Source of the DNA: Mustelus asterias
Taxonomy: Eukaryota
Length of the DNA stretch: 64,000 nucleotides
Assembly (NCBI RefSeq): GCF_964213995.1
Contig: NC_135812.1
Coordinates: 82,584,001 to 82,648,000, forward strand
Reading direction: 5' to 3'
Shown: one piece after another, positions 1 to 64,000 of the stretch
Numbering within the stretch: position 1 is the stretch's first letter
How the letters are laid out: each line of letters starts with the position of its first letter
Program-made: the position numbers and the translations under genes
Notes under the pieces: model-generated
Told to the model about the DNA's origin: nothing
The model's database searches: none
What the model saw: the letters and a program-made list of their open reading frames with translations, nothing else

Positions 1-410
1 GCATAAATGCATGTTGTTCTGCTCTTGGTAAGCAGTCCTTCAAGATCAAAGATAACTTGCTTGCATTACAGGTTGATGAGTTCTGAAATGGTTGCTAAGT
101 CCAGTGTGCGATCTGCGGACTCTACGTGGAGCAGGTGGTGCTCGGTTGTTTGGAGGTTTGTGTGTTCCGCCATCAAACTTGTCTCTATTCTTGAATAAAG
201 TCACAATAACAGTGTCCCTGAGACCCCCGGCTCATGCTCATCTTCACAGATGTGGGATATGAGGTTCTGCAGACCTGCCAGGAGTGTATCTCTGCTGTGT
301 TTCAGAATTTCAGCAGGAATTCCATCTGTTCGAGGGACTTTGGTGTTCTTCAATTTTCTAAGGGCTTTTTCATCTTTGCTCCTGTTATGTTTGGAGAAGG
401 ATCACTGAAG
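1..410 (-). mobile_element. RTE-like LINE fragment (degenerate)
   Basis: The minus strand reads LRKLKNTKVPRTDGIPAEILK, the KAPGxDGIPAE pre-RT motif. Confidence 0.6.
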
Positions 411-844
411 CTCCTTTAGTTTGTCAGCCTCCGTGCCTCCTAGCATCAGTCCTGAGGGCACAACACGAAAAGACGAAGAGGATATCGAACAGCACTTGTT
501 AGCAACCATCAAATATTGACAGTCAAGTCATCATTGTAATGCACATGCGCTTTCTTGATCACCACTACCAAGTAGCTCGAGCAAAATCATCTTCTACTTT
601 GAACAGGTAGACAGTGGCAGTGATAGAACCTGCAGTGAATCTGAATTCAACTGTACAAAGTTCTGATCTGAACTTTCCTGAAACAGTGACACCGCCAAAA
701 CCAGTTAAGGAAAACAACACTTCAATTTCAGACCAAAACACAGAATCAACTTCTAGTTCCAACATCGACACTGGTTAAAACAACCACCAACGACATTCAT
801 ACAAAGTCGAAAATGCCAGAGGCTACAAAATAGTGCCAAGAAGT

Positions 845-1146
845 GCACGGTGGCACAGTGGTTAGCACTGCTACCTCACAGTGCCAGGGACACAGGTTAG
901 AGCCAGGGACACAAGTTGGATTCCTGGCTTGGAGTTTGCACGTTCTCCATGTCTGCATGGGTTTCCCCCAGGTGCTCCAGTTTCCTTCCACAGTCCAAAA
1001 GACTTGCTGCTTAGGTGCATTGGCTATGCTAAATTCTCCCTCAATGGACCCAAACAAGCTCTGGAATGTGGTGAATCAGGAATTTTCACAATAACGTCAG
1101 TGTGGTATTAATGCAAGCCAACTTGTGACACTAATAAATAAACTTT
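845..1146 (+). mobile_element. tRNA-derived V-SINE/HE1-like SINE, AATAAATAAAC tail
   Basis: Head GCACGGTGGCACAGTGGTTAGCACTGCT (A box), core GGAGTTTGCACGTTCTCC, tail GTGACACTAATAAATAAAC. Multiple copies occur in the window. Confidence 0.8.
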
Positions 1147-1371
1147 AAGAACCAGATGCCTGCGGTTTGCCGGCAACCAGAGAATGATAAACCCCCCCCC
1201 CCCCCAAAACTGTCTTATTGATTATTGTTGTTTGATTAATATTCATGTTACACTTGTTTAAATTTGTGGGGACGTTTGATTTAAAGGGAGAAGAAATGTT
1301 ATGTGTTTATAATGATTTCAGAGAAGTAGTACTGAAGCTAGACAGAGCACTGTGTAATGGAAAAAGAGTCA

Positions 1372-2443
1372 ATGACCAGTGTGATGAAAATTATCAAGAA
1401 ATACGGGACTTAATCGAAGATAAGTGCAAAGCTTTCACTGATTGGCAACTTCACCATGGTTCAAGAGAAAAGCAGCAGTCCTACCGGCAGCTGAAGGCAC
1501 TGGTGCAACGTAAAACCTATAACATAAAAGAACAAATGATAGGCAGAATGTGGGAGATCCACCAAGTTCAAAACCAAGGACATGTGCAGTTTCTTCAGTG
1601 CTCAGTGCTGCCAAGACGATCTATGGCCCAAGCAGGCAAGAGCTCACTCTGCTGAGAGCCAAGCATGGGGGGCAGGGGGGTGGTGGTGAATTAATCTGAG
1701 TGAGCACACCTACATGTGTCATCTGCATACCGAAGCTCTAAGACTGAGGTTGGAGTTGTTTTGATTTTGGATTGAAGGCAGCATATGTCTCCTGTCTCTT
1801 TAGATTATCTCCATGACGATGAATACTTTGCTGTGAGGTACAGCTTTGCAGTGAGGAAAATGGAGAAGAAAGTTGGTGTAATGACAAAGTGTTGTTTGAC
1901 GCCAGTTCTCATTCAGAATCTTAGCAGGGATTCCATCTGCTCCAGGAGCATTGTTGTTTTTCAGTTATCTAATGGCCTTTTTCAACTTCCCTTCAGACCG
2001 GGTAGCACGTAGACCAAGCCAAAAGGAATAGTGGGTCGAGGTCATTCGAGTTGAAGACAGAGTTTTGGTTAAGGAATTATTCAAAATGTTCACTCCAATG
2101 AGCAATGATTGCCTCCCTGTCTTTGATTAATTCCACCACCACCCCCCTGCCCCCCATGCTTGGCTCTCAGCAGAGTGAGCTCTTGCCTGCTTCGGCCATA
2201 GATCGTCTTGGCAGCACTCAGCACTGAAGAAACTGCACGTCCTTGGTTTTGAACTTGGTGGATCTCCCACATTCTGCCTATCATTTGTTCTTTTATGTTA
2301 TAGGTTTTACGTTGCACCAGTGCCTTCAGCTGCCGGTAGGACTGCTGCTTTTCTCTTGAACCATGGTGAAGTTGCCAATCAGTGAAAGCTTTGCACTTCA
2401 ATTAAGTCCCGTATTTCTTGATAATTTTCATCACACTGGTCAT
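1372..2443. mobile_element. RTE-like LINE fragment with a ~325-bp inverted duplication (arms 1372-1696 and 2125-2443)
   Basis: ORFs 1245..1655(+) and 2090..2401(-) share KCKAFTDWQLHHGSREKQQSYRQLKALVQRK. The spacer encodes APGADGIP on the minus strand. Confidence 0.75.
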
Positions 2444-3016
2444 GTTTTCTGATGGAGAAACCATGGACCTCTTAACAGATACTTTTTATGGTGGACTTTA
2501 GGATCAAGCAGGCAGTATAGGCACACTGATTCCAGAGGTTGCAGTTTGGCAGTGAGGTGCCAACTTAGAAAGGCCATCTTGGTTGATCTTTCAGGTCATT
2601 CATGATAATCCTCCTGCAGCATTGCTTCTGTTGCCTCTGCTGTTTGGGAGCCAGGCTGGTGGAGATGGTAGATTTGATAAAGCGATGATCAGCCCAGCAG
2701 TCATCTGTACCTGTCATGGCATGAGTGCAAAATGTCTTTAAAGGTCAGGTAGGAAAGTAGAGTTGAGACCACAAGCATTGACTTGAAAGGCCAAATGACC
2801 TTCTCCTGCTGCTCAGTCTATGTTCCTCTGCTCCATTAACCATGAAGTAGATGCTTAACTTAATGCTGAAATTAACAATACTCCATCAAGCGACTAAACA
2901 CCCAAGTTTTAGACAGTGAAATCGTGTTTTTCCTGCCAGCATAAATATATTAATTAAAATTATGCAGTCAGTAGAAAATATAAAAACAAGCAGAAATGGT
3001 TCTGCAAACTCTTTAC

Positions 3017-3254
3017 CTTTCGGCTCATAAAACACATCCGACCCCAGAATTATGTCTATCTGTGGTAACAGCACTAGCTCAGGAGATATTTGTCCCCAGG
3101 TTAAACCGATGACAGCTACATCCTCAATGTTATTAATCTGGCAATTTAGGCGGCAGTTATCCAAGCAATTCTGAATCTCTGCACCATCCGATAAAATCAC
3201 TCTCGCACCACATTTTGCTGCCACTATGCCTGGTAGGCTGGCACCAGCTCCAAT
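3017..3254 (-). CDS. METTL23: METTL23 coding exon 3 (IGAGASLPGIVAAKCGA...DIILGSDVFYEPK), SAM-binding motif I and DVFY motif
   Basis: tttcag| acceptor, AAG|gtaaag donor, 238 nt. Seven-beta-strand methyltransferase motifs (LE)IGAG and DxxY. Remaining exons were not found and presumably lie left of the window. Confidence 0.95.
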
Positions 3255-3819
3255 CTGAAAACACAAAATTAATTCCTGTACTATTCCCTTTGATATATAA
3301 TGTGTAATAATTTGAAAACAATAAGATATTATTCAATTTTCTGATTTAAAAGTATAGTAGCTTTATCTTTACAGATCTTTTGCACTGGTTAATTAAGCTA
3401 GCAGGGTGAGCAAAAGGAGCAAATGCAAGACTATGACAATGTAGAACTCGTTTTTACGCAATATAAATACTTTAATAAAAGAATTCTGATGCAACTTTGC
3501 TTGAGTGTCGCATAAAGATGTTTCAAAAATTCAACAGGCATGCTTCTAAAAATATCAACAGGTAATACTTATTGTTACCCATTTTGGGAAACTAGCTTAG
3601 AATTTGACAGGTTTATAGCTTTTTAATAGAAATGTGATAAACCTAATTTTCATTCTGTAATTTTCATTTTAAAAAGGAATTTCAGTCTTGATCAGCAGCA
3701 GCAAAACACAGCTTGAATTGTGTAACAAATGTATCCTAATTTATCCTAGATGTTTCCACCTATTTTCTGCCTGTGTATGCAATACTACTGTATTATCAAA
3801 AATCGTGAATTTATTTTAC

Positions 3820-3924
3820 CTCTAAAATGGTCTTTCCTCTTACTGTGTTTCTGTAAAACCACACGTATTGTGCCAGAACCACAGCACATGGCCATATGTA
3901 CATGCCATATTGGGGATCAAGTAC
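3820..3924 (-). CDS. METTL23: METTL23 coding exon 2 (VLDPQYGMYIWPCAVVLAQYVWFYRNTVRGKTILE)
   Basis: cttcag| acceptor, GAG|gtaaaa donor, 105 nt. Matches the human METTL23 start region MYVWPCAVVLAQYLWFHRRSLPGKAILE. Confidence 0.93.
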
Positions 3925-5189
3925 CTGAAGAAACAACAATAACCTGCATTTATATAGTACTCTTATCATGGTAAAGCATCCCAACACACTTCACAGGAAC
4001 TTAATCAGACAAAAGTTGACGAGCCAAAGAGAAAACATTTTGATGAAAGATCATCAACTTGGAATGTTAACTTTCTTTCTCCACAGGTGCTGTCTTTGTT
4101 GGGTTTTTGCAGCATTTTCTGTTTTTATTTGGGATCCAAATCTTCCAATCACCAGGTGTACCTTGGAAGATGCGTTACAGGATCCCTTGAAAATTCCAAT
4201 GGAAGGATTCCATGGGAATCACCCAGGAAGTTTGAACACTCCTTCGGATCCTCCGAAAAAGTCTCAACTCTGAATTAGAGTGGGAGACTTCAGACATTTC
4301 GAATTTACTTCCCTGGGTAAGTAAAGTGGAAACGTTAGGCAGAATAAAACTTGATCTATATCACCTGGTTAACTATACAGCTGACCCACCCCCAATTGCA
4401 CACTGACTGCACGGCTTCAGCCCTTCGACCAGGCCCCATTACCTGACACTCAAAACCATCCCGACCCAAGCTGACAAGTCTGCCAAACCCAATGCCCACC
4501 CCCCAACCTGACCTGACTAGCCCCCAACCTAACAACCCTACCTGATCCAACTACTCATTCACCCACCCTAACCCACATCCAACGACCACCCTAACTAGTT
4601 ACCAACCTTCTACCCTACCTAGCTGCCATCCTACCCACTTAGTCCCTCTCCCTAGTTTTTCAAAGCAGCTTTGGGCTATTTAAACACTTTACTTACAGAA
4701 TTCGACATTTAGTGCTGTAAAAAGCGGGTGTGATTTTTGCACAGATTATCTCCACTGCTCCCTTGGAGGATTTCTGCACTGAATCAGTTCTGCAAGATCC
4801 TCCATCGGAAGATTGCGCTGAAATATTGGAGGAAGATAACTGCATTTTTTTTTATCTGATCAGGGTCAGAAATAGGGGTTCAGACCCTTAATGGAAGATT
4901 CAGGCTTAGGACTGGTGATTAAACATTTGTCCAAAGAGCTGGATTTTAAGCAGCATCTTAAGAGAGGCATGGATGTTTGTGGAGGAATTCCAGAGCTTAG
5001 GGTCAAGATAGCTGAAGGAACAGCTGCCAATGAGGACCAGAGAAGTGAGGATGCACAAGAAGCTAAATTTGGAGAACTACTGATCCATCAAAGTTGTGAG
5101 GCTGGAGGAAGTTACAGAATTACAGATGGAATGGGTCGCTAGTCAATAGTGTCAGTAGTCTCCAGAAATAACTGCAGGGTCATAAAATA

Positions 5190-5385
5190 AACACAGTAAG
5201 AAGTTTAACAACACCAGGTTAAAGTCCAACAGGTTTATTTGGTAGCAAAAGCCACACAAGCTTTCGGAGCTGCAAGCCCCTTCTTCAGGTGAGTGGGAAT
5301 TCTGTTCACAAACAGAGCATATAAAGACACAGACTCAATTTACATGAATAATGGTTGGAATGCGAATACTGACAACTAATCAAGC
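5190..5385 (-). mobile_element. Penelope-like element terminal fragment with minimal hammerhead motif
   Basis: Near-identical to 12838-13025. Minus strand reads CACCTGAAGAAGGGGCTTGCAGCTCCGAAAGCTTGTG. Confidence 0.75.
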
Positions 5386-7359
5386 CAACCTCCTTTTTCT
5401 CTCCAAAATTCGTCAACATGATTGATGGTGCCTCCCAAATCTGTGCTTATGTTTTTGGTAGGTTTCCAGTCACGATATCTGAAGCTCTCCAATCTAATCC
5501 TGACATTGTCACAGCACTGAAATAAATGGATCTAATCAAAGCCACAAATTACATCCTCTGACTGGTGCACAATTCTTCTTGACCTACCTTCAGTCTTTGA
5601 CGTGGTTGACCACACTGTTTCTTCTTCAATATCTCCTCTATTGCCCAGTGATGGGATTACTCTGACTGACTTCCTAGCTTACTTATACAGCTGGGACCAG
5701 AGAATTGGTGCAGATCCAACTGGCTAAATGACCTTCTTCTGTGGGGTAGTATTCAATGAGTCATTCGCCAATTCTGGTTAAAACATTTGTGGAATTAATT
5801 ATACAAACAGCTTTAAAATCACAAAGAAATAAAATGTAGATAATTTCTAGTTGGGATTGTACCTTTTTCTAACCTTCTAAACTAAGAACTAAACACACTT
5901 TAAATAATAATAAAGGAATGCCGAATAGATTCATTAAGCTATATCTTATTTTCATAGGAAAAATTGGCTGGAAATTACTTCAGGAAATAAAAATCAGATA
6001 AAAATCATGGCCAGACATTTGGTTTCCTTTGTATGTATTGCTAATAGAAAATGATGTGGTAATTGCTTTAATTTGATCAGTTGCAGAAATGTTATTTAAT
6101 GTTATAATATTGGATCTTTCAGGAAATTACTATCTGGTGTTAAATTATTTCATTTATCCTACTTACTAAAATTTGTTCATTCCTGAATTACCAGTTTTGA
6201 TGTTGCACTCACACAGATCAAGAAAAAAAAACTTCCCTCAGCAGAACATGTTGTATGATGGCTCTAAAATGGGAAGGCTTCTTTGATGGATCAGTGGTAA
6301 CTGCATCCTATGTTACAAAATCAGCCAAATAACATGGAGGAGAAAATGGAGAAATGATTCTCAAAACAAAATGTCAGCATTTCTTCAGGAAATTTCCTTT
6401 CTTCTCCCTGACAAATATTGCCCAGAATGAAATGGATATTTTTGTATTTTTTTTCTGTCTGATAACACAAACCAATTCCTTCATAAGAGAGTACACACCT
6501 CCACATTGTGTTCATCCACCCATCAGCTGTATCCACCCTTACTATGGAAAAACAGATCAATGAAATAACATTCACAAATCCACCACCACCAGCCACTCTA
6601 TGCCACAGCATGTTTGAGCGCCATCTTGTCAACTCTCAGATGGCAAGGCCGCCACCTTTTCTAAACTCCGCAACTGAGGAATCCCCTATTGCACCAGTTT
6701 CAATGATCTTTCAATTCACACAGTAGCATTCTTCTTCAACCTTCTCAGCTACAGATATTTTCCTCTCCCCCTTCCCCTACAGTATGAACCACCCATCTCC
6801 CAAATTCATGTTGCCAGTCTTCCTGAATTTGTACACAGTAATTCATCAGTGGTGCTCTGGGAACCTGCTGCAAAACTGTTGGGATTAAGAATTCTCTCTT
6901 TCAGCATTGCTGTCTCAGGAAAAAGCAATGCAACATATTCACCTCCAAGTCACACAACATCCTGATGTGGACATATAGTATGGTCCCTTCATTCCACTGA
7001 GTCAAGATCCTGAAACATCCTACCAAATGGGAACACCTACACCGCATCATTTAAGAGGGTTGCTCACTGGCCACCTTCTCAAGGGCAATTAGGTATGGGC
7101 AATAAATGCCAACCTCACAAGAACCCAAGAATGATAAATGCAGGAACCAGAACCAGCAGCAGTGAACAAGTTCAGAAACAGAGCAAGAACTGGAATGCAA
7201 TTTAGCAGCAGCTCTGCATATTGGTCACATGAATATATTTCAAAATAATCTGAAGCCTTTAAATTGCAAGACAGAAATAATTTGCATTTATATGTTCCCT
7301 TTCACAACTTCAAGATATTCCAAATCACTTCACAGCCAGACACGTACATAATCTCTTAT

Positions 7360-8320
7360 ATAATACTCTTATATTCAATTCCCCTTGCAATAAATGATAG
7401 CAGTCGATTAGCTTTGCTAATTGCTTGCCTCACCAGCATTCAAGGCTTTTGCAATAGATGGACTAGGGCACCTAAATCTTCCTGTACCTCAGAGCAAAAT
7501 GATCCTCAGAACATCTGCTATTTCCTTCAAGGCTTCTTTTAACAGCCTGGGATACAATACATCCAGTTCTAGTGATTTATTCACCTTCAAGGATAACAGT
7601 CCCTCCAATACTCCCTCTCTCATTATGCTTACTGTTTCTAATATTTCACAATCCTCTTTAATTGGAATGTCTGCATCATCCCTCTTCTTTATGAAAACAG
7701 AAACAAAGTACTCACATCTGTACAAAAGAATTACAAACAAAAAGTATGAGGACAAAGACTCTTTTGGGAGCTATGACAGGCAGCGGGATTGGGCAATTAT
7801 GGAAGGAGGGTGTACATTAGGAATAACCTGCACACATCTTCAGCATTAACACAGTTATCTTCTAGATCCCTGGTAGACCCGACCTTTTCCTTATTTATCC
7901 ATTTGCTTTTAATGTACTGATAAAACATCTTTGGGTTTTCCTTGATTTTACTTTTGATTTATTAGTATCACATATATTGGAATACAGTGAAACGTATTGT
8001 TTCTTGCACGCTATACAGAAATAAATATACCATTCATTGACGACATAGAGAAGGAAAGGATAGGGTGCAGAATATAGTGTTAGTTACAGATAGGGTGATG
8101 AGAAAGATCAGCTTAATATATGATAGGGTCATTCAAAGTTTACTTGCTAAAGTTTTTTCATCTCTCTTTGCTTTCATAATTTCCTTTTTTACTTCACCAC
8201 TGTACTTTTTATAATCCTCTAGGCTTTCTATAGTAGTTTTTTTGTGATTGTCATAAGCTTTTTCTGCTTTATCTTACCCTGTATGCTTCTCAATAACCAA
8301 GAGATCCTAGATTTGATAGT
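7360..8320 (-). mobile_element. Degenerate CR1 LINE fragments interrupted by a Rex1-like 3' end (~7955-8140)
   Basis: ORF 7489..7755 YFVSVF...LYPRLLKE is CR1 ORF2-like. The segment GATTTATTAGTATCACAT...GAAAGATCAGCTTAAT matches the other Rex1-like ends. Confidence 0.6.
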
Positions 8321-8529
8321 ATCACCCTTTTCATTGTGGGGACATGTCTACACTGTGCCTGTGGAATCTCACTTTGGAATGCCTCCCACTGCTTTTCTTC
8401 AAGTAGCTACATCCACCCCATTTTCAACAGATCACTTCTCAGCTTTGAAAAAATTGTCTTCTCTCAACTTAGAACTTTTACTCTTGTTCTTTGTCCTTTG
8501 AGAACAATGCAAAATCTAACTACAGCACA

Positions 8530-8995
8530 GGAGTGCAAAGATGATTCACCAGATTAATTCCAGAAATGGAGGGACTGCCCTGTTTGGAAAGGTTAAACAG
8601 ACTTGATCTTTATTCCCTGGAGTTTAGAAGAATGTGAGGTGATCTCATTCAAGCATACAAAATTCTAGCGGCTCGACAGGTAGATGTAGGATGAATGTTT
8701 CTCCTGGAAGCAGCAGTAAGGGTGGTCTAGATCCAAGAGACACGTCTCAGAATAAAGGGGCAGGCCATTTAGGGCTGAAAGGAGAAATTTCTTTGGAATT
8801 TGCTGTCCCAATTGGTTGTGGAGGCTCAGATGTTAAGTATGTTGAACACAGATTGCTAGTTTTTTTTACATGTGAAAAACATCAAGGTATACAGAGGGAG
8901 TGTAGGAAATGGTGAAGATGAGCCAATGATCTCAGTGAATGGGGCAGCCAGATCAAAGAACTGAATGGTCTACTCCTGCACCTATTTCTTATGTA
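8530..8995 (+). mobile_element. CR1 LINE 3' fragment (old)
   Basis: TATTCCCTGGAGTTTAGAAGAATGTGAGGTGATCTCATT (LYSLEFRRMRGDLI-like), ending CTACTCCTGCACCTATTTCTTATG. Confidence 0.65.
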
Positions 8996-9461
8996 AAACT
9001 TTTAACAAAATACTTTGACGGAAGAAAAATCTACTTTGATATAGTTTCATTCACAGGACATTTTATAACCAAATATTTTTCCAGCAAAAGTGAATGATAG
9101 TTGTTTCTGTTGGTAAATGTAGACACCTAATTGCACCAAGTTCCACAAATGGCAGAAGATAAATGACCAATTGAGCCATTGTGGGGTGGGACTTAAACTA
9201 AGTGCCTGTCCTCCAAGAAGGGATAATTTCACATCCATCAAAACGTGGAGTACCCAGCAGCCATGGTTTAACGCCTTATCTACAAGGGTTTCAAGGATGC
9301 AGCGACTTCCCAGGGACAACACTATAGTGTCAGATCCTTCACAGCAAAAATCAGGGGATCCGCCCTCCCTACTCCTGCCCCAGGCCAACAGGATCCGCCC
9401 TCTGTCTAGTTACATTGTAACTCTCAGCACACCACTCCCTGCTTGGACAGAAAGGTCATTC

Positions 9462-9769
9462 AATCAAATCAAATCCAATTCAGAGTCTCAGCAAGTTGAG
9501 ACATTTCCGATCCAGGCTGACAAGACAGGGCAAGCGACCAAATCACCCTGTCCTGGGCCTGATCTACATGAGCCAAGCTGATTGGAGGAGCAAAGCAACA
9601 CCTCCTCCAAGGCTTGAGCTTATTTGCATCTTAGCCAAAAGGCCGAGGCACCGCTTTTAAAAATTGCTTCATATGAAACATATGAAGCTTGAATGTAACC
9701 TAATGACCTCAACCAAGTGCAGCATCCAATCCATACTACACTTGATCTTAGCCAAAAGGCCGAGAAGCG
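9462..9769 (-). mobile_element. U2 snRNA-headed, highly structured SINE-like retroposon
   Basis: Starts with an exact match to U2 nt 3-39 (9733-9769). Second U2 nt 8-27 copy at 9628-9647, four hairpins, (GATTT)-like 3' end, direct repeat TCATTC at 9456-9461 and 9770-9775. Confidence 0.7.
9733..9769 (-). pseudogene. U2 snRNA 5' fragment (nt 3-39)
   Basis: CGCTTCTCGGCCTTTTGGCTAAGATCAAGTGTAGTAT is identical to the U2 5' end including the branch-point recognition sequence GTAGTA. It diverges afterwards and no U2 3' domain follows. Confidence 0.9.
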
Positions 9770-9920
9770 TCATTCCCAACTCCAAAGTCCAGTGCACTCA
9801 AGTAAAGGGTTATGGGAGGGACCACAGATAACAAGACACCACACGTGGAGAGGCGGCTTTGAACTGGCGCTGACAGAGAAGGATAATCCTTCCAGGTTTA
9901 ATTTCCACCCCCCAACCAAA

Positions 9921-10041
9921 CAAGAACAGAAAATGCTGGAAAATCTCAGCAGGTCTGACAGCAGCTATGCAGAGAATAGAGCCAGCGTTTGGAGTCTGGA
10001 TGACCCCTCATCAGATTCCAGAGCCCGCGGTATTTTGCCTT
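9921..10041. mobile_element. Short repeat, probably the terminus of a second Penelope-like family, with a degenerate hammerhead
   Basis: ACAGAAAATGCTGGAAAATCTCAGCAGGTCTG is shared with ~11535-11605, ~12210-12350, ~34880-35050 and ~58275-58500. Minus strand reads CTGATGAGGGGTCATCCAGACTCCAAACG. Confidence 0.55.
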
Positions 10042-10188
10042 TTAATTCCCCCCACCCCCCGGCTAGAGGACGCAAATGAGGAAGGGTCCAATTGACCCCC
10101 ACGATTTCAATCCGTCTTTCCCTTATTCCCAACTAAGAGCGCTTCAATCTCCGTCTATAAGGAAGCCTGTCGTCAGTCAATCAGCCAC

Positions 10189-10281
10189 CTCCGGTACGGA
10201 GACCTCCAGCCGCTCAGCACCCTCTCCCGGCGATGGCGGCGCCACAAACACGAAGCGCTTGGCCCGCGCCAGGCCGCTCAT
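10189..10281 (-). CDS. METTL23: METTL23 coding exon 1 (MSGLARAKRFVFVAPPSPGEGAERLEVSVPE)
   Basis: ATG at 10281 with G at -3, 93 nt, phase-0 donor GAG|GTGGCT. Splices in frame to exon 2 (LEVSVPE|VLDPQYGMY), resembling the N-terminus of longer vertebrate METTL23 forms. Not in the ORF track because it is short. Confidence 0.8.
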
Positions 10282-10589
10282 AACGTCAGCGGCGAACTCT
10301 GACCTCCCCACCGCCGCCGCCGGGAGGGGCCTATCTCCAACGTCACCTGAGTGACGGGCTGATCCGCCAATCGGGGGCCCGCTTCCGCCGCGGCTGAGCC
10401 AATGAGCGGCCGGACCAGTGGGAGGGACCGCCCCCTAGCCGGCCTGATTGACAGGTGGGTGAGGGAAGCGAGGGGGAAGATTCTGGAACGCTCTCCCTCG
10501 GCCGGTGGTGGTGTGGAGGCCGACTCCCGGGGGTTGGTGGTGGCGCGGGGGAAAAAGCTGTTTGGCCGGAGCGGCTCCCACATTAGGAA
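10282..10589. promoter_or_regulatory. Bidirectional GC/CpG-rich promoter shared by METTL23 and JMJD6
   Basis: 308 bp between divergent ATGs, CpG-rich. CCAAT at 10367-10371 and 10399-10403, TGATTGACAG at 10445-10454, CRE-like ACGTCA half sites, GC-box-like CCGCCCC. The same head-to-head arrangement is known in mammals. Confidence 0.85.
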
Positions 10590-10718
10590 ATGAATCACAA
10601 AGCTAAGAAACGAATAAAAGAAGCTAAGCGCAGTGCTCGCCCCGAGTTAAGGGATTCTTACGACTGGACTAAACACAACTACCACGAAACTTACTCTTTA
10701 TCCTTGAGCACTGTCAAG
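10590..10718 (+). CDS. JMJD6: JMJD6 coding exon 1 ([20 protein letters not shown]...STVK)
   Basis: Characteristic JMJD6 N-terminus, AAG|gtaagg donor, 129 nt. Confidence 0.97.
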
Positions 10719-11004
10719 GTAAGGAGCGGCCTGGGGCCTGGGGCTGGCGCTGCCTCTCACAGCCCTGGGGGTCCCCACACACACACATATACACACACGG
10801 TCAGCCAGCACGTCCCGCACGTACACACACTGGGCACGGCGCCATCGAGATGCCACCCTCAGCCCACACACACACATCGGGATGGCTCACTCTCCAGGGG
10901 GCCCAGCAGACTGAGGACAAGGTGACTGATCACCTTTGATTGCATAGGAGCAGAAGTAGGTAAATTCAGCCCCCCAAGCCTGCTCCACCATTCAGTCAGA
11001 ACAA

Positions 11005-12030
11005 AGCATACCGTTCATAAAGGAGAGGGTGCAGAATGTAGTGTTACACTCATAGCTAGGGTGTAGAGAAAGATCAACTTAATGCGAGGTAGGTCCATTC
11101 AAAAGTCTGAGGGCAGCAGGGAAGAAGCTGTTTTTGAGTTGATTGGTACCTGACCTCAGACTTTTGCATCTTTTTTCCAGATGGAAGAAGGTGGAAGAGA
11201 CTGTGTCCGGGGTGCACGGGGTCCTTGATTATGCTGGCTGCTTTTCTGAGACAGCGGGAAGTGTATGTGAGGATGTGGGAAAGGGCTGGCTTGGCCATCA
11301 TCATACAAACAGCACGTTTCTGTGGGTATTGGAATCTCTGCGAAAGACAACGGGGCTGGAAAACCTCAAACAAGATTTTAAAATAGCTCAAGGTGAATCT
11401 GGCTTTATGTACACCTCCCAGAACACCACCAGGGCTTGAAAAATATTCTTGAATTGATTCTTGTGAAATAATAAGAACCCCCCCCCCCCCCCCCCCCGCC
11501 CAAGAAAAACCACCCGAGAAACTGTAAGATTTAAAAAAAATACTGCGGACGCTGGAAAAACAGAAAATGCTGGAAAATCTCAACAGGTCTGACCATCTGT
11601 GGAAAGATTTGATTTGATTTATTTATTGTCACATGTATCGGGATACGGTGAAAAGTATTGTTTCTTGCATGCTATACAGTACCATGCATAGAGTACACGG
11701 GAGAAGGAAAGGAGAGGATGCAGAGTATAATGTTGCAGTTACAGATAGGGTGAAGAGTATAATGTTGCAGTTACAGATAGGGTGAAGAGAAAGATCAGCT
11801 TAGTATATGATAAGTCCATTCAAAAGTCTGATGGCAACAAGGAAGAAGCTGTTCTTGAGTCAGTTGGTACTTGACCTCAGACTTTTGAATCTTTTTTTCT
11901 GACAGAAGAAGATGGTAGGGAGTATGGCCGGGGCATGTGGGTCCTTGATTGTGCTGGCTGCTTTCCCAAGGCAGCAGGGAGTGTAGGTGGAATCATTGAA
12001 TGGGAGGCCGGTTTGTGTGGTGAACTGTGG
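11005..12030 (-). mobile_element. Two Rex1/Babar-like LINE 3' fragments (~11005-11290 and ~11607-12030)
   Basis: ORF 11074..11583 contains RCLRKAASIIKDPVHPGHSLFHLLPSGK. The tail reads TGTGACAATAAATAAATCAAATCAAATC on the minus strand. Confidence 0.7.
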
Positions 12031-12838
12031 ATGTGGTCTGGAAGCAGCAGGTCCTGGGCACTTTTGGAAAAAAGTTGTTCTGGAGGTTGAAGTGGGCAGT
12101 GGTCACCAGGAGCTCTTCTGGGGGTAGAGGGGGGCAGAGCTTTTGAGATGTGCCACTGAAGCCAGTCGGAGGCCAGCAACACTGGGGAAGAAACATCAAA
12201 ACTAAGAGCAAAACACACTGTGAGTGCTGGAAATCTTGAAATAAAAACAATGCTGGAAAAATATCCAGCAGGTCTATAAGATCCATTAACACATTAACTC
12301 TGGTTCTCCACAGAACCTGCCAGACCTGGGTATTTCCAGCATTTTCTGTTTTCCTTGGGGAAGGAACATAGTTTGGGTTCTCTCCCAACTATGTTCCTTC
12401 CCCAAGGAAAACATAAAGGAAGAACTGGGTTGGTTGGACCTGGGTCTTGTCGAGAAAATGAGTCCTTGGGGGGGGAAAACAATAACCTTAAATAGGGCGT
12501 TTCAGTGGTGAAGCAAAGGAATCAGGGCTGTGGCTTCACCAAGGGTACAGTACCATTCTGGTGGCAAATTTCAGTGTTCAATTACAACATGATTACTTCT
12601 GTGAGTGAATTTATGATATTTACATTAATGGCTGCAGACTACTTGGGGTAACTGCCTTTTCAAAGTAAGTGGTTTCTCTTGTTGAATTAAATCTGATACC
12701 TTATAATTTTGCCACATAGATGTAGATATTTGCTGTAAAGAGAAAATTGTTTATACATTACTGCAAGTCAAAAGTCAACATGTGGCAGCAGCAATAATCT
12801 GCTTATTCGGTGTCTATTTTGATGCTTATTTTAATCCA

Positions 12839-13650
12839 GTAAGAAGTTTAACAACACCAGGTTAAAGTCCAACAGGTTTATTTGGTAGCAAAAGCCACAC
12901 AAGCTTTCGGAGCTCTAAGCCCCTTCTTCAGGTGAGTGGGAATTCTGTTCACAAACAGAGCTTATAAAGACACAAACTCAATTTACATGAATAATGGTTG
13001 GAATGCGAATACTTACAACAAATCAAGTCTTTAAGAAACAAAACAATGTGAGTGGAGAGAGCATCAAGACAGGCTAAAAAGATGTGTATTGTCTCCAGAC
13101 AAGACAGCCAGTGAAACTCTGCGGGTCCACGCAACTGTGGGAGTTACAAATAGTGTGACATGAACCCAATATCCCGGTTGAGGCCATCCTCGTGTGTGCG
13201 GAACTTGGCTATCAGTTTCTGCTCAGCGACTCTGCGCTGTCGTGTGTCGCGAAGGCCGCCTTGGAGAACGCTTACCCGAATATCAGAGGCCGAATGCCCG
13301 TGACCGCTGAAGTGCTCCCCAACAGGAAGAGAACAGTCTTGCCTGGTGATTGTCGAGCGGTGTTCATTCATCCGTTGTCGCAGCGTCTGCATAGTTTCCC
13401 CAATGTACCATGCCTCGGGACATCCTTTCTTGCAGCGTATCAGGTAGACAACGTTGGCCGAATTGCAAGAGTATGTACCGTGTACCTGGTGGATGGTGTT
13501 CTCACGTGAGTTGATGGCATCTGTGTCGATGATCCAGCACGTCTTGCAGAGGTTGCTGTGGCAGGGTTGTGTGGTGTCATGATCACTGTTCTCCTGAAGG
13601 CTGGGTAGTCACAATGCATGGCATTGTCCAACGCCAGCATCTCCACATCA
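12839..13650 (-). mobile_element. Penelope-like element 3' portion (GIY-YIG endonuclease) with short inverted tail and TSD
   Basis: The minus strand encodes YIGETMQTLRQRMNEHR...EQKLIAKFRTHEDGLNRD. 12-bp TSD TATTTTAATCCA at 12827-12838 and 13651-13662. Confidence 0.9.
12894..12940 (-). ncRNA. Minimal hammerhead ribozyme motif of a Penelope terminal repeat
   Basis: CAC-CTGAAGA-A-GGGGCT/AGCTCC stem II-GAAA-GCTT-GTG. Palindromic AGCT helix III typical of dimer-dependent PLE hammerheads. Confidence 0.65.
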
Positions 13651-13999
13651 TATTTTAATCCATCCAGTAAAAGAGCTGATTTATTGGCCAGTGCCGTTTT
13701 ACACCAATGTGACTTTTCAGCCATGCTTAAAAATAGTCATAACTCAGAAGAACCTTGGGATGGATGGAATTAATTCAATACAATAGAGCCATACTTTGTC
13801 AACTGTTAACTTGTCTAAAAGTAGATTAAATCAATAAATTGGAGAATTAATTTGGCAATGAGTGCAAAAAAGTGTCAATGTCTTGCCCCTTACTGAAACC
13901 TTCCCAGGTAGCTATGCCTCCAACCACCTCCCTTGCTCAAAGGTTCCTCCTTGGTCTGCCCCATTATTCTCCTGGTGCCGCCTTCTTTGAGGAGCTTAC

Positions 14000-15900
14000 T
14001 TTATTCTGTCTCTCTTGTAAGTGTTTTAAAATCTTCATTTGCTGCTGCCCACATGAGCCTCCTTCTGAGCTTTACATGCTCAGCTTCACTCAGTCCTTGA
14101 TCCATGCATTGTGACTTATCAGTTTTTGTGATTTGAACATCCATCTAAACACACCTTATACTCTTCTATGACCTCAGTGCCATCCTGCCCTCCCTTACCG
14201 ACTCCTGAATATACACTGTCCTATCCATATTCATGGCGCATCCACCCACCCCCTCAACCTTACTTGCCATTTCACATTACTACTTTTCCTATTGTCTTGA
14301 TCACACTTCTTTGTGTCCTGCGCCACTCAACTCTCTTTTAGTACAATTTCCTTCTGCTTGTGCACCTGGAAAAATCTCCCTCACCTTACTTGTAACAGAA
14401 CTTTCAAGCACAATACTTCTCCAACCGTTGGTTGTACAGTGACTCTCTCACCTTTGTCTTTGTCCTTTTCCCAGTAAAATGTTTACTCTTTCCCATCCTG
14501 ATCTTTCACCTGGTGCATCCTCTACCTTTGCTCCAAGAGACAAAGAATTGAATGTGTGTGGTGCACAGTGTTTTTACCCATTTGTTGCCAGACCCGGTTG
14601 GATCACTTCAAGCACTGCTCTCCTTCCAGGAATCCAAAGATAACTCCCAGTCAACTGTCTCCAAAAGCTTTTTTTGTATTTTTGTGCACTTCTTGTTGAC
14701 TTTTCCATTATAAATAAATGCACTCATGTATTCATGTCTGTCTGATTGGAAGTGCGTTAGCACCACTACTAGCAGGAGGCTGTAAATATGCTCTGAACCA
14801 ATATTTTTCTCTAGTTTCTCTTCCATTGCCCTCTAAATGCTGTGCAAGCTCCAATTGTCAATAGATTCAGCTCTTGCGCTCACAACCCTATTTTCGCTCA
14901 TTTCCTTTTCCCCCAAACTACAATATCTCTCTTCCATTGTCCACCTAAGTGGGACTTCCCTTGTATGATTCTACTCTTTCCCATCTAGCTGTAGCCAGAG
15001 AATTTTCTGCAATGTCTTATCTCCCTGCTTGTGCACTTTAGTTCTGGAGCCCCACAGGGATCTACCTTTGGCCTGTTTTTATTCCTCTAAATCCTTCCCC
15101 TCAGGGACAATATCCAAAGACTTGAAGTCCAGTTCCATTGATACACTGATGACACCCAGCTTTCTCTCCCACCACCTCTCTCGACTCTTCCACTGCCTCT
15201 GTGCCTGCTTTCATGTTTGACATCCAGTCCTAAATGAGGTGTAATTTCATAATCCTCCATTTCTTTGCCATTAATTCCATTCCCTTCCCAGGTCATTATC
15301 TTGTGTTCAACCCGACTATTCGTCATCTTGATGTCAGTTTTAATCCAAAGCTGAGCTCCAAACCCATTGTTTTACTTAAAGACTGGCAAGTTCCACCCTT
15401 TTTACATTGCCTGTCTCCATCCTGCCTTTGGCCTTCGACTGCTTAATGATGCTTCACCCTGACTTGATTATTTTTGCATGTTCCACCTCCATACTCTGGA
15501 GTTCATTAAAAATTGTGCTGTTAATATCTTCAGTGACATCAAATCCCATTCATCCATTACCCTTACTGATCCACGTGGCTCCCTGTCCAGCAACACCACC
15601 ATTTAAAGTTCTTGTGTTCATATGCTTCCATGGCCTCCCTAACTCTAATCTGCAACCATCTGAAAACTACGTTCCTCCAAAACGGATCTATTGTTCATCC
15701 CTAGTGCTTTTATTCCATCATTCATAACTGTGTCCTCCCTTGTTTCGCTAAACTCTTAATTTTTCCTCATCTACACATCTCTCTCATCCTTTGAGATCCT
15801 CCTTAAACCCTATCACTTGGTCCAAGCTTTTAGTCACCTTTCCTAATATTGCCTCCTATGACTGCAAATGTTGACTCAGTTGAAGCACCTTGAAGTGTTT
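14000..15900 (+). mobile_element. Ancient L2-like LINE remnants
   Basis: Pyrimidine-rich degenerate sequence with GAGCCCCACAGGGATCT (GVPQGS-like) and TACACTGATGACACCCAGCT (YADDTQL-like). Confidence 0.55.
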
Positions 15901-16399
15901 TCCCTACAGTAAAGTTGCTAAGTTGGGTAATGGATAGAAATGGACTGCTGTCTCATTTAGGCAACTAACATTTGAACATCTTGCCCCATCGTACCCTCCC
16001 TTCCTTATTTCTTGGTTCACTGACGCAAATTGATAAGCCTGCTCGGAACAGTGGATTCCTTTGGGAATCTAGTGTGTTTAGTGACACAACTTCAGTTTCC
16101 TCTGTTGCAGTGATCTTCATGATAGAGCTCAGCTGGGCGTTTTCAACTGCTGTCTGTTTGAAGTTTATAGATTCTAAAATTTACAATTTCTTATTCAAGA
16201 GCAATTAGACATCACTTGCTTTGGAAATTATATAAAGAGTCAAATTTCTGTATCCTTCGTTTCTCTCCCTCACCAATGTATCATTCCATTTTTTCCTTTT
16301 GAGGGCTTTCATTGATAAGCATCAGTTGTCCTCAAGAATTTTACAGCACAACAATTGTCCATTCAGCCAAACGGCTCCATGCCTGTGTTTATGGTGCAT

Positions 16400-16633
16400 A
16401 GTAAGAAGTTTAACAACACCAGGTTAAAGTCCAACAGGTTTATTTGGTAGCAAAAGCCACTCAAGCTTTCGGAGCTCCAAGCCCCTTCTTCAGGTGAGTG
16501 GGCTGAAGAAGGGGCTTGGAGCTCCGAAAGCTTGTGTGGCTTTTGCTACCAAATAAACCTGTTGGACTTTAACCTGGTGTTGTTAAACTTCTTACTGTGT
16601 TTACCCCAGTCCAACGCCGGCATCTCCACATCA
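16400..16633. mobile_element. Palindromic Penelope terminal-repeat insertion (94-bp arms)
   Basis: Arms at 16400-16493 and 16503-16596 with one visible mismatch and a 9-bp loop, followed by a one-sided tail ending CATCTCCACATCA. Confidence 0.85.
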
Positions 16634-18752
16634 TTTATGATGTATACCAGCTTCCCGGGATGCTAAAGCATATTGTCACACACCAATCACTGCCCCAGCA
16701 AGAAATGGCTAATCTGGCACTGCCTGGGACTTGCTCTTGGCATGTACATCTAGACTCCTCATTGAACCAGGGTTGGTCATCAGGCTTGATGGAGATGTGG
16801 AAGATATGCTGGGCCTTGAGGTTGCAAATTGGGGTGTATGTGATTATGATTACACAGTTCCATGACACAGTGTGAAGTTGGGAATTGGTCTTCCAAAAGA
16901 ACCGCGCAGGGTCTCTCCTCCAAAGCTAACATCTGTAACAGATAGACTGGTAAAGGAGAGTTCATGTCAGGTTATTCCCACATGTTGGTTCTCTATCCAC
17001 TTTTTTTTGCAACCCTAGTCTGGCAACTATGGACTTCAAGATCTAGTCAGTGATGATGTTAGTGAATCACTCTTATTGGTGGACATTAAATTCCATCATC
17101 CAGAGTTTATGTGCCCTTGCCAAAATTTGTTTTTAATATGGTGGAGTACCGATTCATCAGATGAGGGAACATGGTACCGAGTAGTTTGCAGGTGATTTCC
17201 TTATCCCTGTTTGATCTAAAATGTTGCGGACTCCCAAGGACAATTCCCTGACTGCATATTACTGGCACCATTTTTGTGGGTCTGTCCTGCCAGTGGGACA
17301 GAACAACTGTTTCTTCTAAGCTGCACGACCATGGTCCCTTTGCAATGTGTAGTAACCTGGCAGTCTTAAAAGGACCGCGCAGCGCAACAAACAGGTTACA
17401 CACAGAAAAAGAAGATTAAAGGGAATGTTGGGCAGGATATATTTCCTAATTTTTGTAATCTGAATTCTCAAACTTCTATGATGAGATTTGAATGCTCATT
17501 CTCTGAATTCTACTCTATTCTAGGCCTCTGGTTTACTGGCTAAGTAACACAACCACTTCACTACTTTATCTAACTAACTAAGCATTTTCTGTAAAATTAA
17601 CTGGAAATTTTTCACAAAGCCAATGTGTTATATGTATGAAAACAAATGCAGTAAACTCAAAATACAGTACTTTTTATTTGCTGCCTTCATTTGATGGTAG
17701 TCCAGTAGACTAGTTCACAAAATGGAATCTTCCTTATCTATATTACTCACCACATCCGGTAGTGTATTTATCTGCCTTGCTGAAGGCAACATAAAATCTT
17801 ATTTTATTTTTACATTACCAATTGTGCACATTGTCACAAAATATTAGAGCAGTCAGTACAAACCAAAACATTCATTCAACTTAGATTCTGTAACTCTGAG
17901 CAAGTTGAAAAGGTTTTTTAAATCTATTTAATCTGTTCATCTATTTTAATACAAACTTGCACATTAATAAACTCTAGTGAGTAATTTTCATCAGTTGGTA
18001 GCAATCTATACTGCTGTGCAGTCTCTATACTTTTAATTAGATGTATAGCTTTCACATAATTTGAAAGCTGAATTAACAAGCTGGTGATTTATTATGTGTC
18101 CATTAAAGGCCAGCCAAAAATATTTTTGTGCAAATTGAAAATCAACAAAACAGTTGGTTTGAAAGAGGATACTTCAGTTGTGAGTTTCAGTGTAATTACA
18201 CCCACTTTCCATCCAGAACAAGACAGGAAGAGGTTTTGGCGATGAAATAAGGAGTCCATGGCTCCCAGTCCGAGAAGATAAAAAGTGGAAAAATTATGCA
18301 TCTTAAAAAAACACAGCTCAGTTGCAAGATAATTTATAAACAATAGCCAATTTGCATATTATCCAATGAGCAGCAATGAATTGATCACAAATACTATAAT
18401 CCAATATTATTAGCTAGGTGCAGTAATGAATTGCAGAAGATGGACGGAAAATACATGCATAAAAATTGCACAGAATTTGCTGGAAACAGTACAGCATAAA
18501 TGTTTTTTTTAAATGCTTGGAGGATGAATGATAACTTCAGGGTCCCAGTTGTTTTCTATCAAAAGTGTAAGAAATCTATTATTTCTAACGAGAAGGAAAC
18601 TGATCAGTATTGTATTTTTAACCAAGTGGGGATATACTTGTGTTATCTGAGTTACAGCTATCTCATTGCAATGGCTCAGCCTGGATTTCCTAATTGCTGA
18701 AATTGCAAAAGTCACCTGATTTACATTGAATATGTATTTCCTTTTGTTATAG

Positions 18753-19141
18753 GACAATGTAGAAAGAATAGATGCCCTCCAGACATCAGTTGAAGAATTC
18801 ATTGAGAAGTACGAAAAACCATATAAGCCTGTGGTGGTGTTAAATGCTGAATATGGGTGGGCAGCACACGAAAAGTGGACACTGGAGCGATTAAAGCGCA
18901 AGTACAGAAATCAGAAATTTAAATGTGGGGAAGACAATGATGGCTACTCAGTTAAAATGAAAATGAAGTATTATGCCGACTACATGGAAACTACAAAAGA
19001 TGATAGCCCGCTTTACATTTTTGATAGCAGCTATGGTGAACACCCTAAAAGGAAGAAACTGTTAGAGGATTATGAAGTGCCAAAGTATTTTAAGGATGAT
19101 TTATTCCAGTTTGCAGGCGAAAAACGGAGACCTCCATACAG
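18753..19141 (+). CDS. JMJD6: JMJD6 coding exon 2 (DNVERIDA...GEKRRPPYR)
   Basis: ttatag| acceptor, CAG|gtaaca donor, 389 nt. Contains [34 protein letters not shown]. Confidence 0.98.
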
Positions 19142-19956
19142 GTAACAGCACATAAAACAACAAACCTTCATGATTATTTGTTGAAAAGCTATCAAGTAGG
19201 TCAGTGTCTCGAGTGTCTCCTCTTGTATCCCACATTTTTCATGGTGACAGGACAGTCCTTACTTTTTGAGTTCTTTTAGAGCCTTAGAGATCAATATTTC
19301 ATTCAACCAAAAGTAAAATAATGAGCTGTGTTAAATGTAGGGCAATGGCTGCCTGTGTAATGCACCATCCACCCAGCTAAGTAGTTAGTAAATGTTCTCT
19401 TAGCAAACAAATCCAAAAACTGTCTTTCTCTTTTTAACACTATCCATTGCAACATGGACTGGATTGTGTCAGAAAGGTTTGAAAAGCTGGCCACGATAAT
19501 GGTACTATTCAAAAGGATGCCATTCAATATCTTGATCAAAGTAGTCAATAAAATTGGCACATTTAGAAAACATACAAGGAATCAAGTTGATTTGAGCAAA
19601 AGAGTCAAGAATTTGTAGATTTCTTTCCAAATCTATTTTTTCAAGGGATCCCATTATATTCCTGTTCACTCCACTCGAATCAGCTTAGTTAACTTGGTAC
19701 TACAGCATAAAGCATATTGGATTTTTCATTGTGATAATTTGAACAAATCTGTCCTAAAAAATGTTTTCTGTCTGGATTTAGTTTGTAAATTATGTGTTCA
19801 ACAAGCAGAGAAATGCTAGAGAAAGGAATTCTCTTTCAGGCATGCCGTGTCAGTATCAAGAATTTCAAGGCTAGATTATAGTGTGGTTAAATGCAGAGGA
19901 AACTTTCCCTACTCTGTCACAAAAATATACCTAAAATCTCAAGCTAAGAAGATCAT

Positions 19957-20560
19957 GGGCGGAATTTTCCATTCTCTGCACAGAATGCTGACTGAGGTGA
20001 GAATACCAGTTTGCAGCTCTTTGGTTGCACAGCCTGTTCTTCTCTCCAGCACTCTGTGTAGAAAAGGTTTGGAAGGTGCCCTGATCTCTGGTGGAATAAA
20101 CAGAAACTCCCCCCACACAAATACAGCAATCATCTCTCTCTCTCCCCCCCACCATCACCTCGGACACAGGCATTCCCCCCCCCCCCCCTCCACCATTGAA
20201 GCTCCCCAGGGGGCAGTGTCAGTGCCTGGGCCTCCCAACCCCATCCCCTCCAGGGGCTATACTTAACCTGTGCACCTCTGATGGGTTCCCTTTGCCTCGT
20301 TCACATTTTAAAAAAGCAGTTGTAAACCTTGCCAATATGATGTCACTTCGGTGAAGGGGGAACTCCGAATGTGGGGGGCGGGGTGATATGGCCAGGAACC
20401 CTGTTAATTGTTGGGAACCTCATTATGTCACCAGCAAGGGGTGGGGAGAATCAGAAAATGAGATTTCGCTGGTGAGGTTCTCGTTTTCTGAGTCTCGTGA
20501 TATTTTGTGCCAACGTCGCCGTTTGCAGTCAAAGCGAACGTGGGTGCAAAATCAAGGCCC
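19957..20560. mobile_element. Non-autonomous DNA transposon (MITE, possibly PIF/Harbinger-like)
   Basis: Imperfect terminal inverted repeats GGGCGGAATTTT...AAAATCAAGGCCC bound a GC-richer ~600-bp non-coding block. Confidence 0.5.
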
Positions 20561-21129
20561 GTGTCTTTCTACATCTTTGCAACAACTTCATTTCCCACAC
20601 CAACTATTGTGTTGTACTTCGACCTTTTGTCTTGGAATTAAATCAAAAGTAACCTAACTTATTTCACAAAGGACCCTTATTGTAATTAGGTAGTTCAGTC
20701 TGCATCTGAACCTAGGTTGCAACAGAATCTAACACATTGTGCCACCCAGTTCTGGATAATTCATTATAAATGTACATGAATGAACTGTAAATACTTTATG
20801 GGACTGTTAGAATCATTTTCGTAAGAAGAGAAAACAACTTGGATTTACATAGAACCTTAAAGGATGAATCTCAGTGCATTTCACACAAGAGAGCAACAGC
20901 AATGAGCATGATTTTAGAGTGATTTGAATGAACCAATTGTTTGAAAGCCTCCTCAAAACTTACCTTTTTAAGAAAGAGGGAGAGACAGGAGCAAATGGAC
21001 TAAAAGAATGAGTTCCAGAGAGAAAGGTAGTGAATTTTGCAGGCCCTGGTACTGAAAGCAGAATAATAGGCAGATGTAGGAGGAATGAGTCCGAAAAATG
21101 TAGGACTGGGAATGGAGAGGTAGAGGAGT

Positions 21130-21339
21130 CATGATGTGGCGATGCCGGCATTGGACTAGGGTAAACACAGTAAGAAGTCCAACAGGTTTATTTGGTAGCA
21201 AAAGCCACAAGCTTTCAGAGCCTTAAGCCCCTTCTTCAGGGCGCTCACCTGAAGAAAGGGCTTAAGGCTCCGAAAGCTTGTGGCTTTTGCTACCAAATAA
21301 ACCTGTTGGACTTTAACCTGGTGTTGTTAAACTTCTTAC
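21130..21339. mobile_element. Palindromic Penelope terminal-repeat insertion with 13-bp TSD
   Basis: Inverted arms around GGCGCTCA. TSD GAGGTAGAGGAGT at 21117-21129 and 21340-21352. Confidence 0.85.
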
Positions 21340-21824
21340 GAGGTAGAGGAGTACCAGGCCATTCAGGGACTTATGAATTGGGCAAGGGATTTGTATTTCA
21401 TGTATTGGGACCTCTGCAAGAAGTAGTTTCTCCTCATCTCAGTTTTAAATCTACCACCTCTCTACCTGTATTGGGACAGGGAGCAAATGGAGGTAGACAG
21501 GGGTGATGAGCAAAAGGGACTTAGTGCAGGATGGGATGTGAGCAATAAATGCTAAGATACTTTGGTTAAGGGTAGTTAATGTTCCATCCAAATTCTTATT
21601 GGATTTTCTAATTTTCAGCAATTTTCACAATAACACATGCATAGGTTTGATCGGGTGCAGAAAGTAAGAGGATTGAAATATTACTTTATGAATCACCCTT
21701 CGGTTATATTTGAAGAGGAAAACAAGGGCATTGTGACTGTGAAGAATATTATTAACAAGTGTGTTGCATACAGCAGATCTGTAACAATATCACGATCAGT
21801 ACTGACAAAAGCTTAGTATTTTAG

Positions 21825-22172
<348 letters not shown>

Positions 22173-22394
22173 TAAAAGAGAAAAGCTACTTACACAACAC
22201 TTTGTTAGTGGAGATAATTGTTATTGAAAAGTCATTGATATTTTTCTAGTAGTGCCCAATATTTGAAACAAAGATATAATTTCTTTTTGAAAACTGATAT
22301 TGTTGCTTTTAGGCAATATAAAATGACAAACCTTTGCATTTTCCAATCCATTTAGAACGGAATAATCTCATTAGTGACATGTATGCGCATACAT

Positions 22395-23673
22395 AAGTGA
22401 CAGACAGCATGGTTTTGTCAGAGGGAGGTCGTGCCTTACAAATTTGGTGGAGTTTTTTGAGGAAGTGACAAAAACAGTTGACGAAGGAAGGGCCGTGGAT
22501 GTCGTCTATATGGATTTCAGTAAGGCATTTGACAAAGTCCCACATGGCAGGTTGGTTAAGAAGGTTAAGGCTCATGGGATACAAGGAGAGGTGGCTAGAT
22601 GGGTGGAGAACTGGCTTGGCCATAGGAGACAGAGGGTAGCGGTCGAAGGGTCTTTTTCCGGCTGGAGGTCTGTGACCATTGATGTTCCGCAGGGCTCTGT
22701 ACTGGGACCTCTGCTATTTGTGATATATATAAATGATTTGGAAGAAGGTGTAACTGGTGTTATCAGCAAGTTTGCGGATGACACGAAGATGGCCGGACTT
22801 GCGGATAGCGATAAGCATTGTCGGGCAATACAGCAGGATATAGATAGGCTGGAAAATTGGGCAGAGAGGTGGCAGATGGAATTTAATCCAGATAAATGCG
22901 AAGTGATGCATTTTGGAAGAAATAATGTAGGGAGCAGTTATACAATAAATGGCAGAGCCATCAAGAGTATAGAAACACAGAGGGACCTAGGTGTGCAAGT
23001 CCACAAATCCTTGAAGGTGGCAACACTGGTGGAGAAGGTGGTGAAGAAGGCATATGGTATGCTTGCCTTTATAGGACGGGGTATAGAGTATAAAAGCTGG
23101 AGTCTGATGATGCAGCTGTATAGAACGCTGGTTAGGCCACATTTGGAGTACTGCGTCCAGTTCTGGTCGCCGCACTACCAGAAGGACGTGGAGGCGTTAG
23201 AGAGAGTGCAGAGAAGGTTTACCAGGATGTTGCCTGGTATGGAGGGTCTTAGCTATGAGGAGAGATTGGGTAAACTGGGGTTGTTCTCCCTGGAAAGATG
23301 GAGAATGAGGGGAGATCTAATAGAGGTGTACAAGATTATGAAGGGGATAGATAGGGTGAACGGTGGGAAGCTTTTTCCCAGATCAGAAGTGACGATCACG
23401 AGGGGTCACGGGCTCAAGGTGAGAGGGGCGAAGTATAACTCAGATATTAGAGGGATGTTTTTTACACAGAGGGTGGTGGGGGCCTGGAATGCGCTGCCAA
23501 GTAGGGTGGTGGAGGCAGACACGCTGACATCGTTTAAGACTTACCTGGATAGTCACATGAGCAACCTGGGAATGGAGGGATACAAACGATTGGTCTAGTT
23601 GGACCAAGGAGCGGCACAGGCTTGGAGGGCCAAAGGGCCTGTTTCCTCTGCTGTACTGTTCTTTGTTCTTTGT
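22395..23673 (+). mobile_element. 5'-truncated young CR1 LINE, uninterrupted RT C-terminal ORF (22444-23598)
   Basis: DFSKAFDKVPH, VPQGSVLGP, KFADD and RPHLEYCVQFWSP motifs, with a TGTTCTT tail. Confidence 0.93.
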
Positions 23674-24414
23674 GACAATTTCCTCACATTTCAAAATTAC
23701 CTCAGAGTTTTCCATTGCTCATATCATTTTGGTGATCGGTTTCTAGCTGTATATGCTGTCACCCAGAATCTGAAGGGCTCTCAACACTTGGATTTCACTT
23801 CCTACTGAAGGATTTAGGGCAATTTGTTTACAGTTAGATGCTTCTAACATTGTTCTGTGGTGGATTATCTGCATCTTTTAAGAGGGGGTCAGAGGAACCT
23901 TTATATTTCAAAAAATTGATCCCAAGAATCTTTCATTACATATTTTTTTCCTCACAAATGTTCTCACTATTCCATTGGAGCCAGTTGGCTTCTAGTACTT
24001 GACTCAAATGCTTATTGCTTAAATGTGATCATTGTCAGTGAGTGCAAGAACAGACAAGTCTCTCATCCGATTTGTGCCCGATACCCAAATGCAGCCAATC
24101 TTTCTCTAAACAATATGAGGTTATAGTCTTTATCACTATCCCGGTTGAGAGCTGATGCATGAAAATATGCTATCCTGCCATAGAGATTCTTCTGTGGGCA
24201 GAACTGATGGACGCTGGATGTGCTATTGAAACTGAGATTATTCATGGCCTTTCTTATAGTTGAAAGCGGGGGCATTGCCATAATGTGCATAACAGTGTAC
24301 TATTCTGGCCACAAAACCTTCATTCTTCTGGGAAAATGAAATACTTCTGCAGTATATTTGAAGAATTTCTTAAATTGTTCTTTTTGTTCTTCATTGCATT
24401 GAATGCACAACCTG

Positions 24415-24875
24415 GATCCCCTCTCATCCTTCTAAACCCCAGCGAGTACAAGCTCAAACTATTTAATCTCTCCTCATATATCAACCCCTTCATCTCCGGA
24501 ATCAGTCTGGTGAACCTCATCTGAACTGCCTCCAATGCCATCATATCCTTCCTCAAACAAAGAGACCAAAACTGAACACTAGTCCAGATGTAGTCTCACC
24601 AGCACCCTATACAAATGCAACAACACATCTTTGCTTCTATAGTCCAGTCCTTTTGCAATAAATGCCAACGTTCCATTTGCCTTTTTTATTACATGCTTCA
24701 CCTGCATACCGGCCTTCTGCGATTCATGAACGTAGACACCCAGATCCCTCTGTCCAGACGCATCTTGAATCTGCTTTCCATTTAGTTAATATTTGCTTTT
24801 CTATTTTTTCTGCCAAAATGGATAACCTCACATTTATCTATATTAAACTCCATCTGTCAAATTTTGCCCCATTGT
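24415..24875 (-). mobile_element. CR1 LINE fragment
   Basis: ORF 24320..24556 contains RFTRLIPEMKGLIYEERLNSLSLYSL. Confidence 0.75.
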
Positions 24876-25534
24876 CTTTTTATTCCTCACCTTTAGGTTT
24901 GGGCTTTCACTGCTGGTGTGGACAAGTTGCATATAGCTGTGATATGTTAATTGTCATTCTATGAAGGATGTTGGCTTGCATTGAGTTTTAGATTTTATGA
25001 GTACTTGAGTTTCGAAGATTTGGATCCTTCTTTTGAAAATAAATTGTGTTGGGAAAGCTAACATCTTTTAACAAGCTGAAGCAAAATCATGATTTGATTT
25101 TGTGGATGTTTTACAAGTAGGAATTTAACATGTGGATTTTACACCTGACAAAGGAAAGGTCCCACAAGAAAAGGTGATGGCCCTTTAAGTGCTGATTAGC
25201 CATTTCAAGTCAGTGGTAATATCCTGTAAACCAGTAAGAATACTATTCTAAAATATCTCATAAAAAATACTGAAAAGTTAGTGAATGCTTCGAAATAGTA
25301 CAACACTAGTTATTCACGACTCCTTAGTGTTGCCCAATAGCAAGTCAATAAATTGCTTGCTGAAATGATTGGCCAGCTTTCTCTGTACAAATTAGGATGG
25401 GTAATGTTTCTGCTGGGAAATAGTGCTGACACTTTTTTAAGTCTATTGTAAAGTCTTGCAGAGCAAGAAGGATAGTGAGACTAGGCTAGACGGTTTAAGT
25501 GGAGAAAAACATTACACAGCTTTGATAATGATCT

Positions 25535-26610
25535 TGATTTGATTTGAGTTATTGTCTCGTGTTAGCAAACAGTGAAAAGTATTGTTTCTTGCGCACTATA
25601 CAGACAGAGCATGCAGTTCATAGAGAAGGAAATGGGAGAGTGCAGAATATAGTGTTACAGTCTTAGCTAGGGTGTAGAGAAAGATCAACTTAATGCAAGG
25701 TAGGTCCATTCAAAATCTGATGGCAGCAGGGAAGAAGCTGCTCTTGAGTCGGTTGGTACATGACCTCAGACTTTTGTGCCTTTTTCCCGACGGAAAAAGG
25801 TGGAAGAGAGAATGTCCAGGGTGCGTGGGGTCCTTAGTTGTGCTGGCTGCTTTGTCAAGGCAGCGGGAAGACAGAGTCAATGGATGGGAGGCTGGTTTGC
25901 ATGATGGATTGGGCTACACTCACGACCTTTTGTAGTTTCTTGCAGTGTTGGGGAGAGCAGGAGCCATACCAAGCTGTGATACAGCAGAAAGAATGCTTTC
26001 TGTGGTGCATCTATAAAAGTTGGTAAGAGTCGTAGCTGACAAGCCAAATTTCCTTAGTCTTCTGAGAAAGTAGAGGCGTTGGTGGGCTTTCTTAACTACA
26101 GTGTTGGCATGGGGGGACCAGATCAGGTTGTTGGTGATCTGGACACCTCAAAACTTGAAGCTCTCGACCCTTACACTTCATCCCCGTTGATGTAGACAGG
26201 GCATTTTCTCCTCTATGCTTCTTGAAGTCAATGACAATCTCCTTCATTTTGTTGACATTGAGGGAGAGATTATTGTTGCTACACCAGTTCACCAGATTCT
26301 CTATCTCATTCCTGTACTCTGTCTCGTCATTGTTTGAGACCCGTCCCACGACGGTGGTGTCGTCAGCAAACTTGAAAATCGAGTTGGAGGGGAATTTGAC
26401 CACAGAGTCATAGGTGTATAAGGAGCATCGTAGGGGACTGAGAGCACAGCCTTGTTGGGCACCAGTGTTGAGGATGATCGTGGAGGAGTTGTTTGCCCTT
26501 CCTTACTGATTGCGGTCTGTGAGTTAGGAAGTTGAGGATCCAGTCGCAGAGGGAGGAACCGAGGCCCAGGCCACGGAGTTTGGAGATGAGTTTCATAGGA
26601 ATAATGGTGA
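25535..26610 (-). mobile_element. Rex1/Babar-like LINE, 5'-truncated
   Basis: [47 protein letters not shown] and an (AAATC)n tail. Confidence 0.85.
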
Positions 26611-26777
26611 TCTGTGAATCAGAAAAGATGGAACTTGCACGAGTGTAGGTTAGAAATGGGTTCTGGCTTTCTCCCATCCAATTCTCCGTCAGTTAATAAT
26701 TAAGCTTATTTAAATGGGTGTTAAATTGATTGAGATTTAGAAATGGATTCCTTACATAGAATTTTTTTTTCTTTCAG

Positions 26778-26913
26778 GTGGATGGTGGCATGTAGTGCTC
26801 AATTTGGATCACACAATTGCTGTTACTCAGAACTTTGCCAGTGCAACCAATTTTCCTGTTGTATGGCATAAAACTGTTAGGGGACGGCCTAAACTATCCA
26901 GAAAGTGGTACAG
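26778..26913 (+). CDS. JMJD6: JMJD6 coding exon 4 ([19 protein letters not shown]...[12 protein letters not shown]), third iron-ligand His and AT-hook-like GRP
   Basis: tttcag| acceptor, CAG|gtaata donor, 136 nt. Translated manually, not in the ORF track. Confidence 0.97.
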
Positions 26914-27074
26914 GTAATATGAAATGAATTTTTGAAGTGCAGCAGACTTTTGCTATTGAGATATAGTTTACGGCGGGTCAATGATGGTGTATATATGTTA
27001 AGACATAGTATTGATGGGAAAATAGCCTTTCCTCAGTTTATATTTCAGCTTCTCTGTGATGCATATTGGCTGAA

Positions 27075-27400
27075 GGTGGCACGGTGGGACAGTGATTAGC
27101 ACAACTGTCTCACAGCGCCAGGAACCCAGGTTCAATTCCAGCCTTGGGTGACTGTGTGGAGTTTGCACATTCTCCCCGTGTCTGCGTGGGTTTCCTCCAG
27201 TGCTCCGGTTTCCTCCCACAGTCCAAAGACATGCGGGTTAGATTGATTGGCCATGATAAATTGCCCCTTAATGTCAGGGGGATTAGGAGGGTAAATATGT
27301 GGGGTTACAGGATAGGACAGGTCTTGGGTGGGATTGTTGTCAGTGCATGCTCGATGGGTCAAATGGCCTCCTTCTGCACTGGAAAGATTCTATGATTCTG
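27075..27400 (+). mobile_element. HE1-like tRNA SINE, CR1-type (ATTCTATG) tail
   Basis: Same head and core as the other SINEs, ending GGCCTCCTTCTGCACTGGAAAGATTCTATGATTCT. Confidence 0.8.
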
Positions 27401-28349
27401 TGAAGCCCATTAAGGCAGGAGGTCATTCAATCAGAGACCAGACAAATTCTAGTCTTGATTTTGTGCTGATTTACTTGATTTCAACCTGGGAGCTATAGTT
27501 GGTCTTGGTAACCATGAATCAGGGGCAGCTGTCCATTGCCCTATACAGGAAGCAGCATGTGCAGACATTGAGCAAGGACAAGATTAAGTATGGTTCCGAT
27601 CTCCCATTGCTGATAATCTCATGTCAGTGGTCACATATAATGAATAACCACTTGAACAATGTGGCAGAAGATTTATTTCCTGTTAAAGAATCAGGGGAGA
27701 GAGAGCGCATAGAGAATTAGCACTAAAAAGCAGGAGAATGTGATTTTTTGGGAAAGGAAATCACTTTACCAGCAAGTCCATTCCTTATTCAGACCAGTAC
27801 CACCTGCCCATTTTCATATCATGTCTATTCACTCCAAAAATTCAACCAATTTCCTCGTCTACCATTTATTCTGTCTACTTCAATGGCCTTTCATGGTAAA
27901 TTATTCCACAATTCTCTTACCCATTGGGTGACAAAGTTTTGCCACTCTTCTCTTCTTACCCCAAACTTTCTCTTCCTCTTGAAATGCCATACTATGCACC
28001 TTTGAGGCACATTTTGAGAGCAATTTAGGGAGGCTTTGCAGTCTTTTTGACATATCAGACCTCATCGAATTGCCTTTACCAGCACTGAGTACAGAGTGCA
28101 AACACGATTCCTCAGTTTATGGGAAATTTACATGATTAGTATTCCTGTTGAGTTCCATCACTTAATGGATATGGTTGCACGGGTACCTTGTGCCCTACTA
28201 TAATTTGCTGAAATGACCATTTGCCATGTGTGAATGTAGACAATGATTGTCAACAATGATCAGAGTCCTCAGCAACTTTACTCTTCCTAACCTTGGGATG
28301 CTTCAGCTGTTGCAGATCTGAGATTGTCTAAGTTAAGACTGGGATTTAA

Positions 28350-28630
28350 AAGTAAAGTTTATTCATTAGTCACAAGTAAGGCTTAGATTAACATTGCAAT
28401 GAAGTTACTGTGAAATTTCCCTAGTCGCTACACTCCGGCGCCTGTTCGGGTCAATGCACCTAACCAGCACATCTTTCAGACTGTGGGGGGAAACCGGAGC
28501 ACCCGGGGGAAACCCACACAGACACGGAGAGAACATGCAAACTCCACACAAACAGTGACCCAAGCTGGGAATCAAACCTGGGTCCCTGGCGCTGTGAGGC
28601 AGCAGTGCTAACCACAGTGCCACCATGTTG
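28350..28630 (-). mobile_element. tRNA SINE, AATAAAC tail
   Basis: Reverse complement of the 53113-53390 type. Confidence 0.8.
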
Positions 28631-28762
28631 CCAGCTTCTGCATGGCTCAGTTACTCACCACTGAGCCACTGGGAGAACCTAATTGTTAGTGTTTACTGAT
28701 ATTTGCACCCCCTTCACCATATAGAATTAGCATTTTTGCGCTTCCCCACCATCTCAGGGGCA

Positions 28763-29148
28763 ACATAGAAACATAGAAAAACTAGAGCACAAACAGGCCC
28801 TTCGGCCCACAAGTTGTGCCGAACACATCCCTACCTTCTAGACCGACCTATAACCCTCCATCCTATTAAGCTCCATGTACTCATCCAGGAGTCTCTTAAA
28901 AGACCCTATTGAGTTCGCCTCCACCATCCCTGACGGCAGCCGATTCCACTCGCCCACCACCCTCTGTGTGAAAAACTTACCCCTAACATCTCCCCTGTAC
29001 CTACCCCCCAGCACCTTAAACCTGTGTCCTCTTGTAGCAGACATTTCCACCCTGGGAAAAAGTCTCTGAGAGTCCACCCGATCTATGCCTCTCAACATCT
29101 TATACACCTCTATTAGATCTCCTCTCATCCTTCATCTCTCCAAGGAGA
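28763..29148 (-). mobile_element. CR1 LINE 3' end
   Basis: ORF 28838..29128 MRGDLIEVYKMLRGIDRV, with a TTTCTATG tail. Same subfamily as 41865-45265. Confidence 0.88.
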
Positions 29149-31397
29149 ACATTATCCTTCCTCCAATAAGGTGACAGTACACCAGATGAGTCAAGTAAAC
29201 CTGTAACAAAATTACAATATAACATGACTGATTTTTACTCTGCACCGCCGATCATACAACCAAGTACCTTAATTGCCTTTTTAATAGCTGCTAAATCTTG
29301 GCTAGTTCTTGTTCTCACATTATTTTGTTTGCCTACGTTGATATAAATCTGCCACTCTTTGGCCTTGTAATGCAAAAGAATGAGCTCTTTCAGAAACTGG
29401 CCAAAATTTTCCTCATTATTTGTGCTGCCTCTTTCTTCGTGTCATCCTCAACTTTGCATAATAAATTAATAAAAGTAGATATCCTACACAGATATCTGAT
29501 GTGATCCACTTGTAATCTTCTTGGCTTGAAAAGTTCCTATTTTTGGCTATCCTCTGTTGGCTACTTTCAAAACACTTTTAGAACAAGGAAAAGATTAGTT
29601 TCTCCTTGGATCCAGAAACAGAAATAAGATAATTATACCGCAGTACTGGAGGAGATTTGGGATCAAGCCGTTCACCTGTCATCTCAGTTGGAAAACACAT
29701 AGCTCATTCTATTGTTACCCTTTGCATAAGTTGCTTTTGTGACTTGGCTCTTGTAAGTTGTGTAATTCATTTGCTGTATTTTGTGGCAAGATTCTCAAAA
29801 TTTAGGAGGACTAAAAGTCAGTAGCTTAGTCAAACCATGTATCATGGCTTTGTTCATGGTACACCAGATGAAAACTGATTTTCTGAATACTTCATCAGTT
29901 TATATACATAGTACTCTTCTATATGAAGAAATAATCTACTTACAGACTAAAGAATATAGTTTTTAAATAAAAAGTTTTTATATTAAATTCTGATGAGTAA
30001 TGATATAAAAATTGAAACGTACTTGAATATCCTTTATTATTTTGCAATGTGATGTTTCCTGTACATGCAGAAATCTTTATCTGATTCGGATAATCTAGAA
30101 ATTGACATATATTTCTCAATCAGCTACATTTAAATAACTTACATATTGTTCCACTCAAAGATCTCTCTTAGTGCCTTTGTTGAACCTGCTTTAACATACA
30201 AAAATACAATGAATCCTAAATCCTAAAGAGAAATCTAATTAGACAGATAAATACCACTTTTCATAAATACTTACCACAGAGTTTGGCCCTGAGGTGTTTC
30301 TGATTTTTAATTTTATTTTAGCATTTCTTCATTGATCCCTGGAAAAGGGTGCCATGTGGAGTAAATATGCTATGGGTGGCATCAATTGCAGACATTAAGA
30401 ATTGACCCCGTTCTCAGATTCTGTGAATAAGGATAATGTTGAACACCTTAATCTATTGCACCATATACATCAACTCTTTTGTTTGAACTGGAGTGTAGAA
30501 TTAATTCACATTAAAATGGAATCACATCAAAATGAAATCTTCAGTTTATATGGGATTTAATCGTGTTAAATGGAACTAATCCACAAATAAGTACATTGTG
30601 ATAACACTAGTTTCAGCTGTGAAATGCAGTATATGCAGCTTTAAATTTATAGATTATTTAGGTATAAATTTTATATTGGCCCAGATTTTCTGTTGTAATG
30701 CAGTGAAACTGGCAGAGTTCGTTATCATAATGTTTGAAACTGGCAGCAACTTCTGGCACATGTACAATTGAACATAGAAATCTAGAAGTTGCTATCGGTG
30801 ATTCCCTGCTCCTCCACAGTTTGTGCTGCAGGAAGTCCTCAAAGATTGATATCAATTAGAAATTTCTAATCTGATGTGAAACTCCACTTGTATGCTAATA
30901 TTCCCACTATAAAAGGAAACCCATCAGGAAGTTATGCCTTGTTAAATGAGGTGTAATGGAGTTTCTAGTGACATATAAACTCCGTAACCAATGATGAACA
31001 AGTTCTCTGGCCTTGAAAAACTAGTTTTATATTTGTGGAATGTCTAATTTCTCCATTCCATGCTTCCATAAATCAAGTAATTTTTAAAAGTTTGATATTT
31101 CATCTAAGTTAATTTATGTATATGACCTCATCTTTATTTTGCTTTCTGTAAAATTATAAAAAGTAAGTGATAAACCAGTTTGTTACTTCCTGGTTTGCAG
31201 TCTGTGAAAATTCTTCAATGTGATTGGCAGATTAGCTAGTGTGATGGAATCACTGCTGATGGATGCCAAAAATCAACTATAGCTGATAATGGAATAAATT
31301 AACATCAGGGAAGGTGAAATCCACTCCACAAGGATAACCAAATCTTCATCGCAAGCTTTCATCTGGTCAGTGGTGAACTCTGGACCTTTGTGCTTAG

Positions 31398-31607
<210 letters not shown>

Positions 31608-32522
31608 TAATTGAGTGAAATGTCTCCGATTTATGGTGCCATCAGTAGAAATTGAATAATTTGTGGAAACTAAATCTATTTTGAATCATGAATACAGTAT
31701 TTATGTCTTAGATGTAACAGGGTTCCTAAGAAATGGGCTGTTGTTATTGTTTTAAATAAATTAGTAAAGGAATATACCTTCACATTGATGGGGCCACAAT
31801 ACAGTCTTCAAATTGCCTGATAATCTTTATAGCAATTAAAGTAAAATTCAAGTCAAAAGAGAGAAACTGTTTACAACCACAAAAGACTGCTCTCATTTTG
31901 GCTAACTTAATGTGGCATCTTTGTGTTCAATATCTTTACATGCTTATAACATGGGGGGTCTGAATGAAGTATAAACTATCGGATGTTCTGCATTATGCGT
32001 TACAACAATCTCTGACCCCTGCTCAAACATTTGAGAGACCTGCTACTGGCACTATAGGATGTTTGAGAGATTAGAACAAATCAGCCATATACAGCCAAAG
32101 TGGTTCTAAGTAGATTAAGGAACCTTCTCAAAATACCAGTAAAAAAGAGTAAAGGGAATGAGAGACTAAAATATTAAAATATAAAATTCGTTATGAACAG
32201 AATAGGAAAACAAATATCTTAGAGGAGATTGTGGTGAGGTTGGAGAGTGATTGCAGACAAATGAGGAAAATCAACAATGATGCAACTAAACCCTTATTAA
32301 TTTTTCAGTGTTTGAGGATTTTAGCATTGGATCAGGGCAGATTGTTAACTGTCTTTATTTTGCATCTGATGGATACAATACTTGGTTTTGAAATGCCTGA
32401 TATTGAGAGCTTACACACCAACACTGACATCATTCAGTTTGATCGTCACTAGAGTCACCTGCCTCCAAAAATATTAACAGTTACTACTTAAGGCATTGAA
32501 AATAGTTACCCAGTTTTTTGTG

Positions 32523-33910
32523 TAACATAAGAACATAAGAAATAGGAGCAGGAGTAGGTCATCTAGCCCCTCGGGCCTGCCCCACCATTCAACAAGATCA
32601 TGGCTGACCTGCTCCCCATATCCCTTGATTCCCTTATCGATCAGAAATCTATCTACCCGTGATTTAAACACATTCAGCGAGGTAGCCTCCACCACTTCAA
32701 TGGGCAGAGAATTCCAGAGATTCATTACCCTCTGAGAGAAGAAGTTCCTCCTCAACTCTGTTCTGAACCGGCCCCCACTTATTTTGAGGCTGTGCCCTCT
32801 AGTTCTGGTTTCCCTTCTAAGTGGAAAGAATCTCTCTACCTCTACCCTATCCAGCCCCTTCATTATCTTATATGTCTCTATAAGATCACCCCTCAGCCTT
32901 CTAAACTCCAACGAGTACAGACCCAATCTGTTCAATCTCTCCTCATAAGCTACACCCCTCACCTCCGGTATCAACCTGGTGAACCTTCTCTGCACTCCCT
33001 CCAAGGCCAATATATCCTTTCGCAAATAAGGGGACCAAAACTGCACACAATACTCCAGTTGCGGCCTCACCAGTGCCTTGTATAGTTGCAGCAAGACCTC
33101 CCTGCTTTTATATTCTATCCCCCTCGCGATAAAGGCCAACATTCCATTCGCCTTCTTGATCACCTGCTGCACCTGCAGACTGAGTTTTTGCGATTCGTGC
33201 ACAAGGACCCCCAAGTCCCTCTGCACAGTAGCACGATGTAATTTTTCTCCATTTAAATAATATTCCAAATTTACTATTATTTCTTCCAAAGTGGATAACC
33301 TCACATTTGCCAACGTTATATTCCATCTGCCAGATCCTCGCCCACTCGCTCAGCCTATCCAAATCTCTCTGCAGGCTTTCCGCATCTTCCACGCAATTCG
33401 CTTTCCCACTCATCTTCCTGTCATCAGCAAACTTTGATACCCTACACTCAGTCCCCTCCTCCAGATCATCGATGTAAATGGTAAACAGTTGAGGCCCCAG
33501 CACCGATCCCTGCGGCACGCCACTGGTCACCAACTGCCAACCAGAAAAGCACCCATTTATTCCAACTCTCTGCTTCCTGTTAGATAGCCAATCCCCAATC
33601 CACGCCAACACCTTACCCCCAACTCCGTGTACCCCAATCTTCTGCAGCAACCTTTTGTGAGGCACCTTATCGAATGCCTTCTGTAAATCTAAAAACACCA
33701 CATCCACCGGTTCCCCTCTGTCAACCGCACTAGTCACATCTTCATAAAAATCCAGTAAATTCGTCAAACACGACTTTCCCTTCATGAATCCATGCTGCGT
33801 CTACTTGATCGAACCATTCTTATCCAGGTGCTCTGCTATTTCCTCTTTAATGATGGACTCCAGCATCTTCCCAACTACGGACGTTAAGCTAACCGGCCTG
33901 TAGTTACCCG
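32523..33910 (-). mobile_element. 5'-truncated CR1 LINE (RT, frameshifted)
   Basis: ORFs 33108..33785 and 32474..33313 with GVPQGSVLGP and KFADD, and a TTCTTATG tail. Confidence 0.92.
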
Positions 33911-34269
33911 AACGATGGATGGGATAAAAATAACCTAATTTCCAATTAAATTTTAAGAAAGGAAAGGTTTCAGATGGATGTAAGAAATCCATTTTATTCT
34001 GCATTAAGCGATAGTTAAGAACATAAAAGCAGGCGTAGACTATAATTCAGTGGTCCAGTTAATAGCTAATGGATGATGCAATATATTGTGTTTTAAGACA
34101 GTTACTGTAAACAGACTAAAAGCACTATTGTCTAAACACTAATTTTGTGGGTTACTTATACTTTTAACAATAGAACAGAACTTTTAACATAACCAAAAAA
34201 GTATCACTATCAGATATACGTAACATTGTCCTTTAAGTAAACATTCAATTCTCCGAGAACAAGTCCATT

Positions 34270-34583
34270 GGGTGGCACAGTGGTTAGCACTGCTGCCTCA
34301 GAGCGCCAGGGACCTGGGTTCAATTCCAGCCATGGGTCACTGTCTGTGTGGAGTTTGCATGTTCTCCCTTTCTCTGCGTGGGTTTTCTCTAGGTGCGCCG
34401 GTTTCCTCCCACAGTCCAAAGATGTGCGGGTTAGGTTGATTGGCATGCTAAATTAACCTTAGTGTCAGGGGGATTAGCAGGGTAAATATGGGGGGTTACG
34501 GCAATAGGGCTTGGGTGGGATTGTGGTCGGTGCAGACTCGATGGGCCGAATGGCCTCCTTCTGCATTGTCGGGATTCTATGAT
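34270..34583 (+). mobile_element. HE1-like tRNA SINE, CR1-type tail
   Basis: Head GGTGGCACAGTGGTTAGCAC, end GGCCTCCTTCTGCATTGTCGGGATTCTATG. Confidence 0.8.
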
Positions 34584-36603
34584 GTGACCAGTCAAACTTG
34601 CTCTGCCATTCAATACAATCATGGCTGATCTTCAGCTTCAACTCCACTTTCCTGCCCGCTATTCATATTCTTTGCTTCTCTGAGAGACAGAAATCTGTCT
34701 GTCTCAGCCTCAAATATATCCAATGATGGAGGTGAATGCAAAATAATAGGATAGGAGGAATAGAATCAAGGACACCTATCTGGAATAGGACCCATGAAGG
34801 TGTATGATAGTACTGCACAGTTTGGAGTTATGGAGTTACAGGCATTGGTATCAGAAGGTCATTTCACTTGTAGAAAAGCAAAATATTGCAGATGCTTGAA
34901 ATCAGAAAGAAAACAGAAAAAGCTGAAAGTACTCAGCAGATCAGGCAGCATCTGTGGTGATGGAAGGCCATTAGCCTGAAACATTAATTCTGTTCCTCTC
35001 TCCACAGATGCTTTCTGAGCTGCTGAGTATTTCCAGCATTTCTGTTTTTATTTGATATTTCACTTTCCTTTATTCTGATTTAGATTTTTCCACTTTTTTT
35101 TTCCTTTTACTTCCTTTTCTTAAAATTTGTTCCGGCCTCACAGAAAGGGAGAGGAGACCAGAAAACAATGAACAAAGGCATTGAGAGATTTCGAGAAAGA
35201 ATAAGACTAAGCACGGCAGAAAATGTAAATTAAGCAAAAGTATGGGTTGGGGGCGGGGTCAAGAAAGTGGCAGCAGGAAATGCAAATCATTTCCGAGACA
35301 AACAGCTGAGACACATTTTAAGACTGAAATAGTTGCTTGTTACTTTGTTTATCTCACATCTCAAAAAAAGAGCTGTAGCCAGTTCTGACCAAATAAAATA
35401 TCACCTAAGATAGCAGCTAGGTTGCCACTAAAAGTTATTTTGAGGAAAACAAGTTTTTTTAAAGCTGTAGTTTAGCAGCTTATTAGTGGTTATACATAAT
35501 TCCTTTGGAAATATTTTTTGTAAACAAACCCTGTAACTGTATCTATCAGAAATCGCCTTTTTGTTTGCCTGAATTTTATGCGCAACCAACAGAGAGAGAA
35601 AGTAATGGCTGATCAGTTTTGACAGCCTCCAGTCCCATCTACTAATATGTGATTTTGAAAACAAATTATTGATTTAATTGGTCCACATCATTAACTTCTC
35701 GTCCTTGCAAAAGAATGATTTTTGATTTCTGAAATGCTAAAAGGCTGCATCATGGATTGGAAAGCTGACAACTTAATGAATGAGCAGTTGCCATGAATGT
35801 GTCTTCAACTTCATCCATTTTTTCCAGAACCTCACAACTATACAATTCTTCCTCCCACTCTCTCTTCATCGATAGATAGACCTTCAAACAGTTAGCCTGC
35901 ATAGATCCCTCAAGAGTGACTACCTTCAGATTTCATGATTTAGCTAACTCTGGACCTTCCAAGGAAAACTTATTTACACAAATTGTAACAGACGTCCATT
36001 CCATACCATGATTGATCCACCTGTATATATTTGTTTCATAAATCACTAAAGTTAGGCATGTTCAATGTTGCCCAAGTCTCACGTTTCCTTCAATAGGCAT
36101 GTACTGCAGATGATAAGACATGTAGAACAGAACATAATTAATCGCTGCCATCGCGCCCTCATATGCTGCCTCCTATTCTATCTATCCTTTATCACTGAGC
36201 AGCAGCCCAACTCACTTCGCATTCCTCTGGTTGGATTCTCTCTTTTGGAGACGGTCATTGCACTTGTGTGGCTCAAATGTTACTTGCCATTCATCAGCCC
36301 AATCCTGAATGTTGTCCAGATCTTGCTGGGAAGACCATCAGGACCCAGGGACTAATCAACCCACAGCTCCAACATTTTGTTCAGTCTACTTCCCTGGTGA
36401 TTGTAATTTTCTTGAGTATCTCCCTCCTCCATTTCCTGATTTACAGCTATTTCTGGGATGTTAGTTAATCTGTGCATTAGTCTGGGCCTCTGGATTGTTA
36501 GTCCAGTCACATTACCACACACCACTGTCTCCCCCTGAAAAGCTTGGCATATAGATTTCCAAACTGTGGTCCATGAGATAACCTGGGGTTTCTGAGGTCA
36601 TTA

Positions 36604-39600
36604 GATAGAGTCATAGAGGTTTACAGCATGGAAACAGGCCCTTTGACCCAACTTGTCCATGCCATCCTTTTTTTAACCACTAAGCTAGTCCCAATTGCCC
36701 GCGTTTGGCCCACATCCCTCTAGACCTATCCTCATCTTACCTATGTAACTAAACACTTTTTAAAAGACAAAATTGTACCCGCCTCAACTACTACCTCTGG
36801 CAGCTTGTTTCAGTCACTTACCACCCTTCGTGTGAAAAATTGTCCCTCTGCGCCCTTTTGAATCTCTCCCCTCTCATCTTAAACCTTTGCCCTCTAGTTT
36901 CAGACGTCCCTATCTTTGGGAAAAGATGTTGACTATCTAGTTGATCTATGTCCCACATTGTTTTATAGACCTCTATAAGATCACCCCTGAGCCTCTTATG
37001 CTCCAGGGAAAAAAGTCCCAGTCTATCCAGCCTCTCCTTATAACTCAAACCATCAAGTCCTGATAGCATCCTAGTAAATCCTTTCTGCACTCTTTCTAGT
37101 TTAAAAATGTCCTTTCTACAATAGGGTGACCAGAACTGTACTCAGTATTCCAAGTGTGGCCTTACTAATGTCTTGTACAACTTCAACAAGAAGTCCCAAC
37201 TCCTGTATTCAATGTTCTGACCAATTAAACCAAGCATGCCGAATGCCTTCTTCACTACTCTATCCACCTGTGACTCCACTTTCAAGGAGCTATGAACCTG
37301 TACCCCTAGATCTCTTTGTTCTATAACTCTCCCCAATGCCCTACCATTAACTGAGTAAGTCCTGCCCTGGTTCGATCTACCAAAATGCATCACCTCGCAT
37401 TTACCTAAATTAAACTCCATCTACCGTCCATCGGTCCACTGGCCCAATTGATCAAGATCTCGTTGCAATACTAGATAACCTTCTTCACTGTGCCATGAAT
37501 CTTGGTGTCATCTGCAAACTTACTAACCATGCCTCCTAAATTCTCATCCAAATCATTAATATAAATGACAAATAACAGTGGACCCAGCACCGATCCCTGA
37601 AACACTTTGCTTGTCACAAGCCTCCAGTTTGAAAAATAACCCTCTACAGCCACTCTCTGTCTTCTGTCATCAAGCCAATTTTGTATCCATTTGGTTACCT
37701 CACCCTGGATCCCATGAGATTTAACCTTATGCAACAACCTAGTTTGAAAAATAACCTTCTACAGCCACTCTCTGTCTTCTGTCATCAAGCCAATTTTGTA
37801 TCCATTTGGTTACCTCACCCTGGATCCCATGAGATTTAACCTTATGCAACAACCTACCATGCGATACTTTGTCAAAGGCCTTGCTAAAGTCCATGTAGAC
37901 AACATCAACTGCAATGCCCTCATCTACCTTCTTGGTTACCCCTTCAAAAAACTCAATCAAATTTGTGAGACATGATTTTCCACTCACAAAGCCATGCTGA
38001 CTGTCCCTAATCAGTCCTTGCCTCTGTAAATGCCTTTAGATCCTCTCTCTCTCAAACACCTTACCCACTACAGATGTGAGGCTCACCGACCTGTAGTTCC
38101 CAGGCTTTTCCCTGCAGTTGTTCTTAAGCAAAGACACAACATTTGCAATCCGCAGGCACCTCACCTGTGGCTGTCGATGATTCAAATATCTCTGCTAGGG
38201 GACCCACAATTGCCTCCCACAACGTCCTGGGATATGCTTCATCAGGTCGCGGGGATTTATCTGCCTTGATGAGCTTTAAGACATCCAGCACCTCCTTCTC
38301 TGTAATATGAACACTCCTCAAGACATCACTATTTATTTCCCCAAGTTCCCTAACATGCATGCCTTTCTCAACAGTAAATACTGATGAGAAATATTCATTT
38401 AGGATCTCATCCATCTCTTGTGGATCTGCACATAGATGACCTTGTTGATCTTTAAGAGACCCTACTCTCTCCCAAGTTACTCTTTTGTCCTTTATGTATT
38501 TGTAGAAGCTTTTTGGATTCTCCTTTGCCTTATCTGCCAAAGCAATTTCGTGCCCCTTTTTGCCCTCCTGATTTGTTTCTTAACTCTGCTCCAACACCCT
38601 CTACACTTTTCAAGGGATCCACTTGATCCCAGCTGCCTATGCATGGCATGTGCCTCCTTCTTCTTCTTGACCAGGGCCTCAATATCCCGAGCCATCCAGG
38701 GTTCCCTACTTCTACTAGCCTTGCCCTTCACTCTAAAAATGTGCTTACCCTGAACCCTGGTTAACACACTTTTGAAAGCCTCCCACTTACCAGCCGTCCC
38801 TTTGCCTGCCAACAAACTCCCACAATCAACTTTTGAAAGTTCCTGTCTGATACCATCAAAATTTGCCTTGCCCCAATTTAGAATTTTAACTTTTGGGCCA
38901 GACCTATCGTTCTCCATCGGTATCTTAAAACTAATGCAATTATGGTCACTGGTCCCAAAGTGATCCCTCGCTAATACTTCTGTCACGTGCCCTTCCTTAT
39001 TTCCCAAGAGGAGGTCAGGTTTTGCCCCTCTCTAGTCGGGCCATCCACATACTTAATGAGAATTTTCTCCTGAATACACTCAACAAATTTCTCTCCATCC
39101 AAGCTTCTAATATTATGGTTGTCCCCGTCAATGTTGGGAAGGTTAAAGTCGCCTACTATTACCACCCTATTTTTCTCGGAGTTATCCATAATTTCCTTAC
39201 ATATTTGCTCCTCAATTTCCCACTGACTATTTGGGGCCCTATAGTACAATCCGATCAAAGTGATTTCCCCCTTCATATTTCTCAGTTCTACCCATATAGA
39301 CTCAGTGGGCGAACCCTCAGAAATATCCCCTCTCAGTAATGCTGTGATGTTTTCCCTAATCAAAAGTGCCACTCCCCCTCCTCTCTTACCTCCTGTTCTA
39401 CCTTTCCTATAGTATCTGTACCCTGGAACATTGAACTGCCAGTCCTGTCCTTCCCTTAGCCATGTCTCAGTAATAGCTATGATATCCCAGTCCCATGTAT
39501 ACATCCATGTCCTGAGTTCATCTGCCTTGCCGTCAGGCCTCTTGCATTGAAATAATGCAGTTTAATCTGAACTTCCCTTGCTCTCTGCCCTGCTTTTGCC

Positions 39601-39738
39601 TAAGCTGTCTAGTACTAGGATTACTGACACTGCCTTTACTATTTAATGTGTTCTCTTTAACTTCTGTGTTGTCCACAACCTTCTCTCCTGTCTCCCGAGT
39701 GCTTTGGGTCCCACCCCCCTGCCAAACTAGTTTAAACC
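36604..39738 (-). mobile_element. Near-complete CR1 ORF2 (APE + RT), disrupted
   Basis: DIIAITETWL, GDFN, SDHN, DFSKAFDKV and KFADD motifs across ORFs from 36818 to 39504. Confidence 0.92.
37626..37855. repeat. 115-bp tandem duplication inside the CR1 RT
   Basis: 37626-37740 and 37741-37855 are near identical (LHKVKSHGIQGEVTKWIQNWLDDRRQRVAVEGYFSN twice). Confidence 0.9.
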
Positions 39739-40859
39739 CTCTTTGTCTGTGTAGGAGATTTGTGTATTTTTCTGTATGTGTTAACTTTCTATTGTGTTAC
39801 TGATGCTATATATTGCCACATGCAAATATTTTTCCTCTGTATCAGCCCTGTTTTTGCTTTGAGTTGCTGACAGGAAGTCCATGGGTTTGCGTAAATATTT
39901 ACAGGGTATCCCACACATAGTAAAATAAAAAATCATGTTTTGGTACTATTGATGCTGTCTCTACCCATGTAGCATGTTTCTCTAAACACTGTAAACAACT
40001 TAAATCTTAGGGTTGACCTATATTTACCAGCTGTTCAGCTAGAACAACAACCTATTAGAGACTAATCGGTGCATTACTGTTTCTTATATTTAACACTTGA
40101 TGTTACATTCTAATGGAGAGATTGAGACAATCAGCTGTGGAGTTGCAAAGGCAAAAACCCACGGGAGTAATTGTAATATAAAGAGCTTTTTGGTGCATAT
40201 TTTGTTATTAATGGATAAACCAACAGCATTACATTTTCAGTGCATTGAATTTAGTCAGCCACGATTTTTCTAATTTACATTATAATCTATTTGCAATAGC
40301 AACAACTTGTATGTATATAATTGAATCAGCTCTATATTGGCTTTAGACAATTTATAATTCATATTCTGCTTTATTTCATGAACAGTCAATTTAGCCACAG
40401 ATCTTATTAGGCATTTGGAAATAAGATATATAATTTCGACCACAATCTCTGATTGAACAGTTGTCTTGTGTTTTTCTGGTATTCTACTCACTTTTGTTTT
40501 ATGAAAAGGGGCAGGGTTAGACCATAGGGCCCCCTCACGCACACTATGACATTTAAGGAGTTCATAGCTGATGCTCGACCTCAAATCCTCTTTGTTTGAT
40601 TCCCTTGGTATCCAAAAGTCTATCCATCTCACCTTTGAATATGCTTATGGCTAAGCATCCTCAACTTTATGGAATAATGCATTCCAAAAACCCTCTGCAT
40701 ACAGGGCAAAGATGTCCAGGAGAAAATATCAAAAGAAATTTTTGTGATCCTTGCATCAACATTGTAGTTTAGTCAAGTGACAACAATTTGTGTAGCACTA
40801 TTCTAATTATAATCACATAGAGGATTAAGCCCATTATAGAATCATAGAATGATTACAGC

Positions 40860-43800
40860 ACAGAAGGAAGCTTTCCAGAGGCTTAAAATGTTGCAAAAAA
40901 TAGAAGCAAGTCTGAGGACTGGGAGTGTTTTAAAAACCAGCAGAGGACCACCAAAATGTTGATAAAAAGGAAGAAAATAGAACGAGAGTAAATTGGCCAG
41001 GAATATAAAAACAGATTGTAAGAGCTTTTGTAAATATATAGGGAGAAAGAAAGTTGCTAAATTAAACATTGGCCCCTCAGAAGGAGAGACAGGAGGAGTT
41101 ATCATGGGGAATGGAGAAAGAGCAGGGGCATTGAACAAATATTTTGTGTCTGTCTTCATAGTAGGAGACGTAAGTTTTATTCCAGAAATAGACAATAACC
41201 TAGAGGCTAAAAAGAGTGAGGAAACTAATGTCAGCAGAGAAAAACTAATAGCAAAACTTGAGGAAATAAAATCTGACAAATCCCTAGGACCTGTTGGCCT
41301 ACACTTTAGGGTTCTAAAAAGAGACATCTGCAGAAATAGTGGATGTGCTAATTATGATTTTCCAAGTCCTTTAGAACAGTCCCATTAGATTGGAAGTTGG
41401 CAAATGTTACCCTGCTTTTCAAGAAAGGAGGAGGAGAAAAAACAGTGAACTATAGACCAGTTAGCCTAACATAACCTGCTGGGAAAATGCTGGAATCTAT
41501 GACATACTAACATGCAATTAGGAGTACAGCAAAGTCACTCGGCCCCTTGAGCCTGCTACACTATTCAATAAGATCATGGCTGATTTGATTAATAAGGAAG
41601 TCGTGACAATATACGTGGAAAAGCATAGTATGATTAGAACAAGTCAGCTTCGTTTAACTAAGGGGAAATCCTGTTTGGCAATTTTTTTGAGTTTTTTGAG
41701 GATCTAACTACTAAGGGACATAAAAGAGAAGTAGTAAATGTAGTACACTTGGATTTCCAAAAGGCATTCAATAAGATTCCACACAAAAGGCTGATAGGAA
41801 AGATAAGGGCTCATGGAGTTGAGGATAATATTTTAGCATGGATAGAGGATTGCTTAATAGATAATTGGGAGCCGGGATGTCTCTGATCGCATCCCAGATA
41901 TCCTGAGGTGGGAGGGAGAGGAGCCAGAGGTCGTGGCACATATTGGTACCGCTGACATAGGTAGGAAGACGGAAGGGGTCATGAAAAGAGAATATAGGGA
42001 GTTAGGTAGACAGTTGGGAAGGAGGAATGCAAAGGTAGTAATCTCAGGATTGCTGCCTGTGCCACGGGTAAGTGAGAGCAGGAATGGAGTGAGGTGGAGG
42101 ATGAATGCGTGGCTGAGGGGACTGGAGCAGGGGGCAGGGATTCAGTTTCCTGGATCATTGGGACCTCTTTAGGGGAAGGTGTGACCTGTACAAAACAGAC
42201 GGGTGGCATTTGAATCCCAGGGGGACCAATATCCTGGCAGGAAGGCTGGCTAAGGCTACTGGGGAGACTTTAAACTAGAAAGGTTGGGGGGAGGGAATCG
42301 TGATGAGGTGACTGAAAGCGAGGAGGTTAGCCCGCAAATAGAGAAGGATTGTACACAGTGTAAGAGGGAGAATAGACGGGTGATGGAGAAGGGGAGAGCT
42401 CAGACCAAAGGTTTGAGATGTGTCTATTTTAACGCCAGGAGTGTAGTGAATAAAGTGAATGAGCTTAGAGTGTGGATCGATGCATGGGAGTGTGATGTGG
42501 TGGCCATTACAGAGACTTGGGGACAGGGACAGGACTGGATACTTCAGGTGCCGGGTTTCAGATGTTTCAGAAAGGACAGAGAGGGAGGCAAAAGAGGAGG
42601 GGGGGGGGGGGGGGCGTGGCACTGCTGATCAGGGATAGTGTCACAGCTGTAGAGAAGGTGGAAGCCGTGGAGGGATTGTCTACGGAGTCTCTGTTGGTGG
42701 AAGTTCGGAGCGGGAAGGGGTCGATAACTTTGCTGGGTGTTTTCTACAGGCCGCCCAATAGTAACAGGGCTGTTGAGGAGCAGATAGGGAAACAGATCCT
42801 GGAGAGATGTAGGAATAACAGGGTTGTCGTGATGGGAGACTTTAATTTCCCAAACATCGATTGGAATATCCCTCGGATAATGGGTTTGGATGGGGAGGAG
42901 TTTGTTAGGTGTGTTCAGGAGGGTTTCCTGACACAGCATGTGGATAAGCCTACAAGAGGAGAGGCTGTACTCGATCTGGTACTGGCTACTGAGCCTGGAG
43001 AGGTGTCGGATCTCTCAGTGGGGGAGCATCTTGGGGATAGTGATCATAACTCTACCTCCTTTTCACTAGCATTGGAAAGAGATAGGATCAGGCAAGCTAG
43101 GAAAGTGTTTATCTGGAGTAAGGGGAAATATGAAGCCATCAGGCAGGAGATTAGAGGTGTAAATTGGAAGGAGGCATTCTCGAGGAAAAGTACTGAAGTA
43201 AGGTGGCAGATTTTCAAGGAATGTTTGTCTGGAGTTCTGCATGACAACGTTCCGATGAGACAGGGAGGTTTTGGTAGGTTACGGGAACCGTGGTGCACGA
43301 AAGCTGCGCTGAACCTAGTGAGAAAGAAAAGGAAAGCGTACAAAAGGTTCAGAGAGCTGGGCGATGATGGGGATCCAGATGAGCATACGGCTTGTAGGAA
43401 GGGACTTAAGAAAGAAATTAGGAGAGCCAGAAGGGGTCACGAGAAGGCCTTGGCAGGTAAGATTAAGGAGAACCCTAAGGCGTTCTATAAATATGTGAAG
43501 AATAAAAGGATGAGATGTGAAGGAATAGGACCTATAAAAGGTGAAGGTGAGAAAGTCTGTACAGAACCGGAAGAAATAGCAGAGGTGCTTAATGAATATT
43601 TTACCTCGGTATTCACGGTGGAAAAAGACCTGGGTGGTTGTACTACAGGATTGAGGCGGACTGAAAAGATTGAGTATGTGGATATTAAGAGAGAGGATGT
43701 GTTGGAAATTTTGAATAGCATCAAGATAGATAAGTCGCCGGACCGGATGGGATGTACCCCAGGTTGGGAGGCGAGGGAAGAGATTGCAGAACCTCTGGCG

Positions 43801-46060
43801 ATGATCTTTGCGTCGTCGATGGAAACAGGAGAGGTTCCGGAGGATTGCGGATGTGGTTCCTATATTCAAGAAAGGGAATAGGGATAGCCCAGGAAATTGC
43901 CGACCGGTGAGTCTAACCTCTGTGGTTGGTAAGTTGATGGAGAAGATCCTGAGGGACAGGATTTATGAACATTTAGAGAAGTTTAGTATGCTCAAAAGTA
44001 GTCAGCACGGCTTTGTCAAAGGCAAATCGTGCCTTACGAGCCTGGTAGAGTTCTTTGAAAATGTGACTAAACACATTGACGAAGGAAAAGCGGTAGATGT
44101 GATTTACATGGACTTCAGCAAGGCGTTCGATAAGGTCCCCCATGCAAGACTTCTCGAGAAAGTGAGAGGGCATGGGATCCAAGGGGTTGTTGCCTTGTGG
44201 ATTCAGAACTGGCTTGCCTGCAGAAGGCAGAGAGTGGTTGTAGACGGGTCTTTTTCTGAATGGAGGTCGGTCACCAGTGGAGTGCCCCAGGGATCTGTTC
44301 TGGGACCCTTGCTGTTTGTCATTTTCATAAATGACCTGGATGAGGAAGTGGAGGGATGGGTTGGTAAGTTTGCCGACAACACGAAGGTTGGTGGTGTTGT
44401 GGATAGGTTGGATGGATGTCAGAAGCTGCAGCGTGACATAGATAGGATGCAAGACTGGGCGGAGAAGTGGCAGATGGACTTCAACCCGGATAAATGTATA
44501 GTGGTCCATTTTGGCAGGTCAAATGGGATGAAGGAGTATAATATCAAGGGTAAGACTCTTCGCAGTGTAGAGGATCAGAAGGACCTTGGGGTCCGGGTCC
44601 ATAGGACTCTTAAATCGGCCTCGCAGGTAGAGGAGGTGGTTAAGAAGGTGTATGGTGTGCTGGCCTTCATCAATCGAGGGATTGAGTTTAGGAGTCGGGA
44701 GATAATGATGCAGCTATATAAGACCCTCGTCAGACCCCACTTGGAGTACTGTGCTCAGTTCTGATCGCCTCATTACAGGAGGGATGTGGAAATGATTGAA
44801 AGGGTGCAGAGAAGATTTACAAGGATGTTGCCTGGATTGGTTGGCATGCCTTATTAGGATAGGTTGAGGGAGCTCGGTCTCTTCTCCTTGGAGAGACAAA
44901 GGATGAGAAGTGACCTGATAGAGGTGTACAAGATGTTGAGAGGTATAGATCGGGTGGATTCTCGGAGGCTTTTCCCAGGGCTGAAATGGCTGCTACGAGA
45001 GGACACAGGTTTAAGGTGCTGGGGAGTAGGTACAGAGGAGATGTCAGGGGTAAGTTTTTCACTCAGAGGATGGTGGGTGAGTGGAATCGGCTGCCGTCAG
45101 TGGTGGTGGAGGCAAACTCAATAGGGTCTTTTAAGAGACTTCTGGATGAGTACATGGGACTTAATAGGATTGAGAGTTATAGGTAAGCCTAGGTAGGTGG
45201 GGACATGACCGGCGCAACTTGTGGGCCGAAGGGCCTGTTTGTGCTGTATTTTTTCTATGTTCTATACGGAGCAGAGTGTGGGCATTAATGGAGCTTTTTC
45301 AAGTTTGCAGGCAATGATGTACCACAAGGATCAGTGCCTGGGCCTCAGCTATTTACAATTTATATGAATGAATTTAATGAAGAGACAATGAGTAATGAAC
45401 CAAAATTTGCTGATGATAAGCTAGGTGGGAAGCTAAGTTGTGGGGAGGACTCAGTCAGGCTTTATTGAAAGGGGAGTGGAGTACAAGAATAAAGAAGCCT
45501 TGCTGCAGTTGTACAGGGTTTTGATAAAACTACGTTGACAATACTGTGTGCAGAAAGGATATACGTTCATTGGAGGCCAAAGTTCATAAGATTGATTCCA
45601 AGGGTAAAGGATGGTCTTATGATGAGAGGCTAAATAACTTGGATGAATATTCTCTGGAGTTTAGAGGAATGAGGGGCAATCTCATTGAAACCTAGCAAAT
45701 TCTGAGGGAGCTTGATAGGATAGACGCTGAGAGATTGTTTCTGCTAGTATGGAGTCTAAAACACGAGGGCACAGTCTCAGGATAAGGGGCCAATCATTTA
45801 GGACCGAGATAAGAAGAAAATATTTTACTCAAAGGGTTGTGATTCGTTGGCATTCTCTACCCCAGAGGGTTGTGGATGCCACATCATTGAATACATTTAA
45901 GGTTGGGATCGACAGATTTTTGGTCTGTCAGGGAATTGAGAGATATGGGGAGTGGGCAGGAAAATAGAGTTGCAGCCCAATATCAGTCACAATCATATTG
46001 GAGAGTGAAGCTAGCCCAACAAGCCAAATGGTCTACTCCTGTTCCTATTTCTTGTGTCCT
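40860..46060 (+). mobile_element. Old CR1 LINE split by a younger CR1
   Basis: The reading WIEDCLID stops at ~41863 and resumes as EQSVGINGAFS at ~45266. The old 3' end is at ~46060. Confidence 0.8.
41865..45265 (+). mobile_element. Younger CR1 LINE with ORF1 esterase (SGNH-like) C-terminal part and ORF2 (APE + RT), few disablements
   Basis: HIGTADIGRK and VVISGLLPVPR (ORF1). YFNARS, AITETW, GDFN, SDHN and RT motifs (ORFs 42284-45186), TTCTATG tail. Confidence 0.93.
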
Positions 46061-46369
46061 TGTATTCAGCCCTTTGTGTCTTGTTCTCTGCAAGAACAAT
46101 TCAGCTAGTCTGACTCCCCACTTTTTCCCATCAGCCCTCGAAGTTTGATCTCGTCAGATAATTATCCAGTAACCTTTTAAAAGCGATGATTGAATCTACT
46201 TTCACACACCCTCAGGCAGTGTATTCCAAATTCTAAACACACATTGCATAAAAAGGTTTTTCATCATGTTGACACTGGTTCTTTTGTATTTACCTTAAAT
46301 TGGTGCCCTTTGGTTCTTGATCTTTTACCAATGGAAACTGCTATTTATGCTGTCTATACCTTTCTTGAT

Positions 46370-48060
46370 TTTCAACATCTCGATAGATCCAGAACTGTAG
46401 TTCTTTGTTTCTTATGTCCCTCTTTCTTAAATAACAGTGTTACATTGCTGCCTTCCACTCCACTGGGATCATTCCAGAATCTAGGGAATTTTGGATGATC
46501 AGTACATTCACTGTCTCTGTAGTTATCTTTTTCAGAAGCTTTGGATCCAGGCCATGAAGTCCAGGGCATTTGTTGGCTTTCAGTTCCATTAATTTCTCAA
46601 ATTACTTTTTCTTTACGAATGTGAATTATTTTAATTTCTTCGCTTTCTTTAAGACCCAAGGTTTCTCACTATTTCTGGTTTGTTTTTGTGTCTTTTACTT
46701 TGAAGACAAACACACAAATTTTTTTAAAGTCTCCGATATTTACTTCTCCACGATTATATTTCTCCTGCCTCAGCCTGTGAAGAACCCATCTTTATTGTCA
46801 CTATTCTCATCCTTCTTACATACTTACAGGCACTTTTTATGACCCGTCTTCATATTTCTACCAAGTTTGCTCTCATTCTATTTTTCTCCCTCTATTAATT
46901 GTTTTCACCATCCTTTGCTGGTATCTAAAACTCTCCCAATCCTCGCGCTTACTACTCTTTGAAATATTATCGGCCTCTTCTTTTAATTCAGTACTATCCT
47001 TAATCACTTTAATTAGCTACAGAAATGTCACTTTTCCATTTAAGTCTTTCCTTCAGTGGATGTAGTCATTGAGAATTATTCAATATTTTCTTAAGTATTC
47101 ACCGTTGCTCACCTACTATATATTTTAATCTAATTTCCCAATCTACTTTAACCAATTTGTACCTCATACCTACTTACTTGGCTTTCTCTAAGTTCAGTAT
47201 TCTAGTTTCAGACTTGTGTACGTCACTCTCAAACTTAATGTGAAATTGTATTATATGCTCGCTCTTTCCCAAACTAAGAGATTACTAATTAACCCTGCGC
47301 ATTACACAAAGCATAATCCAAAATAGCCTCTTCCCTGATTGATTCTAGGGAATGGTCTCAAATGCAATCCGTGAAAGTACTGTAATTTTGCTGATGTGAT
47401 TTGTTCAATGTATATGAAAGATGGACGGCACGTTGGCACAGTGGTTAGCACTGCTGCCTCACGGCGCCAGCTGGGTTCGATTCCTGGCTTGGGTCATTGT
47501 CTGTGCGGAGTCTGCACATTCTCCCTGTTCTCCTGCGTGCGTTTGCTCCGGTTTCCTCCCACAGTTCGAAAGACGTGCTGGTTAGATGCATTGGACATGC
47601 TAAATTCTCCGTCTGAACAGGCACCGGAGTGTGGCGACTAGGGGATTTTCACAGCAACTTCATTGCAGTGTAAGCCTACTTGTGACACTAATAAATAAAC
47701 GGAAAAGTCCCTCATGATTAGTGCATTGTCTTTGTTACAAGCTCCTTTTATTTCTGAAGCCAATTTCTTGATTATTATTCAGTCAGACATTATAACTCCT
47801 GAGCGGGAGCCTATCAACTACTCCCACCACTGTTTTCTGAACCATGCTGTTTCTTATCACTATTTGTACTGACTCTACTTCCTGCTCTTCTGAATTAAGA
47901 TCCTTCCTAATTACTGTCCTTAAATCATCTTTACTCCCTTTACCATTTTGTTTTGCCTTTCCAAAACATCCAAATACCCTGACACATTTAAATTCTAATC
48001 TCGGTCGCCATGCAACCACATTTATAAACTTAGATAAACCCATAATGAATTTGAATTACT
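46370..48060 (-). mobile_element. Old CR1 fragments interrupted by a SINE
   Basis: NVTLLFKKEG and an APE-like KTVVGVVDRLP on the minus strand. Confidence 0.55.
47425..47700 (+). mobile_element. tRNA SINE, AATAAATAAAC tail
   Basis: Head GGCACGTTGGCACAGTGGTTAGC, tail GTGACACTAATAAATAAAC. Confidence 0.8.
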
Positions 48061-48886
48061 GCCTTTGGAGGTAAATATTTTTCAAAAACACTAACTACTA
48101 TTAAACCTCATTTCCTTAAATGCACTTAGATAAGTCCTGCATGGACCTGTTGCTTTAGAATAATTGTGTGATCCAGTTTTTGTTCTGCAACGTCTACAAA
48201 ATGTTATGAATTTTGCATCACTTACTCCTGCAGAAATGATAAACGATTTGCTAACAAAAATAATGAGAAACTATACTGGCCATATATTCTTTCTGGTATC
48301 TCAGTTCTCATTTTGAAATTCCATGCCTATTTTCAACCTATCCCAAAAAAACCCTGGCAATATTCAGTGTATTTCTTTCTTCCAATTTACTTTATTTGCA
48401 GATTTTCATAATCCCCCCTTCTTTCTCATATCCTTAAGTCTTCTAAAACATTTGTTTATTTCTAAATAATTGCCATTCTTACTTCATCGTTTTGGTCTGG
48501 CTTTGTTTTTAACAACCTACTCTTATAGGGTTTGTTTTTAATTTGTGTCATTTCTGGTATGCCCTTAAGGTTTACATTTTTCTCCCAGTTTTTCCTTTCC
48601 ACTACAATCTTCCTGAATTTAAATTAGTTTCCTGAAGTGTTTTTTTAAGGGCGACTATCTTCTGGTAATACTTCAGGAATGCATTTCAAATGTCAGTGCA
48701 GTCCTTAAATCAGCAATTCTTTTCCAAGACAGACATCGCACTACCCCAAATGCCGTAGACCAATACATGTAACTATATAATTTATATCTGCACATATACA
48801 CTTAGAGAAATCAGATATCTCAATATTTGAATGTAGGAGTCTCCTTAATAACACAGGGACTCCTATTCATTCTTGCATCAAAATAA

Positions 48887-49315
48887 GGTTCAACAGGCTG
48901 TTGCCTGGTCTCAAGGGCATTGGCTATGAGGAGAGGTTGAATAAACTCGGATTGTTTACACTGGAAAGACAGAGACTGAGGGGAGACTTGATAGAGGTTT
49001 ACAAAATTATGAGAGGCATAGACAGGGTGGATGGTCAGAGGCTTTTTCCCAGGGTGGAAGTGTCAATTACAAGGGGGCACAGGTTCAAGGTGAGAGGGGA
49101 AAATTTTAAGGGAGATGTGCGAGGCAAGTTTTTCACGCAGAGAGTGGTGGGTGCCTGGAACGCGCTGCCAGAGGAGGTGGTGGAAGCAGGCACATTAGCA
49201 ACATTTAAGAGGCATCTGGATGGGTACATGAATAGGGAGGGGAAACGGACCGAGTAAGGGCAGGAGTTTTTTTAGTTAGGGCATCATGTTCGGCATGGGC
49301 TTGGAGGGCTGAATG
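48887..49315 (+). mobile_element. CR1 LINE 3' end
   Basis: ORF 48901..49257 YEERLNKLGLFTLERQRLRGDLIEVYK. Confidence 0.85.
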
Positions 49316-50149
49316 TTACAATGGCCTAAACTTTGCTGGAGCAGGGGTATCTCATGGTTTGCTCCACTTATTAAATATTTTTCCATTGTCTTTGGGTCAA
49401 ATATTTTTGACTACAAGTTTCTCTAAGTATGAGTTGATAACAATGAACAGGACGTTGCTGGGTTTTTGTACACATTAGTAAAGGCAAAAATTCAACTCAT
49501 CATTACATTCCCAGAACATTGTGGACCATTGTAATACACATCCCCTCCACGTCATTCATTCCTTCACTGTTGCTGGGTCAAAATCCTGCAATTCCCTCCC
49601 TAATAGCACTGTGGATGTACCTACAGCTCAGGGACTGCAGTGGCTGAAGAAGGCAGCTCACCACCACCTTCTCAGGGGCAACTGGGAATGAGCAATAAAT
49701 GCTGGCCTAGCCAGCAACACCCACATCCCATAAATGAATTTTTACAAAATAGAAATATTTCCTTTCAAATGCCGAAGAATTTTGTGTAGAAATGTTGTAT
49801 AACTAAATTGCACCTCACTCCTATTATACAAAATCTATCAAAATGTTTCCAAAAAGGAGCAGAAATAGAATTAAGATTTTTCAACATATCTTATAACAGG
49901 TGTTCTGTTCATATTGGCAGCACTGTGATGAATAATAAAACTATGTAGAATTGAAAAGAGCTCAAATAAGATTTATGCATTTTGCATATTTCATGAATAT
50001 AGCGATCCGTTCTTATCAATATGTAATGCTGACATGAAATGTGTGTGTATGTCATTGAAAATATTATTTCAATAATATTTCATGCTGATGATACCCTGCT
50101 AGATCTTGCCTGCACCGCTTTAGGTCTCTTCACTTTCTTTAAGCTGTCA

Positions 50150-50900
50150 GGTTCCTTGACTGACATTTAGTACTGTATGAGCAAAAATTTCCTCCAATTA
50201 AATATTTGGAAGACAGCTGCCACAGCCTTCCGTTCCCTGCACGAATCCTGTTCCATCTCTCTGGCAACAGTCTGAGAATGAAACAGACTGTTCACAACCT
50301 TGATGGTGACCCCCCGCAAGATGAGTTTCCTATCACATATCCCCATGACTAACTACTTCTAACTCTGTAATATCATTCAACTCTTCCCTTGCCTCAGTGT
50401 TCCTACTGCTGAAATCCTTATCCATGATTTTGTTACATCTAAACTTGACTATTCCAACCCACTTCTGGCTGGCCTCCCTAATTGTATCCTCTGCAAACTG
50501 GAGGTCATTGGAGACTGCCGGCCATGTCCTAACTTGCTCCTGATCCTATTTTCCAATTTCTCCTTTGCTCACTGAGCTGCATTGTCTCCCATTTAAAAAT
50601 GTCTCAATTTTTAAATTCTTATTGTTGTTTTCAAATGCTTCCATTGCCTAATCCCTCTTCATGTCTGGTCTCCTCCAAACTTACAACCCCTTGAGATCAG
50701 TGTATTTCACCAATTCTGATCTCTTGAGCATTTCTGATTTTTATCACTCCACAATTAGCAGCTGTGCTTATAGCTGCCAGAGCCCTAAGCCCTGAAATTC
50801 TCTCCAAAAACCTCGCCACCTCTCTTTCCTCCTTTTAAGGAGGAAAGCATGTCAATTTGACCAAGCTTTTGGCTACCTATTTTAATTTTTTTTGTGTGTG
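50150..50900 (+). mobile_element. Ancient L2-like 3' remnant
   Basis: CTAAACTTGACTATTCCAAC (S(R/K)LDYSN-like) and TTTAAATTCTTATTGTTGTTTTCAAA (FKILxxVFK) L2 motifs. Confidence 0.55.
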
Positions 50901-51012
50901 ATTTGATGTCATTGTTTATTTGAGAGTGCTTTATTAAGTGCAAGTTGTTGCCCATTTACTTTTTATGATCCCTTTATTTCATTTACTTTCATTTTCTTTA
51001 TTTAAACATTAG

Positions 51013-51144
51013 TGTGACTCTGGTGCTGAAGGAGATGGAATGACGCACAAAAGAAAGAAAAGAAGAACCTGCAATATGATGGAAGATGGCAGTTCTCAAT
51101 CTCGTGATGACTGTGTGAGCAAAGAACGCAGCTCATCCAGGTGA
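51013..51144 (+). CDS. JMJD6: JMJD6 coding exon 6 ([20 protein letters not shown]...KERSSSR*)
   Basis: cattag| acceptor after a long pyrimidine tract, basic NLS KRKKRR, TGA at 51142-51144. The six exons total 1212 nt, i.e. 403 aa plus stop. Confidence 0.96.
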
Positions 51145-51180
51145 CAAGAAGTGCTGGAAGATATCAGCATTGCATCGTAA

Positions 51181-51548
51181 AATAAATTAAAAATAAAGCT
51201 GCAGTAGAAGACGAACAATAACTCCATTTTAAATTCTGAAATATTTCAGTTGCCAGTAGATATCTTTTATTTACCTCCTTAGTAGTAATTTTAAATCCAG
51301 ACAGAAATCTGTCATGGATAGCCATTTAAGAAGATATAATGTGAAATAATTGATTTTTTTTTAGTTCAAATTATCTGGTGTTGGAAAGATATTTTTATAA
51401 ACTCCTCCCTAAATTAACAATAATGCTGAGCTGAACACAAGTTATTAGTCAGTGTTGATGGTCCAGATATTCGATACTCTTTATAACTGTTGATCAATAT
51501 TTCGGTTCAAGTTCTGCTTGAACTAAATAAAGTTGAACACTGAATAAA
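51181..51548 (+). terminator. Candidate JMJD6 polyadenylation signals
   Basis: AATAAA at 51181, 51192, 51526 and 51543 downstream of the stop. Which one is used cannot be determined from sequence. Confidence 0.45.
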
Positions 51549-51674
51549 TCTGTTTTATGCCAAAGCTCTCAATTTATAAAACACCATTACTACATTTTGC
51601 AGATAGCTTGATTCAAACACTTTTCAAACGCCAGATGAACACACCGTTTCTACCTTTGTTGCAACTGTGTTCCT

Positions 51675-52095
51675 ATGATGGCTCAATTGGTAGCATTCTT
51701 GCCTCTGAGTCACAAGTTTGGATTCAAGTTCCACTCCTGAACTTGAGCACAAAGATTCATGATGGCACTTTAGTGCAGTGCCGAGGGAGTGCTGCACTGT
51801 GGATTGGCTGTCTTTCAGATGGGACATTAAACCAAGGCCCACCTGCCTTTAGATGAATGTAAAAGATCCTGTGGCACTATTTCGAAGAGAAGGGAAGTTA
51901 TCCCTGGTGTCCTGGCCAATATTTATCCCTCAACCAACGTCACAAAAACAAATTATCTGGTCATTATCAATCGTGGAGATTTTCTGTGAACTTTGTTATC
52001 GAAAGTGTCTACATTTCAAAATAATTCATTTGTTGTAAAACACTTTGGGACACCCATGTCTGGTGGTCATGAAAAACACAATATAAACCTAAGTC
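51675..52095 (+). mobile_element. DeuSINE (SacSINE1/AmnSINE-related) copy just downstream of, or within, the JMJD6 3' UTR
   Basis: tRNA-like head GGCTCAATTGGTAGC...GATTCAAGTTCCAC and Deu-like core GTAAAAGATCCTGTGGCACTATTTCGAAGA...CCTGGTGTCCTGGCCAATATTTATCCCTCAACCAAC. Confidence 0.7.
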
Positions 52096-53112
52096 TTGTG
52101 TTTTTTTAATTCAGGATTCAAACTAAATTTATTCTTGGTTTATTATTCAAATTGTATTCTTATCTCATATTTTCTCAGTGATGTTTTATAACCAGAAGCG
52201 GTGTACACATTATGTACAGATGAGGTAATTTGTTGCCAGAGAGAATTTAGTTGTCTCTTCTTAGATTTTATTAAGTAAAAAAAACATTGTTTTTTAGTGC
52301 TTCATAAAAATAATGAATAATTGATGAATGGAAATGTCTTATCAAGTTCAGTTAGGAATTATATTTAAATTTTATTTTGGTAGCTTCTATGATGATCCAT
52401 CTTGATGAGCTGCTCTCCTTTAGAGGTGATTGGCTGGTATTTGCAAGTTCTCAAACAGAAATTAAGTGTTAAATTGGGAGGATTCTAGATTTCCCAATTA
52501 TCATGACCATTAAGGCAACAGTAGACATATAGCAGCATAGTAGTTATCTTACTGAACTCATAATGGAGGCCTTGACTAATGAGATGAGATATGAGTCCAA
52601 ACCCACTATATGAGCTAAAGAAGTTAAGTTCAGTTAAATAAATCTGGAATAAAAAGTTAGTATCAATAATGGTGACGAAGACACTACCAAATTCTATTAA
52701 AATCCATTTAGTTCACAGATAGCCTTTCGGGAAGGAAATCTTCAGTACTTAGCTGATCTGGCCTACCATCTGTCTCCAAATCCATTGCAAAGTGATTGAT
52801 TAATAGCCCTCTGAAACGATGCAGCAAGCCACTCAGTTGTGTTAAGCCACCTTCTGAAATGGCCCAGCAAGCCACTCGATTGTGTTGTCACTCCTCTGAA
52901 ATAACCCAGCAAGCCACTTGGTTGTGTTAAGCCACTGTGAAAAAGTCTAATAAGAATAAAAACGGATAAAGTGTCTGGTGTCGACGTAGGCACTGGAAAT
53001 AACAATGGCACACCAAGCACAGTCAACCTTGCTAAGTCCTCCTCACTAACATTTATGTTGGGAAAACTGTCCCCTTGACTGATCAAGCAACAGCCTGATG
53101 TAGTCATACTGA

Positions 53113-53392
53113 GGCGGCACGGTAGCACAGTGGTTAGCACTGCTACTTCACAGCGCCAGGGACCCAGGTTCGATTTCCAGCTTGGGTCACTGTGTGGAGT
53201 TTGTACGTTCTCCCCGTGTCTGCATGGGTTTCCTCCGAGTGCTCCGGTTTCTTCCCACGTTCTGAAAGACATGCTGGTTAGATGCATTGACCCAGACAGG
53301 TGTCGGACTGTGGCGACTAGGGGAATTTCACAGTAACTTCATTGCAGTGTTAATGTAAGCCTTATTTGTGACTAATAAATAAACTTTTACTT
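53113..53392 (+). mobile_element. tRNA SINE, AATAAATAAAC tail, inserted in an older LINE-like repeat
   Basis: GGCGGCACGGTAGCACAGTGGTTAGC head. The flanks GTCATACT and ACTCACAGAATCATACC appear continuous with an older repeat. Confidence 0.8.
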
Positions 53393-55345
53393 TACTCACA
53401 GAATCATACCTATCAGCCAACATCCCAGACTGCTCCATCGCTATCCTGGAAGGTCTTGTCCTACTGTGTGGACAGACCTCTCAGAGGTGGGGGCACAGTG
53501 GTATACAATCTGAAGGGAGTAGCTCTGACACACTGCAATATTGTCCTCAGGCCCCATAAAATTGCATAGCATCAGGTCTAACATGATTTATGCTGGTAAA
53601 CCACATATAAGCAACATTCCTGAGAGTGAGAACTTTTCTGAAATGCAGGCCCTTTGAACTGTCCACAATTCCAAAGCAAGTGACAAAGTAACACAACACC
53701 CAAAACACATGGTAGTCAGACACCAATCACTGATTGCACATCTGGAAGACAGTGTCCATCTTGATTGAAAGGCTGTTCGTGTTTTTAGTATCTGCTGGTG
53801 ATTGTGTGTGGGATTCCACTTTCGTTAAATTTCAGAGTTCCTGAATGTGTTTTCTTTAAATACTGAAATAGGTTAAATGCCTTTCTTGTTGAGGGGATAG
53901 ATCTACTGCAGGGCATATGTTTGCTTTACAAGCTTGGTATCTGAGTCATCATCTTGTATTTGTCATCCCTTGCAACTGTCTTGACGCAAACCAGATAGCT
54001 CGCAACATTCATATCATATCTGACCACAAGATAAACTTCTGATCACATAAATATACTTATTACTGAGAATTCCATCTCTGTAGCCAATTTCCATCTCTGT
54101 AGCATCACCCAACTTTGCCTATGCCTCAGCTCATCTGTTGCTGGAATTAACAGTTGATCTAGCATCAATTTCCTATTGTGGAAGAGGGTTCCGAATTTGT
54201 ACCACCTTTGTATATAGAAGTACTTAATTTCACTCCTGGAAGGTCTGGCTCTAAGTTTAGACTATGTCCCTAGTCCCACTCTCCCCAACCAGCTGAAATA
54301 GTTTATCTGTCTATAACCTCTTTATTTCCTTTAATATCTTGAAACCTTTGGATCAAATCACTCCTTAACCTACTAACTTCCAGGGAATCCAACTCATAGT
54401 TTGTGCAATCTGCCTTTATAACATGACCCTTTGAGTTCCAATATCATTCTGGTAAATCCACACTACACTCCTTCCAAAATTGTGATGCCAGGAACTACTC
54501 ACAGTACTCCCAGGTGTTAATTACTTTTTTAATACAAACCAATGACAACTTTTAGATCAAATGTTCATAAGAGGGAACGAGTGCCCCCTTCTTAAAGGGT
54601 GACCATTAATAAAAAGGAAAACTACAAGGGGAACTTATCAATCAAATTAAAATTACATTCCCAAGGGTGGTATAGCCAGGGCTTTGTCTAACCAAAGTAA
54701 GACTTTCTACCGCCTCGTATCCAGCCCTCGTTTAGATGCCAGTGTTATAGTTGTACTGGAACAGCTTTGCTAGGGGCCTATCTAGTTCTGAAACACGAGT
54801 GTTCAGCATGACAACTAGTGTGTTGTCATGGCCCAAAGCCTTTTCTATTTCCAGTGCACTCAGCCATCTCTTGAGATCATGTGGAGTAGATTAGGATCTA
54901 TGATGCTGGAACCTCAGGAAGAGGCTGAGATGAATCATCCACTTCTGGTTGAAGATGGTTGCAAATGCTTCAGCTCTATCTTTTGCACCGATGTGCTGGG
55001 CACTGCCATGATTAAGGATGGGGATATTTGTGGAACCTCCTCCCACTCGTTATTGAATTGTCCACCGCCATTCACGATTGGATAAACCAGGACTGCGAAG
55101 CTTTGTTCTGATCTTAGTTATGGAATCACTTAGCTCTGTCTATATGATGTTGCTTCCACTATTTAACATGCATGTAATCCTGTGTTCCAGCTTCAGGAGG
55201 TTGTCATCTCATTTTTAGGCATAACTGGATCTGCTGGGCCTGACATGCTCTCGTCTCTCCTGGCTTGAAGAAAATGATAAAGTGAAGAATATGCCAAACT
55301 AATTAATTTACAGATTGTGGTGGAATACACTTCTGCTGCTACTGA

Positions 55346-55970
55346 TGGAATTTGATTTGATTTATTGTCACGTGTATTAGTATACAGTGAAAAACATTGT
55401 TTTCTGCGCAATATACAGACAAAGCATGCCGTACATAGAGGAAGAAAGGAGAGGATGCAGAACATAGCAATGAATGTGTCATAGCTCGGGTGTAGAGAAA
55501 GATCAACTTAATATAATTAATATAATGATAGTTGCTCTTTCCTAGGGTAGAAAAGTTAAGTACTCGGGGACATAGGTTTAAGGTACATGGGGAAAGGTTT
55601 TGAGGAGATGTGCAAGGCAAGTTTTTTACACAAAAGGTGGTGAATGTCTGGAACGCGCTGCTCGGGGAGGTGGTGGGAGCAGGTACGATAGTGGCATTTA
55701 CGGGGCATCTAGACGAATACATAAGTAGGATGGGAATGGAAGGATATATTTTTAGTTTAGGCAGGCATCATGATCGGCAAAGATTTGGAGGGCTGAAGAG
55801 CCTGTTCCTGTGCTGTACTGTTCTTTGTCCTTTAATATAGGTAGGTCCATTAAAAAGTCTGATGGCAGCAGGGAAGAAGCTGTGCTTGATTGGTACATGG
55901 GCTCAGAATTTTGTATCTTTTTCCCGATGGAAGAAGGTGGAAGAGAGTATGTCCAGGGTGCGTGGCCCAC
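55346..55970. mobile_element. Rex1-like 3' end (-) with a nested CR1 3' end (+, ~55530-55830)
   Basis: Rex1 sequence AGATCAACTTAATAT resumes as TTAATATAGGTAGGTCCATT after GKFFTQKVVNVWNAL-coding CR1 sequence. Confidence 0.75.
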
Positions 55971-58274
55971 AGCATTTCATGGATGCCCTGTTATTGAGCT
56001 GTTCCATCTATTCCGAATCCATCCCACTTAGCTCGATGTCGGACCATGCAACACGAGAGTATTCTCAGTGTGAAGATGGGTCTTTTGTCTTCACAAGGAC
56101 TGTGCAGTGGTCCCTCCGATCAGTACTATCGGGGATAGATGCATCTGTAGCAGGTAGATTGGTGAGGGCAAGGTCCAGTAAATTTTTCCCTCATGTTGGT
56201 TGTCACACAACCTACTACAGGTCTGTTTTGACAGCTATGTCTTTCAGGATTCAATTCATTCAGTGGCAGTCCTACTGAACTACACTTGGTGATGGACTTT
56301 CTAGTTCACTGCCCATTGGACATTCAGTACTTCCAAATGGTATTCAACATTAAGGAGTACTGATTCATCAGCTGAGGGAGGCAGCAGGTTTCCTTGACCA
56401 TGTTTGACCAGATAGCATGAGTCTTCTTGGGGTCCAGGGTCAATGTTAAGGACTGCCATGACCACTCCTCCACAACTGTGTTTTGTTATTAGACTGACTA
56501 CTCCATAATTCCCTGGTTTTCCCTCTGTCAACTTTCTTATATGGAAGAATGACATGCACAAATTTTCAATCTTAAAAAAAATTTTTGAATTGAAAGGTTG
56601 CTATGAGGGATTACATTGGTTCCAGTTAAGTAACATCTCAACTTTAAAAATGTCATACTTGTTTTCAAATCCCCCATGATCTTGCCCCTCCCTATCTGTA
56701 ATCTTCTCCAACCTTGCAACCTTCTAAGATATCCTTGTTTATCCTTTCCTTCTTTAAGATGCTTTCTAAAACCTACCTCTGTAACCAAGCTTTTGATCAT
56801 TTGCCTTAATATCCTCTTTTGTGGCTTGGCTCCAGCAAAGTATCTTGGGACATTTTACTACATTAAAGTTGCTACTTAAATACAAATTGTTGTTGTCGAT
56901 TCCTATGTTTTCTTTCTGTCTCCTGTGAATACGTGAGCCAGTGAAGCAGCAGATTCTTAGAAGTTCTGCAACTCCTCTAAATTCACTCAGATTATATGCT
57001 TTGTAAACCATTGATACTTTTTCTAACAGCTCAGGGCTATGCGGACTATTTAAAGAGGCATCAATGCAGTATGTTTACAATTATTGAAGGTTATACTCTT
57101 ACCCTTAGAATATCAAAAATAACATTCAACATAAAACTGCCTATTTTAATTTGGTCCTTTATGCCGGTTCACTACCATGGAATCTGTGCTCTGTTGGTTG
57201 GCAGTGGCAGTGCCATTGCTTTAGTGCAGCTTGTCTGCATGTCTCTTTGCAGCAGATGGCACTGCTCAGTAATTGTATCTCTGCTGAACTGCTGCCAGCT
57301 TACTGTGCTTGAGATTATAGGTATGATTGCTCAGACCAGAGCAGGGTGCAGACATCTGGCTCTCATGCCAGTTGTTCTTCATTGTTGTTCTTTATTCTCT
57401 TGTTTGGTGCCTCATCACAAGATTTTATTGAAAGCAATCCCCATAGCTTTCAAAATATTTGGCAGATACAAAAGACCTGTCTACCTTAACTTTGGGGAAA
57501 ATCGGAAGCAAAAACAGGAAAAGTTAGAAATATACAGCAATATACATATATATAAATAAAGCAGTCAATGTTTCTTCATAAAGACATAGAAAATAGGAGC
57601 AGCAGTAGGCTTTTTTGTCCCTTGAGTCTGCTCTGCCATTCAAGATGATCATGGCTGATACCCGATCTCAATGCCATACTTCTGCTCTCCCCCCATACTC
57701 CTTGATACCTTTACTGTCTATAGAAACATAGAAAATAACTGAACAGTAATAAATTAAGGAGTTTATTAATAGAAGAGAGAAAAACATTAGTGGAATCATA
57801 GTTGGATGATGTAACAGATTAATTCCATTAAATGAAAGAAGCATCAGATAAATTGAAAACATTAAACAAATAAATGTACTGTCTGGCTTACTTGATGTGA
57901 TTTCCACTTTCACTGAATCAATTGCCAAAAGTTGCATTCAATTGCTCCAAGAGTGTCTCATGACTAACCAGAAACAAGTAACAAACAACCCTGTTAATTG
58001 AGCTTAATTGTTAATTGTTTCCTCATCTCTTCCTACTCCCTGAATCAGAAACCATTAAGGAATATTTTTTTCTTTTATTTCACGGGATATGGGCAGCATT
58101 TGTTGCCTAATCATCCTTGAGAAGGTGTACCGCCTTCCTGAACCACTGCAATCCATCTAGTATCTGTGGCACTTGGTACAACTGAGTGGTTTGCTAAGCC
58201 ATTTCAGAGGGCATTCAAGAGTCGGCCACAATGCTGGGGGCCTGGAGCCGCATGTTGGCCAGACCAGATGAAGA

Positions 58275-58501
58275 CAAAAACAGAAAATGCTGGAAAAATC
58301 TCAGCAGGTCTGACATCATCTGTGGAGAGAGAACAGAGCTAATGTTTCAAGTCTGGATGACCCTTCGTCGGAGTTTTGACGAAAGGTCGTCTAGGGTCAT
58401 CCAGACTTAATACGTTAGCTCTTCTCTCTTTACAGATGCTGAGATTTTCCAGCCTTTTCTATTTTTGTTTCAGATTCCAGTATTCACAAGTATTTTGCCT
58501 T
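58275..58501. mobile_element. Palindromic repeat of the second Penelope-like terminal family
   Basis: AAAACAGAAAATGCTGGAAAAATCTCAGC...GCTGAGATTTTCCAGCCTTTTCTATTTT inverted arms around degenerate hammerhead-like cores. Confidence 0.6.
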
Positions 58502-58769
58502 TATCCAGATGAGGGCACATAGCTTGCCCTAAAGGGCATTAGTTTTGATGACAATCTGAGACAAGCTTCAGATTTATGAATTGAATTTAAATTCCTCCAG
58601 ATGCCCTGGTATGGGATGCCCCAAAGTAATATTGTCCTCTGAAAAAATTTCAGTGACATTACCACCATTAGGCATGTCAATTGTCCCTACAATGTATGTT
58701 TTCTATTCTTAACTTTACAAAAAATTATTACACAAAATGTGTATCCACTAAAATATTCTTTTTTTAAAA

Positions 58770-59382
58770 TTAGTGTCACAAGTAGGCTTACATTAACACT
58801 GCAATGAAGTTACTGTGAAAATCCCCGAGTCACCACATTCCCATACTTGTTTGGGTACACTGAGGGAGAATTTAGCATGGCCAATGCACCTAACCAGCAT
58901 GTACCTCCTCGTGAACCTGCTCCAGGGCCTGGCGAAACTCGCCATTAACAGGTCCGGGCAGCGGGTGATCGACGGGGTCGTCCATACTGACTGTCTGCCC
59001 CTCTACCGCGGCTATGTTCGCAGCCAGGTGTCCCTGGAGAAGGAGCATGCGGTGTCCACGGGCACAGTTGATGCTTCCGCACCCGTTGGGCACCGCAGGG
59101 GCTGGGGTGCATTATAGACCCCGATAATCACATTTTGATTTGATGTTTTAAGTTTCCTTTGTACCTCTGTTCTGTTCGGGCTGTTCCCCCTCCTTTTGGG
59201 GAGCTGCCACTTTTACTTTATCCCCGAGTTAATTTGAGTTGGTTTATTTGGTTTGCCCTAAAAGAGGCCTAACCAGCACGTCTTTCAGACTGTGGGAAGA
59301 AAACAGTGCCCCAAGCCCAGAATCGAACCCAAGTCCCTGACGGTGTGAGGCAGCAGTGCTAACCACTATGTCACCATGCCAC
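58770..59382 (-). mobile_element. tRNA SINE interrupted by a Tx1 insertion
   Basis: SINE tail at ~58770-58899 and head at ~59268-59382. Confidence 0.8.
58900..59267 (+). mobile_element. Tx1-like (L1 group) LINE 3' fragment with 11-bp TSD
   Basis: LLVNLLQGLAKLAINRS...CLPLYRGYVRSQVSLEKEHAVSTG resembles the Tx1 ORF2 C-terminus. Ends AAAAGA. TSD CCTAACCAGCA at 58889-58899 and 59268-59278. Confidence 0.75.
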
Positions 59383-59669
59383 ACTAAGTACATCGAGCTA
59401 GAATGTATTTACATACCAAGGACAGATTTTAGTAATCTTGTCCACCAAGTTATTGGCGATCTATTACAGTTCCTTACATAAAAAGGGAATATTTTTAACA
59501 TGGAAAAGACTTACACAAGACCACTCATACACGGGTGGCAGTTCATATATCTGTCATTGTTGCAGCCCTAATTTTCTTTTAAAAAAACTATGGGAATAGA
59601 AAATAAGGAAACATTTCAAGGACAAGAGAGAGATGATGCCTTAATTGTGATTATTGAGTGAACCACCAG

Positions 59670-59790
59670 GCGTTGAGCCAATCAATTCAATGAGTTGGGG
59701 GGAGGGTGGTCAATTGTCTTGGCTGCTTTTGGAGGTAGCGGAGCCTTTAAATATTAGAGGGGGAGGGCGGGATGAAGGAAATGACGATCC
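59670..59790 (+). promoter_or_regulatory. Putative MXRA7 proximal promoter
   Basis: AGCCAATC at about 59676-59683, AT-rich TTTAAATATTA at about 59746, GGGCGGG at about 59766, all upstream of the ATG. Confidence 0.45.
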
Positions 59791-59893
59791 GTTTTAAAAT
59801 CCGATTCATCTTTACATGCCATCTGTGATTTGGAGCAGCAGTGTGAGCCAGCAGAGCTAGTGGAAGCGCAGTGCTGGTGGAAATTGGAGGGAT

Positions 59894-60358
59894 ATGGACG
59901 TGGCAGTGGATGTGTATGTGGCTGTCCCGCTCCTCTTCACCGTGCTGGCTCTCATCATCGCCTCTCTGTACATGAGGTCCAGAGCCTCGGCTGCCAGCGC
60001 CGGGGAGCAGGCGGCCGCTGCCAAAGTTGATCAGAGCGGAGCCGCCGGGGAGCCCAGGCAGAGCGGGGAGGAAGAGGAGGCAGCGGCGGAGACAGCAACA
60101 GCAGTGGGGGAAGCCGGCGGGGAGGTGAAGGCAGAGCCACCGGCTACTACTACTGTTCCTGCTGCTGCTGCCCAGGAAGAGTCCGGGAAAGGCAAGGGCA
60201 AGCTGCCGGTGGAGGAGATCGGCGCCGGAGAGGGAGAGCCCCACAAACAGGAGGCGACCCCCAAGAAGGAGAAGGAAGCGGTGCCCGCTGAGGAGAGGAG
60301 CCCCCAGGAGCAGGAATCACAGCCAGAGCCCGGCCAGCCCCAGGACAAGCTGCAGAAG
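59894..60358 (+). CDS. MXRA7: Probable MXRA7 coding exon 1 (N-terminal hydrophobic helix followed by an Ala/Glu/Pro-rich region)
   Basis: ATG at 59894, TM-like VYVAVPLLFTVLALIIASLY, acidic low-complexity linker, putative donor AAG|gtgcgg at 60358/9, CpG-rich. Position and orientation downstream of JMJD6 match MXRA7 synteny. The conserved C-terminal exons are not in the window. Confidence 0.75.
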
Positions 60359-60984
60359 GTGCGGAGAGAGAGAGAATTCACTCTCCTTTTGTTATAGAGT
60401 GGGCTGGGCGGGGGGGCTGCAGCTACTGCTGCTGGGGGCTGAACTTGGGCATGGTTTTTGAGGGTAGGGGGGCTGCATTTGGACATGGTTTGTGGGGGGG
60501 GGGGTTGTTGCTTTGGGAGGGGTACAATTACTGGGAAGGGAGCTGCAGTTGGGCATGGTTTGGGGGAGTAGGAGTTGTGGTGGTGGTGGGGGGGGGGCTG
60601 CAGTTGTTGTTGGCAATGGGGTAGGGGGTCTATAATTGTTTTTTTGTGGGGTGGGGGCTGCAGTTACTGGGGGAATTTATTTTTTCCACGGTTATCCTGT
60701 ACTGAAGGTGACGTGGAACAGAGAGCTGTGGCCAAGTTCCGTGAAAAATAAACTGTTTTCCTATTCTCCGACCCCCCCCCCCCTCCCAAAAGCTCTGTCT
60801 GGGGGGGAGGGGAGGCTGTAATTTCTCTTCCTCCCTCACCCCTGGGGTAAGGGAGGGGTCTGGGTTGCGCCATTGCTGCATTAGAGAGGCGGTGAGTGCC
60901 AGAGCCAATACTGGATCAATAACCTTCCAGTGCCGCACTCTCCCAGCCCTGCACACTGACACAGCCAGCTCACCCTCTCTGTTC

Positions 60985-61198
60985 CAGACAGAACCCAGCC
61001 CACCCTCTCTCTTTCGTCTCCTTCACCTCCTAGACAGCCAGCCCACCCTCCCCCTCCCCCTCCCCCTCCCCGACAGAACCAGCCCACCCTCCTCCTCCCC
61101 GACAGAACCAGCCCACCCTCCTCCTCCTCCCCGACAGAACCAGCCCACCCTCCTCCTCCTCCTCCTCCTCCCCGACAGAACCAGCCCACCCTCCTAGA
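60985..61198. repeat. ~29-bp C-rich minisatellite (GACAGAACCAGCCCACCCTCCTCCTCCCC) in MXRA7 intron 1
   Basis: About 5-6 variable units with an expanding CCT core. Confidence 0.85.
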
Positions 61199-63102
61199 CA
61201 GAGATTGGGGAATTGTCTTGACTCAGCCTGACCTGCCAGCACTGTCTCCAGCTCGTGCTGGGCGAGCTTCGCTCTCCAAAACACTTTCACTTGTGCTGTG
61301 GTTTTGGATATTTAACTACAAGGGATGACTTAGACTTTTGTGCGTATGTTTTTTTTAAAAAAAGGGGTGGGCTTGATTTGAAGTTGGGGGCGGGGAATTC
61401 CCATCACCACACCCAGACATTGCAGACAGCTCCCGGTGCCAATGCAGATGGAACTGGACCAAGTGTTGGGAAGCACTTTCTGGTTTGGGGGGGCGGGGGC
61501 GGGGGGGGGGGGGGAGAAGGTGGGTGGAGGGCTTGACCTTTGGGACATGAGCTTGGTTCATTGCCTCTGGGACGGGGATTGTGTTACGATTCGCCCCTAC
61601 ACAATGAAGCTTGAAGTCTGTAGTTGACACCCCAGACACACAGCCATGGGGTGTACTGTGATATCACTGCTGCGTTCACCACAGCTTGGGGCATCAGTTC
61701 AGATGGCGATTTTGTTTTTCTTGACTTTTGGCTGGATTTTATTACCCGGAAGATCACAAGAGTTGGGCCATTTGTTTACATTGCAGTGCCAGCTTGACCC
61801 CAATACACACTCTTGTCTGCTTTGAGCAGCCAATTCCCCATGTTAGACTTCCAATGGAGTAAAACTGCTGTTGCGATATTGTGTGTTTTTAAACTATGCT
61901 CCAGCATCTTCCTTTATTAAACTATTGGCCTCAGTTGCGATGTGGGCTTTTCTGTATCCAGATCTGGAGAGATCTCTGGGCAGGAGGATTCCAGAGTTGG
62001 AACCTGCTAGTCAGCTCCTGTGTAGTTGCCTTGAGTCTTGGGGCAGTGAACAGTTTACCCAGAAAAGGGGCATCCCTGTTTGGGATAGAAAAACATTTGA
62101 TTTCATTTACACCTTTTATTTACAGTTTGGGGGGCGGGTGGGGGGAAGTGACATCCAATTCAGTGTATTGTCTATCACCGATTGTAATTTCCTAATTCTG
62201 TTTAATTTGAGTCAACTAGTTTTTTGCAATGGAAGTGATCTCTCGAGTAGTTGGAGGAAGTCATCACTCAGATTTCTGTTTAAATCTTTTGACCTTGGGG
62301 ATTTTTTTGTGGGGGTGGGAAGGATATGAAAGAGCCTAGTTTGATTATTGCAGTGGGAACCCGTAATCATATCGATGATGCAGATTGCTAAATTTACAAA
62401 TTGAAATGCACTTCTGTCATCATTTGAAGAGCATGAGGTGCATGTATGAAATGGCTTGGTATCAAACCCTGCACTAATGTTAGATATCAGGCATCAAGCA
62501 ATAGTTGTGCAAATGGAGCTGCTTCAGCTATTGGTATGCTGCCTGTGCCTTGGGGGGGGGGGGTTGTTCTTTCTGAAGTGACTATTATCTACATTCATAG
62601 ATACGATGGGCTCAACATTCCGAAGCACATGCTCCCAAGGTGACTCTGCACACTTGAACAGATAAGATGGTCCCCTGTCTGATTCTGATTAGTGCTGAGT
62701 TACTACTTAAATCTGGGGACTAGCCTTTGCAGCTGTTCTGAATGTCGCTGCTGCAGTCTTAAGCAGGGAAAGCTTTGCTGCTGCTGCTTAAATAGGGAAA
62801 GCTTGGCTTGAGTTTCTGATCATCCATTGATCCCAGCTGAATTTTGTGGATTTTCTGAGATTGGGTGTGCTTTCCACCCCCTTCTGAAGGATCCCTGAGA
62901 ACAATGGACCAAGGAAAGTGGGGCAGGAACTTCTCGTTAGTAATTAAAACATTTGATGTACAATATTGGGGAAAATAAGACACCTCTCTGCTTCCACCCC
63001 CTTGAGGGAAATCAGTGAGATGTGTCCAATACTGCAGAATTGGAATGACTCAAATCACAAATATGCAATTAAGAATCGGGTGTACAAAGCTGCACAATAT
63101 CT

Positions 63103-63288
63103 GTTGTAGCGATGCTGGCGTTGGACTGGGAGGCACAGTAAGAAGTCTCAACACCAAGCTTGCTTGAAATCACAACCTTTCAGAGCACTGCTCCTTCATG
63201 TAAGTCACCTGATAAAGCAGCACTCCAAAAGCTTGTGATTCCAAATACATCTGTTGGACTTTAACCTGGTGTTGTCAGACTTCTTACT
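63103..63288. mobile_element. Older, degenerate palindromic Penelope terminal insertion
   Basis: GATGCTGGCGTTGGACTGGG...AGTAAGAAGTCT on the left and AGACTTCTTACT on the right, with central CACCTGATAAAG...CTCCAAAAGCTTGTG. Confidence 0.7.
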
Positions 63289-64000
63289 ATCTCTGTAGTA
63301 GAGATATTTACTAACATATTTTGCATGCACATATACAAAGTTGCAGGTGAGTGATGGTTGTCATCAACACTATTTTCTTGGATTTGTTTCAAATGGATTT
63401 CAGCTAAATGGTAGGCTCTGTCGCATGAGAAAATGTTTGGTTTTCTCTTCTTTAATAACTGCCTCTTGGTCACTTAAACTTGCAGAACTTGGTTCCGAAA
63501 TGTGAATATTCTATCTGAAGTAAATTGTGGCGAAAGGCTAATATTCAGTCTGAAACTCTCAGCAAGTTAGTTTGATCACTTTTTTTTTTGAAGAGTTGTG
63601 TGACAGGAAGACAAGCACTAGTGATAATTGAATGAGGCTTCAAGGTTTTAATTATGTACAAATCATTAAACTCCAACATTGGAATTGAGATTTAGTGCAA
63701 TACGTTCCCTATTTCTGGCGCTCATTCTTTGCAGTGGGAATCGTTAGTTGAAATTTTGCAACTTGAAAATGAAGCAAGAGTTCGGGGGGGGGGGGGGGGG
63801 GACAAATTACTTGCAACTCTACCTCGAGTGATTGCATTCTGTTACTGTACCATGAACTAACATTAAGGCCCCTGTTCTTGTAACCTCCATCTAATGATTA
63901 CATATATTGGACCCTTTTCCAAGACCGAGTTACAGCCTAACGATGTCGTACAAAGATTATGTTTTTAGTTGGTGGTCCTGATTTTATGATCTACCACTTA

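Follow-up and report, generated by a model that had tools for sequence, protein, structure and literature searches.

What copies a SINE that begins with the 5' end of U2 snRNA, and from which promoter is its RNA made? Both questions are raised by a locus in the 64,000-nt stretch of the Mustelus asterias genome analysed here (the window). SINEU elements have been described from crocodilians only, and the paper describing them left open how promoter-less snRNA-headed elements are transcribed (PMC4494074). The crocodilian-only distribution is repeated in a 2017 review (PMC5381603) and likewise in PMC4758252 and PMC5786205.

The window contains a single copy of the family, located on the minus strand and belonging to the subfamily with the commonest hairpin tips. 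Its features are the following:

9458..9769, minus strand: whole SINE copy, with 95–97% identity over ~310 nt to 39 other best-scoring places
9769..9775, minus strand: 5' copy of the 7-bp target site duplication, from the sequence; its last base is common to U2 nt 3
9455..9461, minus strand: 3' copy of the 7-bp duplication, from the sequence; it overlaps the last 4 bases of the element
9733..9769, minus strand: U2 snRNA head, nt 3–39, identical to the array U2 genes and stopping where Keno inserts (Keno junction nt 38/39)
9697..9725, minus strand: fold-back arm, an imperfect inverted copy of the head (predicted fold; kept in all subfamilies; inverted-copy test, 1/1000 shuffles)
9666..9688, minus strand: short palindromic hairpin, its length varying between subfamilies (fold and subfamily comparison)
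9628..9647, minus strand: second U2 copy, stem-loop I (U2 nt 8–27, exact)
9567..9620, minus strand: hairpin module 1, an arm plus decayed U2 nt ~31–61 of the second U2 copy (via the older subfamily and the sister family)
9509..9564, minus strand: hairpin module 2, a duplicate of module 1 (module comparison in the older subfamily, 0/1000 shuffles)
9458..9502, minus strand: last hairpin and T-rich end, a decayed U2 stem-loop IIb and Sm site (via the older subfamily against U2 31–110, 0/1000)

A sequence-only reading of this DNA had reported an exact match to U2 nt 3–39 at 9769–9733, which was borne out against the U2 genes of the same genome, and all four of the hairpins that it named were recovered in place. 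It had also described a direct repeat of 6 bp, TCATTC; the repeat is present, but it is 7 bp long (GAATGAC, at 9769–9775 and 9455–9461). Compared with the family, the window copy lacks U2 nt 1–2 and, at its other end, the last ~10 nt and the A tail, so that the family extends further in the 3' direction than had been supposed. From the overlap of the 3' duplication with the last 4 bases of the element, we infer internal priming by microhomology. Two features had been overlooked, namely the second copy of U2 stem-loop I at 9628–9647 and a 15-bp stem, found in the predicted fold, that joins head nt 25–39 to 9711–9725. The sole Rfam match in the window was to U2 and was marginal (46.1 bits, compared with about 190 for true U2 genes); no tRNA, 5S or 7SL match was found there, and the head is thus not of the classical polymerase III SINE type. 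A functional U2 snRNA was rejected for the window copy, given that stem-loops III–IV are not recognizable, the Sm motif is shortened and the Rfam score is low. Separately, a GC-rich stretch at 10187–10281 (minus strand), ~400 bp upstream of the SINE, may be a first coding exon, and a possible splice donor lies at ~10720 (plus strand); together, they suggest a bidirectional promoter near the window copy.

Genome-wide, a 23-base motif from the 3' end of the SINE occurs 5,168 times (control 0), which is a lower bound on the copy number. A search of the shark's own genome gave 2,387 candidates, and the best 40, which were scored, are the window and the 39 places at 95–97% listed above. For the U2-head motif, the count is 3,256; of the first 30 heads, taken unselected, 28 lead into the SINE body (24 by rule and 4 by reading). 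The element is ~300–335 nt long (about 325), starts at U2 nt 1 and ends in a short A tail. Statistics on the ends were taken from 90 loci in order along one contig, which yielded 105 distinct copies reaching the 3' end. Of these copies, 30 start at nt 1–3, 75 at nt 15 or earlier and 21 beyond nt 40. An A run of at least 4 is present in 99, a target duplication of 8–23 bp in 45 (as against 5 of 594 swapped-flank controls), and 16 lie directly behind the tail of another copy. The common U2 head, common 3' end and variable target duplications by which the sequence-only reading would have recognized a SINE family were all found. Between the end of the element and the A tail, we observed a T run of 0–11 bases, which varies within subfamilies and could come from RNA uridylation or slippage.

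Clustering of 120 near-full copies resolved six subfamilies (102 copies, with 18 unclustered), whose members differ by 2.5–4% from the majority rows of their subfamilies. An older subfamily was recovered separately, besides these six, and at least seven subfamilies have replaced one another. The subfamilies share diagnostic hairpin tips, one of them in 140 exact copies, and the U2 nt 1–36/39 head is present in all. No intact present-day master copy was found in the genome. As judged from these sequences, the element is a real, young, high-copy U2-derived SINE, and the family is almost certainly of the SINEU kind.

The body had been taken for non-U2 sequence, and is largely decayed U2, as its older relatives reveal. 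An older sister family of ~210 nt (at least 40 places scored; 18 of 19 copies at 92–96% to their row) is a reworked whole U2 with an inserted arm and an A tail, and its match to U2 nt 31–90 beats all 1000 shuffles (0/1000). The second half of the older subfamily matches both the first 78 nt of the sister family and U2 nt 31–110 (0/1000 shuffles in each case), and its two large hairpin modules are duplicates of one another (0/1000 shuffles). When the youngest subfamily is compared with U2 directly, the match is at chance level (342/1000 shuffles); the window copy still matches the sister family (0/1000 shuffles). An Sm-type motif is present in the older subfamily and shortened in the young ones. 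Given the matches through the sister family and the duplication of modules, the element consists of a U2 head followed by a fold-back arm, a short hairpin and then a second U2, which is decayed, has one module doubled and ends in what remains of stem-loop IIb and of the Sm site. The junction of head and body is fixed within each subfamily, and the sister family is probably a relative of the sequence from which the second half of the SINE descends. No significant match to Keno, the Tx1 LINE considered below, was obtained for the SINE body outside the U2 pieces, and the SINE arm bears a weak likeness to the 5' end of Keno (21 to 324 of 1000 shuffles).

The fold-back arm is predicted to pair with U2 nt 11–39, the branch-point recognition sequence included. 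The 320-nt stretch folds better than shuffles on both strands (z −6.1 in sense and −5.7 in antisense, 0/100 shuffles each), so that folding energy alone does not pick the strand; the older subfamily folds better in antisense than in sense. Stems are kept and tips are swapped between subfamilies, with 15 of 105 paired columns variable compared with 81 of 160 unpaired ones, in a structure derived from the same alignment. The three non-Watson–Crick pairs of the 13-bp stem are, as the sequence-only reading had noticed, G–U on the U2-sense strand. Its conclusion that they betray selection on an RNA structure is weaker than it was stated, since the pairs are real but covariation is not above shuffles and A-to-G editing can make G–U pairs without selection. 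The aligned copies stay at shuffle level: in formal covariation analysis of 38 copies, 97.6% of cells were paired, and score and double changes were not clearly above shuffles (263, 192 and 16 of 500). A strand-neutral count of G–U against A–C gave 8 versus 4 (p 0.39), with no secure G–U excess; a looser count gave 14 versus 2, but it leans towards the sense-strand structure.

Rare sense-strand changes in 171 distinct copies comprise 154 A>G among 12,108 A and 74 T>C among 16,165 T (odds ratio 2.8). Four of the 171 copies have 19, 13, 11 and 7 private A>G changes, on the sense strand only and each with at most one T>C, and the A>G excess persists without those four (104 versus 72 T>C). ADAR favours a 5' U or A neighbour and disfavours a 5' G. 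In the four copies, taken for this purpose from an earlier set of 224 that counted overlapping-locus copies repeatedly, the 5' neighbour of the changed A is U or A in 43 of 63 cases versus 42%, and 5' G is avoided. These A>G-rich copies are probably fossils of ADAR editing of the folded RNA. Given the A>G excess and the neighbour bias, we infer that there was a sense RNA, which was double-stranded and underwent editing before it was reverse-transcribed; such editing offers a mutational route to G–U pairs. Polarized changes between lineages were borderline (A>G 8 of 43 versus T>C 3 of 58, p 0.05), and the changes from U2 to the sister family showed no A>G excess.

As for the machinery that moves the SINE, the U2-targeting LINE that had been anticipated as its partner exists: a Keno-type Tx1 LINE sits in a unit of the U2 arrays, inserted at U2 nt 38/39, with nt 39–58 (20 bp) duplicated. 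ORF1 of this LINE encodes ZCCHC3-type domains and a CCHC knuckle, and ORF2 an apurinic-type endonuclease together with RT; a frame of 1,087 aa is present in another copy. The 3' flank of the LINE at U2 nt ~38 is TCTGTTCTTATCAGTTTAAT, as for Keno in PMC6136364, and the partner fits Keno by insertion site and enzyme type. We also observed that the Keno LINE begins with U2 nt ~5–36, followed by an arm predicted to fold over that head, much like that of the SINE (L051:1509-1570, L104), and that ~92 nt of upstream sequence from the variant U2 are attached to one of the dispersed Keno copies. There are 286 exact Keno 3' ends genome-wide. On two contigs, 30 ends were examined: U2 nt 39 onward follows none of them, and three have a U2 head directly behind them. 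To judge by these flanks, Keno is relaxed in its target specificity here.

The SINE and this LINE have sites in common. SINE tails adjoin U2 nt 39 at 8 places (7 near-full copies and 1 short 3' fragment; control 0), and only about 9 of >5,000 SINE copies were observed at this site. The sequence-only reading had thought it worth looking inside U2 arrays for copies behind a promoter; such copies were found, and in one array gene a SINE, a truncated Keno and a SINE are stacked at the nt 38/39 site. Off target, the sites of solitary SINEs read AGY|A in 13 of 43 cases, compared with 4.8% in the background (p 6e-8; 43 of 63 sites were scored, the other 20 being excluded because they are tandem or lack a leading A). 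The same AGY|A is found in 4 of 10 scorable sites of dispersed Keno. L1-type targeting (TT|AAAA) was rejected, with 1 of 43 SINE sites. Inside other SINE copies, a reversed U2-like site, which exists because the fold-back arm on the other strand mimics the U2 target, hosts 15 SINE insertions and 1 of 30 Keno ends. Like Keno, the older subfamily terminates in AATAAAGTA, and both have AATAAA shortly before the tail, a motif lost in the young subfamilies; beyond AATAAAGTA, no 3' tail common to SINE and LINE was found. Among the LINEs, target preference was compared for the Keno-type LINE alone. Given the common sites, Keno is very probably the motor of the SINE. The two identities proposed earlier, a SINEU-like family and a non-autonomous passenger of a U2-targeting LINE, are both supported and describe one thing.

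True U2 genes occur in arrays on one contig. An 8,035-bp U2 repeat unit has been tandemly amplified together with a Keno copy (G000:C24:44.81-44.94 Mb, L051), the latter broken by another SINE and stops. A variant U2 gene, tandemly repeated in units of 448 bp and preceded by upstream sequence of its own (G000:C21:28.05-28.08 Mb; L068, L305, L307), has 85–90% identity to the main U2 beyond nt 38, with stem changes that look compensatory by eye, and is possibly a stage-specific U2. Its cluster is heavily interrupted by Keno copies and is flanked by several kb of (GATTT/GAATT)-like repeat (L304:160-4940, L306:2170-4670), which resembles the T-rich end of the SINE.

Eight SINE copies, from several subfamilies, are fused at +1 to U2 upstream sequence. 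The upstream sequence of the main U2 has one SINE exactly at +1, with no duplication (1 match), and that of the variant U2 has seven, of which one lies within the array and the other six are spread over five dispersed loci. In the main array, the fused copy bears a deletion that was observed a single time, and the one in the variant array is decayed and differs from its class at about 10 positions. Composites of U2-array sequence and SINE were also detected, five of six bounded by 10–18-bp duplications; U2-array flanks enclosed between target duplications indicate that array-resident copies were transcribed and re-mobilized. Three of these composites start with the 5' part of a U2 gene, which implies that the SINE inserted in such a gene, was transcribed from it and was then retroposed again. 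Because the composites with U2-array flanks extend upstream beyond the fused +1, they show read-through from U2 arrays and not initiation at that +1. Among 20 sequencing runs, 6, from two organisms, contain half or more of the sampled SINE words; no RNA run was among those listed in this search. Taking loci, junctions and flanks together, U2 genes are the probable source loci, and it is likely that the SINE is copied by a Keno-type Tx1 LINE and transcribed from copies in U2 genes, whose promoter it would borrow.

The strongest competitor is a family moved by Keno and transcribed mainly by read-through from Keno or host genes, in which case the U2 fusions would be by-products and +1 would be an end of reverse transcription or processing. 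The sequence upstream of +1 in the composites, one of which has Keno ends on both sides, is as expected of read-through, and so are the SINE copies behind the tails of others and the U2 heads behind Keno ends; the window copy itself stands in sense ~400 bp behind a possible first exon. However, when 47 copies with intact 5' ends were scanned, U2-array upstream sequences turned up 8 times, and the flanks inspected showed no further 5' extension common to several copies. The 30 of 105 copies that start at nt 1–3 begin in the region known as the start of U2 transcription. We consider read-through from Keno or host genes unlikely as the main source.

Less probable still is an internal promoter that would make any intact copy a source, the candidates being the octamer ATGCAAAT in the body and a polymerase III promoter. 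Among near-full copies of the younger subfamilies, 107 of 120 contain the octamer, but all 29 of the older subfamily lack it, and it seems to have arisen incidentally through two changes within the second copy of U2. Given its absence from the older subfamily, the octamer as an internal enhancer was dropped, as was a tandem HeT-A-like promoter. Runs of four and five T stop polymerase III, and such T4 and T5 runs are present in both the head and the body of the element, in which Rfam finds only U2. The oligo-T argument against polymerase III has also been made for SINEU (PMC4494074).

A host-useful non-coding RNA, either a U2 variant or a decoy, could also be the source, with the dispersed copies as processed pseudogenes. 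The conserved stems, the turnover of loops and the Sm-type motif kept by the older subfamily would suit such an RNA, but the succession of at least seven subfamilies, the shortening of the Sm motif in the young ones and the decay of the array-resident copies would not, and no conserved single-copy gene was seen; we regard this origin as highly improbable. Independent chimeras, formed like U6-L1 chimeras by template switching from a LINE or mRNA tail onto U2 RNA, are barely credible and already largely refuted: switching to snRNAs is common in Tx1 systems (PMC4494074) and 1 of 30 U2 heads lies on unrelated sequence, but one body, itself U2-derived and carrying an arm complementary to the head, is common to the 28 others that lead into the SINE, with a junction fixed per subfamily. 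The family propagates as a unit from master copies and not as such chimeras. The lone U2 5' fragment on unrelated sequence (L285:1490-1540) is the only one of the 30 heads outside the SINE and sister families.

Transcription from U2 genes and copying by Keno can be combined into a putative cycle. The Keno endonuclease would nick the U2 gene at nt 38/39, and the SINE RNA would be reverse-transcribed from its A tail. The head cDNA would anneal to the gene's own nt 1–39 and yield a junction without duplication, as proposed for R2 with upstream 28S sequence; in the R2 model, annealing of this kind is expected to leave a seamless 5' junction (PMC3774820). Polymerase II would start at U2 +1, and the head would therefore be regenerated from the host gene in each round. 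The SINE RNA would fold, pairing away the branch-point recognition sequence of the head, and would sometimes be A-to-I edited. Most new copies would insert off target, at AGY|A sites that offer no promoter, and would be dead ends, while a variant re-entering a U2 gene would found a new subfamily. That masking is the purpose of the fold-back is, in our view, an evenly balanced proposition. With a little less confidence than that, the SINE may tentatively be described as a self-renewing parasite of the U2 locus, made almost entirely of U2 sequence: it would keep its promoter by homing via the Keno endonuclease, its fold-back arm (the design of the Keno 5' end) would disarm the head, and it would evolve partly through ADAR edits, from A–U to G–U between subfamilies.

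Among known systems, the SINE is closest in description to SINEU-1 and SINEU-3 (Kojima 2015, PMC4494074), the comparison being one of descriptions and not of body sequences. Like them, it has a U2-derived head, a length of <500 bp, an A tail and internal T runs, forms tandem copies around one duplication and is very probably mobilized by a Tx1 LINE that itself bears a U2 head. With SINEU-1, it shares a history in which U2 pieces were added repeatedly to the 5' end (PMC4494074), and SINEU-3 and the 210-nt sister family are alike by design, both being reworked U2. Crocodilian SINEU are mostly old and are targeted to a Mariner element by Tx1-Mar (PMC4494074), whereas the SINE described here is young, its partner targets U2 itself, it is found fused to U2 upstream sequence and its head is folded back. 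The LINE has the same 3' flanking U2 sequence and apurinic-type endonuclease as Keno (PMC6136364, PMC4640811), and the novelty lies in its non-coding passenger, not in the LINE. Utopia resembles this partner in using the same U2 site and, in crocodilians, in its relaxed specificity, but it has a restriction-like endonuclease (PMC4640811), whereas that of the partner is apurinic-type. R2/SIDE elements in 28S rRNA genes are likewise non-autonomous residents of a multicopy RNA gene that are co-transcribed with it (PMC3414825), and upstream target sequence on the R2 RNA gives uniform 5' junctions, as here (PMC3774820). R2 depends on polymerase I and a self-cleaving ribozyme and stays site-specific (PMC3414825, PMC3774820); unlike it, the SINE would use the snRNA start site directly and has thousands of copies elsewhere. 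In the literature searched, with most subscription papers outside it, neither a U2-headed SINE of cartilaginous fishes nor one that homes into U2 genes was listed, and none of the titles concerned ADAR scars in SINE copies. The family may already be catalogued in Repbase/Dfam.

Within the literature searched, these data extend snRNA-headed SINEs beyond crocodilians and link them directly to the U2-targeting Keno lineage. Probable RNA-editing scars are found fixed in genomic copies, and a young family with thousands of clean insertions offers a ready phylogenetic marker. For SINEU as a whole, the question of how such elements are transcribed receives a testable answer, namely transcription from U2 genes, to which individual loci, their junctions and transduced flanks point.
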